Below are positions 1 to 64,000 of a stretch of 64,000 nt of DNA, piece by piece. The stretch's first letter is position 1. Every line of letters begins with the position of its first letter. The translations under genes were made by a program, and so were the position numbers. This DNA is from an uncultured Dehalococcoidia bacterium (GTDB lineage: Bacteria; Chloroflexota; Dehalococcoidia; DSTF01; JACRBR01): assembly GCA_964458665.1 (NCBI GenBank), contig CAYWOO010000192.1, positions 6,984 to 70,983 of the forward strand, in the 5' to 3' direction. The notes under the pieces are model-generated. The model saw only the letters and a list, made by a program, of their open reading frames with translations. It did no database searches and was not told the origin of the DNA.

Positions 1-32
1 TGTATCAGCAACCAGGAACCGAGACGACACCT

Positions 33-1916
33 ATGGAACTGATTCGATTCCAAGACGTGGCCATGGACTACGGACACCGCGAGGTGCTCCTCGACGTCAG
101 CTTTCGCATCAATGCGGGTGAGAAGGTCGGCCTCATCGGTCCGAACGGCGCGGGCAAGACATCGATCGCGCGGCTCATCGCCGGTGACGAGCCGATCGCG
201 GGCGGCGCGATCACGAGAGCTGCCGGACTGCGCGTCGGCTTCGTCCGCCAGCAGGTCGATCACGACGAGCGCGCGACGGTGATCGAGAGCGTGCTCGCGG
301 AACAGAGGCGTGCACTCGCCGCGCTGCGCGTGCACGAAGATCTCCTCGCGAACGCCACGGCCGACGATATGCAGAGCGCGTTGGACGCGTACGAAGCCGC
401 GTGCGAGGCGTTCGAACGCACTGGCAGCGACGCGCTACACGCCCGCGCGGTCGCTATGCTCGATGCGCTCGGGCTGGCCGGACGCGGCGATCAGCGAGTA
501 GGAGCGCTGTCCGGCGGCGAGAAGAACGTGCTTTCGCTGACCCAGGCGCTACTGGCGGAGCCGGACCTTCTGGTGCTCGACGAGCCAGGCAACCATCTGG
601 ACTTCGCGGGCATCGCATGGCTCGAGGGCTTCCTCAAGCGCTTCCGCGGCGCTGTGCTGCTGATCTCGCACAACCGCTACCTGCTCGACCGCGTCGTCAC
701 AAGCATTGTCCATCTGGCGGACGGTCGCGCTGATTCGTACGCCGGCAACTACTCCGCATATCGTGCGACATCGCTGCGAGCCAAGCTGGCGCAGCGCGCC
801 GACTACGTCGCCGACCAGAAGCGCCTGGTGCAGCTCGAAGAGCTGGTGAAGCGGTTCGAAGAGATTGCGCGCCGCACCGCCGACCCGTCCTGGGGCAAGC
901 GGCTACGCGCCCGCAAGTCGCAACTGAACCGCGCGCGTGAGGACGCAACGGAGAAGCCGGCTGCCGAGGCATCGAAGATCCGCATGAACTTCAGCGCCGA
1001 GGCAAGCCGCGCCGACATCGCGCTCCAGGTGCGCGGCTACAGCAAAGCATTCGGCGAACGCCAACTGTTCGACGGGGCCGAACTGGAGATCTCCTGTGGC
1101 GAGCGTGTGGCGCTGCTGGGGCCGAATGGCTGCGGCAAGACGACGTTGCTGCGCGAGATCATCGCGGACGGCGCGTGGGACCACGAAGTGCTGCGTATCG
1201 GTCCCAGCCTGCGCGTCGGGTACTGCGCGCAGGAGCAAGAAGTGCTCGACAACGAACGCACCGTCCTTGGTCAGATGGTCGCCGACGGTGTGAACAGCCG
1301 CGACCGTGCGTTCACCTTGCTGCGGCAATTCCTCTTCGTCCGGGACGATCTGGACAAACGCGTGGGCGATCTCTCCGGCGGCGAGAGGAACCGGCTGCAA
1401 CTGGCGCGCCTCATCGCCCAGCAGCCGGACTTCCTCATCCTCGACGAGCCGACGAATCATCTGGACATTCCGGCATGCGAGGCGATCGAGGAGGCGTTGA
1501 CGGAGTTCAAGGGCACGATCCTCGCCGTGTCGCACGACCGCTACTTCCTGGACAAGATCGCCGGCCGGGTCGTCGAGGTGCGCGACGGGAAGTTCGAGTC
1601 GTACTCCGGCAACTTCTCCGAATACTGGGCCGAGCATCACGAACAGCCCGCCGTCAGCACAGGCCGCATCGCCACGCGCCGTCTCGAGCGCGAGCGCGCA
1701 CCGCAACCCTCGAAACGCGCGACATCCGCGCGAGCCAGCGCGCTGCAGGCACGCATCGAAGAAGCGGAGCGCGAGCGCGGCGCGCTGGAGAAGCGCGTGT
1801 CGGATGCCTTCACGCGCGGCGATCATCGCGAAGGCACGCGCGCGGCGACGCTGTTGGAGCAGCACCGCGCGCGGCTCGACGAGCTGTACACGCGCTGGCT
1901 CGCGGAAGAATCCTAG
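33..1916 (+). CDS. ABC-F family ATPase (tandem ABC domains, no membrane domain)
   Basis: 627 aa ORF. Two Walker A motifs (GPNGAGKTS, GPNGCGKTT) and two LSGGE signatures. Charged inter-domain linker and Arg/Glu-rich C-terminal tail typical of ABC-F proteins. Confidence 0.9.
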   Translation: MELIRFQDVAMDYGHREVLLDVSFRINAGEKVGLIGPNGAGKTSIARLIAGDEPIAGGAITRAAGLRVGFVRQQVDHDERATVIESVLAEQRRALAALRVHEDLLANATADDMQSALDAYEAACEAFERTGSDALHARAVAMLDALGLAGRGDQRVGALSGGEKNVLSLTQALLAEPDLLVLDEPGNHLDFAGIAWLEGFLKRFRGAVLLISHNRYLLDRVVTSIVHLADGRADSYAGNYSAYRATSLRAKLAQRADYVADQKRLVQLEELVKRFEEIARRTADPSWGKRLRARKSQLNRAREDATEKPAAEASKIRMNFSAEASRADIALQVRGYSKAFGERQLFDGAELEISCGERVALLGPNGCGKTTLLREIIADGAWDHEVLRIGPSLRVGYCAQEQEVLDNERTVLGQMVADGVNSRDRAFTLLRQFLFVRDDLDKRVGDLSGGERNRLQLARLIAQQPDFLILDEPTNHLDIPACEAIEEALTEFKGTILAVSHDRYFLDKIAGRVVEVRDGKFESYSGNFSEYWAEHHEQPAVSTGRIATRRLERERAPQPSKRATSARASALQARIEEAERERGALEKRVSDAFTRGDHREGTRAATLLEQHRARLDELYTRWLAEES

Positions 1917-2476
1917 TTGAGGTTGTTGATCGCGACGAACGCAGCCGGCGTCATCCGTTGCAGCACCATGTACGAGCCCGTCGGTGGCTTGATCTCCAGA
2001 GTAAAGACCTGATTTGTTCCGACGGTCACGCCCGCCGCGGCAATATCGATGCTGATGCGGATGAGTTCGCCCGGTTCCAGCAGCGTGTTCGCGTTTCCGG
2101 TTATCGGCGTTGCGGTGTACGCCAGGTTGTTGATCACCGTCGCGCTGTCGATGTACGTGATCACCGTGCGGTTCGTCGCGGCGGTCGGGTCCAGATTGAC
2201 AGAGTCGCCGCCCGCGGCAAGCGTCATATCGAAATCGAGCGTCGTGACGCTGGTGCCGTTCGACGCCGCGATGACGCTGCTCGAAAGTTCCATTGTGCCG
2301 CGCGTCTTGGCGAGGCCCGCGTACACGGCCTCCTTGCCCCGCTCAGAGCTGAACAAGCCCGTGCTGAGGACAACAAACGCAAATACGGCGGCGACGACCA
2401 CGAACGCGATGAGGATGATCGCGGTCTCGAGGCCCGTGATGCCGCGTTCGTCACCCAGAGCGCGAAGCCGCCTCAT
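1913..2476 (-). CDS. Archaellin / archaeal-type pilin-like protein with class III signal peptide
   Basis: Track ORF 1913..2557 trimmed to the ATG at 2476. The N-terminus MRRLRALGDERG-ITGLETAIILIAFVVVAAVFAFVV has the pattern of archaeal flagellin N-terminal domains (compare Sulfolobus-type GLAGLDTAIILIAF). The remainder is Ser/Thr/Asn/Ala-rich and looks beta-rich. Its stop codon shares the palindrome CTAG (1913..1916) with the stop of the convergent ABC-F gene. Confidence 0.7.
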   Translation of the reverse strand: MRRLRALGDERGITGLETAIILIAFVVVAAVFAFVVLSTGLFSSERGKEAVYAGLAKTRGTMELSSSVIAASNGTSVTTLDFDMTLAAGGDSVNLDPTAATNRTVITYIDSATVINNLAYTATPITGNANTLLEPGELIRISIDIAAAGVTVGTNQVFTLEIKPPTGSYMVLQRMTPAAFVAINNLN

Positions 2477-2665
2477 GGCCGTTCGGAGCTTGCACACTGC
2501 GCCCACCTCCAACCTCGGTCGGGTCCAAATCGCCGGCAGACCGGAACATGCCCCCAACCGGAGGCGTCCACCCCTAGGTGGATTCCCTAAGAATGTTCGG
2601 CCGCATTGTCGGCGCCTTTAGGCCTGGATGAACCGATAGATTCAGAATGCGATACGACGACACGT

Positions 2666-2695
2666 TTGACACACTCGAAGGACGCTCGATAGACT
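2666..2695 (+). promoter_or_regulatory. Candidate sigma-70-type promoter for rplU-rpmA
   Basis: TTGACA at 2666..2671, an 18-nt spacer, then TAGACT at 2690..2695. It lies about 50 nt upstream of the rplU start. Confidence 0.35.
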
Positions 2696-2706
2696 GGTGA
2701 GCGATG

Positions 2707-2735
2707 CCTGCCGCACGGCGGGTATTCTGTTGTTT
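2707..2735 (+). promoter_or_regulatory. rplU leader hairpin followed by a U-rich tract (attenuator-like)
   Basis: CCTGCC-GCAC-GGCGGG stem-loop at 2707..2722, followed by TATTCTGTTGTTT. It ends immediately before the GGAGG Shine-Dalgarno at 2736..2740. Confidence 0.3.
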
Positions 2736-2745
2736 GGAGGATGCC

Positions 2746-3315
2746 GTGTTCGCGGTCGTACGCACCGGTGGCAAGCAGTATCGCGTCCAGGAAGGCCGTC
2801 CCGTCACCATCGAGCGTTTGCCGGGCGAGGCCGGGCAGAGCATCGAGTTGAATGAGGTGCTGCTCCTGGCGGACGGCGAGGACATCACCGTCGGCGCGCC
2901 AACGGTAGAAGGCGCGCGCGTACTCGGCACGATTCGCGAGCAAGGCCGCGCGAAGAAGATTCTGGTCTTCCGCTACAAGAACAAGACGCGCGCCCGCAAG
3001 AAGAACGGCCACCGTCAGCAGTTCACCACCCTGATGGTCGACGATGTGCTTGGCCCCGGCCAGCAGCCGAAGCCGAAGGCGGAGGTTGCGGCTCCCGCTG
3101 AAGAAGCGGTCGAGGCAGCGCCAACGCGCCGCCGCGGACGCAGGATCTCCGAGCCCGCGCCGGCGGCGGAACTGGCGACAAGCGACGCGGTAGACGTGAC
3201 CGAAGCATCCGACGTGACCGAAGCGCCGGATGTGACCGAGCCGAACGACGTGACCGAAACGACCGACTCCGCGCCGGCGGCAAAGCCGAAGCGGACGCGC
3301 AGGAAGGCGGAGTAG
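2746..3315 (+). CDS. rplU: 50S ribosomal protein L21 with a long acidic/Ala-Pro-rich C-terminal extension
   Basis: GTG at 2746 lies 5 nt after GGAGG. FAVVRTGGKQYRVQEG...KILVFRYKNKTRARKKNGHRQQFT is the canonical L21 core (about 100 aa). It is followed by an extra tail of about 85 aa. Confidence 0.9.
   Translation: MFAVVRTGGKQYRVQEGRPVTIERLPGEAGQSIELNEVLLLADGEDITVGAPTVEGARVLGTIREQGRAKKILVFRYKNKTRARKKNGHRQQFTTLMVDDVLGPGQQPKPKAEVAAPAEEAVEAAPTRRRGRRISEPAPAAELATSDAVDVTEASDVTEAPDVTEPNDVTETTDSAPAAKPKRTRRKAE
3193..3264 (+). repeat. 4 x 18-bp in-frame tandem repeat inside the rplU tail
   Basis: The units are gacgtgaccgaagcatcc, gacgtgaccgaagcgccg, gatgtgaccgagccgaac and gacgtgaccgaaacgacc. Together they encode (DVTExx)x4. 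Confidence 0.9.
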
Positions 3316-3321
3316 GACCCT

Positions 3322-3603
3322 ATGGCACACAAGAAAGGCGTCGGCAGCTCGCGCAATGGCCGCGACAGCAATTCGCAGCGGCTCGGCGTGAAGCGCTCGG
3401 ATGGCCAGGCAGTGCTCGCCGGTACGATCATCATGCGGCAGCGGGGTACGCGCTTCCACGCCGGACGTAATGTCGGCGTCGGCCGCGACCACACGCTGTT
3501 CGCGCTCAGCGATGGCGCTGTGAAGTTCGAGTGGTACGCCAAGGGCCGGCGCAAGAAAGTCAGCGTCTACGCCATCGAGCCGGAGGTGGCAGCCGCGAGC
3601 TAG
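3322..3603 (+). CDS. rpmA: 50S ribosomal protein L27
   Basis: [24 protein letters not shown]... is the canonical L27 N-terminus. It lies directly downstream of rplU. Confidence 0.95.
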
Positions 3604-3650
3604 TTGAGCGGGTCCGTCCATCGTCAGAACAGAGCCACCGAGAGAGTCAG

Positions 3651-3875
3651 ATGAAGCCCAAGATTCACCCCAACTACACCGAAGCCATCGTCCACTGCGC
3701 CTGCGGTAACCGCTGGGATACCCGCGCCACGAAGCCCGACCTGCACGTCGATATCTGTAGCGCTTGCCACCCGTTCTTCACCGGACAGCAACGGATCGTT
3801 GACACCGCCGGCCGCGTCGAGCGCTTCACGAAGCGCCTCGAAAAGTCCGCCGCTGTGAAGGCGAAGACGAAGTAA
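3651..3875 (+). CDS. rpmE: 50S ribosomal protein L31 (Cys-containing, Zn-type)
   Basis: MKPKIHPNY...CACG...[10 protein letters not shown]. The track ORF was trimmed to the ATG at 3651. Confidence 0.9.
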
Positions 3876-3950
3876 GCAGCTCGTAGTTGTCGTTCAGCAC
3901 GCGTCCGCCTCCAGCGGGCGCGTTTGGCATGGTCCTCCTTCACCCACCGA

Positions 3951-3982
3951 AAATGGAGCGCGGGCGTCCCGCCCGTCCCTCC
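3951..3982. repeat. Hairpin repeat family E (AATGGAGCGCGGGCGyCCCGCCCGT)
   Basis: The same element recurs at 8001..8031 and 63380..63413. It occurs in reverse orientation at 56310..56340 and 58754..58782. Confidence 0.85.
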
Positions 3983-4014
3983 GCGTCCTCCAACACCGCA
4001 CCTATACTGCGCCC

Positions 4015-5598
4015 ATGACCGACCTCATCCTTCGCAACGCGCAGATCTGGACCGGCGACGCCACCGCGCCGTATGCCGATACCGCGATCGTCCGTGACGG
4101 GCGTTTCGTCTTCGTCGGACGCTCGCAGGATGCGGCGGCTCCGTCCGACGTGGACGTGTTCGACGCGGGCGGACGACTCGTTCTGCCCGGCTTCACCGAT
4201 AGCCACGCGCACCTGCTCGGCACTGGCCTCGCGATGCAGTCGGTCGATCTGAAAGGCGTGCCGAGCGTGGCCGAGGCGCTACAGCGGGTCGCCGAGCGCG
4301 TCGCTGTATCGCCGGAAGGCGCCTGGGTGCGCGGCGCGGGTTGGGACCAGCACGACTGGCCGGGCGCGCGCTTCCCGCATCGGCGCGAACTCGACACCAT
4401 CGCGCCGGAGCATCCGGTCGTGCTTACGCACACCTCCGGCCACTGCGTCTGGGTGAACAGCGCGGCGCTCCGCGCCGCCGCCATTACCGCAGCGACCATC
4501 GCGCCGACGGGCGGAGCGATTGACATTGGCGACGACGGCGCGCCCACGGGCATCCTGCGCGACAACGCGTCGCGCCTCATCAGCGATGTCGCGCCGAAGC
4601 TGGCACGGAACGAGCGCATCACCACGATGGAGCAGGCGATCGCACACGCGCACAGCCTCGGTGTAACCGGCGCGCACGCGATGGATGTCGGGCGCGGCGA
4701 ACTGCAGGCATTGCACGCGCTCAACGACTCCGGACGGCTGCGATTGCGCGTACGGCCCTTCATGTCGGCTGGCGCGCTGGACGAGTGGTTCGACCGCAAC
4801 CTGGCTACGGGCGACGGCGGCGATATGCTGCGCATCGGCGGCGTGAAGTTCTTCGCCGACGGCGCGCTCGGCTCCATGACGTCATGGATGCTCGAACCGT
4901 GCGAGGGCAGCGATGACACCGGCCTGGCACTCCAGCCGGCCGGCGAACTGGAGCGCGACGTGCGCCGCTGTCTCGAACACGGCCTGGCGACCGCCATCCA
5001 CGCAATCGGCGACCGCGCGAACCGCGAAGTGCTCGACATCATCGCCCGGACGCAGAACGTCGCCCCGGATCTGCCGCGACGCATCGAGCACGCGCAACTG
5101 CTGGCGGCGCCCGACATCGCACGCTTCGCCTACTACGGCGTGACGGCATCGGTGCAGCCGATCCACGCGACGCAGGATATGGCGAAGGTCGATCGGGCAT
5201 GGGGCGCCCGCGGCGTCGGCGCCTACGCGTTCGCGTCGCTGCGCAGCCTGGGCGTCAATCTCGCATTCGGGTCCGATACGCCCGTCGAGACGATGGATCC
5301 GCTCGCCGGCGTACAGGCCGCCGTCACGCGCCGCAACGCCGCGGGCGAGCCGCCCGGCGGCTGGTATCCGCAACAGCGACTGACTGCCATGGAAGCCATC
5401 GCGGCGTACACAACGGGTGCAGCCGAGGCCGTGCGCGAGAGCGCGACCCTCGGCCGGATCGCGCCCGGCTACCACGCGGACTTCGTCCTGCTTTCCGAAA
5501 ACATCCTCACGGCCGCCGATCCGATGCGCATCGCGGATGCGCGCGTCGAAGCAACGGTGGTCGGCGGCGAAATCGTCTATCGGCGATCTGCCGTGTGA
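4015..5598 (+). CDS. Amidohydrolase-family metal-dependent hydrolase (YtcJ-like)
   Basis: 527 aa. N-terminus LILRNAQIWTGD...LPGFTDSHAHL carries the HxH metal motif. The C-terminal GSDTPVE and ADFVLL motifs are typical of Amidohydro_3 proteins. Confidence 0.8.
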   Translation: MTDLILRNAQIWTGDATAPYADTAIVRDGRFVFVGRSQDAAAPSDVDVFDAGGRLVLPGFTDSHAHLLGTGLAMQSVDLKGVPSVAEALQRVAERVAVSPEGAWVRGAGWDQHDWPGARFPHRRELDTIAPEHPVVLTHTSGHCVWVNSAALRAAAITAATIAPTGGAIDIGDDGAPTGILRDNASRLISDVAPKLARNERITTMEQAIAHAHSLGVTGAHAMDVGRGELQALHALNDSGRLRLRVRPFMSAGALDEWFDRNLATGDGGDMLRIGGVKFFADGALGSMTSWMLEPCEGSDDTGLALQPAGELERDVRRCLEHGLATAIHAIGDRANREVLDIIARTQNVAPDLPRRIEHAQLLAAPDIARFAYYGVTASVQPIHATQDMAKVDRAWGARGVGAYAFASLRSLGVNLAFGSDTPVETMDPLAGVQAAVTRRNAAGEPPGGWYPQQRLTAMEAIAAYTTGAAEAVRESATLGRIAPGYHADFVLLSENILTAADPMRIADARVEATVVGGEIVYRRSAV

Positions 5599-5656
5599 CT
5601 ACGGGCCATCCGGCCCCTGCGACACCGCCACGTCTTTCGAGTAACCTGACACTGGC

Positions 5657-6910
5657 ATGAGCAAGACATGGATCGTCGCCGCGCTCACCATTGCACTCGC
5701 CTTGACGGCGTGTGACAGCCGTATCAAGAGTTCATCGGTCAACACGCCCGCAGCCGGTTCGAGTGCTACCGCCGCCGCGCCACCCGCTCCGACGCCCGTT
5801 CCGGTTTCCGTGCCGCCCAAGCCCGCATCGTTCTCCGACTACGCGCCCGTGATCGCCGCGTACCTCACGGCGGATCCCGCGGCGGCTGGTGATACGTGCC
5901 TCGCCGACCTCATCGCGGCGTGGAAGATGCCACTCGTGATAGCCGCAGCTGGCTGCATCGCCGCGAACACGGACGAAGACCTCGAGAGCGAGGTCGTTGC
6001 CGTGCTGACGACGAAGCTCACGACGCCCAGCGCAACCACGGACACACAGTTCACGATCGTTGTGTTCGGTCCTTCGCCCAACGGCTTCAAAGTAGCCTAC
6101 GAGTCCGGCCCGAACGACGTCGTCCCGCCCGGCACGACGCAGCCGATCAAGCCGCTGCTGGCCGCCGGCGATCTGAACAAGGACGGTGGCGGCGAACTGG
6201 CATTCCTCACGGCGAGCTGCGGCGCGAGTACGTGCATCCAGACGGTGCATATCCTCAAGGGTACGGCCGCGGGCTACGTGTCGATTGCCCCGCCTGACGG
6301 GATCTCGATGCCGTTCGCCGACGCGAAGTTCGAAGACGTGGAGGACGACGGTGCGAAGGAGCTGCTGCTCCACGGCGGCGCGCAGGGCAGCGCCGGCGCC
6401 GGGCCGCAGCGCACGCGCACGGAGACGTGGGCATGGAACGGAGCCGCGTACGCGCTCCGATCGACACAGCAGGACAAGGCAACGTATCTCTATCACGCGG
6501 TGAAGGATGCCGACGCGCTGTTCACGGCCGCAAAGTACGGCGACGCCGAAGCGGCGTACGCGGCGGTCGTCGGCGATTCGTCGCTGCTGGCGTGGATGGA
6601 GGAAAAGCACGAGCGTAACGAGCTGCAGTCGTACTCCTTGTTCCGCGCCGGCCTCGCCTTGCTGCTGGCGGGCGGCGACACCGCGAAGGCGAACGCCTAC
6701 TTCGATCGCGCACGTTCCTACCAGCCGCAGACACTGCACGACCAGCTCGCTGGCTCGTTCAAGGCGGGATACGCGGCGAAGGGCAGCGTCAGCGTCGGCT
6801 GCGCGGCCGTGCGCGACGATATCGCCGCGAATCTCGCGGAATACCAGGCGTTTTGGGACTTCGGCTACGCAAATCCGCCGTTCGACGCCGACACGATCTG
6901 CCCCTTCTGA
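5657..6910 (+). CDS. Putative lipoprotein with FG-GAP-like Ca-binding segments
   Basis: Signal peptide with lipobox LALTAC, then an Ala/Pro-rich linker. Contains AAGDLNKDGGGELAF and FEDVEDDGAKELLLHGG segments. The C-terminus is helical and TPR-like. Confidence 0.6.
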   Translation: MSKTWIVAALTIALALTACDSRIKSSSVNTPAAGSSATAAAPPAPTPVPVSVPPKPASFSDYAPVIAAYLTADPAAAGDTCLADLIAAWKMPLVIAAAGCIAANTDEDLESEVVAVLTTKLTTPSATTDTQFTIVVFGPSPNGFKVAYESGPNDVVPPGTTQPIKPLLAAGDLNKDGGGELAFLTASCGASTCIQTVHILKGTAAGYVSIAPPDGISMPFADAKFEDVEDDGAKELLLHGGAQGSAGAGPQRTRTETWAWNGAAYALRSTQQDKATYLYHAVKDADALFTAAKYGDAEAAYAAVVGDSSLLAWMEEKHERNELQSYSLFRAGLALLLAGGDTAKANAYFDRARSYQPQTLHDQLAGSFKAGYAAKGSVSVGCAAVRDDIAANLAEYQAFWDFGYANPPFDADTICPF

Positions 6911-6946
6911 CTTGACGCGCCCTGGCGACACAACGATGCTGCCCGC

Positions 6947-7861
6947 ATGAGCGTGAAGCCCGACGCCGCGTCGAATCTCTACTACGGCGGCCAGGCCGTG
7001 ATGGAAGGCGTGATGATTCGCGGCCCGCGCCACATGGCGATCGCCGTGCGCGCGCCCGATGGCACGATCGTCCGCCGCGGCGAAGCACTGAACGGCGTCT
7101 ACACCGGCTGGCCGCGACGCATCCCGATCCTCCGGGGCATGGTGGTGCTGTACGAGACGCTCGCGCTCGGCGTCCGCGCATTGACGTGGTCGTCGCAGGT
7201 CGCGCTCGGACAGGAGGAGGAGGACGTCGGCTCCACGCAGCTCGCAGTGACGCTCGGCGTCATGTTGCTGCTCGTCGCCGTGATCTTCTTCGCCGGGCCG
7301 GTGCTGCTCACGAGCTGGCTCGGCCGCGTCCTCGGCAACGACTATGGCGAGGTGATCGCCGAAGGCCTGCTGCGACTCGCGATGCTCGTCGGATACATCT
7401 GGCTGATCGGCCGCATGCGGGACATACAGCGCGTCTTCGCCTATCACGGCGCCGAGCATCGCACGATCCATGCGTACGAGCACCGGCGCGCGCTGACGGC
7501 AGCGAACATCCGCGAGTATCCGAACGCGCATCCGCGCTGCGGCACGGCGTTTCTGCTCACCGTCATGGTGATCTCGCTCGTCGCGTTCGTGCTGCTCGGC
7601 ACGCCGCCGATCTGGCTGCGTATCGTCGAGCGCATCGTGCTGATCCCGGTCATCGCCGCGCTGGCGTACGAGGTGCTGCGGCTGGCCCAGCGCTTCGAAA
7701 GGAACGCCGCGTTCTCGCTCCTCTACCGCCCCAACATCTGGCTGCAATCGTTAACGACGCGCGATCCCGACGACGCGCAGATCGAGGTCGCCGTCGCGGC
7801 GCTCGAGCACGTCATCGCGCTGGAGTCGGGGTCGGCAGTGGGTCGCGATGCTGCGGGGTGA
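6947..7861 (+). CDS. DUF1385-family membrane protein (YqhQ-like)
   Basis: YYGGQAVMEGVMIRGP... near the N-terminus, GAEH and HPRCGT motifs, and several TM helices. Confidence 0.75.
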   Translation: MSVKPDAASNLYYGGQAVMEGVMIRGPRHMAIAVRAPDGTIVRRGEALNGVYTGWPRRIPILRGMVVLYETLALGVRALTWSSQVALGQEEEDVGSTQLAVTLGVMLLLVAVIFFAGPVLLTSWLGRVLGNDYGEVIAEGLLRLAMLVGYIWLIGRMRDIQRVFAYHGAEHRTIHAYEHRRALTAANIREYPNAHPRCGTAFLLTVMVISLVAFVLLGTPPIWLRIVERIVLIPVIAALAYEVLRLAQRFERNAAFSLLYRPNIWLQSLTTRDPDDAQIEVAVAALEHVIALESGSAVGRDAAG

Positions 7862-7890
7862 GCACGATGCGAGGCGGCTGGCACAAAACG

Positions 7891-8149
7891 CGCACCTCAC
7901 CCCGGCCTTCGGCCACCCCTCTCCACGACGTGGAGAGGGGATCCACGCGGAGTGTGTCGCTCTAGTCGAACGTTCATTCCACAGAGAAACTGCGATCGGC
8001 GCATGGAGCGCAGGCGCCCCGCCCGTACCACACTCCGTTTCCGGAACTGCAGTTCTCGCCGCCGCCAAATCCACGACGGCACCAGACCAAGTGTCGAAAC
8101 GCTCCCTCTCCACAATGTGGAGAGGGGTGGCCAACGGCCGGGGTGAGGC
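7891..8149. repeat. Inverted pair of family A REP-like elements flanking a family E element
   Basis: Forward copy at 7891..7943: GCACCTCACCCCGGCCTTCGGCCACCCCTCTCCACGACGTGGAGAGGGG. Reverse copy at 8104..8149: CCCTCTCCACAATGTGGAGAGGGGTGGCCAACGGCCGGGGTGAGG. A family E element lies between them at 8001..8031. Confidence 0.85.
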
Positions 8150-8159
8150 TCGCCGAACG

Positions 8160-8483
8160 CTACGTCGACGCCAGCTCTTGCACATCATTGAAGAAGCACG
8201 CCTTCGCGCCGGTGTGGCAGACGGCGCCGCCGAGCATCTTCACGCGGATCAGCAGCGAGCGCTCTTCACAGTCAGCCTTGACCGAGCGCACCTCGAGGAA
8301 GTCGCCGCTCGTCGCGCCCTTGTGCCAGATCTCGTTCCGGCTCCGGCTCCAGAACACGACCTGGCCCTTCTCCTTCGTCATCTGTAGCGTCTCCGGGCTG
8401 ATGTAGCCCAGCATCAGCACGACGTTCGTCTCGTCGTCCTGGATCACGGCGGGGATCAGACCCTGTTGGTTGTAACTCAGCAC
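8160..8483 (-). CDS. hisI: Phosphoribosyl-AMP cyclohydrolase
   Basis: 107 aa: GLIPAVIQDDETNVVLMLGY...FWSRSRNEIWHKGATSG...CHTG. Confidence 0.9.
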   Translation of the reverse strand: MLSYNQQGLIPAVIQDDETNVVLMLGYISPETLQMTKEKGQVVFWSRSRNEIWHKGATSGDFLEVRSVKADCEERSLLIRVKMLGGAVCHTGAKACFFNDVQELAST

Positions 8484-8551
8484 GAATGCCTCCTCTGCCC
8501 ACGCCGTATTGGCGCGTGGCGTTCGAATCGCGGTGTCCTCGTGGGAACGTG

Positions 8552-9316
8552 TTACGGCGCGAGGCGGACGGCCACACCTTGCGCCGCCATATGCCGCTTC
8601 GCCTCGGCGATCGAATACTCGCCGAAGTGGAAGATGCTCGCCGCCAGCACGGCATCGGCCTTCCCCTGCACGACCGCATCGACCATGTGCTGCGGATTGC
8701 CGCAGCCGCCGCTGGCGACGACCGGGACCTCGACCGCTTCGCTGATCGCACGGGTCAGCGGAAGGTCATAGCCGTCCTTGTGACCGTCGGTGTCCATGCT
8801 CGTAACCAGCAGCTCGCCCGCGCCCAGCTCGACAGCCTGCTTCGCCCATGCGATCGCGTCGAGGCCCGTAGGCTTGCGGCCGCCGTGCGTATACACCTCC
8901 CAGCGCCCCTGCCCCACTGCCTTCGCATCGATCGCGACAACCATGCACTGCGCGCCGAATCGCTCCGAGCATACGCGCACGAGGCTGGGATCGGCGACGG
9001 CCGCGCTGTTCAGCGAAACCTTGTCGGCGCCCAGCTCCAGCAGCACGCGTACATCGAGATCGCTGCGGACGCCGCCGCCCACGGTGAACGGGATGAAGAC
9101 TTCATCTGCGGTCCGCGCGATCATGTCGTACGTCGTGCTCCGATTGTCGCTGGACGCCGTTATGTCGAGGAACACCAGTTCGTCAGCCCCCTGCGCGTCA
9201 TACAGCTTCGCCAGCTCGACGGGATCGCCCGCATCGCGCAGCTCGACGAACGAGATGCCCTTCACGACACGCCCATTATCGACATCGAAGCACGGAATGA
9301 TCCGCTTGGTCAGCAT
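8552..9316 (-). CDS. hisF: Imidazole glycerol phosphate synthase cyclase subunit
   Basis: 254 aa: [20 protein letters not shown]...[11 protein letters not shown]...VVASGG. Confidence 0.95.
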
Positions 9317-9499
9317 GATGAAGTCATGGTAACAGGTCGGTCGTCGGTCGTCGGTCGTCGGAGGGTGTTATCGATTGTCATCCTGAGCGCGAAGCGAAGG
9401 ATCTTAGCTCGCCCAACGACCATGCCTCGCGCAGCACGCGAGAACCGCGAAACGCCCGCTGACTGGAAGGGCTAAGTGCTAACCGCTCACTGCTAACCA

Positions 9500-10237
9500 C
9501 TAACCTCGCCGCTTCCGCCCCACCGACAGCAAATTCACCCGCGCGTTTTTCAGCGCCGTAAACCGATTCACCACGCGCTCGAACCCGACGCCGAGCGCGT
9601 ACGTCGCGGTGCTAAATGCAAGGTACTCCGGCTCCGTCTCGAACTGGAACAACTGCTCGACATCCATGCCGGCGTTGTCGTACAGCCAGCGCAGACGCGA
9701 CGCGGTGTTGGCGCGATACACCGTCGGGAAGATGTCGTGCACGTCGATGCCACGCCAGGAGTTGTAGCGCCGGTGGAATGAGTACGGCAGCAGCGCCGAG
9801 CTGATGGTCACGTAGTGCCAGCGGTTCGGCGTCAGGATCAGCAGCCGCCCGCCGGGTTTGAGCACGCGCGAAAGTTCGCCGAACACGCGCTCCGGCTGCG
9901 TCAGATGCTCCGCCACGTGGCTGGAGATGGCGATATCGAACGTGGCGTCGCGAAATGGCAGCGCACCCAGGTCGGCGCGCGCTGCGGCGTCGATGTTCCG
10001 GTTGCCATGCGATTCTTCGGTGACGTCGACGCCGACGATGAGGCGCGGCTTCTGGACGTCGTCGAAGTGATACTGAAAGACGCGGCCGCTGCCGCAGCCG
10101 GCATCAAGCATCGTGTCGCCCGCGCGCACGTAGTCGTGGATGACGTCGGAGAAACGGTCGTACATGCCGCGGAACTGCGGTGGGTAGAACCGTTCGCGCA
10201 GCTCTGTCTTGCGGAAGCGAAGGATTGGCATCGTCAC
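9500..10237 (-). CDS. Class I SAM-dependent methyltransferase
   Basis: LDAGCGSGRV motif I and LKPGGRLLILTPN. The GTG start overlaps the upstream stop (GTGA). An alternative ATG lies at 10231. Confidence 0.8.
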   Translation of the reverse strand: MTMPILRFRKTELRERFYPPQFRGMYDRFSDVIHDYVRAGDTMLDAGCGSGRVFQYHFDDVQKPRLIVGVDVTEESHGNRNIDAAARADLGALPFRDATFDIAISSHVAEHLTQPERVFGELSRVLKPGGRLLILTPNRWHYVTISSALLPYSFHRRYNSWRGIDVHDIFPTVYRANTASRLRWLYDNAGMDVEQLFQFETEPEYLAFSTATYALGVGFERVVNRFTALKNARVNLLSVGRKRRG

Positions 10238-10626
10238 GCCGGCCAGGCGTAGACGAGCGCCACCACGACCGGTGTGGCGGCAAGGGCAGCGAGCGCGAGC
10301 GCCAGTCGCGGTGCCGGCAGGTTGCGGTGGCGTTCCACATGAAGCAACAGCGCGCCATCAGGCTGCATCAGCGGCCTCCGCAGCGGCCGCGTTCCCCGAG
10401 AAGGGCGCAGCGTCCGCCCCAGGTCGCCCGCATCGCCCAGTTCACGCAGCGCCCGCGTCACGGCATCCATCGCGGTAACGCCGCCAACAACCAGCTCGCG
10501 CGCGGCGTCGCGAAGATGCGCCCGTAGTTCGTCGCGCACAGCCTGCTGCTCCGAAAACGACCCACCCATCGCCCAGCACACCTCGTTGAGGTAGCCGTCG
10601 ACGTCGACGTCCTCGCGATCATTCAT
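10234..10626 (-). CDS. PadR-associated membrane-anchored protein (DUF1700/HAAS-like)
   Basis: Trimmed to the ATG at 10626, which overlaps the PadR stop (ATGA). YLNEVCWAMGG...QQAVRDELRAHL is followed by a C-terminal TM helix. Confidence 0.6.
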   Translation of the reverse strand: MNDREDVDVDGYLNEVCWAMGGSFSEQQAVRDELRAHLRDAARELVVGGVTAMDAVTRALRELGDAGDLGRTLRPSRGTRPLRRPLMQPDGALLLHVERHRNLPAPRLALALAALAATPVVVALVYAWPA

Positions 10627-10988
10627 CGCGCGGTTCCCTTCGTGGCGAGGACCTTCGCCATCGCTATGGAGAATGCCGTCCATTCGCTGCGCTTCGCGCG
10701 CAGTTCGCCCAGCCCGGACTTCGTGATCGCGTAACGCTTGCGGCTCGGCGTGCCGGTGCTCTGCTCCCACTCACCCAGGATAAGGCCCCGGTCTTCGAGT
10801 CGATGGAGGATCGGATACAGGACGCCCTGGCCGAGCTGGAGCGCGTCGTCGCTGCGGCGTCGCATCTCCTTCGCGATCTGGTAGCCGTGGAGCGGCCCCT
10901 CGGCCAGAATTGCCAGCACGACCGTCGCGGTATTGCCTTTCAGCAGTTCGCGGTCGAAGCGCGCAAGGGGTTCTGGCGAGCGTGGCAT
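10623..10988 (-). CDS. PadR family transcriptional regulator
   Basis: 121 aa: LKGNTATVVLAILAEGPLHGYQIAKEM...GVLYPILHRLEDRGLI. Confidence 0.9.
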   Translation of the reverse strand: MPRSPEPLARFDRELLKGNTATVVLAILAEGPLHGYQIAKEMRRRSDDALQLGQGVLYPILHRLEDRGLILGEWEQSTGTPSRKRYAITKSGLGELRAKRSEWTAFSIAMAKVLATKGTAR

Positions 10989-11005
10989 CGTCTACAACCT
11001 ACCAG

Positions 11006-11653
11006 CTACGACGGCAGCGTCCACGGGACGGCGCGGCGCGGATTGTCCGTGCCACCGCTCATGATCGCCCCGCTCTGCACGGTGACGTCGCCGTTCGCTG
11101 CCACTTCGACCTGCATCGTATCCATCGACCGCGATGCGGGGCCGAACACGCGCACGCCCGCTTTCGTGTAGGTCGAGCCGTGACAGTTGCAGTTGAACCA
11201 GCCGCGTCGGCCCAACTCGTCCGCGGGCGCCACGAAGTCATTCTTCCACGGCACGGTGCAACCGAGATGGGGACACTTCCACCACAACGCCAGCAGCCCG
11301 CCATCGGTGGCGGTATGATCGCCGCCGATGCGGCCTTCGTTGGCATCGAGGTTGACGAGGAGGAAGTGACCTTCGAGGTTCTGTTTCGGTGCGGCGCCCG
11401 GTAGCGGAATAGCATGCGCTTTCACCGTCACAGGCCCGCCGAAGCCGCCGATCCCGCGCGGATACAGGCTGTTGAGGACGCCTGCTCCGGCCGCAACGAC
11501 GAGCGCACCGAGCGACGTCCAAAAGCCGAGCTTCAACACGCTTCGTCTGCTGAGCCGCGGCACCCGGGCCGACCCGGCGCCTGCTTCGACGACTGCCACC
11601 CCTTCGGTCCGTACGATTTCGCTGCACCACGTGGCACCTCGCGCCTGCTTCAT
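11006..11653 (-). CDS. Rieske [2Fe-2S] protein with Tat-type signal
   Basis: RRSVLKLGFW twin-arginine region. Rieske boxes CPHLGC and CNCHGS. The start codon is uncertain. Confidence 0.8.
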   Translation of the reverse strand: MKQARGATWCSEIVRTEGVAVVEAGAGSARVPRLSRRSVLKLGFWTSLGALVVAAGAGVLNSLYPRGIGGFGGPVTVKAHAIPLPGAAPKQNLEGHFLLVNLDANEGRIGGDHTATDGGLLALWWKCPHLGCTVPWKNDFVAPADELGRRGWFNCNCHGSTYTKAGVRVFGPASRSMDTMQVEVAANGDVTVQSGAIMSGGTDNPRRAVPWTLPS

Positions 11654-11739
11654 GCATATGTAGTATATCTAGCTATACCGCTCTCGCAAGTGCCTCGGCT
11701 AGGCATGGGCCGAATGGCGTCGCCACGTACGCCTCCCGT

Positions 11740-11845
11740 TTGTCGCGTATCCGTGAGGCCTGATATACTGCGCGGGGTAGTGAACCGAGAGAAACCGGAC
11801 CTGGGGCCGTAACGGCCTCAAATTTATGTCCGGGAGGATTGTGAT
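11740..11845 (+). promoter_or_regulatory. Candidate rpsB promoter plus structured leader
   Basis: TTGTCG at 11740..11745, an 18-nt spacer, then TATACT at 11764..11769. In the leader, CCGGAC (11795..11800) can pair with GTCCGG (11828..11833). That stem encloses a GGCCG-TAA-CGGCC hairpin and overlaps the GGGAGG Shine-Dalgarno. Confidence 0.35.
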
Positions 11846-12685
11846 ATGACGAATGCCGCCCCTGTCTCCACCGTATCCATGAAGGCGCTCCTCGAAGCGG
11901 GCGTTCACTTCGGGCACCAGACGCATCGCTGGGACCCGCGGATGAAGCAGTACATCTTCACCGAGCGCAACAAGATCCACATCATCGACCTCCAGCAGAC
12001 CGTACCCCTCTTGAAGCGGGCGATGGACTTCGCCCGTGCGATCGCGTCACGCGGTGAAACGATCATCTTCGTCGGCACCAAGAAGCAGGCGCAGGAGTCG
12101 ATCGAGACGGAGGCGACACGCTGCGGCATGCCGTACGTCACGAATCGCTGGCTCGGCGGCACCCTGACCAACTTCCAGACGATGGAGAGCCGCATCGACC
12201 ACCTCATCCGCCTCGAGGACCGTCGCGACCGCGGCGAGCTTGGCCTGCTGATCAAGAAGGAAGCCGGCAAGCTCATGGAAGAGATCGAGAAGATGAACCG
12301 CTACTTCGGCGGCATCAAGACGATGAAACGGCTGCCGGCCGCGCTGTTCATCGTCGACCCGCCGATGGAGCGCATCGCCGTCACAGAAGCGCTGCGCCTG
12401 CGCATCCCGATCATCGCGATGTGCGACACGAACTCGAATCCAGATGAGGTCGATTACCCCATCCCCGCGAACGACGATGCGATCCGCGCCGTCAAGCTCA
12501 TCGCCAGCAAGATCGCCGATGCGGCGCTGGAGGGGCGGAACCTCCAGGGCTACGCGGCCGAAGCGGACGATACCGATGGCCTCGACATGGCGTCGATTGC
12601 CAGCGGCACGTTCTCGGCTTCGCCGGACGATCCGGAGCCCGCGAAGGTGAGCTACGCCGAGCAGGAGTCCGCACCGCAGGCGTAG
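11846..12685 (+). CDS. rpsB: 30S ribosomal protein S2
   Basis: [24 protein letters not shown]... is the canonical S2 sequence. 279 aa with an acidic C-terminal tail. Confidence 0.95.
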
Positions 12686-12730
12686 TCCGCCGCGCAGCAT
12701 CAACCAGGCATCGAAGAGAGGACGACCGAC

Positions 12731-13991
<1,261 letters not shown>

Positions 13992-14072
13992 GCGCATCCG
14001 CAATGCACAGCTGGCATCTCGCCATACCTGCGCGTGCGGTACCATAAGCCCGTTTGGAGGAGTCGCCAGCAG

Positions 14073-14630
14073 ATGATCGACGGGGTCTTGAACGACGCGG
14101 AACACCGGATGCAGAGCGCGGTCGGCGCGCTGGATCGCGACCTGGAGACGGTGCGCACGGGCCGCGCGCGGCCGTCGCTCGTCGAGTCGCTGAAGGTCGA
14201 CTACTATGGCACGCCAACGCCGCTGAACCAGATGTCGGCAATCAATTCGCCTGAGCCGCGCCTCATTACCATCCAGCCGTGGGACAAGACACTGCTTGGC
14301 GCCATCGAGAAGGCGATCCAGAAGTCGGATCTGGGGCTAACGCCCACGAACGACGGCAACATCATTCGTCTCGTCGTCCCTGCGCTGACGGAGGATCGGC
14401 GCAAGGAACTCGCGAAGACCGTGCACAAGAAGGCGGAGGAAGCGCGTATCGCCGTCCGCAACGTGCGGCGCGATTCCCTGGATCACCTGCGCAAGGCACA
14501 ACACGACAAGAGCATCACCGACGACGACGAGCGCGGCGCGCAGGCGCGGCTCCAGAAGATCACCGACAAGTACGTCGCGGAAGTCGACAAGCACGGGCAC
14601 GCGAAGGAACAAGAGCTGCTCGAAGTGTAG
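14073..14630 (+). CDS. frr: Ribosome recycling factor
   Basis: Trimmed to the ATG at 14073, after GGAGGAG. LETVRTGRARPSLVESLKVDYYG...ITIQPWDK. Confidence 0.95.
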   Translation: MIDGVLNDAEHRMQSAVGALDRDLETVRTGRARPSLVESLKVDYYGTPTPLNQMSAINSPEPRLITIQPWDKTLLGAIEKAIQKSDLGLTPTNDGNIIRLVVPALTEDRRKELAKTVHKKAEEARIAVRNVRRDSLDHLRKAQHDKSITDDDERGAQARLQKITDKYVAEVDKHGHAKEQELLEV

Positions 14631-14686
14631 GCGCGGGCAGGCGAGACGCCCGGGCCGGGCGCGCTTCCGCGACAGATTGAACCAAC

Positions 14687-15532
14687 GTGCGACTACGTCA
14701 GAAAGCCAAACCCGCCAGCAACGGTCACATTCCAAACGGAGTGGTGCCCTCCGACGCGATCGCGCCCATCACTGCGGCCGAAAAAAGGCGTGCATCCCCG
14801 GTTCCCGTCCCGCGGCACGTAGCGCTGATCATGGACGGCAACGGCCGCTGGGCGAAGCAGCGCGGACTGTCGCGTCAGGCCGGGCATCGTGCTGGCACCG
14901 AGAACATCCGCCGCATCATCCAGGCGTTCGGCGAGCGCGGCGTCGAAGTGCTCACGCTGTACGCATTCTCGACCGAGAACTGGACGCGGCCGCGGCGCGA
15001 GGTGTCGGCGCTGATGCGGCTCATCCCGCGCGTAATCAGCCGCGAGATTAATGAGCTGCACAAGAACGGCGTCCGCCTCGTCCACATCGGCCGGCTGGAC
15101 CCGCTGGAGCCGAAGATCCGCGAGAAGGTCGAGCAAGCGATCGAGCTGACGAAGGACAACGACCGTATGACGGTCGCTCTCGCATTCAACTACGGCGGCC
15201 GTGACGAGATCGTTGATGCGGTCCAGCGGATCGTCGCCGATCGCGTGAAGCCGGAGCGTATCGACGGAGCGCTGTTCTCGTCGTATCTGTACACAGCAGG
15301 AATCGGCGATCCGGACATCGTCATCCGCACCGCGGGCGAGATGCGGCTGTCGAACTTCCTGCTGTGGCAGTCGGCCTACGCGGAGTTCTACGCGACGCCC
15401 GCCCTCTGGCCCGACTTCGACGAATCGGAGATCGACCGCGCGCTCGATGCGTATGCGCACCGGGAGCGCCGCTACGGCGGCATCGAGGCCGTTGCGCCCG
15501 CGAACGGCGCGCGCCCTCGCGCGCACAAGTGA
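14687..15532 (+). CDS. uppS: Undecaprenyl (isoprenyl) diphosphate synthase
   Basis: HVALIMDGNGRWAKQRGL...FSTENWTRP...LLWQSAYAEFY. The N-terminus is unusually long. Alternative GTG starts near 14741/14744 are possible. Confidence 0.9.
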   Translation: MRLRQKAKPASNGHIPNGVVPSDAIAPITAAEKRRASPVPVPRHVALIMDGNGRWAKQRGLSRQAGHRAGTENIRRIIQAFGERGVEVLTLYAFSTENWTRPRREVSALMRLIPRVISREINELHKNGVRLVHIGRLDPLEPKIREKVEQAIELTKDNDRMTVALAFNYGGRDEIVDAVQRIVADRVKPERIDGALFSSYLYTAGIGDPDIVIRTAGEMRLSNFLLWQSAYAEFYATPALWPDFDESEIDRALDAYAHRERRYGGIEAVAPANGARPRAHK

Positions 15533-16323
15533 GCCCACTCGCCCAGCGCGTCGCAAGCGCGGTCGTCGGCGTGCCCATCATCATCGGACTCATCTATCTC
15601 GGCGGTACCTGGTACGTCGCGGCCGTCGCGATCGCACTCGCCGTGGCATCGACCGAGTTCAACCACGCACGCCGCGACTGGCTCGATCCCGTGTGCGTCT
15701 TAACAGCGCTCCTCGTCGCCGGCGTCGCCGTCGGCGCGCACACCGGCGACTATCGCTGGTACGTGTGGCTCGGCGCAGCACTCGTCATCCCGCCGATCGC
15801 GGCGGCGCTCTCCCCCACCGACAACGGCGCGCTCGACGACGTGGCGTGGATCGCCTTCGGCGTCACCTACGTCGGCATCCTCGGCAGCTTCCTCGTCCAG
15901 CTCCGCGACGTCGACTTCGATGGCCGCTCATGGGTGTACCTGACCGTGCTGAGCACATTCGCCGTCGACACCGCTGCGTTCTTCACAGGCCGCGCCATCG
16001 GTCGCCGCCTGCTCGCGCCCAGCATCAGCCCGAAGAAGACATGGGAGGGCTTCGTTGGCGGCTGGGGCGCAGGCTTCGCCGCGGTCGTGACGTTGGGCAT
16101 CGCCTTCGACCTCACGAACGAGCCGTTGAAGCTCGGACTCCTCGCGCTGCTGCTGCCGCCCGTAGCCGCCTTCGGCGATCTCGCGGAATCCGCTATGAAA
16201 CGCCGCATGCACATCAAGGACGCCAGCGAACTGATCCCCGGCCACGGCGGCGTCCTCGACCGCCTCGACTCCATCCTCTTCACCTTCGCCCTGGTCTACG
16301 TCTTCACCCAAGTTGTGTTCTGA
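15529..16323 (+). CDS. cdsA: Phosphatidate cytidylyltransferase
   Basis: GTG at 15529 overlaps the uppS stop (GTGA). Multi-TM protein with the C-terminal KRRMHIKDASELIPGHGGVLDRLDS signature. Confidence 0.9.
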   Translation: MSPLAQRVASAVVGVPIIIGLIYLGGTWYVAAVAIALAVASTEFNHARRDWLDPVCVLTALLVAGVAVGAHTGDYRWYVWLGAALVIPPIAAALSPTDNGALDDVAWIAFGVTYVGILGSFLVQLRDVDFDGRSWVYLTVLSTFAVDTAAFFTGRAIGRRLLAPSISPKKTWEGFVGGWGAGFAAVVTLGIAFDLTNEPLKLGLLALLLPPVAAFGDLAESAMKRRMHIKDASELIPGHGGVLDRLDSILFTFALVYVFTQVVF

Positions 16324-16630
16324 GTTCCGCTGCGGCTCACGCGCGAACCCCCATTTCGGAGCGCGGGCGTTCAGCCCGCGCGTTCTCTGTCGCGGTTACG
16401 TCTTGGACGTCGCATATTGTGGTCGCACGAGCGCGGGCGCAACGGGTTGCGCCCCTACAGCACTTCGCGAACTTCCGCCCCTTCGTGGCCTTGGTGCTCT
16501 TCGTGGATCGCCCCTCTCCTCCCCCTCGTGCTCCTTCGTGTCCTTCGTGGTTCCCATCGCCCATGCCGGAACTGCATACACTCATGAGCGAACAGGCGCG
16601 CGGACAGAAGCCATGTGGTACGGTGATCGC

Positions 16631-17806
16631 ATGACCGCACCCGCAAAGGGCGTCGCGATTCTGGGCTCCACGGGCTCGATCGGGCGCCAGACGCTCGATG
16701 TGATCCGCCAGCTTCCCGGCCACTTCCGCATCGTCGCCCTCGCCGGCGGCACCAACCACACCCTCCTCGAAGATCAATCGCGCGAATTCCACCCGGACTT
16801 CGTCTGGTGCCAGAACGCCGGACGCAATATGGACCTCAAGGCCGCAGCCGGCAGAAAGACCCGCTGGGCGACAATGGAGGAGATGGCGGCGCATCCTAGC
16901 GTCGACATCGTCGTCGTCGGCACGGCGGGCGCGGCGGGCCTCGAGCCGACGATCGCGGCACTGCGTGCCGGCAAAGCTGTTGCGCTGGCCAACAAGGAAG
17001 TGTTGGTGATGGCCGGCGCAATCGTGACGCGCGAAGCGGAGCACGGCCGCGGCGAACTGCGGCCGGTCGATAGCGAGCACAGCGCCATCTGGCAGTGTCT
17101 CTGGGGCGAAGACATCGCGACCGTCGAGAAGCTGATCCTCACCGCGTCCGGCGGCGCGTTTCGCGACATGCCCGTGCGCGATCTCGATCGCGTCACGCCG
17201 CGCGATGCGCTGCGCCACCCGACGTGGGATATGGGCCGCAAGATCACGATCGATTCGGCGACGCTGATGAACAAGGGCTTCGAAGCGATCGAGGCGCGCT
17301 GGCTGTTTAACGTACCGATGGACCGCATCGAGATCGTGATGCACCGCGAAAGCATCGTGCACTCGCTCGTCGAGTACACGGACGGCAGCGTGAAGGCGCA
17401 ACTCGGCGAGCCGGACATGCGCCTGCCGATCCAGTGCGCACTCAGCTACCCGGAGCGCGTCGCCAGCGCCGGTGTCCCGAGGCTGAACCTGGCGCGCGCG
17501 AAGACGCTCAACTTCGGCGAAGTCGACCTCGGGCGCTACCCGTGCCTGCGGCTGGCGCTGGAGGCGGGCGCCAAAGGTGGCACATGGACGGCAGTGCTGG
17601 CTGCGGCCGACGAGGTGGCGGTCGAGCAGTTCGCGCTCGGCGCCATCGGCTTCACGGACATCCCTAAGGTGGTGGATTCGACACTATCGGCCCATTCCGG
17701 CGCGGTCGATCCTTCCCTGGAGGCCGTGCTCGAATCTGACGCATGGGCGCGCGCCTTCGCCCTGGACAGGGTTCGCGCCAAGCAACCAGTCGCCCGCGCG
17801 CGATGA
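16631..17806 (+). CDS. dxr: 1-deoxy-D-xylulose 5-phosphate reductoisomerase
   Basis: Trimmed to the ATG at 16631. VAILGSTGSIGRQTLDV...LANKE...DSEHSAIWQC...LTASGGAFR. Confidence 0.95.
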   Translation: MTAPAKGVAILGSTGSIGRQTLDVIRQLPGHFRIVALAGGTNHTLLEDQSREFHPDFVWCQNAGRNMDLKAAAGRKTRWATMEEMAAHPSVDIVVVGTAGAAGLEPTIAALRAGKAVALANKEVLVMAGAIVTREAEHGRGELRPVDSEHSAIWQCLWGEDIATVEKLILTASGGAFRDMPVRDLDRVTPRDALRHPTWDMGRKITIDSATLMNKGFEAIEARWLFNVPMDRIEIVMHRESIVHSLVEYTDGSVKAQLGEPDMRLPIQCALSYPERVASAGVPRLNLARAKTLNFGEVDLGRYPCLRLALEAGAKGGTWTAVLAAADEVAVEQFALGAIGFTDIPKVVDSTLSAHSGAVDPSLEAVLESDAWARAFALDRVRAKQPVARAR

Positions 17807-17870
17807 ACCATGATCGGCAATCGAACGTAGATGCAGGTGAGCCCCGCACGCACGGGGCGGGCGAGGCATA

Positions 17871-19247
17871 GTGGTCGTACTGACGGAATCCATCCTGCCG
17901 TTCTTCGGCATCCTCCTGGGCTTGCTCGTCGTGCACGAGGCAGGTCACTTCATCACCGCGAAGATGTTCGGCGTGAAAGTGCTGGAGGCCGGTATCGGCC
18001 TTCCGCCGCGCATCGCCGGGTTCAAATGGCGAGGAACAGACTATACGATCAATGCCATCCCGATGGGCGCGTTCGTCCGCATGCTGGGCGAAGAAGATCC
18101 GGGCGACCCGCGGAGCCTCGCCGCGCAGGCGAAGTGGAAGCGCACGGTGATCATCGGCGCCGGCGTCTTCATGAACCTCATCCTGGCGATCATCCTCTTC
18201 AGCGCCGGGCTGATGATCCCACACAACGTCTCCGTAGCGGGCGCGCAGATCGTCGATGTCGTGCCGAACAGTCCGTCCAGCAATTCAGACCTCCGGGCAG
18301 GCGATCAAATCCTCGAGGTGAACGGGCGCCACGTTGAGAGCCAGCAGGATGCATCGTACTTCCTGCGCCTATACCAGGGCTCGAACATCAATCTCAAGAT
18401 CAAACGCACGGATCCGAAGACGGGGCCAGAGGTCATTTCGAAGTCTGTGTATTCGCGCTGGAACCCGAAGTCGTACAACGACGAGTGCGGGGTCGAGCGA
18501 TCGCAGGGACCGATCGGCATCTCGGTTGGACCGGCGCACTCGAGTCCTTACACGACCACCGCGGCAGAACGCGCAACGATCGAGGCACAATCAGAGAAGG
18601 GCTTCGCGGACTACAAGAGTCATATTGCGCCCGACGCGCCGGCATGGTGCTTCGGAGGCTCGGCGTTTGGCTTCCGCGGGCTCACCGCGGCGCAGTGCAG
18701 CGCGCTGGAGCCGGCCGACAAGGCGGCAGCCGAAGCACGGAAGGCAAGGCTATTCGCCAAGACCGACTTCGCCTGTCACGAGTTCCCTGCGCAGACTGGA
18801 TACATCGTTCCGATAGAGCGGCAGGCGGAGCCGCCATGGGAGGCAGTACCGGGTGCGACTCGCCTCAGCTTTGAATCACTGATCCTTGCCCGAAACCAGA
18901 TCTGGGGTGTGATTCGGGGCTTCGGTGATTCTCCGTTCACGGGTCCAGTAGGCATCGCGCAGGCCACGGGCGAGGTGGTGGACCAAGCCGGCTGGCTTTC
19001 GCTGCTGAACTTCGCTGCCTTGATCAGCATGAGCCTGGCGATGCTGAATGCGTTGCCGATCCCGATGGTCGATGGCGGGCGGCTCGCGTTCATCCTCGCC
19101 GAGTTCGTACGGCGCGGAAAACGCGTCGCGCCAGAGAAGGAAGCGCTGGTACACTTAGCCGGATTCGCCGTGATGCTGCTATTCGCCGCCGTGATCACGT
19201 TCTTTGACATATCACGGATCGTCAACGGAGAGAGCCTGCTGAAATGA
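17871..19247 (+). CDS. rseP: M50 site-2 protease (RseP family) with PDZ domain
   Basis: HEAGHF (HExxH) lies in the first TM region. PDZ-like segment VVPNSPSSNSDLRAGDQILEVNG. C-terminal LNALPIPMVDGG motif. Confidence 0.85.
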   Translation: MVVLTESILPFFGILLGLLVVHEAGHFITAKMFGVKVLEAGIGLPPRIAGFKWRGTDYTINAIPMGAFVRMLGEEDPGDPRSLAAQAKWKRTVIIGAGVFMNLILAIILFSAGLMIPHNVSVAGAQIVDVVPNSPSSNSDLRAGDQILEVNGRHVESQQDASYFLRLYQGSNINLKIKRTDPKTGPEVISKSVYSRWNPKSYNDECGVERSQGPIGISVGPAHSSPYTTTAAERATIEAQSEKGFADYKSHIAPDAPAWCFGGSAFGFRGLTAAQCSALEPADKAAAEARKARLFAKTDFACHEFPAQTGYIVPIERQAEPPWEAVPGATRLSFESLILARNQIWGVIRGFGDSPFTGPVGIAQATGEVVDQAGWLSLLNFAALISMSLAMLNALPIPMVDGGRLAFILAEFVRRGKRVAPEKEALVHLAGFAVMLLFAAVITFFDISRIVNGESLLK

Positions 19248-20392
19248 TGAGCCCTCGACGCAAGTCCAAGCCTGTATTCGTGCGCGATGTCCAGATCGGC
19301 GGCGACGCACCTGTCGCCGTGCAGTCGATGTGCTCGACGATTACGGAGAACGTCGATGCGACGGTCGCGCAGCTCGACCAGCTCAAGGAAGCGGGCTGCG
19401 ACGTCGTGCGCATCGCCATCCCCGACAGGGCCGCGGCGGATGCGGTGCCGGAGATCGTCAAGCGCACGCCGCTGCCGATCATCGCCGACATTCACTTCGA
19501 CTACCGCTGGGCGCTGGCAGCGATCCGCGGCGGTTTCGACGGGCTGCGGCTGAACCCAGGCAACATCCGCGACGCCGAAAAGGTGAAGCAGGTGGCGCGC
19601 GAGGCGAAAGAGCGCAACATGTCGATCCGAATCGGCGTCAACGCCGGATCCCTGCCGCCGATCCGCGCGCTCGCTGAGGGTGAGCTGCCGCCGTCGCTGC
19701 CGGACCGCATGGTCGAGGCAGCGATGTGGGAGATTAAGGTCCTGAACGAGGCCGACTTCGACGACATCAAGATATCGATGAAGGCGTTCGACGTACCGAC
19801 GATGGTGGAGGCGTATCGCCGGCTCGCTCCGCTCGTGCCGTACCCGCTGCACCTCGGGGTCACCGAGGCGGGCACGCCACGCGCGGGCTCCGTCCGCAGC
19901 GCTATCGGTATCGGCATCCTGCTTTCGGAGGGCATCGGCGATACGATCCGCGTCTCGCTCGCGGCGGATCCGGTGGAAGAAGTGCCCATCTGCTGGGACA
20001 TCCTCAACACATTGAACCTGCGCAAACGCGGCGCGACGCTCGTCGCGTGCCCAACGTGCGGCCGCATCGAGATCGAACTGATCCCGCTGGCGAACAAAGT
20101 CGAGGAGCACTTCACCAAGCGCGGCAAGATCCTCACGGTCGCGGTGATGGGCTGCGTCGTCAACGGGCCGGGTGAAGCGAAGATGGCCGACCTGGGTATC
20201 GCCGGCGGCAAAGGCCGCGGCGTCATCTTCCGCAAAGGCGAGATCGTCAAGACGGTCGACGAGCCGGAGTTCATGAGCGCGCTCATCGAAGAAGGCGAGA
20301 AGATCATCGCCGAGATGGAAGCCGGCACCTACACCGCCGTCAGCCACACCATGGACGACGTGATCCCGCTGATGGAAGTCCCCGGACGGTAG
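19244..20392 (+). CDS. ispG: 4-hydroxy-3-methylbut-2-en-1-yl diphosphate synthase
   Basis: VQIGGDAPVAVQSM...VRIAIPD...LVACPTCGR...MGCVVNGPGE. Confidence 0.95.
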   Translation: MMSPRRKSKPVFVRDVQIGGDAPVAVQSMCSTITENVDATVAQLDQLKEAGCDVVRIAIPDRAAADAVPEIVKRTPLPIIADIHFDYRWALAAIRGGFDGLRLNPGNIRDAEKVKQVAREAKERNMSIRIGVNAGSLPPIRALAEGELPPSLPDRMVEAAMWEIKVLNEADFDDIKISMKAFDVPTMVEAYRRLAPLVPYPLHLGVTEAGTPRAGSVRSAIGIGILLSEGIGDTIRVSLAADPVEEVPICWDILNTLNLRKRGATLVACPTCGRIEIELIPLANKVEEHFTKRGKILTVAVMGCVVNGPGEAKMADLGIAGGKGRGVIFRKGEIVKTVDEPEFMSALIEEGEKIIAEMEAGTYTAVSHTMDDVIPLMEVPGR

Positions 20393-20449
20393 CCTGCCGC
20401 CCGATTCGAACGTCAATCGTGGCGATCGCCGATTCGGTATGATGACGCG

Positions 20450-20686
20450 ATGGTTGTATCGAGGCGTCCAGCATCCAAGCCTCCACCGCACCGCGAAACG
20501 CTTGCGGAGAAGTTCGCACGGGTAATGGCGGAACCGCCGAGTACGCCAATCGGCAAGCTCACGAAACGCGAAGCGCGCTACTTCCTCAAGAAGCTCGCGG
20601 GAAGCGATCCCAACGCACCATCGGGAGAAGAGGTGATGCGCGACTTCTACGGAGATTGGTCTGAGGACGACGAGTCTCCTGCGTGA
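20450..20686 (+). CDS. Putative antitoxin (occupies the VapB position)
   Basis: 78-aa ORF whose stop overlaps the start of the downstream PIN gene. No recognisable DNA-binding motif. The start codon is uncertain. Confidence 0.4.
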   Translation: MVVSRRPASKPPPHRETLAEKFARVMAEPPSTPIGKLTKREARYFLKKLAGSDPNAPSGEEVMRDFYGDWSEDDESPA

Positions 20687-21069
20687 GATATCACCTCGAC
20701 ACGACGTTCCTTATTGACTGGCGAAAATCGACTCCCGGCATCGTTGTCTTACGCGGCGAGATTCTCGCTGGCGCACACGTTGTGTCGATCGACCCGATTG
20801 TTCAGACGGAGTTCTTTGCCGCACCGCGCATAGACCGGACATACGAGGTGGTGTATAGCGCAATTCTGAGCCTCGGGACGCTGATGCCATTGAGTCAAGA
20901 AGCCTCCATGCTCGCCGCGAGTTGGCTCGGGCCGATGGATCGCGCGCAACGCCGCGCTCGGTTTGCCGATGCGCTCATCGCGGCGGTTGCGTACCTTGAC
21001 GGCGCGACTCTGCTCACAAGTGATACGAAGATCGAGGGCGTATTCCCGGTCTCGGTTCGCGCGTACTAG
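20683..21069 (+). CDS. vapC: PIN-domain toxin (VapC family)
   Basis: 128 aa. Acidic residues have the PIN spacing (LDTTFLID, QTEFF, FADALIAA, LLTSD). Confidence 0.75.
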   Translation: MRYHLDTTFLIDWRKSTPGIVVLRGEILAGAHVVSIDPIVQTEFFAAPRIDRTYEVVYSAILSLGTLMPLSQEASMLAASWLGPMDRAQRRARFADALIAAVAYLDGATLLTSDTKIEGVFPVSVRAY

Positions 21070-21070
21070 T

Positions 21071-22000
21071 ATGCCCCCGAAGAAGCGTCCCGCCTCACAC
21101 GATGTTTCCCGCCTCAAGATCCTCGCTGCCGGCGGCGAGCAACCTTACGCCGAGTGCCTGGCGGAGCTGCTGGCGGCGGGCGATCGGCTGGCGCGCGAGG
21201 CGGCGCTGGCAGCGTTGCTGGAGCGGCCGCTGCCGAAACTCCGGGACCAATTGCGATCCGTGTACTTCGACGTCGATCTCGAAGGCGAGAAGCGCGATCC
21301 GGGCGCGCACGTACGCACCGGCATCGCGCGGCTCCTGTTCGCGGGCGAGGACCCGCGCGACATCGACATCGCGCTTCGCGCGGCCGATACGCGCGAGAAG
21401 TCCATGGGCGTCGACTGCACCGCCAATCTCCGCGCGCTCGGTCTACGGATCATCTGCGCTGCGGATCCGGCGCTGTTCCCGTACGTCGCAGTGGAGCACA
21501 TCAACGATTCGAGCGTGTTCTCGCCCGAGCCAGCGAATACAGCGCTGCAGCTGCTCGCGGCGACGGGTCACGAGGTCAACGTGTACCAGTGGATCGTGTC
21601 CGGCGTACACGAGCCGGCGTTAATCGAGTCCGCAATCGACCTGTTGCACGACGCGCCTGCCGCGGTCATGTCGCGCTGCCTGGCGCAGCTCACAAAGGAC
21701 GCCATCGAGACGAAGGATGAGCCGCTCCTGACGAAGCTCGCCGAGACGATCGTCGAGCGAGAGTTCAACGACGCCTACGCATCGCTTTCTTCCATCATAG
21801 AGTCGGCGATCAGCAAGGAGCTGTACAGCTATCTCGCATTGCTCTTCGCCGGCACGAACCGTCCGGCGTTGCTGTCGATTCTCGCCGAGCAGATGGAGCG
21901 AGACATCCGTCGCCGGCCAGCGATCCTGGATGCGCTGCGCGTACGCACGACGGCGGAGCAGGCGGCGATCCTCAAGCGCTGGGAAGAACCCGATGACTGA
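21071..22000 (+). CDS. Helical-repeat (HEAT-like) hypothetical protein
   Basis: Trimmed to the ATG at 21071, 1 nt after the vapC stop. Leu/Ala-rich repeated helices. No catalytic motif was recognised. Confidence 0.5.
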   Translation: MPPKKRPASHDVSRLKILAAGGEQPYAECLAELLAAGDRLAREAALAALLERPLPKLRDQLRSVYFDVDLEGEKRDPGAHVRTGIARLLFAGEDPRDIDIALRAADTREKSMGVDCTANLRALGLRIICAADPALFPYVAVEHINDSSVFSPEPANTALQLLAATGHEVNVYQWIVSGVHEPALIESAIDLLHDAPAAVMSRCLAQLTKDAIETKDEPLLTKLAETIVEREFNDAYASLSSIIESAISKELYSYLALLFAGTNRPALLSILAEQMERDIRRRPAILDALRVRTTAEQAAILKRWEEPDD

Positions 22001-22027
22001 CAACCGCGGCTTCGCGTGGACGAGCGC

Positions 22028-22117
22028 TGTCATAGTGAGCAAGGCGAAGCATCTTGCTCGAAAACAAACCGAGTGCCAGCCCAAGCTAGGTCCTTCGCTT
22101 CGCTCTGGATGACAACG
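22028..22117. repeat. Inverted pair of family G elements (GTCATCCTGAGCGCGAAGCGAAGGATC type)
   Basis: gtcatagtgagcaaggcgaagcatc ... gtccttcgcttcgctctggatgac. A related copy lies at 9377..9404. Confidence 0.7.
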
Positions 22118-22210
22118 GCGCCCATATCCGGTGTCTGAACCGGCACCAAGTACCCCTCGCCATCACCACGCGGTCTCGCGCCTCGATCCCCGCTTCCTTA
22201 CACTGCCTTC

Positions 22211-23731
22211 ATGCCGAAGTACATCCTCGCGCTGGATCAGGGCACCAGCAGCTCGCGCGCTATCCTCTTCGATCACGACGGCATGCCGGTCGCGCAGGCA
22301 GCGTTCGAGTTCCCGCAGATCTACCCGCAGCCCGGCTGGGTCTCCCACGATCCGGAGGCGATCTGGTCTTCGCAGGTCGACGCGGCGCGCAAGGTGCTCG
22401 CCGACACAAACACGCCAGCGGACGAGATCGCTGCGATCGGCATGACGAATCAGCGCGAGACGACGGTCGTTTGGGAGCGCGCCACGGGACAAGCGATCAA
22501 CGACGCGGTCGTCTGGCAGTGCCGCCGCACCGCCGCCATCTGCGAGGATCTACGCGCGCGCGGCCTCGACGCGGAGGTGCGGTCGCGGACAGGGCTCCTG
22601 ATCGATGCCTACTTCTCCGGCACGAAGGTGCGCTGGCTGCTCGACCATAGCGGCGACGGCATGCAGTCGCGCGCGGAATCGGGCGAGCTGGCGTTCGGCA
22701 CCGTCGATTCGTGGCTCGTGCACAAGCTGACGCACGGCCGGGAGCACATCGTCGATGCGACGAACGCGTCGCGCACGATGCTGTACAACCTGCGCGATGG
22801 CGACTGGGACAACTTCATGCTCAACGAGCTGAACATCCCGGCGGCGATGATGCCGTCGGTCGTCGACAGCAGCGGCGTGATCGCCGAAACGGACGCGTCG
22901 ATCTTCGGGCGCGCGATCCCGATCGCGGGCATCGCCGGCGACCAGCAGGCGGCGCTTTTCGGGCAGGGCTGCTTCGAAGCCGGCAGCGCGAAGAACACGT
23001 ACGGCACCGGCTGCTTCATCCTCCAACACACCGGCGACCGCCCCGTCTTCTCGCAGCACGGCCTGCTCACGACCGTCGCATCCCGCATCGGCGGCAAGCA
23101 GCGGTTCGCGGTCGAAGGCAGCGTCTTCATCGCCGGCGCGGCGGTGCAGTGGCTGCGCGACGGCCTCGGCATCATCAAGACCGCCGCGGACAGCGAAGCG
23201 CTCGCGGCGTCCGTGCCGTCGAGCGACGGCGTGTACGTCGTGCCGGCATTCGCCGGTCTGGGCGCGCCGCACTGGGACATGTACGCGCGCGGCACGATCG
23301 TTGGCATCACGCGAGGCACGACCGCCGCGCACATCACGCGCGCGACGCTGGAGTCGATCGCGCTGCAGACGCTCGACGTCGTCGAGCTGATGGAGCGCGA
23401 GACGGGCGTGCGCATGCACGAGCTGCGCGTCGATGGCGGCGCTGTGGCGAACGACCTGCTGATGCAGATCCAGGCCGACGTGCTGCAGCGTCCCGTCGTC
23501 CGATCAGCCACCGCCGAAACGACGGCGCTGGGCGCGGCGTACTTGGCTGGCCTCGCGGTCGGTTTTTGGCGCGACGAAGCGGAGATCGGCCAGATTTGGC
23601 GCAACGGCGGCACATTCGAACCGCGCATGCCGGCATCCGAACGCGACGCGCTCGTCGCCGGTTGGCGGCGTGCCGTCGAGCGCGCGAAGGGGTGGGCGGC
23701 GGTCGATGCACCCACGAGCGGCGGCCTGTGA
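22211..23731 (+). CDS. glpK: Glycerol kinase
   Basis: [21 protein letters not shown]...[12 protein letters not shown]...YGTGCF. Confidence 0.95.
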
Positions 23732-25344
23732 GGCCATCGCTCGCAGACATCGCGAAGCAGAAGTTCGACGTCATCGTTGTCGGCGGCGGTATCAACGGCA
23801 GCGGCGTGGCGCGCGAGGCGGCGCTCCACGGCTACCGGACGCTGCTCGTCGAACGTCACGACTTCGGCGCAGGAACCACGTCCCGCGCGACGCGGCTGAT
23901 CCACGGCGGACTACGCTATCTCGAGCACGGCGAGTTCGGCCTGGTGTACGAATCGCTGGCCGAACGCGAGGCGCTCGTGCGCGACGAGCCCCATCTCGTG
24001 CGACCGCTGAGGATGCTCGTACCGGTGTATCGCGGCGACGCGCGGCCGGGCTGGAAGGTGCGCATCGGCCTCATCCTCTACGACCTCTTTTCCTTCCGGA
24101 AGTCGCTGCCGCGCCACCGCGCCATGCCGCCGCGCGCGCTCGACGCGTACGAGCCGGGCTTGAGCCGCGACGGGTTGATGGCGGCGTTCACAATGTACGA
24201 CGCGCAGGTCGAGTTCCCGGAGCGTCTCGTCGCTGAATCTGTGCGCGACTTCGACGACGCGGGCGGCGTCGCGCTGAACCACGTTGCAGCGGTGCGATTA
24301 TCGTCGCCGGGCGGCGTGCTGCGCGGCCTGGTACTGCGCGATGAGCAATCAGAGCACGTCGTAGAGGTGGAAGCGAAGGTCGTCATCAACGCCGCGGGGC
24401 CGTGGGTCGACCAGCTGCTCGCCGGCAGCGACGGGGAGCGCCACGAGCCGCTCGTCGGCGGCACGAAGGGCAGCCATCTCGTCGTCGACTGGCCCGGCGG
24501 ACCGCAGCACGCGGTCTTCGCTTCGGCGAAGACAGACGGGCGGCCGTTCTTCATCCTGCCGTGGTACGGCCATACGCTCGTCGGCACGACGGACCTGCGC
24601 TGGGACGGCGATCCGTCGAATGCGCAGTGCACCACCGACGAGCTGCGCTATCTGCTCGACGAAGCGACGCGACTCTTCCCGGCGACGCCGCTGCTGCGCG
24701 AGCACGTGCTCTACACGTACTGCGGCGTGCGCCCGCTACCCTGGATGCCGGCCGGCACGGACGAGAGCAAGATCCCACGCAGCCACTACATCATCGACCA
24801 CGCGAAGCGCGGCGGCCCGAACGGCCTGCTCTCCCTCGTCGGCGGCAAGCTCACCACGTACCGCGCGCTCGCCCGCATGGCCATCCCGGCGATCAAGAAG
24901 CATGCTGCGCCCAGCGAGCGGGAAGCGGGAAGCGGGAAGCGGGAAGCGGGATCGAATTTCGGTACGGAAAGGTCTTCAGACCTGTCCCCGACAAGCAGCG
25001 ACGATCCCCTCGCCCTCTACGGCCGCCGCGCCGCCGAGGTACGCGCCCTCATCGCGTCCGACGCATCGCTCGGCGAGCGCATCTGCGAGCACAACGCCGA
25101 CGTGCTGGCGCAGGTCGCGTACGCCGTCGAGCGCGAGCACGCTACCACGCTGGCCGACGCGCTCCTGCGACGCCTGCCGGTCGGATGGAGCGCCTGCCAC
25201 GCCCTCGACGGTGCGGAGCGGGCGGCCGCCGTCATGGCGACGCGGCTCGGCTGGAGCGACGACCAGCGCACGCGCGAGATCGCCGCGTACGGGCGCGAGT
25301 TGCGCGAGACGCTGGTGCCGGTGGATGCACTCGCCGCGGGATGA
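23728..25344 (+). CDS. glpD: FAD-dependent glycerol-3-phosphate dehydrogenase/oxidase
   Basis: GTG at 23728 overlaps the glpK stop (GTGA). [23 protein letters not shown]...GGKLTTYR. Only the last 539 codons of track ORF 22711..25344 are credible. Confidence 0.9.
24917..24992 (+). repeat. 5 x 7-bp tandem repeat (AGCGGGA) plus a family F hairpin element, in frame inside glpD
   Basis: agcggga x5 at 24917..24951. Then ggtacggaaaggtcttcagacctgtccccgac at 24961..24992, which is the reverse complement type of the element at 31545..31575. Confidence 0.85.
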
Positions 25345-25370
25345 GTCCGCATGCAGGGTATGCTGGCCGC

Positions 25371-26063
25371 ATGAACTACCGATGGTTCTACCCGCTCTTC
25401 GTCGCAGGCCTTGTAACGGCAGGCGCCATCGGTGGCGTGCTTGGCAACGGTCACCCGGTCGCAACCCATAGCCACATGCTCGCCTTCGCTGTCAATACCA
25501 ACAACACCATCTGCGCCGCCGACAAGGCGGTGGGCTGTACGGGGCTGTACGTTCTCAACGGGGATAGCGTTCAACAGGATCGACAGGGTCTTGGACCTCT
25601 TCCGCCGGCTGCAAGGCTGCTCGTCGCCGGGACCGACATCGTCGGACTTTCCTGGTCACCAGACGCCACCGAGATCGCGTATCTCGTCGGCCGGCGCGCG
25701 CCGACGGGTAACGACTACTTCATCCAGGCGATCGACCTTTGGCGGGCGCGCGCCACGGACGGACGGACGGACCTCGTGACCCGGAACGTTGCATCAGCGA
25801 CAGACGAGCGCGACTACCGTCTCGGCGAAGCCATCCACTGGATCGGCGATCGGCCAATCATGACTGCCGGCGACACATGGATCCCGGCCACCGCGGAGTC
25901 CCGACAGTTTCTTTCGCCGGATCGGAAGTTGATGGCGATGCGGCAGTGGGGCATCGATTCAAGCTGGATCTGTGTGAGGCCGCCACAAGCGGTGCAGGAC
26001 GCCCGCGACACAGGGTGCTTCGGCGACGGGTTCTTCTCCGAACCCGTGTGGGCGCCATTCTGA
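25371..26063 (+). CDS. Membrane-anchored PD40/TolB-like repeat protein
   Basis: Trimmed to the ATG at 25371. N-terminal TM helix. LSWSPDATEIAYL is a PD40-like motif. Confidence 0.55.
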   Translation: MNYRWFYPLFVAGLVTAGAIGGVLGNGHPVATHSHMLAFAVNTNNTICAADKAVGCTGLYVLNGDSVQQDRQGLGPLPPAARLLVAGTDIVGLSWSPDATEIAYLVGRRAPTGNDYFIQAIDLWRARATDGRTDLVTRNVASATDERDYRLGEAIHWIGDRPIMTAGDTWIPATAESRQFLSPDRKLMAMRQWGIDSSWICVRPPQAVQDARDTGCFGDGFFSEPVWAPF

Positions 26064-26306
26064 CCCGATTGACTCCCGCGCCATCCCCGCGATAGCATTC
26101 GGACAGTTGCGATGATGATGAACGTGATACGACTGCGACGCTAGCGTCCGCCCTTGCGGCGGACCACCCGGCCGCGACACCGGCCGGGCTCACCTCCTGT
26201 CACCAGGACTGATCGTGCCTGCTGACGGCGTCGATGCCGCCTGCCCTTTGTGATCCCGAACACCACAACCGTGCGACATCGCGCCTCCACAGGCCGGAGG
26301 TACATC

Positions 26307-27152
26307 ATGCGTCGCATCCCCAGGGCCGTAGGCAACCCAAGGCTCGCACATCGCCGACCCGAGTTGTCACAGCACTTCCTCCGCAACGGCGACGTCGCGC
26401 GCGCCCTCGTCCGCCGCATGGCGTTCTCGTCCGGCGATCTCGTCGTCGATGCGGGCGCCGGCTTCGGGGCGCTGACGCAGGCGCTCGGCGATGGCGGCTG
26501 CCACGTCATCGCCGTCGAGAAGGACGAGCGGCTGTACCGGCTGCTCGCGCGCCGATTCGACGGGCATCCCGATGTCATCTGCCGCCACGCCGACATCCTC
26601 GCGTTCGCGCTCCCCGTCACACCGTATCACGTCGTCTCGAACGTGCCGTACGCCATCACGTCGGCGCTGATGCGTGCGCTGCTCCACGCCGCGCGCCCGC
26701 CCGACAGCGCGGCACTGATCGTCCAGCGCGAGGCCGCCGAGAAGTTCGCCGGCACTCCTCGCGAGACGCAGTTCTCGCTGCTGTGGAAGCCGTACTACGA
26801 GATCACCATCGCCTGCGCCGTGCCGCGCCGCGACTTCATCCCGCCGCCGCGCGTCGAAAGCGCGCTCTTGCTCCTACGCCGCCGCGATCCGCCGCTCCTC
26901 GCGGAGAAGAGCGCGCACGCATATCAATCGTTCATCACGAAAGCGCTCGCGCACGGCGCAGCCGTCGTCTCGCCCGGACTGCGCCCCTTCGTCACCGCGC
27001 GGCAGCTGAAGCGATTGGCGCGCGATCTCGGATTCGACGCACGGGGCGCAACATCGCAACTCACGTTCGACCAATGGCTCGGCGTCTTCCGCTTCGTAGA
27101 GCACGAGTGCCTCGGCCACGATCCCACGTTGGTAACCGGCGTCGCGGCGTGA
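26307..27152 (+). CDS. rRNA adenine N6-methyltransferase family protein (Erm/KsgA-like)
   Basis: ATG at 26307 after GGAGG. ELSQHFL, VVDAGAGFGALT, VVSNVPYAITSAL, and a C-terminal LTFDQWLGVFRF resembling Erm C-termini. Confidence 0.75.
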   Translation: MRRIPRAVGNPRLAHRRPELSQHFLRNGDVARALVRRMAFSSGDLVVDAGAGFGALTQALGDGGCHVIAVEKDERLYRLLARRFDGHPDVICRHADILAFALPVTPYHVVSNVPYAITSALMRALLHAARPPDSAALIVQREAAEKFAGTPRETQFSLLWKPYYEITIACAVPRRDFIPPPRVESALLLLRRRDPPLLAEKSAHAYQSFITKALAHGAAVVSPGLRPFVTARQLKRLARDLGFDARGATSQLTFDQWLGVFRFVEHECLGHDPTLVTGVAA

Positions 27153-27247
27153 ACATGTCACTGAGTCGAGAAACCTGGCGATTTCTATGAGTTACGCGTC
27201 GAACGATAGACGACATCGAATCGCAGTTTTGTGTTTTCACCAGCTGA

Positions 27248-27835
27248 TCACGTGATGTCGATTCTGGCCAGGGGCGTTGCGTTGCCTCGCCGACGATCCT
27301 GGAGGGCTTCGAGCTCGTGGAGGGCGTGCTTGAGCAGACGGCTCAGGTGCGCCTCGTATCTCATAATCTTTTCGAGCGCGGCGTCGTCCGGCAGCAAGAC
27401 GGGGAGTGTGCGTTCGAAGCGGCTCGTCGCGTTGCCGATGGCAAGGGCACGAGCGTAGAACAGCGGTCTTTGCGTCTCGTCCTGACCATCGACTTCCTCG
27501 TTGACCGGCGGCGGAACCGATCGCGCATATTCCGCGCGCTTGCGGTTGTCCTCGTCGACAAGGAGGGAGCGGTGCATTTGGTCTACTGTTACGGATTGCC
27601 CTTCGGCGCGGACTACGCGCCGAAGGCGCCAGAGGAGTTCGGCCACGCGTGACGCGAGTGCGAGTTCTACGGCGCCTTCGGTATCGAAGCGCGTACGCAC
27701 TTCCTCATGAAATGTCTCCCACTCGTCTGCGCTTTCTGAAGGCAGAACGATCGCGACGGCCGCGAGACCGTGGGTCAGGCGGTTGAAGGCGCTGGCTTCC
27801 TTGCCGGATTCGGATCGCGGGCCGCGGTTGTTCAT
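27248..27835 (-). CDS. Hypothetical protein (N-terminal GPRSxxGKxxSxxNxLTHGL-type motif)
   Basis: Trimmed to the ATG at 27835, preceded by AAGGTGA. Helical. From memory it resembles a widespread uncharacterised family with a KHGL motif followed by ...ALWRLRR. Confidence 0.6.
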   Translation of the reverse strand: MNNRGPRSESGKEASAFNRLTHGLAAVAIVLPSESADEWETFHEEVRTRFDTEGAVELALASRVAELLWRLRRVVRAEGQSVTVDQMHRSLLVDEDNRKRAEYARSVPPPVNEEVDGQDETQRPLFYARALAIGNATSRFERTLPVLLPDDAALEKIMRYEAHLSRLLKHALHELEALQDRRRGNATPLARIDIT

Positions 27836-27916
27836 CGTGCTCACCTTTCGCCTAACGTCCGGGGGCAGCAAGTATGTGCTGTCGCGCCGGCAATCACGAA
27901 GGGGGCGGCGTCACGG

Positions 27917-27963
27917 CCTCACCCCGGCCGTTGGCCACCCCTCTCCACAGCGTGGAGAGGGAG
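27917..27963. repeat. Family A REP-like element
   Basis: CCTCACCCCGGCCGTTGGCCACCCCTCTCCACAGCGTGGAGAGGGAG. Confidence 0.85.
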
Positions 27964-28035
27964 CGTCTCGGACGTTTGGCGTGGGAACGCGATTGATGTT
28001 GGGCGATCAACGCTGCCTTGTGTGCAACATGGAGA

Positions 28036-28121
28036 CCGCGCGGGCTGAAAAGCCCGCGCTACAGTCATGAGCCGCTACAGTCATGAGCCGCTACCGTCGT
28101 GAGCCGCTACAGTCGTGAGTG
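28036..28121. repeat. Family D hairpin followed by a 4 x 16-bp tandem repeat
   Basis: ccgcgcgggctgaaaagcccgcgc, then gctacagtcatgagcc x4 (28058..28121; the last two copies are diverged). Confidence 0.85.
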
Positions 28122-28134
28122 CGAAACGAGCTGG

Positions 28135-29019
28135 TCAGAGGAGGTATTTCTTCGGCGCCGCAGACGGTTGGCGGCGGAAGTTGTGGATGAGCCAACGCTT
28201 GAGGCCGTTCGCGTCCTCGACCTCTTCGATGCGGGCGCGGCTCTTGTTGTCGAGCGCGTCCTGCACGCGGCGTGCATACGTGGCGACGGCGGCGTGCGTC
28301 TCGTCCGCGATGTTCAGCACGTCGCGCATATGCGCCGCGACGGCAAGCTGGCGCTCGCAGAGTCGCAGCAGCCAGCCCAGCTCGACCTCGGCCCAGCCGA
28401 CGTGGAATGACGCATCGGCGAACGTGTACGCAAGGCGCGTGTTATTCGACTCTGGACCGATCTCAAGCAGCGTCGCGCCGAAGTTCGGCCGGCCAAGATC
28501 GCTTGCGGCACGGTAAACGACACGCAACTGCTGGTCGGCAGCGAGCGTCGAGCCTGCGAAATAGTGGCCGAGGCCGACATCGAACGCCTTGTGCTCCTCG
28601 TCCGGCTTGAGGTGGCCGAGCATCCAGCCGGCGAACTCCGGCATCTCTTCGTGATGCAGCTGGTACTCGGCCGCGATCAGCTCGCACGCGCTGCGCACGA
28701 GGTTCGGCGCCGACGCATACGAGCCGCGCGTCACAAGCAAGCATGCGTCCGCCATCGACGAGTACGCGCGCGACCACGCGCCGACGACGGCAGCGTACGT
28801 GTGCGTCCGATAGCGCGAGTGCGACGAATCGTTGAGGATGCGGAGCTGGAGGTTCATCCCCTCAGCGAACAGTCGCAGATCCGCGCCCAGCACGAACTGC
28901 GACTGACGATACGCATCGTGCGCCGTCGTCGACGCCGCATCGTCGGGCTTGCCGGGTAGGTGATACTCCGCCGGAACGTCGATGCCGCTGACGCGCTGTC
29001 CGGGCGTGGGCGTGCTCAT
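28135..29019 (-). CDS. Hypothetical protein (294 aa, mostly helical)
   Basis: Clean ORF bounded on both sides by repeat elements. Coding-like codon usage. No motif was recognised. Confidence 0.6.
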   Translation of the reverse strand: MSTPTPGQRVSGIDVPAEYHLPGKPDDAASTTAHDAYRQSQFVLGADLRLFAEGMNLQLRILNDSSHSRYRTHTYAAVVGAWSRAYSSMADACLLVTRGSYASAPNLVRSACELIAAEYQLHHEEMPEFAGWMLGHLKPDEEHKAFDVGLGHYFAGSTLAADQQLRVVYRAASDLGRPNFGATLLEIGPESNNTRLAYTFADASFHVGWAEVELGWLLRLCERQLAVAAHMRDVLNIADETHAAVATYARRVQDALDNKSRARIEEVEDANGLKRWLIHNFRRQPSAAPKKYLL

Positions 29020-29020
29020 G

Positions 29021-29316
29021 CCTCACCCCGGCCGCTGGCCACCCCTCTCCACACTGTGGAGAGGGGATCAGATGGAGCGCTGATGCTAATTTCCGGAGCA
29101 TGTCGCCAGGCGAGCACCTCACCCCGGCCGTTGGCCACCCCTCTCCACGACGTGGAGAGGGGAGCGTCTCGATGGGTTGAGCCCAACACACGACCTGGTG
29201 CCTGCCAGCAATCGTTGACGTTCGCGAACGCAAGAGGCTCCGGAGATCGAACCGACGGCTCGGGTTGAGCCCCTCTCCACGCTGTGGAGAGGGGTGGCCG
29301 AAGGCCGGGGTGAGGC
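29021..29316. repeat. Cluster of three family A REP-like elements (two forward, one reverse)
   Basis: Forward copies at 29021..29069 and 29117..29164; reverse copy at 29270..29316. Confidence 0.85.
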
Positions 29317-29326
29317 CCGCGCGCCA

Positions 29327-30043
29327 CTACCGCGACCTGATGGCGCGACGTCGCCGTGGCGCGACGTACGCCGCTTCGGTAGCCGGATACGTGCGGCGGA
29401 GCTTGGGCGCGTAGCCGGTGATCTTTACCGGCACGACGCCCGTCCAGCCCTTCGTCACGAAGATGACGCGCGAGATGCCGGGGAACGTCACCTTGCGCGC
29501 GACGATTTCGATGTCGAACTCGACGCTCTGGCCCGGCTTCACCGTGAGGCGGCCGACGGGGCCCCACACCCACGGCTCGGACGTCGAGACGTCGCCCTTG
29601 AGGACGCAGTCGCAGCGGTTCGTGACGATGATGCGCCGGCGGACGCGCGCCTGCGCCCGCAGCTCCGCCATGCCGACTTCGATCTCGTCCGGAGCGATGA
29701 CGGGCAGCGGGTTGTGGACGTGTACAGCTTTCCGCGTCGTCACGCTCTCCGCGACGATGTCTTCCCAGTCGGGCTGCTCGGCGACGTGCTCGTAGTGGCC
29801 GCGCCGACTGCTCGCGCGAGCGCGCGGATGGTGCAGCGCGTCGTACGCACGCCGCTTCTCCCCATCGCCCAGCGTCTCGAACGCGACGTTCAGGCGCGCT
29901 GCCTTCCGCGTCGCCTGCGGGTCGTTCGCGTTGGCGTCGGGGTGCACCGCGCGCATGAGCTTGCGGTATCGGCGCTTGATCTCAGCGTCGGTAGCATCAG
30001 GCGTCAGTTCGAGGACGGCGTAGTGGTCGGACGTGGAGTTCAC
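29327..30043 (-). CDS. J-domain (DnaJ-like) protein with an uncharacterised C-terminal domain
   Basis: DHYAVLELTPDATDAEIKRRYRKLMRAVHPDAN has the HPD motif. GTG at 30043 was chosen because the longer track ORF (to 30193) reads through two REP elements. The 160-aa C-terminus is unassigned. Confidence 0.7.
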   Translation of the reverse strand: MNSTSDHYAVLELTPDATDAEIKRRYRKLMRAVHPDANANDPQATRKAARLNVAFETLGDGEKRRAYDALHHPRARASSRRGHYEHVAEQPDWEDIVAESVTTRKAVHVHNPLPVIAPDEIEVGMAELRAQARVRRRIIVTNRCDCVLKGDVSTSEPWVWGPVGRLTVKPGQSVEFDIEIVARKVTFPGISRVIFVTKGWTGVVPVKITGYAPKLRRTYPATEAAYVAPRRRRAIRSR

Positions 30044-30075
30044 AGTTTGCAGTTTACAGTTTGCAGTTCGTGGAG

Positions 30076-30217
30076 CCCTCACCCGGCCCTTCGGGCCACC
30101 CTCTCCCTCAGGGGGAGAGGGACGGACTGACGAATGCGCGCGGGGAGATCGTCGCTTGCGACGTGGAGCCCCTCTCCCGGCCCTGCGGGCCACCCTCTCC
30201 CACTGGGGGAGAGGGAC
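30076..30217. repeat. Two family A (subtype CCCTCACCCGGCCCTTCGGGCCACCCTCTCC...GGGGGAGAGGGAC) elements
   Basis: Copies at 30076..30123 and 30169..30217. They lie between the J-domain gene and eno. Confidence 0.85.
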
Positions 30218-30242
30218 GAGCGGCGCGAGAAGCGCATGAGGG

Positions 30243-31575
<1,333 letters not shown>

Positions 31576-31586
31576 TGTGTGGATGC

Positions 31587-32102
31587 TCAGCCGCGCTCAC
31601 TAGCTGGGATCACGGCGAAGGAGCCGGTTGCCGTCGCGACGAGTTTGCCGCGATCATCCGCCACCTTCGATTCGAGGAAGACAACCTTGCGGCCTTGCTT
31701 GATGATGTCGGTCTCGCACGTGAGCCGGCCGCCGCGGACGCCGGCGAGGTAGCTGATCTTGATCTCGATGGTCGCGCAGATGTCGCCGGGCGGCAGGACG
31801 GACATCGTCGCGCCGCCCATACTGTAGTCCACCATGACGTACACGGCGCCCCCGTGGAGCACGCCGTGCGGGTTCAGCAACTCCGGCACGACGTCGAGTC
31901 GATACGTTGCGTGGCCGTCCTTCGCGCCGGCGTTGCTGATGTGCAGCGCCTCGGCGATCGGGCCGATGCTTGCGCCCGGTTCGCGCGCGCGGACGACGGT
32001 CGCGTTCATCGCGCCCGCCCAGTCGAGCAGGCGCTGCCGCTGGGCGTCGTCGAGCGCGTCGATAGCGGCGGTGAGGCGGTCGCGAAGGGCCTGATCCGGC
32101 AT
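31587..32102 (-). CDS. PaaI-family hotdog-fold thioesterase
   Basis: Trimmed to the ATG at 32102. NPHGVLHGGAVYVMVDYSMGGA motif. Confidence 0.8.
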   Translation of the reverse strand: MPDQALRDRLTAAIDALDDAQRQRLLDWAGAMNATVVRAREPGASIGPIAEALHISNAGAKDGHATYRLDVVPELLNPHGVLHGGAVYVMVDYSMGGATMSVLPPGDICATIEIKISYLAGVRGGRLTCETDIIKQGRKVVFLESKVADDRGKLVATATGSFAVIPASERG

Positions 32103-32194
32103 GAATCGAGGATACAAGGCGAGGTGGAGGTGGCGCGAGTTGGCGACGGGTTCACCGCGAAGGCGCGAAGATCGCGAAGCTTGTTGGACGGGGT

Positions 32195-34129
32195 TCACCA
32201 CAGAGAGAGTTGGATGGTGTAGCGGGCGAGCTGGTTCGTGCCTTCTGTGGAGCCGGCGATGACGAGGACGGCGTCGGTGACACCGGCGCTGTTGAAACGG
32301 AGTTCGCCTGCGTTTGTCGCGTCGAGCGGAATGTCGAGCACGGTGAATCCGCCATCGGACTTCGTTTCGATGAGGCGCGCGATGTACGTTTGCGGCAGCG
32401 GACGATCGACGTTCACCCAGCCGTCGCTCTCCGGTGCGCCGAGCTGGAGGCGGGCGCCGCTGTCCGCCAGCGCGACGTCGCGGATCGCCCAGCCTTCGCC
32501 GTGCGTGCCGCCGTCCGTGACGTATTCGAATCGCAGCAGGACGTTGTTGCCGGCGAATGGCGCGAGCGGGATCGTCTCGTCGACCCAGGCGCCGTCCTCG
32601 CCGTCACCGCTGGTGCCGGAGTAGCCTGGGCCGAACGCCTGCCTGGCGGGATCGTCGGCCGTCGTACGCGCGCCCGTGAGCGCCTGCCACGTCGCGCCGC
32701 CGTCGGTCGAGACCGACACGTAGCCCCAGTCGTACCATCGCTCGATTTGGTGCCAGGTACGAAACGTTAGCGCGGGGTTCGCTGCGCGCGTGAGGTCCGC
32801 TGCATAGGTGAGGGTTGTATCGACATCGTCCTGCGCATTGCTCCAGAGCAAGGGGCCCTCCGCGAGCGCGGATGGCGGTAGCACGGGCACTGTGGCCTCG
32901 CCACGGAAGCGAAGGACGTAGTCGCCACCATCGAGGCCGGGCATGGCGTAGTAGTCGGCGCCGAACTGGTGCACGTTGCCTTCGAGGACATCGCCAGCAT
33001 GCAGTTCCGCATCGATGCGGATATCGATCGCGCGGCCGGGGTTGCCGTACGGGCCATCGTCACGATTGAGGATGTTGGCGGCCGTCCAGTCCGCATAGAC
33101 ATCGCGGAAGCGGAGCGTCTGCCCCACCGACGTAAGGAACTGGTCGACGCCGGCTGCCCCCGCGCGTGGCTGCCTCGCGATAGCGCCGAGCGAGGGATCG
33201 CCGCCGAATCGGCTGGCCAGGTAGCGGAAGAAGGCCGCTCCAGCGCCGTAGTGCGCGCCGGAGCCCACGGTGTCCCACGCATTGAGCTGCGTCTCCGGCT
33301 TCGACGCGAAGCTCTTGATCGATGAGGCAGCGCCTCCGACCAGCATGGAGCCGTTCTCCGACAAGCCTTCGTTCACCCACGCCTCTTCGCGCGGCGCGTT
33401 GCGTGACTGAATGAGGTGCTGAAGCTCGTGCGCGAGGACGACGTTGAACGCAGCACCGCCGGGCTTGAGCGTGCGGTCCATGTACACCATCTCGGCCTCG
33501 TTGCTGAGCGGCCGGACTGCGCGCGGATAGATATCGTCGCCGGAATAGTAGCCGCCAACCGCTCCGCCGAGATCGGCCTGTAGCACGACGATCCGCGGAT
33601 CGCCGTCGACACCGGGGATGGCGGGCGGGCCGAAGACGGCCGTCACCGCCGGCCACGTCGTTGCCTCGAACTGATCTGCTGCTTCCTGAACAGCGGCGGT
33701 ATCGGCATCGAGCGCATCGTCCTCGTAGAAGTACGCGTGTTCGCTCTTCGCGCGAAGGGTGGCCGTGATGTTGGAGATGATGGGCGGTGTGCGATGCGCG
33801 AGCGCGCCGCCCGTCAGCTTGGCCACAACGAACTCACGCGCGTCGCCAACATTCGCCTCGGCGACGAATAGCTTCGTCGGCGCGACGCGACCGATCGTCG
33901 TGCGATAGCGTGCGGCCAGACCGATCGGGTCGGTTTGCGGGAGATCAGCGCGCACGCCGATCTGCGATGCGAGTGCGATGGCGGGCGCGAGTGTCGGCGC
34001 TGCGGCGGGCGTCGCGCTCGCCTCAACAGCTCTGGTGGACGCGGGCGTGACGCCCGCGGCAGCGTGCTGCTTCGAGCCGCCACATGCTGCCATAGCGACG
34101 GACGCGCACAACAGTGCGGCCGCCCACAT
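32195..34129 (-). CDS. Secreted gluzincin-type metallopeptidase lipoprotein
   Basis: Trimmed to the ATG at 34129. Signal with lipobox VAMAAC. HELQH ... WVNEGLSE (HExxH plus NEG glutamate). Large beta-rich C-terminus. Confidence 0.75.
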   Translation of the reverse strand: MWAAALLCASVAMAACGGSKQHAAAGVTPASTRAVEASATPAAAPTLAPAIALASQIGVRADLPQTDPIGLAARYRTTIGRVAPTKLFVAEANVGDAREFVVAKLTGGALAHRTPPIISNITATLRAKSEHAYFYEDDALDADTAAVQEAADQFEATTWPAVTAVFGPPAIPGVDGDPRIVVLQADLGGAVGGYYSGDDIYPRAVRPLSNEAEMVYMDRTLKPGGAAFNVVLAHELQHLIQSRNAPREEAWVNEGLSENGSMLVGGAASSIKSFASKPETQLNAWDTVGSGAHYGAGAAFFRYLASRFGGDPSLGAIARQPRAGAAGVDQFLTSVGQTLRFRDVYADWTAANILNRDDGPYGNPGRAIDIRIDAELHAGDVLEGNVHQFGADYYAMPGLDGGDYVLRFRGEATVPVLPPSALAEGPLLWSNAQDDVDTTLTYAADLTRAANPALTFRTWHQIERWYDWGYVSVSTDGGATWQALTGARTTADDPARQAFGPGYSGTSGDGEDGAWVDETIPLAPFAGNNVLLRFEYVTDGGTHGEGWAIRDVALADSGARLQLGAPESDGWVNVDRPLPQTYIARLIETKSDGGFTVLDIPLDATNAGELRFNSAGVTDAVLVIAGSTEGTNQLARYTIQLSLW

Positions 34130-34166
34130 GGTGCGGCGGCCGGGGAGGATGCTTCGAGATGGTGGA

Positions 34167-35078
34167 TTATCGTGCGCGAGGATGGGCTTTCTCGTAGACC
34201 TGGCGGACGTGTTCGTTGGCGATCTGCGTGTACACCTGCGTCGTCGAGATGTTGGCATGCCCCAGCAGTTCCTGCACGCTCCGCAGCGGGGCGCCACCTC
34301 TGAGCATATGAGTGGCGAAGGAGTGCCGCAAGGTGTGCGGCGTCACCGAAGAAGTGATGTTCGCTTCCTTGGCGTACTGCTTGAGAATGAGCCAGAACCC
34401 TTGACGCGTCAGCCGCTCACCGCGGCGGTTCACGAAGAGGGCTGATTCCTTGCGATTCTTCACGAGGGCCGACCGGGCGTCGTTCAGGTACCCCGTGACA
34501 GCCGCGGCGGCCTGTTCGTGAATGGGGATTGTGCGTTCTTTCGAGCCCTTTCCCATGCAGCGCACGTACGGGTGCGGGCCGGCCATGTTCATGTCGTCCA
34601 TGTCGAGCGAGACCAATTCGGTAACGCGCAGGCCGGTGGCGTAGAGCAGTTCGAGCATGGCACGGTCGCGCCGCGCTTCCGGCGTGTTGCGCTTCATCGG
34701 CTGTTCCAGCAGCTCGTCGACTTCCGTCACTGACAGCGGCTTCGGCAGCGAGCGGCCGACGCGCGGCGACTCAAGACTCTCCGTCGGGTTGCCGCGGATC
34801 GTGCCTTCCGCTTGCAGATACTGGAAGAACGATTTCATCGCGGCTACCTTGCGCGCGACCGTCGCCTCCGCATAGTTCTTGCGCTTGAGGCTGAGCAAGT
34901 AGTCGATGATCAGATCGCGCTCGAGTTGTTCCCAATCGCGCGGTTTGCCGTTGCCGCGCAGGCCGGTGAGGAAACTGTCGAACTGCTGTAAGTCGTTCTT
35001 GTAGGCAGCGACGGTATTACCAGACGCGCCTTTCTCAACCGACATGAAGTTCAGAAAGTGGCCAATGTGATCGTCCAT
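34167..35078 (-). CDS. Tyrosine recombinase, XerC/XerD family
   Basis: Trimmed to the ATG at 35078. SGNTVAAYKNDL in the N-terminal SAM-like domain. ARxxGLR, HTLRHSFATHML and LLGHANISTTQVYT in the catalytic region. Confidence 0.9.
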   Translation of the reverse strand: MDDHIGHFLNFMSVEKGASGNTVAAYKNDLQQFDSFLTGLRGNGKPRDWEQLERDLIIDYLLSLKRKNYAEATVARKVAAMKSFFQYLQAEGTIRGNPTESLESPRVGRSLPKPLSVTEVDELLEQPMKRNTPEARRDRAMLELLYATGLRVTELVSLDMDDMNMAGPHPYVRCMGKGSKERTIPIHEQAAAAVTGYLNDARSALVKNRKESALFVNRRGERLTRQGFWLILKQYAKEANITSSVTPHTLRHSFATHMLRGGAPLRSVQELLGHANISTTQVYTQIANEHVRQVYEKAHPRAR

Positions 35079-35246
35079 TGCGCCCTCGATAGGTAAGAGA
35101 CCAGTAGTTAGAAAGTGCCCAGGGGGGAATGAATTGCACGGCGATTGTAACACGTAACTTGGCCGTGTCTAGTGATCGCGTGTCTCAATTTCACGGCGTT
35201 TTGATACGAATTCAGAATACCCCTGCACCAGGTTGATTCGCGGGAG

Positions 35247-35951
35247 CTATGACACCTTGGGGCTTCTCGAAGCGCTGTGGAGAGAAGCGTCCGGCCACGC
35301 GTCGCGACCGATGAGCGGTACAAACCCGCACGGTCCGTAACGCGCGAGCGCAACACCGCAAACCGTCTTCGTTGCGCACACCACCTCCTGCATCCGCAGG
35401 CCGCCCACGGGGATGATGAGGCGGCCGCCTTCATCCAACTGGTCGAGGAGCGCACGCGGAACATGCGGCGCGGACGCGGCGACGATGATCGCATCGTATG
35501 GGCCGCGATCAGCCGCGCCGAGCAGATCGCCCGCGCCGCAGACGTGCACTTTGGCGTAGCCCGCAGCGGCGAGCGTTTCTCGCGCGCGCTCCAGCAGACT
35601 CGGCAGCCGTTCGACCGTGATTACTTCGCGCACAAGCATCGACGCCACGGCGGCCTGGTACCCCGAACCCGTTCCGACTTCAAGCAGCCGCTCGTTCGGC
35701 TGCAACGCCAGCACCTCCAGCATCAGGGCGACGATGAGTGGTTGTGAGATGGTCTGCCCTTCCCCGATGGGAAGCGGGTTGTCGTCGTACGCGCGCGAAC
35801 GCAAGTCGTCGGGTACGAAACGCTCGCGACGAACAGCTGCCATGGCGCCGACTACGCGTTCGTCGTGCACGCGGGCACGCAGCAGCGCCAGCATGCGGTC
35901 GCGGGCGGCCGTCAGGCTGGCTTCGGCGTCGCGGTTGGGTGTACTCCCCAT
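35247..35951 (-). CDS. pcm: Protein-L-isoaspartate O-methyltransferase
   Basis: Trimmed to the ATG at 35951. RERFVP...GEGQTISQPLIVALMLE...LEVGTGSGYQAAV. Confidence 0.9.
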   Translation of the reverse strand: MGSTPNRDAEASLTAARDRMLALLRARVHDERVVGAMAAVRRERFVPDDLRSRAYDDNPLPIGEGQTISQPLIVALMLEVLALQPNERLLEVGTGSGYQAAVASMLVREVITVERLPSLLERARETLAAAGYAKVHVCGAGDLLGAADRGPYDAIIVAASAPHVPRALLDQLDEGGRLIIPVGGLRMQEVVCATKTVCGVALARYGPCGFVPLIGRDAWPDASLHSASRSPKVS

Positions 35952-35995
35952 CAACTGATCAACCTGCAGCTCACATTCGGGCATCCAGCTTGGTT

Positions 35996-36087
35996 GCGGG
36001 CACGGCACGCCGTGCCCCTACGGGTTCTGGTACTAAACGGTCGGGAATTCTCGTGAGATGCGGGCACGCCACCGCGTGCCCCTACGG
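35996..36087. repeat. Two family B hairpin elements (GCGGGCACGsCAcsCGTGCCCCTAC)
   Basis: Copies at 35996..36023 and 36060..36087, downstream of uvrC. Confidence 0.85.
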
Positions 36088-36108
36088 TTCGCGGTGCGGT
36101 TCCCGGCA

Positions 36109-38010
36109 TCAAATGGACGCCTTCACGTTCGCCGCCAGCACCGTCGTGAAGCCGATTGTTGTCGCGATGTCCTCGACGGAGGCGTCGCGGATGCCACGCA
36201 CAGACCCGAACTTCTTGAGCAACGCCTTCTTTCGCTTCGGCCCGACGCCCGGGATGGTATCGAGCGCGGACTGGAAGCCGGCCTTCTTACGCACACCGCG
36301 ATGGTAGGTGATGGCGAAGCGGTGCGCCTCGTCGCGAATGCGCTGTACCAGGTACAGCGCCTGCGAATTGCGCGCCAGCACCACCGGCTCCGAGACATCC
36401 TGCACGTAGATCTCCTCGTGCTGCTTCGCCAGACCGACGGTGGGGATGTCCTTGGCGCCCATCTCGCGCATCACATCGAGGACGGCGGCCAACTGACCTT
36501 TGCCTCCGTCGATGATCACGAGGTCGGGCAGCGCGGCGAACGACTCATCGTCCCGCTTGCGCGCGCCTCGACCGTCCGAGGGCAACTCCACGTCGGGCGC
36601 CTCGGCGCCCGCATCGCGCAGTACCTGCTCTCGCGCCCGACGGAATCTCCTGCGCAGTACCTCCGCCATCGAGGCGAAGTCGTTCGCGCCTTCGACCGTC
36701 TTGATGCGAAAGCGGCGGTATTCCTGCGGACGCGGATGGCCGTCGATGGCGACGACCATGGAGCCGACCGAGGACGTACCCTGGATGTTCGAGATGTCGT
36801 AGCACTCGATGCGCTTCGGAGGCGCGGGTAGGTCCAGCGCTTCCTGCAGTCCTTCGAGTGCGGTGCGCGTCTTGCCGCTGTCGGCCATCCACTTCACGCG
36901 AGCCATGTCCAGCGTCTCGCGCGCGTTCGTCGCAGCCATCTCGACGAGGCGCCGCTTCTCGCCGCGCTGCGGCGCCAGCAGCTCGACGTTCGTGCCGCGG
37001 CGTTCGGTCAGCCAGCTCTCAATGAGCGCGTGCTCGGCGAGAGGGAGCGGCACGACGACGCGCTTCGGTACGTATGTTGCGGACTCGTAGAACTGTTGGA
37101 TGAAGCTGGCCATCACGTCGGCGTCGGTCTCATCCTTCGTGCCATCGAGCGTGAAGCTATCGACGCCGACCATTTTGATGCCGCGGACGAACAGCACCTG
37201 CACCACGGCTTCGTCGTCACCTCGGGCGAGGCCGAATATGTCCTCATCGGCCGGCTTCGTGCTGGCGACGGCCTGGCGCTCGGTCACACGCTCGACGGCC
37301 TGGACCTGGTCGCGGATGCGTGCGGCACGCTCGAACTGCATCGTCTTCGATTCGGCCTGCATCTGGCGCTTCAGCTCGCGCACGACTTCATCGGTTCTGC
37401 CTTCCAGGAAGAGGATCACCTGCTTGATCACTTCGTCGTACTCCTCCTTCGTGCAGTACGAGGTGCAGGGGGCGATGCAGCGGTTGATGTAGTAGTCGAG
37501 ACAGGGGCGCGGATCGGTGCCGGTGATGGTCTTCGTGCAAGACCGCCATGGGAAAAGCTTGTTGACGATATCGAGCGTCCGCCGCACCGAACCGGCGTTG
37601 GCGTACGGGCCGAAGTAGCGTGCGCCGTCCTTTTCGACGCGACGCGTTATGTAGACGCGCGGCCACGGGTCGGCGAGATCGACCTTCAGGTACGGGTAGT
37701 GCTTGTCGTCCTTGAGGCGGATGTTGAAGAACGGCTGGTGCCGCTTCACCAGCTCCGCCTCCAGGTGCAGCGCCTCCTGCTCGGTGTGCGTGATCACGTA
37801 CTCGAAGTCGGCGATCGCCTCGGAGAGAGCGCGCGTCTTGCCCTCCATGCTGGATGGCGAGCCGAAGTACGAGCGGACGCGGTTGCGGAGGTTGGCGGCC
37901 TTGCCGACGTAGATCACGGTCGCATCGGCGCTGCGCATGATGTAGACGCCGGGGCCGGTGGGAATGCGTGCGAGCTGCTCGGCGAAGCGGGTGGAGGTCA
38001 CGGGCATCAT
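36109..38010 (-). CDS. uvrC: Excinuclease ABC subunit C
   Basis: GVYIMRSADATVIYVGKA (GIY-YIG), a UVR domain, and a C-terminal helix-hairpin-helix (IPGVGPKRKKALL). Confidence 0.95.
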   Translation of the reverse strand: MMPVTSTRFAEQLARIPTGPGVYIMRSADATVIYVGKAANLRNRVRSYFGSPSSMEGKTRALSEAIADFEYVITHTEQEALHLEAELVKRHQPFFNIRLKDDKHYPYLKVDLADPWPRVYITRRVEKDGARYFGPYANAGSVRRTLDIVNKLFPWRSCTKTITGTDPRPCLDYYINRCIAPCTSYCTKEEYDEVIKQVILFLEGRTDEVVRELKRQMQAESKTMQFERAARIRDQVQAVERVTERQAVASTKPADEDIFGLARGDDEAVVQVLFVRGIKMVGVDSFTLDGTKDETDADVMASFIQQFYESATYVPKRVVVPLPLAEHALIESWLTERRGTNVELLAPQRGEKRRLVEMAATNARETLDMARVKWMADSGKTRTALEGLQEALDLPAPPKRIECYDISNIQGTSSVGSMVVAIDGHPRPQEYRRFRIKTVEGANDFASMAEVLRRRFRRAREQVLRDAGAEAPDVELPSDGRGARKRDDESFAALPDLVIIDGGKGQLAAVLDVMREMGAKDIPTVGLAKQHEEIYVQDVSEPVVLARNSQALYLVQRIRDEAHRFAITYHRGVRKKAGFQSALDTIPGVGPKRKKALLKKFGSVRGIRDASVEDIATTIGFTTVLAANVKASI

Positions 38011-38031
38011 TGTAGCCAGTGGTGGGTAGCT

Positions 38032-38244
38032 GGTCTTTCAGTCTCTCGGTCTTTCAGTCTCTCGGTCTCTCCGTCGCTCAGTCGATCGGGCGCTTCGGGC
38101 GCTTCGGGCGCTTCGGGTGGGTGCCCGGAAGATGATGCTGAGTGCCAGCCGAGCAGGGCACGGCACGCCGTGGCCCTACGATTTCGCGCGACGCACATTC
38201 GGCCGTTCATCCTGGGACGCGGGCACGCCACCGCGTGCCCCTAC
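38032..38244. repeat. uvrC-upstream repeat cluster: 2 x 16 bp, 3 x 9 bp, and two family B hairpins
   Basis: ggtctttcagtctctc x2 at 38032..38063. gggcgcttc x3 at about 38088..38114. Family B copies at 38153..38180 and 38219..38244. Confidence 0.8.
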
Positions 38245-39473
38245 TTTGTGGGTGTATGGGTGCGCTTATGCCGGATGCGGGTGAGGCGGTGTTCGAGGGA
38301 CATCTGATCCGCAGCCGGGGCGCGTATCAGGAGTGCGCTCGTGATCTCTTCGGCGGCGGCGAGGTCACGGGCGTGATGCTCGTGGTGCTTGGCTAGCTCG
38401 AGGCCTGCGGGCCTGTCGCCCTGCGCCCACAAGCGGCGCCAGAGGGCCATTGCCTCGCCACGGGCATCTTGACGCTTGCAGAGCGTCGCATGACGGGTGG
38501 CGGCCCACATCCAGTCGCTGCCTCCTTCGAGCCATGGCAGTGCGACCCGGTACAGCCCGGCTGCTCGCTGCGAGTCGCCCGCGCGTTCGTACCAACGCGC
38601 GACAGCCACGGCGTCTTCCGGATCGATGTCGTGCGACGAGAGCAGCGTGGCGAGAGAGGCGAGGATGCCGACGAGCGACAAGACGTCCTCGGCGTTATGT
38701 CGGAAAGCAGCGCGAAGAGGGCTGGCGCGGCCGGCGCGGAGATAGTCGAAGTAGAGTTGCGGAATCAACCAACCCGGGAGATCGTCCGGGCGTTCGATCT
38801 TCAGCAGACGGCGCTCGGCTTCTGCGAGGCGGCACCCGGCCATCCGGTGCCTGTAGAGGCGCCGGACGGGGTGCAGCAGATCGAAGTGCGCCAACGCGCC
38901 ATACGGGGACGGCAGGCGCGCCATGGTCATGCGCGTCTCGACGAACGGCACGTCGAACGTCCGGCCGTTGTACGTCACGAGGCCAGCGAAGCGGCCGATG
39001 TCGGCGGCGAGCATCGCCAGCATCGCCTGCTCGTGCGCTAGGTCCGCGAGGAAGTACTGGCGCAGGCGGAACGCGGGCGGCGCGCCCGGCTCCGCCTCCT
39101 CGTACGTACCGAGGCCAGCGATCACGACGTACGTGCCCGTGCCGCCTGCGAGGCCGGTCGTCTCGATGTCGAAGAAGGCGAGGCGGGACGGGTGCGGCGC
39201 CGCGTCCGCGCCGAGCAGCAGGCGCAGTGCCTCCGGTGCCGCCTCGAGCGCTGCGCTTAGCAGCAGAGCGCCGTGCTGGTGGTCGAGCGGGAACCACTCG
39301 TCACGGACGAAGACGGGGCCGTGCTGGGTCTGGTGCCAGTCGCCGCGGAAGATCTGGGCGATCGGCGGCTTCTCAGGCGCGAGCGGCGGCGGCTGGGGTC
39401 GGAGTTGTGGTCCTTTCGCGACGATGGCGTGGAGGCGATCCCGGAGGAAGGTCGAAGTGGGTGCGGTGGCCAT
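38241..39473 (-). CDS. RNase H-like 3'-5' exonuclease with TPR-like C-terminus (MrfB/YprB-like)
   Basis: Trimmed to the ATG at 39473. LAFFDIETTGL is a DEDD-type exo motif I. The C-terminal half is helical-repeat. It lies immediately downstream of the DUF1998 helicase, as in the B. subtilis mrfAB arrangement. Confidence 0.7.
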   Translation of the reverse strand: MATAPTSTFLRDRLHAIVAKGPQLRPQPPPLAPEKPPIAQIFRGDWHQTQHGPVFVRDEWFPLDHQHGALLLSAALEAAPEALRLLLGADAAPHPSRLAFFDIETTGLAGGTGTYVVIAGLGTYEEAEPGAPPAFRLRQYFLADLAHEQAMLAMLAADIGRFAGLVTYNGRTFDVPFVETRMTMARLPSPYGALAHFDLLHPVRRLYRHRMAGCRLAEAERRLLKIERPDDLPGWLIPQLYFDYLRAGRASPLRAAFRHNAEDVLSLVGILASLATLLSSHDIDPEDAVAVARWYERAGDSQRAAGLYRVALPWLEGGSDWMWAATRHATLCKRQDARGEAMALWRRLWAQGDRPAGLELAKHHEHHARDLAAAEEITSALLIRAPAADQMSLEHRLTRIRHKRTHTPTK

Positions 39474-39825
39474 TGGGGTTCGACCTCCTGTCGCGACGCG
39501 GTCGGCATTGTGCGCCACACCCGCCGCCCGCGCGGGCTGGAAAGCCCGCGCCACGGTGGCGCAAACCGCGCGTTCGTGGCCGCACGGGCGGACACATAGG
39601 TCCGCCCCTACAACATCGCTCACTCGTTCGAGGCGACCAGCCGCACGGCGGATTTAACGCGCCATCGGACGAGCTGTGCTCGTGCGCCACACCCTGCCGC
39701 CCCCACGCGGGCTGGAAAGCCCGCGCCACGGTGTTGGGGAAGCGCCACGGTGGTGGAACGCGCCACGGTGGTGGAACGCACATCCGCACGTTGGTGCCCG
39801 CACGGGCGGACACACAGGTCCGCCC
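39474..39825. repeat. Composite repeat region: two copies of a [family D + family C] unit
   Basis: Family D (CGCGGGCTGGAAAGCCCGCGCCACGG) at 39529..39559 and 39705..39733. Family C (GCACGGGCGGACACAyAGGTCCGCCCCTAC) at 39582..39611 and 39800..39829. Also gcgccacggtggtggaac x2 at about 39741..39778. Confidence 0.85.
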
Positions 39826-42174
39826 CTACACTGCTGCCATCTCGGCCACAGGCTCACAGAGCCGATTCAGCAGCAGCGCTGCGGCACGTTTGTTGGTGCC
39901 GTGCTCGCCTATCGAGGGGCCGACGCAGCCGGGGCAGCCGGAGGGGCATTCGCAGCGGCGCACGACGTCGACCGCCGCCTCGATCAGCTTCGTGTGAATC
40001 TCGAACAGGCGGCGCGCCATGCCGACGCCGCCGGGCTGGTTTTCGTAGAGGAACAGCGTTGGGCGCTCGGTGAAGGGCGAGCGCATCTGGGCGACCGCCT
40101 GGAGGTCGCGCGGATCGCACATGAGGAAGATCGGCGCGAGGTGGCGCAGCAGGTGTGCGATGCCCCAGAGCCCGTCCTGGAGTTCGGCGCGGCCGAGGCC
40201 ATTAACCGCCTCTTCGCTGAGCGAAAACCAGTAGCCTGTGGTGTGGCGGCTCTCCTCCGGAATGCTGATCCTTCCCCAGCCGACGTTTTCATTCGTATCG
40301 AGTTTGATCTTCTTGAAGATGGTGGCCACATCGCGCACAGCGACCTCGCCGTGGTCCACCTCGCAGCCTCGTGAGGGGGCGCGCTCGAACGACTCCAACA
40401 CTTCGAGGTCGACGGCGAGGTTGGCATCGGTGTAGTAATCGACATCGACTTTGTGGACGTAGGCCTTCTTCTCCGCCCAGTCCAGGCGATCGACATGGTA
40501 CTGCTGGCCGGCGTGCATGTAGATCGCCTCGTCGTGGATGAGCAGCGGCGCGGCGGGACGGTCGATCTGGCCGATGACCCGCGGCTTCGGACCTTGCTCG
40601 ATGATCACGAAGTTGTCGATGGCGGCGGAGCGCAGGCTGACGCCCTCGGCCGGGAAGACTTCGGCCATCCAGTGGTAGCGGCCGCCGGCCTTCACGAGTA
40701 CGCCCTCGTCGCTGAGCAGATCGAGCAGCTCGGCTGATCGGTCGCCGAAATCGCCAGCGACACCGGCCACGCCCGCCGTTATATCCTTCTCGTCGAACGG
40801 AAGCTCGAACGCCGCGCATTTCATGTGGCTGACGCGTACCAGCAGGTTGTCCGGGTCGACGAGGCCCGCTTCGGGGGTCGTATCGAACACGTAGTCGGGG
40901 TTGGCAGCGACGTACTGGTTCAGCGGCGACGACGACGCGACGATCACCGAGAACGCGAGGTCGTGGCGGCGGCCGGCACGACCCATCTGCTGCCAGGCGC
41001 TGGCCAGGGTGCCGGGGTATCCGGTCAGCACGGCCGCATCGAGGCCGCCGATATCGACGCCTAATTCGAGCGCGTTCGTGGCGACGACGCCCCGGATGCG
41101 GCCCTCGCGGAGGCCACGCTCGACGGCACGACGCTCGTCCGGCAGGTAACCGCTGCGATAGCCCTCGACTGTGGCGGCGCCCGCGTCGGGGCCGGTGGCG
41201 TGGCCGGGGGGCGGCTTCAGCGCCTCGCGCAGGTAACGCAGCAGCAGCTCGACGCGCACGCGCGATGGCGCGAAGACGATCGTCTGCACGCCCGCCTGCA
41301 GCAGCCGCGAGCCGATCGCCCTTGCGGCGCTGACGGAGCTTTCGCGAATGCCCAGCTCGCGGTTCACGATGGGCGGATTGTAGATGGCGACGACCTTGCG
41401 GCCACGCGGCGCGCCGTTATTGTCGACGAGCGTCACGGGCTTTCGGACGATGTTCTGCGCCAGCTCGGCCGGGTTGGCGATGGTCGCCGAACAGCAGATG
41501 AAGATCGGGTCGGAGCCGTAGAAGCGGCAGACGCGGTGCAACCTGCGAATGACGTTGGCGACGTGGCTGCCGAAGACGCCGCGATACTGGTGCAGCTCGT
41601 CGATGACGACGTAGCGGAGGTTCTCGAACAGCTTCACCCACTTCGTGTGGTGGGGCAGGATGCCGGTGTGGAGCATGTCGGGGTTCGTGACGACAACGTG
41701 GCCGGCCTCGCGCACCTTCCGGCGCGCGTCACCTGGCGTATCGCCGTCGTACGTGTACGTGCCAATTCCGACGCCGAGGTCCGAGACGAGCGCGTGCAGC
41801 TCCTGCATCTGGTCCTGCGCAAGCGCCTTCGTGGGGAAGAGGTAGAGCGCGCGGGCGTCCGGGTCGTCGAGGATCGTCTGGACGACGGGCAGGTTGTAGC
41901 AGAGCGTCTTGCCGGAGGCGGTCGGCGTGACGACGACGACGTTCTCGCGACGTAGTACAGCGGCGAGCGCATCGGCCTGATGCGTGTACAGGCGGTCGAT
42001 GCCGCGGCGGGCGAGGGCGGCGATGAGGCGCTGGTCGGTAGCGGACGGGAAGTCGCCGTAACGGGCGTCGACGGCCGGAAGCTCGCGCCACTCGACGAAG
42101 CCCGATCGCCCGTCGGGGCTGCGGCGGAGTTCGGGGTCGGATCGAAGGGCGTGCAGCGCCTGTTCGAGTGGCAT
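39826..42174 (-). CDS. DEAD/DEAH-box helicase with C-terminal DUF1998 zinc-cysteine domain (MrfA/YprA-like)
   Basis: Trimmed to the ATG at 42174. TPTASGKT (motif I) and VIDELH (DExH). C-terminal RRCECPSGCPGCV four-Cys cluster. Confidence 0.85.
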   Translation of the reverse strand: MPLEQALHALRSDPELRRSPDGRSGFVEWRELPAVDARYGDFPSATDQRLIAALARRGIDRLYTHQADALAAVLRRENVVVVTPTASGKTLCYNLPVVQTILDDPDARALYLFPTKALAQDQMQELHALVSDLGVGIGTYTYDGDTPGDARRKVREAGHVVVTNPDMLHTGILPHHTKWVKLFENLRYVVIDELHQYRGVFGSHVANVIRRLHRVCRFYGSDPIFICCSATIANPAELAQNIVRKPVTLVDNNGAPRGRKVVAIYNPPIVNRELGIRESSVSAARAIGSRLLQAGVQTIVFAPSRVRVELLLRYLREALKPPPGHATGPDAGAATVEGYRSGYLPDERRAVERGLREGRIRGVVATNALELGVDIGGLDAAVLTGYPGTLASAWQQMGRAGRRHDLAFSVIVASSSPLNQYVAANPDYVFDTTPEAGLVDPDNLLVRVSHMKCAAFELPFDEKDITAGVAGVAGDFGDRSAELLDLLSDEGVLVKAGGRYHWMAEVFPAEGVSLRSAAIDNFVIIEQGPKPRVIGQIDRPAAPLLIHDEAIYMHAGQQYHVDRLDWAEKKAYVHKVDVDYYTDANLAVDLEVLESFERAPSRGCEVDHGEVAVRDVATIFKKIKLDTNENVGWGRISIPEESRHTTGYWFSLSEEAVNGLGRAELQDGLWGIAHLLRHLAPIFLMCDPRDLQAVAQMRSPFTERPTLFLYENQPGGVGMARRLFEIHTKLIEAAVDVVRRCECPSGCPGCVGPSIGEHGTNKRAAALLLNRLCEPVAEMAAV

Positions 42175-42287
42175 CCGTGCGTCTCCGTTACGAACAACCG
42201 TACGGGTTGGGAGTATAGGTGTAGAACGGGCGTTCGTCAATGGGAGTTCGTGGTTTGTAGTTGGTAGTAGGTAGTTCTCCGGCGCTT

Positions 42288-42820
42288 CGCGCACCTCACC
42301 GCGGCCGTCGGGCGCGCCCTCCCCGCGACGCGGAGAGGGCTCTCGGTTCGGGGGGAGTGCATTAGAGATCGGGCGGTCGTGCTCGATGAGGGGGCGTGCG
42401 GCGCTGCGCGCACCTCACCCCACCCGTCGGGCGCGCCCTCTCCGCGACGCGGAGAGGGCTCTCGGTTCGGGGGGTGCTGCCAAGGTCGACCGGTAGTGTT
42501 GGAACGTGGCGGCGCGCGGGGCTTCGCGCACCTCACCCCGGCCGTCGGCCGCGCCCTCTCCGCGACGCTGAGAGGGCTCTCGGTTCGGGGGGAGTGCATT
42601 AGAGATCGGGCGGTCGTGCTCGATGAGGGGGCGTGCGGCGCTGCGCGCACCTCACCCCGGCCGTCGGCCGCGCCCTCTCCGCGACGCGGAGAGGGCTCTC
42701 GGTTCGAGGGGGAGTACATCAGAGATTGGGCGGCTGTCCTGGATTAGCGGCGTGCGGCGCTGCGCGCACCTCACCCCGGCCGTCGGCCGCGCCCTCTCCG
42801 CGACGCGGAGAGTGCTCTCG
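42288..42820. repeat. Satellite-like tandem array, about 119-bp period, 5 family A cores
   Basis: Cores start at 42289, 42408, 42526, 42645 and 42764. The inter-core segments 1-2 and 3-4 are identical, 4-5 is related and 2-3 is different. Confidence 0.9.
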
Positions 42821-43061
42821 TCTGGAGAGCTGTTTCGGGTTTGATGCGTCGGTGCGAACAGGACGCGCTCCATTCGCCCGTCAGCAAGCAATCGAGCGAC
42901 GCGCGGGCTGAAAAGCCCGCGCTACGGTAGTGGATGACGATGGTGCGCAGTCTCTCGCGAGATCAGGCCGACTGGCTCGTTGACTCTGCGGGGTGCGGCG
43001 ATAAGATCAGCTACGAACTCGCTACACGGACGCGCCTCGCGCGTGGAAAGGGACGTTGATC

Positions 43062-44171
43062 ATGGCGACGGGTAAGGCTGCGGTGCTGCTGGAGCCGGGC
43101 AAGGGGTACGAGATCCAGGAGTTCGAGGTGCCGACGCCCGAGCCGGGCGGGATCGTCATCAAGGTATCGATGGGCGGCATCTGCGGATCGGACCTGCACA
43201 TCTGGCGCGGCGATTCGCCGCTGTTCGCCGCGATGGCCGGCAGCGTCGCGGGGCACGAGATGACGGGTCGCGTCCACTCGCTCGGTTCGAGCATCACTAC
43301 CGACTCGCTGGGGCGGCCGTTGAAGGAAGGCGATCGCGTCGCGTACAGCTACTTCTATCCGTGCCACCGCTGCTATCAGTGCAACAAGGGCGAGTTCGCC
43401 ACGTGCCCGAACAAGCTGATGACGATGGGCGCGGGGCCGGTGAGCAAGTTCAGCGGCGCGTACGGCGAGTACTACTACCTGAAGCCGGGCGGCTGGATCT
43501 TCAAGGTGCCGGACGAGGTGACCGACGAGATGGCGACGCCCGTGAACTGCGCGCTCTCGCAGGTGACGTACGGACTGCAGAAGGTCGGCATGCGCTACGG
43601 CGACACCGTCGTCATCCAGGGCGCGGGCGGCCTCGGGCTGAATGCCGTCGCCGTGGCGAAGGAGATGGGCGCAGACGCCGTGATCGTCATCGACGGCATC
43701 GCCAACAGGCTCGAGCTGGCGAAGAAGTTCGGTGCGGACGCGACCATCGACATCAGCCAGCTGCAGCCGATGGAGCGCATCGCAAAGGTGCGGCAGCTCA
43801 CGGGCAACCGCGGCGCGGACATCGTCGTCGAGGTCGTCGGCGTGCCGGACGTCATTCCGGAGGGGCTGCAGATGCTCCGTGAGGGCGGCGTGATGCTCGA
43901 GATCGGCAACATCTCGTTTGGGCGCACGGTGGCGATCGATCCGTCGCAGCTCGTCTGGGGCTCGAAGCGCATCCAGGGCGTGATCATGTACGACCCGTGG
44001 GTGATCCCGGAGGCGCTCGACTTCCTGGTGCGGACGAAGAACAAGTACCCGCACGAGGACGTCGTCTCGCACAAGTTCGCGCTGGCCGACATCAACAGCG
44101 CGTTCGAGAACAGCGAGTGGGCGCGCGAGGGCTCGACGACGAAGGTGAACCGCGCGGTTATCACGATGTAG
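43062..44171 (+). CDS. Zinc-dependent alcohol dehydrogenase family (MDR) oxidoreductase
   Basis: ATG at 43062 was preferred over the TTG at 43056. GICGSDLH, GHEMTG and a structural-Zn Cys cluster CHRCYQCNKGEFATC. GAGGLG Rossmann motif. Confidence 0.9.
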   Translation: MATGKAAVLLEPGKGYEIQEFEVPTPEPGGIVIKVSMGGICGSDLHIWRGDSPLFAAMAGSVAGHEMTGRVHSLGSSITTDSLGRPLKEGDRVAYSYFYPCHRCYQCNKGEFATCPNKLMTMGAGPVSKFSGAYGEYYYLKPGGWIFKVPDEVTDEMATPVNCALSQVTYGLQKVGMRYGDTVVIQGAGGLGLNAVAVAKEMGADAVIVIDGIANRLELAKKFGADATIDISQLQPMERIAKVRQLTGNRGADIVVEVVGVPDVIPEGLQMLREGGVMLEIGNISFGRTVAIDPSQLVWGSKRIQGVIMYDPWVIPEALDFLVRTKNKYPHEDVVSHKFALADINSAFENSEWAREGSTTKVNRAVITM

Positions 44172-44177
44172 GTTGTA

Positions 44178-44207
44178 GGGGCGGCCCCGCGTGGCCGCCC
44201 TTTCTTC
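44178..44207 (+). terminator. Hairpin (family H) plus T-tract after the dehydrogenase gene
   Basis: GGGGCGGCC-ccgcgt-GGCCGCCC followed by tttctt. A related hairpin lies at about 58079..58103. Confidence 0.4.
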
Positions 44208-44242
44208 GCCTCTCGGCGTCCCGAGGCGGTACCCTTTGCGCT

Positions 44243-45544
44243 ATGGAACCGCAGATTCGCTACTGCACGACAAGCGACGGTGTCAGCATCGCCTGGGCGG
44301 AGATGGGCCAGGGGCCGCCGCTGCTGCTGTGCGGCCCAACGCCGTTAACGCATGTGCAAGAGCTGCCCGCGATCTACGAACACTTCTTTGGCCAGCTGGC
44401 GCGCTCCTGCCGCTTGATCTGGTTCGATACGCGAGGAACTGGGATGTCCGAACGCGACGTTACGGACGTGTCTGCCGCGACGCTGCTGATGGATGCCGAA
44501 GCCGTAATCAATGCCGCGCAGGTCGACCAATTTGCCGTGTGGTGTTGGGGGAACTTATTGGCGTTATCGACGGCCCTCCACCTTGCAACCGAACATCCCA
44601 ATCGAGTTACACATCTTGTTCTTAGGTCGCCGTTCCAAAGTATGCGCGACGCGGCGGACACGCCGTACGCCAAGACGGGCATGGCGCTCGCGGAGGCAGA
44701 CTGGCCTTCCTACGTAGCGGCCGCGTTTCTCGTCCTGAAGATATCGACAGCGGTCACCCCCGCGGCCGACCTGCTGGCAAAGGCCGCTACTCTCTGGGCA
44801 GATCCCTCCGCGGGCCTTCTGTACAAGAGATTGGAGGAGGCCACAGATCTGGGCGACCGCCTTGCGCGGGTACGCCAACCGACGCTTGTTCTGACGGGAG
44901 AAAAGGACGTCATCCCCGTCCGCGCCAGCCAGCGTGCTGCCGCGAAGATCCCGGGGGCGCAATTTCGGCAATTCTCCGAGAGTGGAATCGACGCGGGACT
45001 GGCGTTCCTCGGGCTATCCACGCCCACCACGAGCGCCCCCGCCGCGCCCTCGGGTATGGCCGTCGTTCTCTTCACCGACATCGTTGACTCCACGGCACTG
45101 ACGGAGAGGCTGGGCGACACGGTGTTCCGCACGGCATCGCGGGCGCTCGACGAAGGGATGCGCGCAGCGATGCGAGAGTCAGGCGGCACGCCGGTGGAGG
45201 GCAAGGTGCTCGGCGATGGCGTTATGGGGGTGTTCACGTCGGCGTCGCAGGCGATCGACGCCGCCCGGCGCTGCATCGAACTGAGCGCCGCGAGCGAATT
45301 GCGGCTGCACGTCGGCCTCCACGCCGGTGACGTGATCCACGAAGCGGGCAACGTCTATGGCGGCGCCGTCAACATCGCGTCGCGCATCTGCGGGCTGTCG
45401 GCTCCAGGTCAGGTGCTCGTGTCGGACACCGTGCGCGGTCTCGCGCGCACGTCGGCGGGTGTGGAGTTCGAGGATCGCGGCGAACAGGCGCTCAAGGGCA
45501 TCGACGACGCCGTGCGGGTGTACGAAGTGCGGTGGCGGGAGTGA
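44243..45544 (+). CDS. Alpha/beta-hydrolase-fold + class III adenylate/guanylate cyclase fusion (paralog 1)
   Basis: Trimmed to the ATG at 44243. The N-terminus MEPQIRYCTTSDGVSIAW is shared with the paralogs. Cyclase motifs FTDIVDST, LGDGVMGVF and GGAVNIASR. Confidence 0.85.
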   Translation: MEPQIRYCTTSDGVSIAWAEMGQGPPLLLCGPTPLTHVQELPAIYEHFFGQLARSCRLIWFDTRGTGMSERDVTDVSAATLLMDAEAVINAAQVDQFAVWCWGNLLALSTALHLATEHPNRVTHLVLRSPFQSMRDAADTPYAKTGMALAEADWPSYVAAAFLVLKISTAVTPAADLLAKAATLWADPSAGLLYKRLEEATDLGDRLARVRQPTLVLTGEKDVIPVRASQRAAAKIPGAQFRQFSESGIDAGLAFLGLSTPTTSAPAAPSGMAVVLFTDIVDSTALTERLGDTVFRTASRALDEGMRAAMRESGGTPVEGKVLGDGVMGVFTSASQAIDAARRCIELSAASELRLHVGLHAGDVIHEAGNVYGGAVNIASRICGLSAPGQVLVSDTVRGLARTSAGVEFEDRGEQALKGIDDAVRVYEVRWRE

Positions 45545-45546
45545 GC

Positions 45547-46905
45547 ATGGAACCGCAGATCCGCTACTGCACGACCTCAGATGGCGCCAGCATCGCCTAC
45601 GCGACGATGGGCGCGGGCCCGGTGGTGATCATGCCGCCGACGGTATATTCCTTTTCCGGACGGCAGCGCGTATTTCCGGGCCATCGGCTGCTGTGCAACG
45701 CGATCGCCGGGCGGTTCACACTGGCGCAATACGACCACCGAGGCATGGGCCTATCCGGGCGCGAACGCCGCGAGTCCGACCTGGATGCGCGCCTTCTGGA
45801 TCTCGATGCTGTGGTGCGTGCCGTTGGCGCGGAGACGTTCGCGCTGTACGGCGGAGGGTTCAGCGGACTGACCGCAATGGCGTACACGGCGCGGCATCGT
45901 GAGCGCGTCACGTGTCTTGTCGTCGCGGATTCATACGCGAGAGGTGGGCAGTTCTATCGCGAGAATCCGATGGGACAGATAATCGATGCGCTCGGTGTCG
46001 TGACGGCCGAGCAGTGGCCCATCGTCACAAACATGATTGGGACCCGCGCCCGCGCTGACGACGACGATCCGCTGTCGGCGCGGGCAATCGGAGCACTGAT
46101 ACGGGAGACGTGGGACCCGGATGCGTTCCTGGCGCACCGGCAGGTCGGACGTCAGATGGATGTGTCGGCGGAACTTTCGGCGATCGCCGTTTCAACGCTC
46201 ATCGTAGCGACCGGTGCAGTCCAAGCTTCGTTCGAGCATTCTCGCGAGCTCGCGGCGGCGATTCCGGGCGCGCGATTGATGCGTGTTGTGTCGCGCTGGG
46301 CGGGCTGGGACGAACGCGACTACGCCACGGTAGTCGCGTTCCTTCGTGAGCACGCGCCGTCCGTCGAGACAGCCGCTGCGCCGACTGCGAGCGCGCCTAT
46401 CGCCGCCCCTTCCGGCATGGTCGTGGTCCTCTTCACCGACATCGTCGACTCAACCGCACTGACGGAGCGGCTGGGCGACACGGTGTTCCGCACGGCGTCG
46501 CGCGCGCTCGACGAAGGGATGCGCGCGGCGATGCAGGAGGCGGGCGGCACGCCGGTCGAGGGTAAGGTGCTGGGCGATGGCGTCATGGGCGTGTTCACGT
46601 CGGCGTCGCTGGCGATCGCCGCCGCCCGGCGCTGCATCGAACTCAGCGCAGAGAGCGAACTGCAGCTCCATGTCGGCCTCCATGCCGGTGACGTGATCCA
46701 CGAAGCGGGCAACGTCTACGGCGGCGCCGTCAACATCGCCTCGCGCATCTGCGGGCTCTCGGCGCCGGGTGAGGTGCTCGTGTCGGGAACCGTGCGCGAG
46801 CTGGCACGAACGTCTGCGGGCGTCGAGTTCGAGGATCGCGGGGAGCAGGAGATGAAGGGCGTGGGGGAGCCGGTGCGGGTGTACGCGGTGCGAGGCGCCG
46901 AATGA
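45547..46905 (+). CDS. Alpha/beta-hydrolase-fold + class III cyclase fusion (paralog 2)
   Basis: The ATG at 45547 lies 2 nt after the paralog 1 stop. By eye, the cyclase half is about nine-tenths identical at the DNA level to paralog 1. The hydrolase half is strongly diverged. Confidence 0.85.
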   Translation: MEPQIRYCTTSDGASIAYATMGAGPVVIMPPTVYSFSGRQRVFPGHRLLCNAIAGRFTLAQYDHRGMGLSGRERRESDLDARLLDLDAVVRAVGAETFALYGGGFSGLTAMAYTARHRERVTCLVVADSYARGGQFYRENPMGQIIDALGVVTAEQWPIVTNMIGTRARADDDDPLSARAIGALIRETWDPDAFLAHRQVGRQMDVSAELSAIAVSTLIVATGAVQASFEHSRELAAAIPGARLMRVVSRWAGWDERDYATVVAFLREHAPSVETAAAPTASAPIAAPSGMVVVLFTDIVDSTALTERLGDTVFRTASRALDEGMRAAMQEAGGTPVEGKVLGDGVMGVFTSASLAIAAARRCIELSAESELQLHVGLHAGDVIHEAGNVYGGAVNIASRICGLSAPGEVLVSGTVRELARTSAGVEFEDRGEQEMKGVGEPVRVYAVRGAE

Positions 46906-48233
46906 GCACGACAGATCCCCAGGTCCGCTACTGCACGACCTCCGATGGCGTCCAAATCGCGTACGTCGTTGATGGCAGCGGTCCGGGCATCCCGGTCATC
47001 TGCATGGGCGCACCCTTTACCGACGTGCGACCGTCCTACTGGGAAGAGTTCGGCTTGACGACCATCGGCGGCGTTTCGCGAGACGCGCGGCCGGTGGCAT
47101 GGTTCGACTTTCGCGGATGCGGCATCTCCGAGAGAAATGTCGAAGACGTCTCCATGGACGCCCTCGAGCTGGATCTTTACGCCGTGATCGAGCGGCTCGA
47201 TTGGCCGCGGTTCTCGCTGATGGCGATGGCCATGACCGGCCCGCTCGTCATGAAGTACGCGGCCGAGCATCCCGATCGTGTCGCCAGCCTTGTACTCCGG
47301 GAGACGTACGCGCGCGCCGCGGAGATGGGGCGCATCCCCCGCATGCGGGCACTGGGGTTGCTCCTGCGTGAGGACTACGAGTCCTACATGATGTTGATGG
47401 TCGCGACAAATGGCTGGTTGAGCGAGGGCGCGCGCCTGATGAAGCTCTTCGCCGGCGCGACAACCGAGGAGATGTGCCGCATGTATGCGGCCGCTTCACC
47501 GACGTTCAACGCGAACATGTTCGTCGACAAGATCCAGGCCCGTACGCTCGTGATCGGCCGCGATGACATGCCCGTGCCGAGCGGCGACATGCTTCGCCAG
47601 CTGGGAGGGCGCATCCGTGACGCACGCGTCGTCATGGAAGCGGGCGGCTTCGCGCGAGACGGCCCTGCGGTGGAGCAGTTCCTGGCCGAAGACGATCCTG
47701 GTGCCGCGGCGCCAGCGCCGACAACTCCCACCGGTACGCGCACGGTGCTGTTCACCGACATCGTCGGCCACACCGAGATGATGCAGCGCCTCGGCGACGC
47801 GAAGGGGCGTGACGTGCTGCGCGAACATGAGCGCATCACGCGCGAAACGCTGAAGCAGCACGGCGGCGCGGAAGTGAAAACGATGGGCGACGGATTCATG
47901 GCGTCGTTCGGCAGCGTGACGTCGGCAATGGAGTGCGCGATCGCGCTCCAGCGAGCGTTCGCTGCGCACACAGATTCAATGCCGGAACCGCTGCACGTCC
48001 GCGTCGGCCTCAACGCCGGCGAGCCCATCGAAGAAGACGGGGATCTCTTCGGCGCGACTGTCATCCTCGCGTCACGCATCGCAGCGAAGGCGGGCGCCGG
48101 CGAGATCCTCGTACCGGACACCGTGCGCGGATTGCTGTCGGGGAAGGGATTCGTGTTCGGCGATCGCGGTGAGTTCGTGCCGAAGGGCTTCGATGAAGGC
48201 GTGCGGCTGTGGGATGTACGTTGGCGGGAATGA
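46902..48233 (+). CDS. Alpha/beta-hydrolase-fold + class III cyclase fusion (paralog 3)
   Basis: The start overlaps the paralog 2 stop (ATGA). Motifs FTDIVGHT, MGDGFMASF and GATVILASR (Ile in place of the catalytic Asn). Confidence 0.85.
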   Translation: MSTTDPQVRYCTTSDGVQIAYVVDGSGPGIPVICMGAPFTDVRPSYWEEFGLTTIGGVSRDARPVAWFDFRGCGISERNVEDVSMDALELDLYAVIERLDWPRFSLMAMAMTGPLVMKYAAEHPDRVASLVLRETYARAAEMGRIPRMRALGLLLREDYESYMMLMVATNGWLSEGARLMKLFAGATTEEMCRMYAAASPTFNANMFVDKIQARTLVIGRDDMPVPSGDMLRQLGGRIRDARVVMEAGGFARDGPAVEQFLAEDDPGAAAPAPTTPTGTRTVLFTDIVGHTEMMQRLGDAKGRDVLREHERITRETLKQHGGAEVKTMGDGFMASFGSVTSAMECAIALQRAFAAHTDSMPEPLHVRVGLNAGEPIEEDGDLFGATVILASRIAAKAGAGEILVPDTVRGLLSGKGFVFGDRGEFVPKGFDEGVRLWDVRWRE

Positions 48234-48407
48234 TCGATCACGCGACGACGGACCGACCGACAGCTTCGACTGGATCTCTCAGGGTCACGTTCGCACAATC
48301 GTCATCAGATGCCCGGCGGGCATGAGCACCGGATTGGTTTGTAAGTCGTGGGAGTTCGTGATCGCGGCAGATTCGGGTGACCATCGGACACGAATTGAAG
48401 CGTGAAA

Positions 48408-48452
48408 CTTCTAATCCGTCGGTCCAGGGTTCGAGTCCGTGAGGGCCCACCA
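48408..48452 (+). pseudogene. tRNA-Arg(TCT)-like 3' half (anticodon loop to CCA); the 5' half is absent
   Basis: The segment reads cttctaa (anticodon loop, TCT) - tccgt - cggtc - caggg-ttcgagt-ccgtg (T arm, one mismatch) - agggccc-a-cca. No matching 5' acceptor, D arm or 5' anticodon stem lies upstream. Confidence 0.6.
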
Positions 48453-48646
48453 TGCATTTCGTTTTTCAGACTATCCTTGGTGCCGGGGCGACCGGCTCGA
48501 ACGGCGCGCCTACGTGGCCCTGGTCTCTTTCGCGGAACGGACATTGACCGTGCGCCTTGGATCGGCGAGTGTTCCGATCAGGCTCCCATCACGGGCCGCT
48601 GAAGAGCATGTGAATCGCGGACAGAGAACCTGGGAGGTTGAGGGCA

Positions 48647-49753
48647 ATGGCTGACATTACGATTCCCCGTACGCCGGCTGACGTCACCGCGGAATGGCTG
48701 ACCGCCGCGCTTCGCGGGACGGCGACGATCACGAAGTCGAGCGTCACGTCGTTCGATATGGAGCCCGACATCGCGGCGGGCGCCGGGTTCATGGGGCAGC
48801 TGGCGCGCGTCAAGCTGCACTACGACCAGCCCGAGCCGGGCGCGCCGGCGGTGCTGATCGCCAAGTTTCCGACGTATGGCCCGGAGAACCGCGCCATCGC
48901 CGACATGTTCCGCATGTATGAGACCGAGACGCGGTTCTACGAGGAGGTCGCGGGCAAGGTTGAACTGCGGACGCCGCGGCGCTACCACAGCGCCCGCGCC
49001 GCGGACAGCACGGACTTCATCCTGCTCATGGAGGATCTCGCACCTGCGCGCGTCGGCGACCAGGTCGTCGGGTGCTCGAGGGCGCAGGCGGAGTTGGCGA
49101 TCCGCGAGCTGGCGAAGTTCCACGCGACGTGGTGGGAGAGCCCACGGCTCGCCGAGCTGGATTGGGTGTGGCCGTTCAACCATCCCGTGCGCTCGGCGGC
49201 GGCCCAGGGCGCCTACGCGGCAGCCTGGGGGCCGTTCAAGCAGATCTGGGCGAAGCAGGTGCCCGCGGATGTGTTGGCGATCGGCGAACAGTTTCACGAT
49301 GCGCTCCCTAAACTCCTCGACCGGCTCGCTGCGCATCCCGTGACGATCACGCACGGCGACTACCGCCTCGATAACCTCTTCTTCGCGACGCCCGAGGGTG
49401 GCGATCCGCTGGCCGTCGTCGACTGGCAGATCATCGCGCTTGGCAGCGGCCCCTTCGATGTCGCCTACTTCATGGCGGGCGCGGTGCCGCCGGAGGACCG
49501 CAGGGCGATGGAGATGGATCTCCTCCGCATGTATCACGGCATCCTCCTGGAGCGCGGGGTGAAGGACTACAGCTTTGACCAGTGCCTGCTCGACTACCGC
49601 AGGGCGGCGATGTTCTGCTGGCAGTACGCGGTGATCATCGTCGGGACGCTCGACGCCTCGAACGAGCGGGGACTGGCGCTGCAAGCCACCGTCCTCGAGC
49701 GTTTTGTTTCGATCATCGTCGACCTGAACGCGGGGGAGCTGTTGTCGGCATGA
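48647..49753 (+). CDS. Phosphotransferase-family kinase (APH/choline-kinase/ecdysteroid-kinase-like)
   Basis: ATG at 48647, 9 nt after GGGAGG. ITHGDYRLDNLFF (Brenner motif) and VVDWQ. Confidence 0.8.
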   Translation: MADITIPRTPADVTAEWLTAALRGTATITKSSVTSFDMEPDIAAGAGFMGQLARVKLHYDQPEPGAPAVLIAKFPTYGPENRAIADMFRMYETETRFYEEVAGKVELRTPRRYHSARAADSTDFILLMEDLAPARVGDQVVGCSRAQAELAIRELAKFHATWWESPRLAELDWVWPFNHPVRSAAAQGAYAAAWGPFKQIWAKQVPADVLAIGEQFHDALPKLLDRLAAHPVTITHGDYRLDNLFFATPEGGDPLAVVDWQIIALGSGPFDVAYFMAGAVPPEDRRAMEMDLLRMYHGILLERGVKDYSFDQCLLDYRRAAMFCWQYAVIIVGTLDASNERGLALQATVLERFVSIIVDLNAGELLSA

Positions 49754-49808
49754 TGCGCCGGGCGACTACCATTCGGAGAGTCGGCCATCGGTACGGTGCA
49801 GGAGACGC

Positions 49809-51272
49809 ATGACCATCGAAGCGCGCATTGAATACGTCACGACGGACGAGGGCGTGAGCCTCGCCTGCACGAAGTTTGGCAGCGGGCCGCCGCTCATCTT
49901 TCACTTCTCTGGTCCGTATGTTTCGCACTTCGAGATGGAGTTCGAGTTTCCTCCCGTACAGGCGGCCTGCGAGGCACTCGCGCGTGTGGCTACGGTTATC
50001 CGATACGACTTCCGAAACACGGGATTATCGACGAGAGGCGTCGAGGACGTCTCCGTCGCGGCGCATGTCCGCGATCTGGACGCCGTGATGCGGCACTTCC
50101 AGCTCGAGTCTGCCGCGCTCCTGTACCCGTTTCATGCTGCGAAGATTGCCGTCGAGTACGCCGCCGCGCAACCCGAGCGCGTGACCGCGCTCGTGCTCTG
50201 GGCGGCGAACCTGGACGCTGCGGGATCCCGATGGGGGACGCCCGTGACCGACATTCTGAAGGCAGCGCTGCGCCTGGGACACGAAGCGTACGCGTCGCTT
50301 TTTGCGGTGATGACCGTCGGGCTCGAGGCTCACGCGAATGCTGCTTGGTACGCGCGATGGGTCTGTGAAGCTTCGAATCTCGATGACTTAATCCGCGTCG
50401 AGGCAGCAATCCACGCGCACAACTCCCGTGAAGCCGCCGTGCGAGTGCGGACGCCAACGCTCTTCGCGAGCCGGCGCTTGCCCTTTTACAACCTCGGCCC
50501 TCCAAGCCCGGAGATGATTCGCGAGCATCGTGCGTTAACAACACACATCGCTGCAACGATCCCCGGCGCCCAGTCGGCCTCGTTCGACGGAACCTCCGCG
50601 TGGATCTCGGGCGACGAGTTCGTCACTGGCCGGATCCCGAAGTTTCTCAACGAGATCCTCGCGAAAGGAGATCCGCAGGGAATCGACTCAGCTGCACCGA
50701 CATCCGGCGGCCTCCGAACGGTGCTCTTCACCGACATCGTCGGCCACACGGAGATGATGCGGCGGCTGGGCGACGCGAAGGGACGCGACGTGCTGCGCGA
50801 GCACGAACGGATCACGCGCGAGACGCTGAAGGCGCATGGCGGCGCGGAAGTGAAGACGATGGGCGACGGGTTCATGGCGTCGTTCGGCAGCGTCACGTCG
50901 GCGATGGAGTGCGCGATCGCGTTGCAGCGGGCCTTCGACGGAGCCCTCACCTCGCCACGGCGAGTCGATGACCGGCCCTCCGGGCCACCTTCTCCTAGAG
51001 GGGGAGAGGGACGCGGGAACGACGAGCGTATCGCGATCCGGATCGGGTTGAACGCCGGGGAGCCGATCGAGGAAGACGGCGACCTGTTCGGTGCGACGGT
51101 GATCCTGGCGTCGCGCATTGCCGCGAAGGCGGGGGCTGGGGAAATCTTCATCCCGGAACCGGTGCGGCACTTGCTCTCCGGTAAGGCGTTCGCGTTCTCG
51201 GATCGCGGCGAGTACGCGATGAAGGGCTTCGACGATTCCGTGCGACTGTACGAAGTCCGCTGGCGGGAGTAG
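49809..51272 (+). CDS. Alpha/beta-hydrolase-fold + class III cyclase fusion (paralog 4) carrying an in-frame REP insertion
   Basis: The cyclase half is near-identical to paralog 3 (TVLFTDIVGHTEMM...MGDGFMASFGSVTSAMECAIALQRAF). It differs by an extra loop, GALTSPRRVDDRPSGPPSPRGGEGRGNDER. Confidence 0.85.
   Translation: MTIEARIEYVTTDEGVSLACTKFGSGPPLIFHFSGPYVSHFEMEFEFPPVQAACEALARVATVIRYDFRNTGLSTRGVEDVSVAAHVRDLDAVMRHFQLESAALLYPFHAAKIAVEYAAAQPERVTALVLWAANLDAAGSRWGTPVTDILKAALRLGHEAYASLFAVMTVGLEAHANAAWYARWVCEASNLDDLIRVEAAIHAHNSREAAVRVRTPTLFASRRLPFYNLGPPSPEMIREHRALTTHIAATIPGAQSASFDGTSAWISGDEFVTGRIPKFLNEILAKGDPQGIDSAAPTSGGLRTVLFTDIVGHTEMMRRLGDAKGRDVLREHERITRETLKAHGGAEVKTMGDGFMASFGSVTSAMECAIALQRAFDGALTSPRRVDDRPSGPPSPRGGEGRGNDERIAIRIGLNAGEPIEEDGDLFGATVILASRIAAKAGAGEIFIPEPVRHLLSGKAFAFSDRGEYAMKGFDDSVRLYEVRWRE
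50943..51011 (+). repeat. Family A REP-like element inside the paralog 4 CDS
   Basis: gccctcacc[tcgccacggcgagtcgatga]ccggccctccgggccaccttctcctagagggggagagggac. Same subtype as the intergenic copies at 30076..30217. Confidence 0.8.
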
Positions 51273-51338
51273 TTGAGTCCGCGAGGCCTCTGCCGTCGTG
51301 CGCTCAACCGCACGAGCGGCTGAACGACGGAGGTGACG

Positions 51339-51880
51339 ATGCGCAAGATTGTGGCCGGGTTGTTCATCACGCTGGACGTCGTCGTCGAGTCGCCGTCGGA
51401 CTGGTGGCGCTTCGATGACGAGATGGGCGAGATATTCGCCGCTGGTCTGGCGCAGGCCGACGCCGTGCTGTTGAGCCGGCGCACGTACCTGCAGTTCGCC
51501 GAGCTGTGGCCGCAACAGGGTAGCGGGTCGCCGATGGCGGCGTTCCTGAACGGCGTTCCGAAGCACGTCGTCTCAAACACGCTGGGTTCGCCGCGTGGGC
51601 GAACTCAAGCCTGGTCACGGGCGACCTCGTCGAGGAGATCACGAAGCTCAAGCAGCAGTCCGGCAAGAACATCCAGATGCCCGGCAGCCCGACGCTCGTG
51701 CGGTCGCTGCTGTGCGCGGGGCTGCTCGATGAGCTGTCGCTGATGGTGCACCCGATCGTGCTCGGCTCCGGCATGCGGCTGTTCGACGACGTCGCGAGCC
51801 CTGTGGCGCTGACGCTCGCCGATTCGCGGGCGCTCGGAAGCGGCGTGGTTTCCGTGACGTACCGGCCGGAGCGCGCGTAA
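51339..51880 (+). pseudogene. Dihydrofolate reductase-like (RibD C-terminal domain) gene with a frameshift
   Basis: Frame A reads MRKIVAGLFITLDVV...VPKHVVSNTLG. The family-typical continuation AWANSSLVTGDLVEEITKLKQQSGKNIQMPGSPTLVRSLL...MVHPIVLGSG is in another frame (track ORF 51677..51880). The shift is near 51583..51595, at a short G run. Confidence 0.75.
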
Positions 51881-52375
51881 TTGACCGAGCGCGCGCGCAC
51901 GATCGCGACCCTCCACCTGACGTGCGGACTGCCGTGCGCAGGAAAAACGACGCTGGCGCGAGAGATCGAGCAGCGCGGTGCGCTGCGGCTGACGTCGGAC
52001 GAGTGGATCAAGCGGCTGTACGGCGATGACCCGGCGGCGCCGCGGGACGAGGCGATCCGGAGTGGCACTGAGGCGGCGCTGTTGGACGTCGCGATGCGCG
52101 TGCTGTCGCTCGGCGTCGACGTCGTGCTCGATTTCGGCGTATGGGCCCGCAGCGAGCGCGAGGAGATGCGTGCGAAGGCGGCAGCCGTGGGCGCACGGAG
52201 CGAACTGCATCTGCGGGACGCGCCGCTGGACGTGCTGATCGCCCGCGTGGCGGCGCGCAACGCCGACCTGCCGCCGGGAACGTTCGCCATCGATGAGGCG
52301 GAGATGCGGTTGTGGGCGACGTTGTTCGAGCGCCCGGATGCGGATGAGCTGCGGCGGCGAGAGCCGGGAGCGTAG
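51881..52375 (+). CDS. P-loop ATPase/kinase (AAA_33-like)
   Basis: CGLPCAGKTTLA Walker A. 164 aa with a TTG start directly after the upstream stop. Confidence 0.7.
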   Translation: MTERARTIATLHLTCGLPCAGKTTLAREIEQRGALRLTSDEWIKRLYGDDPAAPRDEAIRSGTEAALLDVAMRVLSLGVDVVLDFGVWARSEREEMRAKAAAVGARSELHLRDAPLDVLIARVAARNADLPPGTFAIDEAEMRLWATLFERPDADELRRREPGA

Positions 52376-52395
52376 CTCCGCGCGTTGCGCCAGGA

Positions 52396-52558
52396 CGCGC
52401 ACCTCACCCCGGCCTATCGGCGGGACCCCACCTCCGCGCTTCGCGCTGGTCCTCTCCGCCCGGCGGAGAGGAGTGGCGAACGATATCGTGCGTGGCCGGA
52501 TGTTCTCACGGGTGCGGGTGGCATCGGCGGGCGGTACGGGCAGGGCGGACACACAAGT
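52396..52558. repeat. Family A variant plus family C hairpin
   Basis: Family A variant at 52396..52472: gcgcacctcaccccggcc...ctctccgcccggcggagaggag. Family C at 52530..52558: gcagggcggacacacaagtccgcccctat. Confidence 0.8.
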
Positions 52559-52617
52559 CCGCCCCTATGGTGATCGATCGTGGACAGTTGGACTGGTCAT
52601 ACGGCAGGAGGTTACGG

Positions 52618-53139
52618 ATGTCGAACGAAGATCCGATGGTGCTTGCGGCGCGCGGCGTGCTGGCGACGGCGCTCGCGGCGATACGCGGGTGCGTCGAGAG
52701 CGCGTCGCCGGAAGCGCTGAACTGGCGGCCCGGTGGCGATGATACGAGCTCGATCGCAGTGCTCGCCGTGCACTCGCTTGCCAGCACGCGCGGATGGTTG
52801 GCGCGAGCCACTGGTGCGCCGCGGCCGTATCGACATCGCGACGATGAGTTCGCAGTGGTGGCGACGGACGCGGCATCGCTGCTGGTCACCTTCGACGAGA
52901 TCGCGCGCGACTGCACGGCGCTGCTCGCGCAGCCGGTTTCCGTCGATTGGAACGCGATCCTGCCGGATGTCGAGCGTATTCCGGACGGCATGCAACTGCG
53001 CACGGCGTCGACGCCACCGGAGCGCGGCTCGCCCGAGGCGGTGTCCGCGGGATGGGCGCTGATTCACGCACTGGAGCATCTGCGCGAGCATGAGGGGCAG
53101 ATGTTTCTGACGCGGCAGCTGTGGGATCGGCGGGCGTGA
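52618..53139 (+). CDS. DinB-family protein
   Basis: ATG at 52618 after AGGAGG. Four-helix-bundle-like with conserved His positions (AVHSL, HALEHLREHEGQ). Confidence 0.7.
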   Translation: MSNEDPMVLAARGVLATALAAIRGCVESASPEALNWRPGGDDTSSIAVLAVHSLASTRGWLARATGAPRPYRHRDDEFAVVATDAASLLVTFDEIARDCTALLAQPVSVDWNAILPDVERIPDGMQLRTASTPPERGSPEAVSAGWALIHALEHLREHEGQMFLTRQLWDRRA

Positions 53140-53276
53140 CCTCACCTCCGCGCTTCGCGACGGTCCTCTCCGCCCGGGGAGAGGAGGGCGACCGTGCGTA
53201 CGCGAACGGACGTAAGACGTGTGCGTGCGTCATCGGCTGCATTACGAGCAGGGCGGACACACAGGTCCGCCCGTAC
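53139..53276. repeat. Family A variant plus family C hairpin (same pairing as at 52396..52558)
   Basis: Copies at 53139..53187 and 53248..53276. Confidence 0.8.
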
Positions 53277-53351
53277 AGCGACCGATCGCGCACGCCATAG
53301 AGTTATGCGAAACGCTGCATAGTTGGTGACGGCGATCCGTTAGGCTTCACG

Positions 53352-54737
53352 GTGAGTTTCGAGCGGTATCACGAAGCGGTGGACTATCTGCAGCGGCGGC
53401 TGTGGCACGAGCTGCCGATTGTGCCTGTCGAGCGGGCGTTGCAGGCGCGTATCCGGCAGGTGCTGGCGGAGTTCGGCGATCCTCAACTGGCGATGCCCGT
53501 CGTGCACGTTGGCGGCAGCGCGGGTAAGGGTTCGACGTCGACAATGGTTGCTGCGATCTTGCAGGCCTCTGGTCTGCGGACGGGGCTGTACACATCGCCG
53601 CATCTGCAGACGTTCATCGAGCGCATCGCCATCGACGGGCGGTTGATCGCGCCGGATGAGTTCGCCGATACGGTGCTGGGGCTGGAGCCGCTGGTGCGGA
53701 AGATGCATCTCGACGTGCTCGATGGCGCCGGTTTCGGGCGGCCATCGCTGGTGGAGGTGGCGTTCGCGACGGGCATGCGGCACTTCGCGAGCGAGCGGTG
53801 CGACGCGGCGGTCGTCGAAGTGGGGTTGGGCGGCCGCACCGATTGCACCAACGTCTTTGACGAGAAGCGCGTGACCGTGTTGACGAACGTTGAGTTCGAG
53901 CATCGCGAGCGGCTGGGATGGACGCTGGAGTCGATCGCGCGCGCGAAGTCGGCGTTGATCCGCGGGCGCGAGATGGTCGTTGCGGGCTCGCTTCGTCGCG
54001 AGGCGATGGCGGTGATCGAAGCGCGATGCGCGGAGACGGGCGCGACGCTATGGCGGTTGGGGCGCGAGATCCGCGTGTCGCGGCACCCGGCGGGTGATGC
54101 GGGCGTAACGTTCGATGTGCGGACGCCGCTCGGCACGGTGCACGGGCTGCAGACATTGCTGCTGGGCGATCATCAGATCACGAACGCTGCGCTGGCGGCG
54201 GCGGCGGCACTGGCGTCCTTCGGCGCATGTGGCGACGCGCAGGAGCGGACGATACGGTGCGGGCTGGCGGCGGCCCGGTTGAACGGCCGGTTGGAATGCA
54301 TGCAGGAAGGGCCGCGCGTACTGCTCGATTCCGCGCACAATCCGGTGGAGGCGCAACATCTGGCGCGCACATTGCGCGCAGAGATGGCGCGACGCGGCGG
54401 GCGGCTGCACCTGGTGTGCGGGATTCTCGACGACAAGGATCAGGCATCGATGGTGCGCGCGCTGGCGCCTGTAGCGGCGCGCGTGACCGTGACACGGCCA
54501 CCGCTGGTCGAGCGCGCGGGCGATCCTGCCCGGATGGTGGCGCTGTTCCAGAAGGTGCTTGGTGACGATGCGGTGACGTTGGAGGCGCATCCGCAACGCG
54601 CGGTGGATCGGGCGATTGCAGACGCCGCGGAGGGCGATGTGGTGTGCGTGACCGGATCGATGTTTCTTATTGGGGCTGTGCGCGCGCGGTGGGTGGCGGA
54701 AGAGCGGATTCTTGAAGCGCGGTCGGCGGCGTTGTAG
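53352..54737 (+). CDS. folC: Bifunctional folylpolyglutamate synthase / dihydrofolate synthase
   Basis: VVHVGGSAGKGST P-loop, GLYTSPHL, and VVEVGLGGRTDCTN. Confidence 0.9.
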   Translation: MSFERYHEAVDYLQRRLWHELPIVPVERALQARIRQVLAEFGDPQLAMPVVHVGGSAGKGSTSTMVAAILQASGLRTGLYTSPHLQTFIERIAIDGRLIAPDEFADTVLGLEPLVRKMHLDVLDGAGFGRPSLVEVAFATGMRHFASERCDAAVVEVGLGGRTDCTNVFDEKRVTVLTNVEFEHRERLGWTLESIARAKSALIRGREMVVAGSLRREAMAVIEARCAETGATLWRLGREIRVSRHPAGDAGVTFDVRTPLGTVHGLQTLLLGDHQITNAALAAAAALASFGACGDAQERTIRCGLAAARLNGRLECMQEGPRVLLDSAHNPVEAQHLARTLRAEMARRGGRLHLVCGILDDKDQASMVRALAPVAARVTVTRPPLVERAGDPARMVALFQKVLGDDAVTLEAHPQRAVDRAIADAAEGDVVCVTGSMFLIGAVRARWVAEERILEARSAAL

Positions 54738-54745
54738 GCGGCGGG

Positions 54746-54781
54746 CCTCACCCCGACCCTCTCCGCCGGGCGGAGAGGGAG
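54746..54781. repeat. Short family A variant
   Basis: cctcaccccgaccctctccgccgggcggagagggag. Confidence 0.75.
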
Positions 54782-54826
54782 AACGTATTGGGATCGACGT
54801 TCGGCGAACGTACGAAAGGACGTGCG

Positions 54827-55441
54827 ATGGATTTCTTTGAGGTAGCGAATACGCAGCGGGCGATGCGGCGGCTGCACAGCGATCCGATTCCGGATGCGGA
54901 GCTGTGGAAGATCCTCGATGCGGCGACGAAGGCGCCGAACGGCGGCAACCGGCAGCCGTGGAACTTCGTCGTGGTGCGCGATGCGGAGGTGAAAACGAAG
55001 ATCGCCGGGTGGTACCTGGAGGCGTGGAACAAGATGTACGGCGGCGCGCTGAAGGATGCCATGCTTGCCGACGTGAACATGGCGAAGACGTTCCGATCCG
55101 CCGACTACCTGGCGAACCACATGGCCGACGTGCCGGTGCTGGTGCTGGCGACGATCAAGAAAGACATGGTCGCCATCGGGCCGACGTTGGGCGCATCGAT
55201 CTATCCGGCCGTGCAGAACCTGATGCTGGCGGCGCGCGCGCTGGGGCTCGGAACGGCGCTGACGACGCTGCACAAGATGCATGAGGACGACGTGAAGGCG
55301 CTGCTTGGCATCCCTGACGACGTCGAGACGATGGCGCTGATCCCGATCGGCCGGCCGAAGGGCGAGTTCGGTCCGGTGCGGCGGTTGCCAGCCGAAAAGG
55401 TCGTGTACTGGGACGGCTGGGGCAAGCAGCGCACTCGCTGA
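54827..55441 (+). CDS. Nitroreductase family protein
   Basis: Trimmed to the ATG at 54827. RRLHSDPIPDAELWKILDAATKAPNGGNRQPWNFVVV. Confidence 0.85.
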   Translation: MDFFEVANTQRAMRRLHSDPIPDAELWKILDAATKAPNGGNRQPWNFVVVRDAEVKTKIAGWYLEAWNKMYGGALKDAMLADVNMAKTFRSADYLANHMADVPVLVLATIKKDMVAIGPTLGASIYPAVQNLMLAARALGLGTALTTLHKMHEDDVKALLGIPDDVETMALIPIGRPKGEFGPVRRLPAEKVVYWDGWGKQRTR

Positions 55442-55491
55442 GCGAACCGCCGGCGCGGCGGAATCGTACGTGTGTTGGGGGGCAGAGAGGA

Positions 55492-56109
55492 ATGGCGGGC
55501 ATGACCCGTCCGTACAGGCTGGGCAAGCGCGCGGAGCAGGCAGCGCACACGCGGCAGCGCATTATCGATGCGGGGCGCGATCTCATCATAGAAGGTGGCA
55601 TCGGCGAAGCGAGCCTGGACGCTATCGCGCGGCGTGCCGGTTCGACGCGCACGACCATCTACGATCAGTTCGGTTCGCGCCAGGAGTTGCTGCTGGCCGT
55701 CATGAATGACGCCCTGGACCGCGCAGACGTGCGCGAAGTACGGAAGGCGTTGCAGCTTCGCGATCCGGTGCAGGCGATGCGGCGGACGATCCGAGCATCG
55801 TGCCGGTTCTGGGCGGGGGGCCACATACTGTTCGCGCAGGCAAAGGCGTTGGCGCTGGTGGATGCAGAGTTGGCAGCGATCGACGCGATCAAGGAAGGCG
55901 TGCGGCGCGGGCATATCACGAATCTGACGGGCCGCCTCAACGACGGCGGCTGTCTGCGGGCGGGCTGCTCCAGGCGTGCAGCGCTGGACACGCTGCTGTT
56001 CGTGACGAGCTTCGAGACGTTCGATCAGCTGCACGGGCGGTCTGGGATGTCGGTGGACGCAACAGCAGCGGCGCTCGTCGATATGGCGTCGCGGGAGTTG
56101 TTGGGGTAG
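55492..56109 (+). CDS. TetR family transcriptional regulator
   Basis: RQRIIDAGRDLIIEGGIGEASLDAIARRAGSTRTTIYDQFGSRQELL is an HTH. Confidence 0.9.
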   Translation: MAGMTRPYRLGKRAEQAAHTRQRIIDAGRDLIIEGGIGEASLDAIARRAGSTRTTIYDQFGSRQELLLAVMNDALDRADVREVRKALQLRDPVQAMRRTIRASCRFWAGGHILFAQAKALALVDAELAAIDAIKEGVRRGHITNLTGRLNDGGCLRAGCSRRAALDTLLFVTSFETFDQLHGRSGMSVDATAAALVDMASRELLG

Positions 56110-56117
56110 GAGGGAAA

Positions 56118-56340
56118 CCTCACCCCGACCCTCTCCGCCTCTCCTGCGGCGAGCAGGCCGGCGGAGAGGGGGACGACGCCATGCGCCCGGACGTGCAGGT
56201 GTACTGCGTCGATCCGGCGCCGGACTCACAGCCGAGGACGGCTATGCCACCACGCTTCGCGTCTTGTGATCGGGCGTCGATGCTTGAACTTACGCTGGCC
56301 GCCTGACGAGACGGGCGGGGCGCCCGCGCTCCATTCTGAG
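56118..56340. repeat. Family A variant (56118..56171) and a reverse family E element (56310..56340)
   Basis: cctcaccccgaccctctccgcc...ggcggagaggggg, and gacgggcggggcgcccgcgctccattctgag. Confidence 0.8.
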
Positions 56341-56374
56341 TGTCGGCCGCACTGGTCGAGCCGCCGGTTGGCTG

Positions 56375-57994
56375 ATGCCGCGCGCGCTTGCTACGGTGTC
56401 GCACACGATGGCTGATTCGCTTCCGCACTTTTCGCTTGCTGATGCTGCCGGCGCCGCGCGTGCGTTTCCTGCGGGACGGCATGCGTTGCTCTGCTTTGTG
56501 AAGCAGGACTGCCCGACGTGCGTACTGACGCTGCCGTTGATTGAGGCGGCGCATCGCGCGTTCGGCCGGGCGATCGATGTGTGGGCGATCTCCCAGGACG
56601 ACGCGGCGGCTCGTGTAGCGGTGGCTAAAGCGCACGGTCTTACGATGCCGCTGCTGGACGATTCCGCGCTGGCGGTTTCGTTCGCGCACGACCTCGATAC
56701 GGTACCGACGATCATCCTCGCGGACGGCACGGGCACGGAGCTGCGCCGGTTCGTTGGGTTTGGGAGGTCGGACTGGCAAGAACTGTACGGCGAGCTTGCT
56801 GCGATCAGCGGCGTCGCGACGCCAGAGATCGACTGGTCGTCGTATCCGGAGATGCGGCCGGGTTGCGGATCGAAATTCGTCGATCCGGCGATTGCTGAGC
56901 GACTGCTCGCCGAGTCGTCGGGGAGCCCGCTGCGGGCGCGTCGCATCGAGATCGCGGACTCGGACGATGTGTTCGAGTTCATGTTCGACCAGGGGCTGAC
57001 GGATGGGCTGCCTGTGGTGCCGCCGACGCCGGAGCGCGTGCTGCACATGCTGGCCGGCACGAAGCGCGCCGCCCAGGACGTCGTGGCGATCGTGCCGCCG
57101 AACATGGCGCCGGCGACGGTCGAGAAGGTCGCCGTGAACGCGGTGATGGCGGGCTGCACGCCGGAGTATCTGCCCGTCGTCATCGCCGCGCTGGAAGCCG
57201 TGTGCACCGATGAGTTCAACATCCACGGCGTCAACTCCACGACGTGGGGTGCGACGCCGACTCTGGTCGTGAACGGGCCGATCCGCCACCGCATCGGCAT
57301 GAACATGGGGCTGAACGCGCTCGGCCAGGGCAACCGCGCCAACTCGACGATCGGGCGCGCGCTGAAGCTCGTGCTGCGCAACGTCGGTGGCGCGAAGCCG
57401 TCCGGCACCGAGCGGCCGACGTTGGGCTGGCCGGGGCGCATCACGTCGTGCTTCGCCGAATGGGAGGAGCGCAGCCCATGGGAGCCGCTGCACGTCGAGC
57501 GCGGCTTTCGCGCGGACGAGAACGTTGTCACCGTGATCGCGACGGAGGGGCCGCATCAGATCGCCGACCAGGTGTCGCGCACGGCGCACGCGCTGGGCGG
57601 CAGCATCGGCCTGGGGCTGGAAGCGTTCTGGCACCCGAAGAGCCACAACCAGGGCGACATCTTGCTGGTGATCTGTCCGGAGCACGCCGACACGCTCGCT
57701 CGCGACGGCTGGACGAAGGCCGATCTACGCGCGCGCATTCAGCAGATCACGTCGCGACCCATGCGGGACCTGCTCGGCGATGACGAAAGCGGCGAGGGGC
57801 ACCAGCGAAGCTGGTACGGCGCGGCGGGCCCGACGGAGGCACAGCTTGCGACGCTCGTGCCGAAGTTCCGCGCGCCAGAGTACATTCACATCGCCGTCGC
57901 CGGCAGCGAAGCGGGCAAGTTCTCGACAGCGTACGGCGGCTGGGTGCTGGCGCCGATCGGGTCGAACCCTGTGAGTCGCAAGATCGAGGGCTGA
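56375..57994 (+). CDS. Thioredoxin-like (CPTC) domain fused to a large uncharacterised domain
   Basis: 539 aa. N-terminal LLCFVKQDCPTCVLTLP thioredoxin-fold motif, then RPGCGSKF, then about 370 aa with no motif I recognise. An alternative start lies at 56408. Confidence 0.75.
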   Translation: MPRALATVSHTMADSLPHFSLADAAGAARAFPAGRHALLCFVKQDCPTCVLTLPLIEAAHRAFGRAIDVWAISQDDAAARVAVAKAHGLTMPLLDDSALAVSFAHDLDTVPTIILADGTGTELRRFVGFGRSDWQELYGELAAISGVATPEIDWSSYPEMRPGCGSKFVDPAIAERLLAESSGSPLRARRIEIADSDDVFEFMFDQGLTDGLPVVPPTPERVLHMLAGTKRAAQDVVAIVPPNMAPATVEKVAVNAVMAGCTPEYLPVVIAALEAVCTDEFNIHGVNSTTWGATPTLVVNGPIRHRIGMNMGLNALGQGNRANSTIGRALKLVLRNVGGAKPSGTERPTLGWPGRITSCFAEWEERSPWEPLHVERGFRADENVVTVIATEGPHQIADQVSRTAHALGGSIGLGLEAFWHPKSHNQGDILLVICPEHADTLARDGWTKADLRARIQQITSRPMRDLLGDDESGEGHQRSWYGAAGPTEAQLATLVPKFRAPEYIHIAVAGSEAGKFSTAYGGWVLAPIGSNPVSRKIEG

Positions 57995-58187
57995 CGGTTC
58001 ACCGCGGAGCCGCGGAGAGCACAGAGGAGGATTGGGGTTCGCCGCGGGGCCCGCAGAGAGCACTGAGGATAAGCCGTTGAGGCGGCCCTGCGTGGCCGCC
58101 CGCGGCGTGCGAATTGGTAGTTGCGTTCGCACCCGATGCGGGCGTAGGTTTAGCGCACGACGTGACGCGAACGAAACGGAGAACACG

Positions 58188-58709
58188 ATGACAACTATCA
58201 TCCTCGACCCGACGGACGAGCGGGTGCCGGTGCGCCGGGCGCTGACGGCGCGGCCGGAATCGATCACTGGCACCGTAGCGCTGCTGGATATCGGCAAGCC
58301 GCGGGGGAACGTGCTGATCGATCGGTTGCAGGTGCGGTTGGCCGACCGGCTGCCTGGCGTGGAGCTCAAGCGGTATCGCAAGCCGACGTTCACAAAGCCG
58401 GCGCCGGATGAGCTGCGCCGCCAGATCGCAAAGGAGTGCGGCTTCGTTATCGAAGCGCTTGCCGATTGAGGCTCCTGCACAACGTGCAGTGTGCACGACA
58501 GCGTCTGGTTCGAAATCAATAGCAGGCCCACGGTGTTCATCGCGTCGTCGGAGTTCGTCGAGGCCGCGGACGCGCAGGCGGTCGCGCTCGGGCTGCCCGA
58601 GGTGCGCCGTATCTTCGTGCCGCATCCGATCCAGGACGCGACGGACGATGAGATGCGCGCGAAGGCGGATGCGATCGTGGAGCAGATCATCGAGGCGTTA
58701 GTGGACTAG
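58188..58709 (+). CDS. Candidate selenoprotein with a U-G-S-C motif (in-frame TGA at 58467..58469 read as Sec)
   Basis: ATG at 58188 lies 6 nt after GGAG. Track ORFs 58032..58469 and 58491..58709 are in the same frame and separated only by the TGA. Joined they read ...IEALAD-U-GSCTTCSVHDSVWFEIN.... The downstream part has no ATG or SD of its own. Confidence 0.65.
58475..58495 (+). promoter_or_regulatory. SECIS-like hairpin(s) just 3' of the in-frame TGA
   Basis: Two alternative folds: CTGCAC-aac-GTGCAG (58475..58489), or TGCACA-acgtgcag-TGTGCA (58476..58495). They begin 6-7 nt after the TGA. Confidence 0.45.
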
Positions 58710-58740
58710 GGGTGGTGGAACCGCAGATCGCGCGGATCTC

Positions 58741-58782
58741 GCGGAGAGGGGACGACAGGCGGGGCGCCCGCGCTCCATTTTG
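58741..58782. repeat. Family A tail fused to a reverse family E element
   Basis: gcggagaggggacgac + aggcggggcgcccgcgctccattttg. Same orientation as the copy at 56310..56340. Confidence 0.8.
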
Positions 58783-58849
58783 CGGGTCGCTTTGTGCGCG
58801 GGATTGCTGCGGCTCTCGCTATCTCTAGTCGCGACGCGGGGAGAGTGCG

Positions 58850-59649
58850 ATGGACAACGATGATCAACAGCGCGTTGCGGCGGGCTACAACGCCGTGTAT
58901 GCGGCCATTCCGAAGAGTCCCACCTTGGCGCGCATCTGGCGCGAGCACGCTCTCGGGGATGACTATCCGGCGGGGTTCGAGCACATCAGCTTCGTCACGC
59001 TTGCAGAGCTCGGCACGATCGCGAGCGAGTTGCGGCTCGATGCCAACTCGGCGTTTGTTGATCTGGCTTGCGGCTTGGGGGGACCGGGGCTGTGGGTTGC
59101 TCGCGAGACGGGGGCGCAGCTCACGGGCATCGATCTGTCGTCGGTGGCGGTGGCCGGCGCGCGCGAACCCGCAGCCGGGTTGGGGCTGTCGGGCGTCGCG
59201 CAGTTCTCCGGTGGCACATTTGCAGAGACTGGCCTGAAGGCTGCGCGTTCAAGGGCGCGATGAGCTGTGACGCGCTGCAGTACGCGCCGGACAAACAGGC
59301 GGCGCTGAACGAGGCCGCGCGCATCCTCCGCCCCGGTGGACGACTCGTCTTCGCGTGCTTCGAATTCGACGCAGCGCGAGTGGCCGGTCTTCCTGTGCTC
59401 GGCACGGACCCGGTCGGTGACTATCGACCGTTGCTCGAACGGGCAGGCTTCGATGTATCGAGCTACGCCGAGACGCCGGGCTGGCGCGAACGACTGACGG
59501 CGGCGTATCAGGGCATCGCCGATGCGAAGACGTCGCTTGGAGACGAGATGGGCGTCGCGGCGTATTCCTCGCTGCTTGGCGAGGTGGCGCTCACGCTGCA
59601 GATACAGCCGTACCGAAGTCGCGTGCTCGTTTCGGCAACCAGACGCTAG
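58850..59649 (+). pseudogene. Class I SAM-dependent methyltransferase with a frameshift
   Basis: Frame 1 (58850..59263) has VDLACGLGGPGLWVA motif I and ends ...GGTFAETGLKAARSRAR*. The continuation ...GAMSCDALQYAPDKQAALNEAARILRPGGRLVF is in the frame of track ORF 59068..59649. The shift is near 59230..59240. Confidence 0.75.
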
Positions 59650-59770
59650 GTGGCACGGGCTGTCGTTATATGCGCGGGGAGTCGGGCATGCAGCGAGGCA
59701 TCGGTGGGCAGCACGCGTTTGATGTCGTACGTCTGTGGTTCCGCCGCCCCAAACTCGCTACCCTCTCCGC

Positions 59771-60409
59771 ATGGAAATCACCTGGCTTGGACACTGCTGC
59801 TTCCGCATCCGTGCGAAGGAAGCCACTGTCGTTACCGATCCGTGCGACAAGACCACCGGCTACAGCCTGGGCCGCCCGACCGGCGACCTCGTGACGGTCA
59901 GCATCGATGACCCCTCGCACAACTACGTCGCTGGCGTCGCCGGCGACCCGCGCGTCATCGACGGCCCGGGCGAGTTCGAGATCGCCGGCGCGTCCGTCGT
60001 CGGCGTCACCACGTATCGAGACAAAGAGAAGGCCGCGGGCGCCGGCCGCAACGTCGCGTTTGTTATCGAGCTGGAGGATCTGCGGATCTGTCATCTCGGC
60101 GGCATCGGCCATGTGCCAACGTCGGACCAGGTGGAGCAGATCGGCAACATCGACATTCTGCTCGTCCCGGTAGGCGGCGGCAATGCGCTGGATGCGCCGC
60201 CTGCGGCCGAGACGGTGAGCCTCCTCGAGCCGAAACTGGTCATTCCCATGCACTTCAAGACGGACATCGAGAAGCGCCCACTCGACCCGATCGACCGATT
60301 CCTGAAGGAGATGGGCGCCAAGTCCAGCGAGACCCACGCCAAGATCGCCGTCACCCGCAGCTCGCTGCCCGAGGAGACGCAGGTCCTCATTCTGGACTAC
60401 AAACGCTAA
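59771..60409 (+). CDS. MBL-fold metal-dependent hydrolase (UPF0173-like)
   Basis: Trimmed to the ATG at 59771. MEITWLGHCCFRI...VTVSIDDPSHNY...ICHLGGIGH...IPMHF. Confidence 0.8.
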   Translation: MEITWLGHCCFRIRAKEATVVTDPCDKTTGYSLGRPTGDLVTVSIDDPSHNYVAGVAGDPRVIDGPGEFEIAGASVVGVTTYRDKEKAAGAGRNVAFVIELEDLRICHLGGIGHVPTSDQVEQIGNIDILLVPVGGGNALDAPPAAETVSLLEPKLVIPMHFKTDIEKRPLDPIDRFLKEMGAKSSETHAKIAVTRSSLPEETQVLILDYKR

Positions 60410-60540
60410 GCGCCGAACTGGCCCGGAGCGCGGGCATTCAACCCGCGTCATACGACGCACGCCGCTCGTACCAACCCGCCAGCCGCGATGTCGAGGCCGT
60501 TTACCTCATACCACCCCAACCAGCCTCCGTGTCCTCTGTG

Positions 60541-60583
60541 GCGAAAAAGAAAAGCCCGGACGCTATCCGGGCTTTCTTCCTTC
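60541..60583. terminator. Bidirectional rho-independent terminator between convergent genes
   Basis: A-rich run, then a 9-bp stem AAGCCCGGA-cgcta-TCCGGGCTT (60552..60574), then a T-rich run (tcttccttc). Confidence 0.75.
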
Positions 60584-60598
60584 AATGAGCAGTGGCCG

Positions 60599-61711
60599 CT
60601 ACGGCAGGTACGACACGGGGTTGACGCGCGTGCCGTTGTCGATGACCTCGAAGTGCAAGTGCATGCCCGTCGAGTATCCGGACGATCCGACGACGCCCAA
60701 CTCCTCGCCTTGCGCCACCGTCTGTCCCTGCGAAACGACGATCGAACTGAGGTGCGCATAGAGCGTTTCGATGCCGCCGGGGCTCACCACCACGACGTAG
60801 AGGCCGTACGAGCAGCAGGCGTTACCGCCGGCGAATACGACTGTGCCGCTGGTCGCGGCGGCAACCGGACCGCCGGACGAGTTGTAGCCGTCGATATCGA
60901 TACCGAGCGGGTGCGAGGAGCCGTACCCGCTGGATATCGGCCCGCCCATCGGCCAGATCAACCCGTGGTCCGAATTGGCGCCGCCGGCCACGATCCCGCC
61001 GCTCGCGCTTGAGCCGGAATCACTGGAGCCGCTGCCGGCCTCTGGCAGCGGCACCGCCACCGGGGCGGCCTTCTTGCCGCCGGGCACGAATACCAGCTTG
61101 TTCTCAGCGATCGTGTCCGGCGACGAGAGATGGTTCGGCGCGTACGAGATGATTGCCGCCATCTCTACGCCGTACGCGTCGGCGATGTCGCTGATCGTGT
61201 CGTTCAGGTGGACGTTGTGCAGGATGCCCTCTCCCGGTGGGATGAGCACCTGTTGGCCCAGCGTCAGGAAGTCCGAATTCGGAATTTCCGGGTTGTTGTC
61301 GATGATCGCCTCTACGCTCAGGCCGAACTGAGCGGCGATCTTCGAGACGTTGTCCCCGTCCCTCACGATGTACGTCTCTTCGAGTTTGGGTTCCGGCGGT
61401 GGCGGCGCTACCGCGGCGGCACGCAACAAGGGATCCTCAGCGGTCGGTGAAGGCTCGGCAGTGGGCGTCGCGTAGATCCGGGCGAGTTGGTCGGCGACGT
61501 CGCGGTGCTTACTATCCACCGGGGCTGAGATGTTCGCTGTGCGATTCGCCAACGAAGGCCGTAGGACCGATTGGTCAGCGGCAGGGATGCTCGAACTTAC
61601 GCCAGGCAGGGTGAGTCCCGTGATCGGTGCCGCGAAGGCATGCGACTTCGAACGGAACGTTCCGCCCGTGAGCGTTGCATAGCCTACCGCGAGAAAGATG
61701 ATCACGAGCAC
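60599..61711 (-). CDS. LysM-domain M23 family peptidase (membrane anchored)
   Basis: GTG start with no upstream in-frame start before a stop. N-terminal TM helix. Two LysM repeats (YIVRDGDNVSKIAAQFG, HNVHLNDTISDIADAYG). The M23 motifs include GMHLHFEV. Confidence 0.9.
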   Translation of the reverse strand: MLVIIFLAVGYATLTGGTFRSKSHAFAAPITGLTLPGVSSSIPAADQSVLRPSLANRTANISAPVDSKHRDVADQLARIYATPTAEPSPTAEDPLLRAAAVAPPPPEPKLEETYIVRDGDNVSKIAAQFGLSVEAIIDNNPEIPNSDFLTLGQQVLIPPGEGILHNVHLNDTISDIADAYGVEMAAIISYAPNHLSSPDTIAENKLVFVPGGKKAAPVAVPLPEAGSGSSDSGSSASGGIVAGGANSDHGLIWPMGGPISSGYGSSHPLGIDIDGYNSSGGPVAAATSGTVVFAGGNACCSYGLYVVVVSPGGIETLYAHLSSIVVSQGQTVAQGEELGVVGSSGYSTGMHLHFEVIDNGTRVNPVSYLP

Positions 61712-62103
61712 AAGGCCGTGGGTATAAGGCCTGTGCTTCCTACGAGCACCGTCGCGTCCGAAATGGAGCGACGGCCTGCCGGTGGTGAATCGCGCTCTTG
61801 AGTCCTTGAACGAGCGCGGGCTGAGCGTGCCCCTGATGCTCCCTGCCTCCTACTACTGACGGCTATGCGTCTCGCCGCCCACCCAACGAAGATCCTCAGT
61901 GGAGTATCAGACCCTCGGACCGCATCCGCAGTCAGGCACCGGGATATTCTACCCCACAGAAGCAACCCGATCTGAGCTATCTACTTAACATATGTAAAGC
62001 GTCGGTCCGGTTATCCTGTTATGCCTAGATTCAAATTCCCCCGATCCCACGCTTCCAACCCACCTATAATGAGGATGATCAGAGTCCCGAGAGAGAGCCA
62101 GCA

Positions 62104-63369
62104 GTGATCGATCGCGTGACCATCCAGGCAATGGCGGGGGATGGTGGACATGGCCTCATCGCCTTCCACCGGGAGAAGTTCGTGCCGCGTGGCGGCCCCG
62201 ATGGGGGCGACGGCGGCCGCGGTGGCAACATCGTGCTCATCGCCGACCATGGCGTGAACGGGTTGGGCGCGTTCCGTTACCAGAAGCAGTACAAGGCTGA
62301 GCGCGGCGGTAACGGCGCGTCGAACAAGAAGCACGGGCGAAACGGCGCCGACCTGGAGCTGCGCGTGCCGGCGGGTACCATCGTGCGAAACGCGGAGACC
62401 GGCGAGATTATCGGTGACCTGATCGAAGCTGGCGAGCGGCTGGTCATCGTGCACGCCGGCCGCGGCGGCCGCGGCAACCAGCATTTCGCCTCGCCCGCCA
62501 ACCAGGCGCCGCACATCTCCGAGACGGGACAGCGCGGCGAGAGCCTGCGACTCGACCTCGACCTCAAGCTGATCTCCGATGTCGGGCTTGTCGGCCTGCC
62601 GAACGCCGGTAAGTCGACGTTGCTGGCGGCGGTTTCGCGTGCCACGCCGAAGATCGCCGACTATCCGTTCACGACATTGGAACCGAACCTGGGCGTGGTC
62701 GAGGCGGGCTACGACTCGTATGTGATGGCCGATATCCCGGGCCTCATCGAAGGCGCGCACACGGGTGCCGGGCTCGGGCTCGAGTTCCTGCGCCACGTCG
62801 AGCGGACGCGGCTGCTCATCCATATTGTCGACGCGGCGCAGCCGGATCCCGCGCACGACATTGATGTCATCGACAACGAGCTGCGATCCTACGCGGTCGA
62901 TCTGAGCGCGCGCCCGCAGATCATCGCTTTCAACAAGATGGACATTCCGGAAGCCGAGGCGCGACGGTCGGAGCTCGAAGCCCTTGCCGAACGCCTCGGC
63001 CGCCCGTACGCCTTCATGTCGGCCGCCGCGCGCCTGGGCACGGCCGATCTGGCGAAGATGGCGTTCGAGCGGCTCGAGCGCATCCGCGAGGAGGAGCCCA
63101 AGCCCCAGCCGGACGACGACGTAGAAGTCCTGCGGCCGCAGCAACGCGGCCCCGGATTCACCATCGAGCGCGAAAACGAAGCCTATCGCGTCATCGGCAA
63201 CCAGCCCGTCGTGCTGGTCGAAATGCTCGCACTGCAATCGGACGAATCGCGCGCGGAAGTGATGCGCCGCCTCGGCCGCATGGGCGTCGTCGGCGCGCTG
63301 CGCCGCGCGGGCGCCCGCGAAGGCGACCCCGTACGCTTCGGAGACATCGAGCTCAAATGGGAAGAATGA
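62104..63369 (+). CDS. obg: GTPase Obg/CgtA
   Basis: AGDGGHGLIAFHREKFVPRGGPDGGDGGRGG is the Obg fold. GLPNAGKST is G1. The C-terminal OCT-like domain ends DIELKWEE. Confidence 0.95.
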   Translation: MIDRVTIQAMAGDGGHGLIAFHREKFVPRGGPDGGDGGRGGNIVLIADHGVNGLGAFRYQKQYKAERGGNGASNKKHGRNGADLELRVPAGTIVRNAETGEIIGDLIEAGERLVIVHAGRGGRGNQHFASPANQAPHISETGQRGESLRLDLDLKLISDVGLVGLPNAGKSTLLAAVSRATPKIADYPFTTLEPNLGVVEAGYDSYVMADIPGLIEGAHTGAGLGLEFLRHVERTRLLIHIVDAAQPDPAHDIDVIDNELRSYAVDLSARPQIIAFNKMDIPEAEARRSELEALAERLGRPYAFMSAAARLGTADLAKMAFERLERIREEEPKPQPDDDVEVLRPQQRGPGFTIERENEAYRVIGNQPVVLVEMLALQSDESRAEVMRRLGRMGVVGALRRAGAREGDPVRFGDIELKWEE

Positions 63370-63379
63370 TCCGAGACCG

Positions 63380-63413
63380 GAAATGGAGCGCGGGCGCCCC
63401 GCCCGTCACCTCC
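63380..63413. repeat. Family E hairpin element
   Basis: gaaatggagcgcgggcgccccgcccgtcacctcc. Confidence 0.85.
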
Positions 63414-63493
63414 CGACCCGCCGCGCTAGACCCACACGCGAAACAGAACCTACAACTCTCTGTGCCTCTGTGGCTCTGTGGTGAAAACGCGCC

Positions 63494-64000
63494 ATGAAAC
63501 TCGGCGTCCTCGGCGGCACCTTCGACCCTGTCCACAACGGCCACCTGATCCTGGCGGAGGCGGCGCGCTCGCAGCTCGCGCTCGATCTCGTGCTCTTCGT
63601 TCCCGCCGGCGAACCCTGGCGCAAAGCCCACCGCACCATCACGCCCGGCGAATATCGCCTCGCGATGCTCATGCTCGCGATCACCGATCACGCGCAGCTC
63701 GGCATCAGCGATATCGAACTACGCCACCCCGGCCCCACGTACACCGCCGACACATTGGAAGCACTCGCCGCCGAACGCCTGGACGACGAGTTCTACTTCA
63801 TCGTCGGCGCCGACGCCCTCGCCGACCTGCCGACGTGGCACGACCCCGCCCGCATCGTCCAGCACGCCATACTCGCTGTCGCGGAACGCAGCGGCCACGA
63901 GCTCGAAGCAGCGATCGCGGCGATCCCGCAGCTCGCGACGCGCATCGTTCGCTTCGACATGCCACCGACGGAGATCTCGTCAACGGATATCCGCGCCCGT
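63494..64000 (+). CDS. nadD: Nicotinate-nucleotide adenylyltransferase (3' end runs off the window)
   Basis: MKLGVLGGTFDPVHNGHL (the (H/T)xGH motif), then ISSTDIR near the window end. It is not in the ORF track because no stop codon lies within the window. Confidence 0.85.
   Translation, partial: MKLGVLGGTFDPVHNGHLILAEAARSQLALDLVLFVPAGEPWRKAHRTITPGEYRLAMLMLAITDHAQLGISDIELRHPGPTYTADTLEALAAERLDDEFYFIVGADALADLPTWHDPARIVQHAILAVAERSGHELEAAIAAIPQLATRIVRFDMPPTEISSTDIRAR

Follow-up and report, generated by a model that had tools for sequence, protein, structure and literature searches.

Our analysis identifies a near-obligate two-gene pair, found across bacteria and archaea, that joins a UGSC-family selenoprotein to an unannotated alpha/beta domain, here called domain X. 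What the locus encodes is probably a self-contained (seleno)reductase of two components, driven by thioredoxin, with X as the substrate-binding part and UGSC as the source of the catalytic Sec/Cys pair. In the window (the whole 64-kb stretch of DNA that was analyzed), X is the C-terminal part of a 539-aa fusion protein encoded at 56375..57994, where it follows a thioredoxin (Trx) domain and a Cys hairpin linker. The UGSC gene (58188..58709) encodes 173 amino acids including Sec94, and a TetR-family regulator gene (55492..56109) lies upstream of both. An open reading frame check found all three genes, on the + strand, where an earlier sequence-only reading of this DNA had placed them.

UGSC lies directly 3' of the large gene and on the same strand at 75 of 80 orthologous genome loci, and it is missing within 6 kb at five. 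At distant, mostly Trx-less metagenome loci, X and UGSC are adjacent, on either side, in 65 out of 80 cases, and X adjoins UGSC at all 11 plasmid loci that were picked via UGSC alone. Haloarchaea have UGSC flanked by two copies of X. In other organisms the two proteins are fused, both as UGSC-to-X (P0197, P0214, P0220 and P0230) and as X-to-UGSC, so that both fusion orders occur. The earlier coupling of the large protein to UGSC is borne out by these adjacencies and fusions, and the neighborhood analysis as a whole shows overwhelming co-occurrence. No further genes are conserved with the pair.

The Sec candidate proposed from the letters alone is a bona fide UGSC selenoprotein. It scores 157.4 bits against NF041046 (cutoff 125) and 158.5 bits against PF24696 (cutoff 25, E 2e-46), and its ATG is preceded by GGAG 8 nt upstream. 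The sole in-frame TGA, at 58467..58469 (+ strand), encodes U94 and is followed by GGC TCC TGC (to 58478), which gives the motif D-U-G-S-C97-T-T-C100. TGA occupies the U94 position in 74/74 covered orthologs and is found in 59 of the 65 UGSC partners at distant metagenome loci. Cys forms of UGSC, in haloarchaea and other organisms, are still paired with X.

Comparative evidence also supports a bacterial SECIS stem-loop at 58472..58499 (+ strand, RNAalifold consensus). Its stems pair +5..7 with +30..32, +9..13 with +24..28 and +15..16 with +22..23, leaving the apical loop GUGCA at +17..21. Canonical pairing is 98.4% in register versus at most 64% when the pattern is slid, a compensatory change converts the C13-G24 pair to T-A, and third-position entropy in UGSC is 0–0.11 bit at codons +5 to +9 versus a mean of 1.04 elsewhere. 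The folding energy of the single sequence is unexceptional (z = -0.17), and the SECIS region has no model match in Rfam. The 64-kb window contains no tRNA of any kind.

Domain X covers residues 186–539 of the large protein (56930..57991, + strand), and this domain of ~350 aa has 5,388 representatives at 50% clustering. The sequence-only reading had recognized nothing in the ~370 residues after the Trx part, and indeed no Pfam or NCBIfam model matches them, even at E<=10. Domain X has no match among PDB sequences. Its AF2 model has a pLDDT of 92.7 and a pTM of 0.92, and a Foldseek search of this model against the PDB returned nothing at E<=1e-3, with a best TM of ~0.2; the HMM and structure searches thus place the C-terminal domain in no well-known enzyme family. 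Family-wide, D210, N323, R328, E362 and H437 are invariant. C261 (57155-57157) is near-invariant and C359 (57449-57451) is conserved, with both occasionally replaced.

Homologs of the complete large protein, ~530 aa long, number more than 7,973, and the protein occurs in at least 588 species genomes. Its full-length AF2 model (pLDDT 94.6) has a pTM of 0.86, which indicates a defined predicted arrangement of Trx domain and X. The true start may be Met12 at 56408, because homologs begin near there and residues 1–10 have pLDDT <50. Residues ~14–145 (56414..56809, + strand) form a ResA/TlpA/DsbE-like thioredoxin domain, which matches the AhpC/TSA-type family PF00578 over residues 14–107 (31.6 bits, cutoff 26), PDB 2l5o (E 1.3e-5) and, by Foldseek, ResA (TM ~0.85 on target). 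The thioredoxin-like fold of the N-terminus that was read from the letters, with its CPTC site, is confirmed. CPTC occupies residues 46–49 (56510-56521), and C46 and C49 are invariant in orthologs.

The RPGCGSKF segment that had been noticed after the Trx domain is found at residues 161–168. Its R-P-G-C164-G-S-K part (56855..56875, + strand; Cys164 codon 56864-56866) is invariant in orthologs and is modeled as a beta-hairpin linker (AF2, pLDDT ~91). Its CGS resembles the UGS of UGSC in three residues only, and the flanks are dissimilar. The conserved linker Cys co-occurs with the Trx module: PGC is present in 15/21 Trx-fused forms versus 2/71 stand-alone forms, and it is kept in all five monothiol CPTS/CPTT variants. 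A Trx domain, however, is found at only 7 of the 80 distant metagenome loci. The Trx domain and PGCGS linker are thus clade-specific accessories and not the core of the module.

What the large protein shares with ResA/TlpA/DsbE proteins is the fold and CxxC site in its N-terminal 145 residues. Those proteins are ~140–190 aa long, membrane-anchored or secreted, and act as cytochrome-maturation reductases, whereas the large protein is a cytoplasmic-looking 539-aa fusion with no N-terminal hydrophobic anchor, of which the Trx domain makes up only 27%. Assignment to TlpA/ResA proper was rejected on these grounds and on the score against the ResA model NF002854 (20 bits, cutoff 170). A peroxiredoxin (AhpC/PrxQ) was also rejected, because the motif is F-V-K-Q-D-C-P-T-C and not P-x-x-x-T/S-x-x-C and the PrxQ model, whose cutoff is 260, gives 19.9 bits. 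The current database annotation, ‘TlpA family protein disulfide reductase’, names the accessory domain and not the whole protein. PilB of Neisseria, a Trx-MsrA-MsrB fusion, similarly has a recycling thioredoxin module fused to a catalytic reductase domain, but family scans show no relation between domain X and Msr domains, and here a selenoprotein is needed as an additional, separate subunit.

Independent support for the proposed thiol/selenol relay with a thioredoxin module comes from organisms in which separate trxB or trxA genes stand beside the pair. The gene order is trxB-trxA-X-UGSC in Arthrobacter, X-UGSC-trxB in Roseovarius and trxB-TctC-SDR-X-UGSC in Variovorax, and in V. boronicumulans a TrxR-like gene adjoins the fusion. 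This linkage suggests that the Trx fusion in the window reflects a general thioredoxin dependence, and that the thioredoxin system is likely the electron source of the pair.

A further connection is to GrdB and PrdB, the catalytic selenoproteins of glycine and D-proline reductases. TIGR01917 is matched by 11 of 21 diverse UGSC members (best E 2.1e-5), and others match TIGR01918, GrdF, GrdH and PrdB; in every case UGSC residues ~77–150 map onto GrdB 330–398 and PrdB 124–178. These segments hold Sec350 of GrdB and Sec151/152 of PrdB (PMC3091704, PMC11229817), and the U-x-x-C motif of UGSC sits at the position homologous to these Sec residues. Judged from these profile alignments, UGSC and the Sec-bearing segment of GrdB/PrdB are remotely homologous, a link that the sequence-only reading had missed. 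Membership in full-length selenoprotein B (TIGR01917, TIGR01918, TIGR04483) was rejected: the best scores, 23.6 bits against 602 for TIGR01917 and 16.7 against 65.45 for TIGR01918, fall far below cutoff and only ~70 residues align.

In GrdB/PrdB as in UGSC, U-x-x-C closes a beta-strand and G-x-P-T...PHP-like elements come next. Each has a second protein partner that is separately encoded or fused, and each strongly prefers Sec. In the Prd system, Sec attacks the substrate alpha-carbon and a U151C variant is inactive (PMC11229817), which parallels the strong Sec preference in UGSC. Electrons for glycine reductase come from thioredoxin reductase and thioredoxin (PMC3091704), comparable to the trxB/trxA genes beside X-UGSC in several genomes. 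However, UGSC is without the ~330-aa N-terminal body of GrdB, and the GrdA, GrdC, GrdD, PrdC and PrdH genes of the known reductases are absent here. The hosts are not Stickland fermenters but aerobic or environmental Chloroflexota, Binatia, Proteobacteria, Actinomycetota and haloarchaea. Partner X also shows no sequence relationship with the pyruvoyl proproteins GrdE and PrdA, whose models gave not even a faint match to 51 X-domain members, and the Grd/Prd analogy may therefore end at the Sec motif.

For the two-component reductase that we favor, we infer a physical complex of X and UGSC, catalysis by X and the following order of relay. Judging from its conserved residues, domain X would be the substrate-binding, co-catalytic subunit, with D210, N323, R328, E362 and H437 as polar residues together with Cys261. 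UGSC, as a miniature relative of the Sec part of GrdB/PrdB, would contribute Sec94 as the catalytic selenol and Cys97 as a resolving thiol. Once the substrate is bound in X, Sec94 would attack or reduce it, by analogy to Sec in D-proline and glycine reductases, and Cys97 would resolve the intermediate to give a Sec94-Cys97 selenenylsulfide. C46/C49 of the fused Trx domain would then re-reduce this bond, with Cys164 serving either as a shuttle or as an alternative resolving thiol, and the thioredoxin reductase and NADPH of the cell would recharge the Trx domain.

The neighbors of the pair in other lineages bear on its substrate. There the pair sits amid CoA-transferases, CoA-ester lyases, organic-acid transporters and LysR/IclR regulators, and the first three kinds of neighbor point to a small carboxylic acid as the candidate substrate. 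In this clade the pair has no conserved metabolic neighbor, an absence as compatible with a housekeeping or defense role as with a metabolic one. A bolder version of the reductase model, which we regard as possible but improbable, is that X-UGSC represents an unrecognized, very widespread class of thioredoxin-driven reductases with Stickland-reductase-type chemistry and that X is a new fold. The hosts of such chemistry would be aerobic and environmental bacteria and haloarchaea. X would hold a small organic acid, and the Sec/Cys nucleophile would attack one of its carbons and bring about reductive cleavage of a C-N, C-S, C-O or C-halogen bond. By analogy to the cysteinolysis of PrdA/GrdE, X might carry an electrophilic cofactor made at A-G-C261.

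An improbable alternative is an antioxidant or repair system in which Sec94 reduces peroxides or sulfoxides and X is only a scaffold or stabilizer. Such a system would be either a (seleno)peroxidase that depends on thioredoxin or an enzyme that reduces oxidized protein or small-molecule thiols. The N-terminal domain does match the AhpC/TSA and Redoxin families, but CPTC is a thioredoxin-type site rather than the peroxiredoxin P-x-x-x-T-x-x-C, and the PrxQ and ResA models score far under their cutoffs. According to reference B55 as cited in PMC3091704, GrdB itself acts as a peroxidase and is stabilized by GrdE fragments. X is large, however, and the Asp, Asn, Arg, Glu and His residues that stay invariant over its 5,388 representatives resemble a substrate pocket and not a scaffold. 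The autonomy of the module in this clade and its wide occurrence in aerobic soil and water lineages agree with an antioxidant role; the organic-acid and CoA-ester catabolic clusters of other lineages, with their transporters and LysR/IclR regulators, argue against it.

It is unlikely that X is non-enzymatic and serves UGSC as a partner for maturation, carriage or storage (in the trafficking of selenium, sulfur or a metal, for instance), with conserved Cys and Sec ligating a metal or cluster common to both proteins. Cys261 and Cys359 together with U94, C97 and C100 of UGSC could make such a joint site, but X has just two conserved Cys residues and both are sometimes substituted. The top Foldseek matches are Fe-S-dependent class-I fumarate hydratases, at noise level (TM ~0.2, probability <=0.54). 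An AIRS/AIRS_C gene (SelD, PurM or HypE type) lies 6 kb from one stand-alone locus. Against a trafficking role, haloarchaea and other organisms with Cys forms, in which selenium handling is not implied, retain the pair, and trxB/trxA adjacency favors turnover of a redox couple.

The TetR gene (PF00440 TetR_N, E 2e-13) is a mere neighbor and not a member of the conserved unit, so that the compact three-gene unit of the earlier reading reduces to two genes. The gap of 265 nt between the TetR gene and the large gene holds two terminator-like hairpin elements. A REP-like, terminator-like hairpin spans the TetR stop codon (56100..56160, + strand; repeat families D4, D5 and I1; -30.2 kcal/mol, z = -2.36), and related copies trail two upstream genes (52384-52471 and 54734-54778). 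A 36-nt GC-hairpin element that was also folded (56310..56345, + strand; repeat family D3) lies ~30 nt 5' of the large gene and is 89% identical to the element 3' of UGSC. This second copy, a terminator-like hairpin with a T-run found in a terminator scan (58754..58789, + strand; repeat family D3; -20.8 kcal/mol), starts 45 nt past the UGSC stop. TetR regulators often control adjoining genes and this one is co-oriented with the large gene, but we doubt that it senses the substrate of the large protein and UGSC and controls both genes as one regulon, because no TetR homolog stands beside the pair at any of the 80 orthologous loci, the closest relatives (84–89% identity) included, the TetR gene begins 50 nt after a nitroreductase gene, hairpins separate it from the large gene, and LysR, IclR or GntR regulators adjoin the pair elsewhere instead.

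A UGSC/‘Unknown_1’ fusion was noted by Zhang & Gladyshev 2008 (PMC2398784); the sequence-only reading had missed it. ‘Unknown_1’ is probably domain X, to judge from the many X/UGSC fusions. A 2026 review still lists the UGSC family as functionally uncharacterized (PMC13188914), and the other papers that we searched take the same view of it. In the searched literature we found neither the near-obligate pairing nor the fusion of Trx to X described, nor the linkage to trxA/trxB or the homology with GrdB/PrdB.

These observations matter for annotation as well as for function. In thousands of proteins the database name, ‘TlpA family protein disulfide reductase’ or ‘peroxiredoxin’, comes from an accessory domain, while ~70% of each protein is a domain whose fold is modeled with confidence but which has neither a Pfam model nor a recognizable solved structure. 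UGSC is among the most abundant uncharacterized selenoprotein families of the environment. The family can now be given X as its near-obligate partner protein and the thioredoxin system as its likely electron source, and it is tied by evolution to the catalytic Sec site of Stickland reductases. Cys versions are available in tractable cultured hosts (Arthrobacter sp. ERGS1:01, Variovorax, Roseovarius and haloarchaea). Taken together, the partner, the electron source, the evolutionary link and these hosts make the function of UGSC directly testable.

The three co-oriented open reading frames described by the sequence-only reading lie where it placed them, in DNA of about 66% G+C, and its account of their sequences is correct. 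They encode a TetR-family regulator (55492..56109; PF00440, E 2e-13), the 539-residue large protein (56375..57994), whose residues 14-107 pass the AhpC/TSA gathering threshold (31.6 vs 26 bits), and the selenoprotein UGSC (58188..58709), a single frame broken only at 58467-58469 by a TGA, with GGC-TCC-TGC right after it. Translated with Cys in place of U, UGSC matches NF041046, 'UGSC family (seleno)protein', at 157 bits (cutoff 125) and PF24696 at E 2e-46. The proposal that all three form one redox unit narrows to two genes. When the three proteins were compared by tblastn with 80 orthologous loci, each from the genome of a different species, UGSC lay directly downstream of the large gene on the same strand in 75, usually after a gap of 10-50 nt, and a TetR homologue was found in none. 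The remaining five loci have no UGSC within 6 kb. The regulator gene, which starts 50 nt after the end of a nitroreductase gene, is co-oriented with the pair, and TetR control of the pair is a lower-probability reading.

Clustering of all open reading frames from the 80 orthologous loci gave no other gene conserved across the set; clusters present in 36 of them were rejected as conserved partners because they reflect clade-specific synteny. Among 84 distant loci, no third gene is conserved with the pair in more than nine and no single neighbour is frequent. The further neighbours in the window (an AAA_33 kinase, a DinB-like protein, a Mur-ligase/FolC-like protein, the nitroreductase, a methyltransferase, an MBL-fold protein and a LysM-M23 peptidase) have no functional relation to the pair. 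A SAM-dependent methyltransferase (58850-59649) appears to be split into two overlapping frames, 58850..59263 and 59068..59649, each with a partial methyltransferase Pfam match; the gene may carry a frameshift or be a pseudogene, or the assembly may be in error.

Several repeats and hairpins surround these genes. Two copies of a 36-nt GC-hairpin element (89% identical; GACrGGCGGGGCGCCCGCGCTCCATTyTG) bracket the pair, one at 56310-56345, 30 nt upstream of the large gene, and one at 58754-58789, 45 nt past the UGSC stop, which looks like an intrinsic terminator. The pair may have moved as a cassette, or a terminator or REP element may simply have been reused. Between the large gene and UGSC lie 193 nt (57995-58187), vs about 10-50 nt in most orthologous loci; this spacer holds an imperfect direct repeat, CCGCGGAGAGCACAGAGGAGGAT / CCCGCAGAGAGCACTGAGGATAA, and may be an inserted small repeat element. 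A REP-like hairpin (z = -2.4) lies at the end of the TetR gene (56100-56160), with copies after two upstream genes. Its palindrome (…CCTCACCCCGACCCTCTCCGCC-GGGCGGAGAGG) occurs at 52384-52471, 54734-54778 and 56100-56160, each time at a stop codon, and ends three consecutive co-oriented genes, those for the AAA_33 kinase, the Mur-ligase-like protein and the TetR regulator. An intergenic repeat of about 165 nt is present in two copies (52419-52585 and 53133-53293; matched blocks 82-91% identical), 708-714 nt apart on either side of the DinB/mycothiol-S-transferase-like gene. Because the first copy overlaps the called start of that gene, its true start is probably farther downstream than the mechanical call.

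The partner of UGSC is more precisely domain X, residues 186-539 of the large protein. Using an alignment of stand-alone X, we retrieved 80 distant metagenome loci (43-60% identity to the query); 65 of them have UGSC next to X in the same orientation, and several of the negatives lie at contig ends. Only seven of these 80 loci have a thioredoxin domain. In a reverse test that started from UGSC alone, 12 plasmid records held a UGSC homolog; 11 of these were examined, and X directly adjoins UGSC in all 11 (E 1e-37 to 1e-151). The arrangement recurs in three stand-alone loci with precomputed annotation. The two genes are also found joined: P0197, P0214, P0220 and P0230 are UGSC-to-X fusions, and X-to-UGSC fusions exist too. 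Many gene calls of 415-425 residues are truncated forms of Sec-containing UGSC-X fusions: cut at the TGA, they start exactly with the half of UGSC that follows Sec. The link that the sequence-only reading drew between the large protein and UGSC is thus borne out in other genomes. Zhang & Gladyshev (2008) mention a 'UGSC/Unknown_1 fusion' (PMC2398784), and from the fusions X is very probably their Unknown_1. In the literature searched, the function of UGSC is still uncharacterised and its pairing with X is not described.

In plasmids of Halorientalis litorea (3893-6573 of the retrieved locus) and Halalkalicoccus jeotgali (plasmid 2; 3618-6332), a Cys-type UGSC has paralogous X genes on either side (X-UGSC-X'), which suggests that, where Sec is not used, the system has a heteromeric variant. 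This two-paralog arrangement is echoed by four proteins of 709-741 residues (P0133, P0152, P0159 and P0165) that carry two X domains in tandem and no Pfam domain. A DUF6282 gene recurs near the haloarchaeal pair, in two Natrinema species and Halorientalis. On the conjugative IncP plasmid p2-T1 of Acidovorax sp. T1, a Sec-type (TGA) UGSC and an X gene (4905-6512 of the locus) adjoin an IS91-like transposase, so the module is horizontally mobile; only a 96-residue fragment of it is annotated in that record, a mis-annotation due to the TGA. In another locus (ENA contig ctg256807, 4.4 Mb), an AIRS/AIRS_C-domain gene of the SelD/PurM/ThiL/HypE type (336 aa; positions 1-185 of the locus) precedes a stand-alone X-UGSC(Sec) pair by about 6 kb and could encode a selenophosphate synthetase.

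Selenocysteine decoding of the UGSC TGA is real. Across the 80 orthologous loci, TGA is conserved in every one of the 74 UGSC genes that span the site. In 69 unique sequences, codons +5 to +9 downstream of the TGA are near frozen at their third positions (entropy 0-0.11 bit), vs a mean of 1.04 bit at other codons for conserved amino acids. RNAalifold predicts a stem-loop at +5..+32 with its apical loop at +17..21. Canonical pairing is found in 98.4% of cells in register and in at most 64% when the 3' partner is slid, and the pair C13-G24 is replaced by T-A in four unique sequences. The call of this SECIS element rests on comparative evidence, because its single-sequence folding energy is no more stable than that of shuffles (z = -0.17), unexceptional at this G+C, and Rfam has no model for it (zero matches in 55300-59000 at E<=1). 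The window holds no tRNA genes. Sec forms of UGSC outnumber Cys forms by 59 to 4 at the distant loci and by 255 to 21 in GOS, and Cys-type UGSC is present in cultured hosts; this dominance fits a role in which Cys is a poor substitute. An ortholog in the Proteobacteria MAG Centralia_89 (about 7602-8105 of its locus) reads U-G-S-F-T-T-C, with Cys97 changed to Phe and Cys100 retained, which hints that, barring sequencing error, Cys100 may replace Cys97 as the resolving thiol.

A thioredoxin-like fold was guessed for UGSC in 2008 (PMC2398784). Of 21 diverse UGSC sequences, 11 individually match TIGR01917, glycine reductase selenoprotein B (best E 2.1e-5), and others match TIGR01918, GrdF, GrdH or PrdB; no further family recurs among the 21. 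The Sec-flanking segment (about residues 77-150) always maps to residues 330-398 of the 431 in GrdB, the Sec subunit of glycine reductase, and to 124-178 of the 238 in its D-proline reductase counterpart PrdB, ranges that include Sec350 and Sec151/152, respectively. Because the scores fall far under family cutoffs and the N-terminal ~330 residues of GrdB are absent, we place UGSC, on sequence comparison, as a remote relative of the GrdB/PrdB Sec module rather than a member of the family. In the scheme proposed for D-proline reductase, PrdB uses its Sec to attack the alpha-carbon of the proline held on the PrdA pyruvoyl group, giving a selenoether that a Cys converts to a selenide-sulfide, which is then re-reduced; experimentally, PrdB U151C is inactive (PMC3091704, PMC11229817). 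Glycine reductase draws its electrons from NADPH through thioredoxin reductase and thioredoxin (PMC3091704).

No such relative was found for domain X. An exhaustive HMMER search gave 5,388 cluster representatives, mostly stand-alone and about 350 residues long, and every one inspected is a 'hypothetical protein' without a Pfam domain. The following are (near-)invariant family-wide: G-x-x-D210-G-L-P-x-x-P-P-T; A-x-N-A-V-M-A-G-C261-x-P; G301-P; G-x-G-x-R-A-N323-x-x-x-G-R328-A; and C359, E362, E364, W369 and H437. A metal- or cluster-handling role for the pair is a lower-probability reading. AlphaFold2 modelled the full-length protein from a 70-sequence alignment (pLDDT 94.6, pTM 0.86), and Foldseek matched this model to PDB entries in the thioredoxin domain alone (ResA, DsbE and TlpA; target TM ~0.85), so X was re-modelled by itself. 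The X-only model is confident (pLDDT 92.7, pTM 0.92), but no PDB structure matches it at E<=1e-3; the top-ranked structures, class-I fumarate hydratases and 'Toblerone-fold' amide hydrolases, reach TM ~0.2 and a probability of at most 0.54. Sequence and profile searches of the PDB with X and UGSC found nothing past the thioredoxin domain, the ~370 residues beyond that part match no Pfam or NCBIfam family even at E<=10, and member-by-member scans of 51 X relatives gave no recurrent faint match to a curated family. X is therefore an unannotated domain without a recognisable solved structure, and at the sequence level kinship with GrdE, PrdA or any curated family was rejected.

More than 7,973 homologs of the large protein, about 530 residues long, share the fusion architecture, and at least 588 species genomes, chiefly Chloroflexota/Dehalococcoidia and Binatia, encode one; the closest are from Chloroflexota MAGs (84-89% identity). 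Where annotation exists, it names them TlpA-family, redoxin or peroxiredoxin proteins. A peroxidase or repair role for the pair is of lower probability. Among PDB sequences, the large protein is closest to a putative thioredoxin and to ResA. It lacks a hydrophobic N-terminal anchor and is therefore not a classical exported TlpA or ResA. Its invariant cysteines are C46 and C49 (CPTC), C164 (RPGCGSK), C261 (NAVMAGC) and C359. Occurrence of the linker motif (R/K)PGC(G/A/S)(S/A) follows that of the thioredoxin module (15/21 fused vs 2/71 stand-alone forms), and all five variants whose CxxC is CPTS or CPTT keep it, which suggests that Cys164 is part of the thioredoxin relay, serving either as a shuttle or as an alternative resolving Cys. 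We rejected RPGCGSK as a degenerate UGSC remnant, since C-G-S alone is shared and the structural context differs: RPGCGSK lies in a beta-hairpin turn, the UGSC motif at the strand end of a Rossmann-like unit.

Elsewhere thioredoxin genes stand beside the pair: the order is trxB-trxA-X-UGSC in Arthrobacter sp. ERGS1:01, X-UGSC-trxB in Roseovarius sp. THAF8 and trxB-TctC-SDR-X-UGSC in Variovorax sp. SRS16, and in V. boronicumulans a TctC transporter gene separates a 545-residue UGSC-X fusion from a TrxR-like oxidoreductase two genes upstream. The thioredoxin connection is thus general, and the fused domain is one route to the same electron source.

Taken together, the best-supported reading is that the pair is a thioredoxin-driven two-component (seleno)reductase. 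X would bind the substrate and might contribute to catalysis, and UGSC, as a GrdB/PrdB-like Sec/Cys module, would perform the redox chemistry; we infer a physical complex of the two and the order of electron transfer. In the window's lineage, a thioredoxin domain and a putative Cys-hairpin relay are fused onto X. The pair has no conserved neighbours in the Chloroflexota/Binatia clade. Its plasmid and haloarchaeal neighbours include family-III CoA-transferases, CoA-ester/HMG-CoA lyases, enoyl-CoA hydratases, acyl-CoA and malonyl-CoA synthetases, TRAP, TTT and TAXI organic-acid transporters, isocitrate-lyase/PEP-mutase family proteins, DUF6282 and, twice, phosphosulfolactate synthase. These point loosely to small carboxylic acids as substrates, and different paralogs may act on different ones.

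Follow-up and report, generated by a model that had tools for sequence, protein, structure and literature searches.

An in-frame TGA very probably read as selenocysteine in a UGSC-family gene, with a conserved SECIS-like hairpin and a likely upstream partner

A 64-kb stretch of DNA from an uncultured Dehalococcoidia bacterium (the whole of which is referred to here as the window) carries at 58188-58709 what we hold with high confidence to be one gene, encoding a 173-residue selenoprotein of the UGSC family, in which the TGA at 58467 very probably encodes selenocysteine (Sec). The gene is a new member of a family that has been known since 2007 and is represented by a curated NCBI model. New here are a conserved SECIS core at 58483-58497 in the register of fdhF, a link to a partner domain, and the prediction of a flavodoxin-like fold. 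The selenoprotein reading of the in-frame TGA had been put forward in an initial annotation of this DNA, and it is upheld by family cutoffs that the protein passes, by a TGA column that is TGA in 81 of 81 sequences, by Cys in distant homologs, and by conservation downstream of the codon.

From the ATG at 58188 to the TAG at 58707-58709 the window sequence forms a single frame whose sole internal stop is the TGA at 58467-58469. ORF calling places 58032..58469 and 58491..58709 in this common frame, and direct reading agrees with the initial annotation that they are split solely by that TGA. The read-through product of 173 codons runs ...KECGFVIEALAD-U-GSCTTCSVHDSVWFEINSRPTVF..., with GSCTTCSVHD following U, and the stop does occupy position 1 of a UxxC motif, as had been stated, the window reading EALAD-U-GSC. 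The proposed start, with its Shine-Dalgarno sequence, and the length of the product were confirmed by inspection and count (Table 1), and the N-terminus, MTTIILDPTDER, aligns with the N-termini of homologs. The downstream piece had been described as having no ATG and no Shine-Dalgarno of its own. Its track ORF starts at GTG 58491, there is indeed no ATG near that start, and no GGAGG-type Shine-Dalgarno is found in the preceding ~20 nt; an in-frame ATG is nonetheless present late in the piece (the Met of ...DDEMRAK...), and to that extent the description was too broad. Elsewhere in the window, which is 66% GC, TGA terminates 17 of 37 confident long ORFs, among them the gene immediately upstream. 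Five other same-frame ORF pairs (2701/3316, 51524/51881, 11813/12686, 13167/13992 and 5645/6911) were considered as read-through candidates and rejected as ordinary adjacent genes with their own starts, and a finer scan of the window for further in-frame TGA codons in a Cys or redox context found none.

Table 1. Features of the UGSC locus, in window coordinates
Feature	Coordinates	Strand	Remarks
Partner gene, 539 aa	56375..57994	+	ResA/TlpA-like thioredoxin N-domain (C46-P-T-C49) and ~390-aa domain
Shine-Dalgarno-like GGAG	58178..58181	+	6 nt before ATG 58188; direct reading
UGSC-family selenoprotein gene (probable), complete	58188..58709	+	173 codons, Sec as codon 94, then TAG
UGA, very probably selenocysteine, residue 1 of U-G-S-C (UxxC)	58467..58469	+	Column TGA in 81/81; Cys in full-length relatives
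Downstream 79 codons, C-terminal half (strands 4-5 and helices 3-5 of the model)	58470..58706	+	Conserved; NF041046 match
Invariant RNA core ACGUGCAGU[G/U]UGCA[C/U]GA	58482..58498	+	Codon invariance, 81 genomes
Terminator-like GC hairpin and T-run	58759..58781	+	~50 nt past TAG; consensus scan alone, weak evidence

Family membership was established with the joined protein, U being replaced by C for the purpose. Against NCBIfam NF041046, 'UGSC family (seleno)protein' (curated cutoff 125 bits), it reaches 157.4 bits over residues 29-171, and against Pfam PF24696, 'UGSC family' (cutoff 25), 158.5 bits, where the match covers 5-172 of 172; the family name that the initial annotation had given is thus a real one. 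When the two halves are searched as exact fragments without substitution, the upstream 93 aa match NF041046 positions 4-68 with 51.3 bits and the downstream 79 aa match positions 70-146 with 84.8 bits. Each is under the NF041046 cutoff singly, and the two are colinear, with model position 69 left for the TGA. The D-[U/C]-G-S-C motif is kept in the 81 Sec forms analysed below as well as in Cys forms.

Among 5.8 billion proteins searched, 179 relatives were found. The window UGSC protein is absent as such from this database, the best match having 82% identity over the N-terminal half. Nearly all of the close relatives (60-82% identity) are 95-100 aa long and end in ...EALAD, and they are therefore cut at the same codon. 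The few close matches that appear 'full-length' read EALAD-G-GSC (P0001) or EALAD-W-GSC (P0002, P0003), and the G and W are interpreted as a TGA that gene callers probably translated under code 25 and code 4, respectively. When one genome per species was scanned, relatives turned up in more than 472 genomes, and the best 80 loci were analysed together with the window, giving 81 sequences. These loci belong to Dehalococcoidia/Tepidiformaceae, other Chloroflexota, Binatia, and Gammaproteobacteria/Pseudomonadales MAGs, the closest among them being Dehalococcoidia MAGs with 88% identity. In this set (the best 80 of more than 472 loci, plus the window) the codon is TGA in every sequence and is followed by a continuation of 79-87 codons to a stop, an agreement much greater than chance would produce. 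Downstream columns combine invariant amino acids with free third positions (P+20, V+22, A+32, A+33, G+41, V+50), which is the signature of translation in frame past the TGA, and the continuation is, by this pattern of codon use, under purifying selection. A HMMER scan of 1.84 billion cluster representatives yielded 562 family clusters, made up of ~95-aa N-terminal stubs, ~65-75-aa C-terminal fragments, full-length proteins of 175-195 aa, and fusions, and these are the classes expected of a mis-called selenoprotein. The full-length relatives read D-C-G-S-C at the motif, with D96, C97, G98 and C100 each at least 90% conserved. The homolog alignment thereby bears out what the initial annotation had proposed to look for, a TGA column read as Sec in 81 of 81 close sequences and as Cys in full-length distant ones, with conservation spanning the downstream 79 codons. 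Its expectation that standard annotation would truncate or split such a gene was also correct, since most database homologs are ~95 aa long and run to ...EALAD, and others are fragments of ~65-75 aa that begin after the motif.

For the SECIS question a single-sequence fold was of little help. The stability of the 71 nt at 58460-58530 is not unusual (z = 0.31), a value that is uninformative, and comparative data were therefore needed; Rfam searches gave nothing relevant in the whole window at gathering thresholds or in 58400-58600 at E <= 10. Comparison of the 81 genomes showed zero codon entropy at codons +5 to +8 after the TGA, and at none of 65 other eligible columns. Codons +5 to +7 are ACG, UGC and AGU in all 81, and codon +8 is GUG in all 61 sequences that have Val there and UUG (Leu) in the other 20. 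The third base of Thr+4 is A, G, C or U in 30, 27, 22 and 2 sequences, respectively, versus ACG throughout for Thr+5. Likewise Ser+2 is encoded by UCN, with all four third bases in use, and Ser+7 by the rare AGU in 81 of 81; UUG at Leu+8 is, like AGU, a rare codon among the invariant ones. In this stretch lies a hairpin at 58483-58497, CGUGCA-GUG-UGCACG in the window and CGUGCA-GUK-UGCAYG in its family form, that begins 13 nt past the TGA and occupies nt 17-31 counted from the U of UGA, with G23 and U24 in the loop. Its six pairs can form in all 81 sequences (mean dG -7.0 kcal/mol), and the stem varies solely at pair 18-30, where G-C becomes G-U (C30 to U30) in 16 of 81; double-sided covariation within the hairpin was not found across the 81 sequences. 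The lower stems flanking the core differ by lineage. Two Cys-form genes are without a GU-loop hairpin at the UGSC SECIS register (-4.4 and -2.2 versus -7.4 kcal/mol), and the residues TTCS[V/L]HD, frozen in Sec forms, are variable in Cys forms.

Support for 58483-58497 as a SECIS-type hairpin comes from its invariance, its register and the exchange of G-C for G-U at pair 18-30. A SECIS element downstream of the TGA had been predicted in the initial annotation, and a SECIS-like element does lie there, but not at the coordinates given. The hairpins that had been offered, at 58475..58489 and 58476..58495, are both present in the window; as a conserved element they were rejected, all of their pairs being formable in 45 and 61 of the 81 sequences, respectively, versus 81 of 81 for 58483-58497. 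An extended form of the second is a thermodynamically competitive fold in about half of the sequences. It is proposed that the UGA at 58467 would be decoded by Sec-tRNA(Sec) delivered by SelB, and that SelB would be recruited by the short hairpin at 58483-58497 with its G23 U24 loop; selenium incorporation and SelB dependence are what we infer here by analogy with E. coli fdhF. The corresponding machinery was sought with tblastn, using E. coli SelA, SelB and SelD, and with ARAGORN for tRNA-Sec, in the window and the 80 loci. Neither gave a selA, selB, selD or selC, whether in the window itself or in the ~12-kb loci of the 80 relatives, which extend ~6 kb from UGSC, and the machinery would therefore be unlinked; the 64-kb window holds no tRNA genes of any kind.

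That the TGA is a true stop, leaving a pseudogene or split gene with a 93-aa product and perhaps a C-terminal fragment from GTG 58491, is what standard ORF calling would suggest, as it yields exactly such a split; many database entries are annotated as split, and the Sec machinery was not seen in the window. Against this, the codon is always TGA and never TAA or TAG in 81 of 81 genomes from several phyla, purifying selection acts in the same frame on the 79 codons that follow, and relatives have Cys at the TGA column. Moreover, neither half reaches the family cutoff singly while the joined protein passes it, with the halves colinear on the model, GTG 58491 is not preceded by a GGAGG-type Shine-Dalgarno, and the predicted domain needs both halves for one beta-sheet, so that a true stop is highly improbable. 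We attach even less probability to a genetic code that reads TGA as Trp (code 4) or as Gly (code 25). The EALAD-G-GSC of P0001 and the EALAD-W-GSC of P0002 and P0003 might be taken to speak for it, but such calls are best explained as gene-caller artefacts of alternative codes on short contigs; relatives carry Cys at the column, not Trp or Gly, and TGA ends 17 of the 37 confident long ORFs of the window, including the gene immediately upstream. Scarcely credible, to the same degree, is the idea that in this one genome a TGC or TGT Cys codon was misread in sequencing or assembly, or has recently mutated to a stop: TGA is one base from either codon, but it is common to all 80 independent related assemblies, and it is accompanied by the invariant downstream RNA core, which is absent from the two Cys-form genes examined.

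A different objection concerns the RNA. The downstream conservation might reflect protein constraint on C-T-T-C-S-V-H-D combined with codon bias, with no RNA element at all, the TGCA and GTGCAC palindromes being a chance product of codons for Cys, Thr, Val and His. The hairpin does lie within an amino-acid-invariant stretch, double-sided covariation is absent, and the fold z-score is unremarkable. Amino-acid constraint, however, cannot fix synonymous sites, and here Thr+5 is ACG and Ser+7 is AGU in 81 of 81 and Leu+8 is always UUG, whereas Thr+4 and Ser+2 are free; none of the 65 other columns is codon-invariant, and Cys-form relatives vary the same residues freely. This explanation is considered very improbable, and the reading of the locus as a UGSC-family selenoprotein gene with a SECIS-like hairpin is preferred.

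The gene upstream of the selenoprotein gene, which may in fact begin at the ATG located 11 codons further in, encodes a protein whose C-terminal ~390 aa (window 56825-57994) form a large, highly conserved region, here called the X domain. Its motifs include DGLPVVPPT, NAVMAGC, NSTIGRA (family consensus ANATIGRA) and SPWEPLHVERGF, and a family motif takes the form SPWEPxHVERGF. Two cysteines of this partner, C164 and C261, are invariant, and two more, C277 and C359, are nearly so. Profile and sequence searches of the C-terminal domain against Pfam, NCBIfam and PDB gave no match, the Trx domain alone being matched, and Foldseek matches of the full partner model were dominated by the Trx domain. 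The partner family (~530 aa) has at least 7,973 database matches, which are annotated as TlpA family or redoxin from the N-terminal domain alone; the best protein-database match of the window copy has 89% identity. A partner homolog is found upstream of UGSC on the same strand in 61 of the 80 loci, in all three phyla, and it is the sole widely conserved UGSC neighbour in these loci. The gap between the two genes has a median of ~2 nt and is mostly 0-70 nt in relatives; that of the window, at 193 nt, is atypically long. A 19-nt imperfect direct repeat occurs within it, at 58010-58028 and 58051-58069 (CCGCGGAGAGCACAGAGGA and CCGCAGAGAGCACTGAGGA).

Fusion proteins join the same two domains. In P0320, P0326, P0343 and P0263 a Cys-form UGSC domain is N-terminal to an X domain; the N-terminal parts of these proteins score 118-159 bits against PF24696, and P0320 is 42% identical to the partner C-domain over 342 aa (E 5e-72). 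A fusion called 'UGSC/Unknown_1' is noted in the 2008 GOS paper (PMC2398784), and its 'Unknown_1' is probably the same domain as the X domain. A Cys-form operon at L084 2476-5555 (also at L085) has the order GntR, TrxB-like flavoprotein (CATC), partner, UGSC, with a partner homolog that is 40% identical over 507 aa (E 1e-117) and has a stop/start overlap with UGSC, and this gene order hints at what may be an NAD(P)H-fed redox chain. Of the 81 Sec-form loci, 1 (L044) has a TrxR-like neighbour, and this association is not general. Because of gene neighbourhood and fusion, a functional partnership between UGSC and the protein encoded upstream is likely.

Several variations on this arrangement were recorded. 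In L001, the closest relative, a 667-aa gene on the opposite strand (3902-6000) lies between the partner gene and UGSC, and the operon is therefore broken in that lineage; the inserted gene is a candidate TPR-type regulator with an adenylate/guanylate-cyclase C-terminus, to judge from a look at its sequence. A Tepidiformaceae clade of ten loci (L011, L027, L033, L034, L059, L061, L063, L064, L066 and L067) has the variant motif ...VEGLAD-U-GSC; at these loci the partner gene is absent within 6 kb and may be encoded elsewhere, and most have a large downstream gene that is a candidate secA-like gene by its conserved C-terminal tail. The fusion P0263 (657 aa) begins with a weak NifU-like domain (CWDC) ahead of its Cys-form UGSC and X domains, and this part may point to some connection with the handling of Fe-S or metals.

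The fold was approached through an AlphaFold2 model of P0001, a 59%-identical homolog (pLDDT 85.7, pTM 0.81), which has five beta-alpha units; strand 3 leads straight into helix 3, whose N-terminus holds the Sec position. In this model both halves of the predicted domain are needed for one beta-sheet. The UGSC domain has no sequence similarity to PDB chains, and a Foldseek search of the model against PDB matched a flavodiiron flavodoxin domain, lumazine synthase, WrbA, azoreductases and CheY/TIR, the flavodoxin-like matches having E ~1e-5 and TM ~0.45-0.5; thioredoxin folds were not found among them. The 2008 paper had described UGSC as having a 'likely Trx-like fold' (PMC2398784). The model is suggestive of a flavodoxin-like fold and not a thioredoxin-like one, and only suggestive because it is a predicted model with moderate TM.

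The wider neighbourhood of the UGSC gene is one of housekeeping genes: folC, a nitroreductase-family gene, a TetR regulator, a frameshifted methyltransferase, an MBL-fold gene, an M23/LysM peptidase, obg and nadD. The methyltransferase, of the SAM-dependent kind, appears to be split by a frameshift at 58850-59649, where ORF 58850-59263 carries the N-terminal motifs and the overlapping ORF 59068-59649, in another frame, the C-terminal part; this is either a pseudogene or an assembly error. At 49809-51272, and unrelated to the UGSC finding, a 487-aa fusion of an alpha/beta-hydrolase and an adenylate/guanylate-cyclase resembles LipJ-type bifunctional lipase/cyclases and scores well under the equivalog cutoff.

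As to function, we infer redox chemistry for UGSC, an interaction with its partner, and a substrate. UGSC would be a small alpha/beta domain of the flavodoxin-like type whose third helix carries the U-G-S-C pair at its N-terminal end, a placement that in the model would be the usual geometry for a redox-active selenol/thiol pair. Most probably it would serve the product of the upstream gene as a redox-active partner, through selenenylsulfide/dithiol exchange with that protein's TlpA-like CPTC domain and/or its ~390-aa Cys-containing domain. The broader proposal is that a widespread, unnamed enzyme system has UGSC as its dedicated selenol/thiol redox subunit and the X domain as its catalytic part, with Trx-like CPTC, X and UGSC modules forming a relay that in some genomes would be fed by the adjacent TrxB-like flavoprotein; it has in our estimation about an even chance of being right. 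If true, it would supply a function for an orphan selenoprotein that is among the most abundant of its kind in aquatic metagenomes. Handles for experiment are provided by the partner link (synteny and fusion), the flavodoxin-like predicted fold and the very short invariant SECIS core. For annotation, gene calling that is not selenoprotein-aware emits a 93-aa (or 145-aa) stub and an orphan 72-aa ORF, and most homologs in the large protein collections searched are split in the same way as the window gene.

The 'UGSC-containing protein' was described by Zhang and Gladyshev in 2007 (PMC1976440) and 2008 (PMC2398784). In the GOS metagenomes it was a top-five selenoprotein family, with 255 Sec versus 21 Cys forms, and it was commoner in the non-marine samples (PMC2398784); a 2016 survey listed it with counts of 26 and 33 (PMC5029168), and a 2026 review places it, under NF041046, among prokaryotic selenoproteins of largely uncharacterised function (PMC13188914). 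The window copy and its relatives share with the known family the U-G-S-C motif, the alternation of Sec and Cys, a length of ~170-180 aa, an excess of Sec over Cys forms, and an origin in environmental and for the most part uncultured organisms, and the window copy presents no family-defining difference. With the thioredoxin-fold UxxC/CxxC oxidoreductases (Trx-like and Prx-like selenoproteins, TlpA/ResA) UGSC has in common a redox-type motif at a helix N-terminus, and it is genetically coupled to a TlpA/ResA-like CPTC domain; it differs from them in that its own domain, as predicted from homolog P0001, would be without the thioredoxin fold.

The closest counterpart for the RNA element is the SECIS of E. 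coli fdhF, in which G23 and U24 are the loop bases that contact SelB. The fdhF SECIS 42-mer used for comparison was verified by its match to fdhF in 5,419 of 5,426 E. coli genomes, with at least 99% identity in 5,413 records. The UGSC hairpin departs from that of fdhF in its 5' arm, has a triloop (G23 U24 K25) in place of a tetraloop, and lacks both an equivalent of the bulged U17 and a lower stem conserved in all sequences. In both, the hairpin is part of the coding sequence, follows shortly after the UGA and carries G23 U24 in its apical loop and U26 G27 C28 A29 C30 as its 3' arm, with an A-U closing pair, such that, counted from the U of UGA, G23 U24 C25 U26 G27 C28 A29 C30 of fdhF corresponds to G23 U24 K25 U26 G27 C28 A29 Y30 of UGSC.
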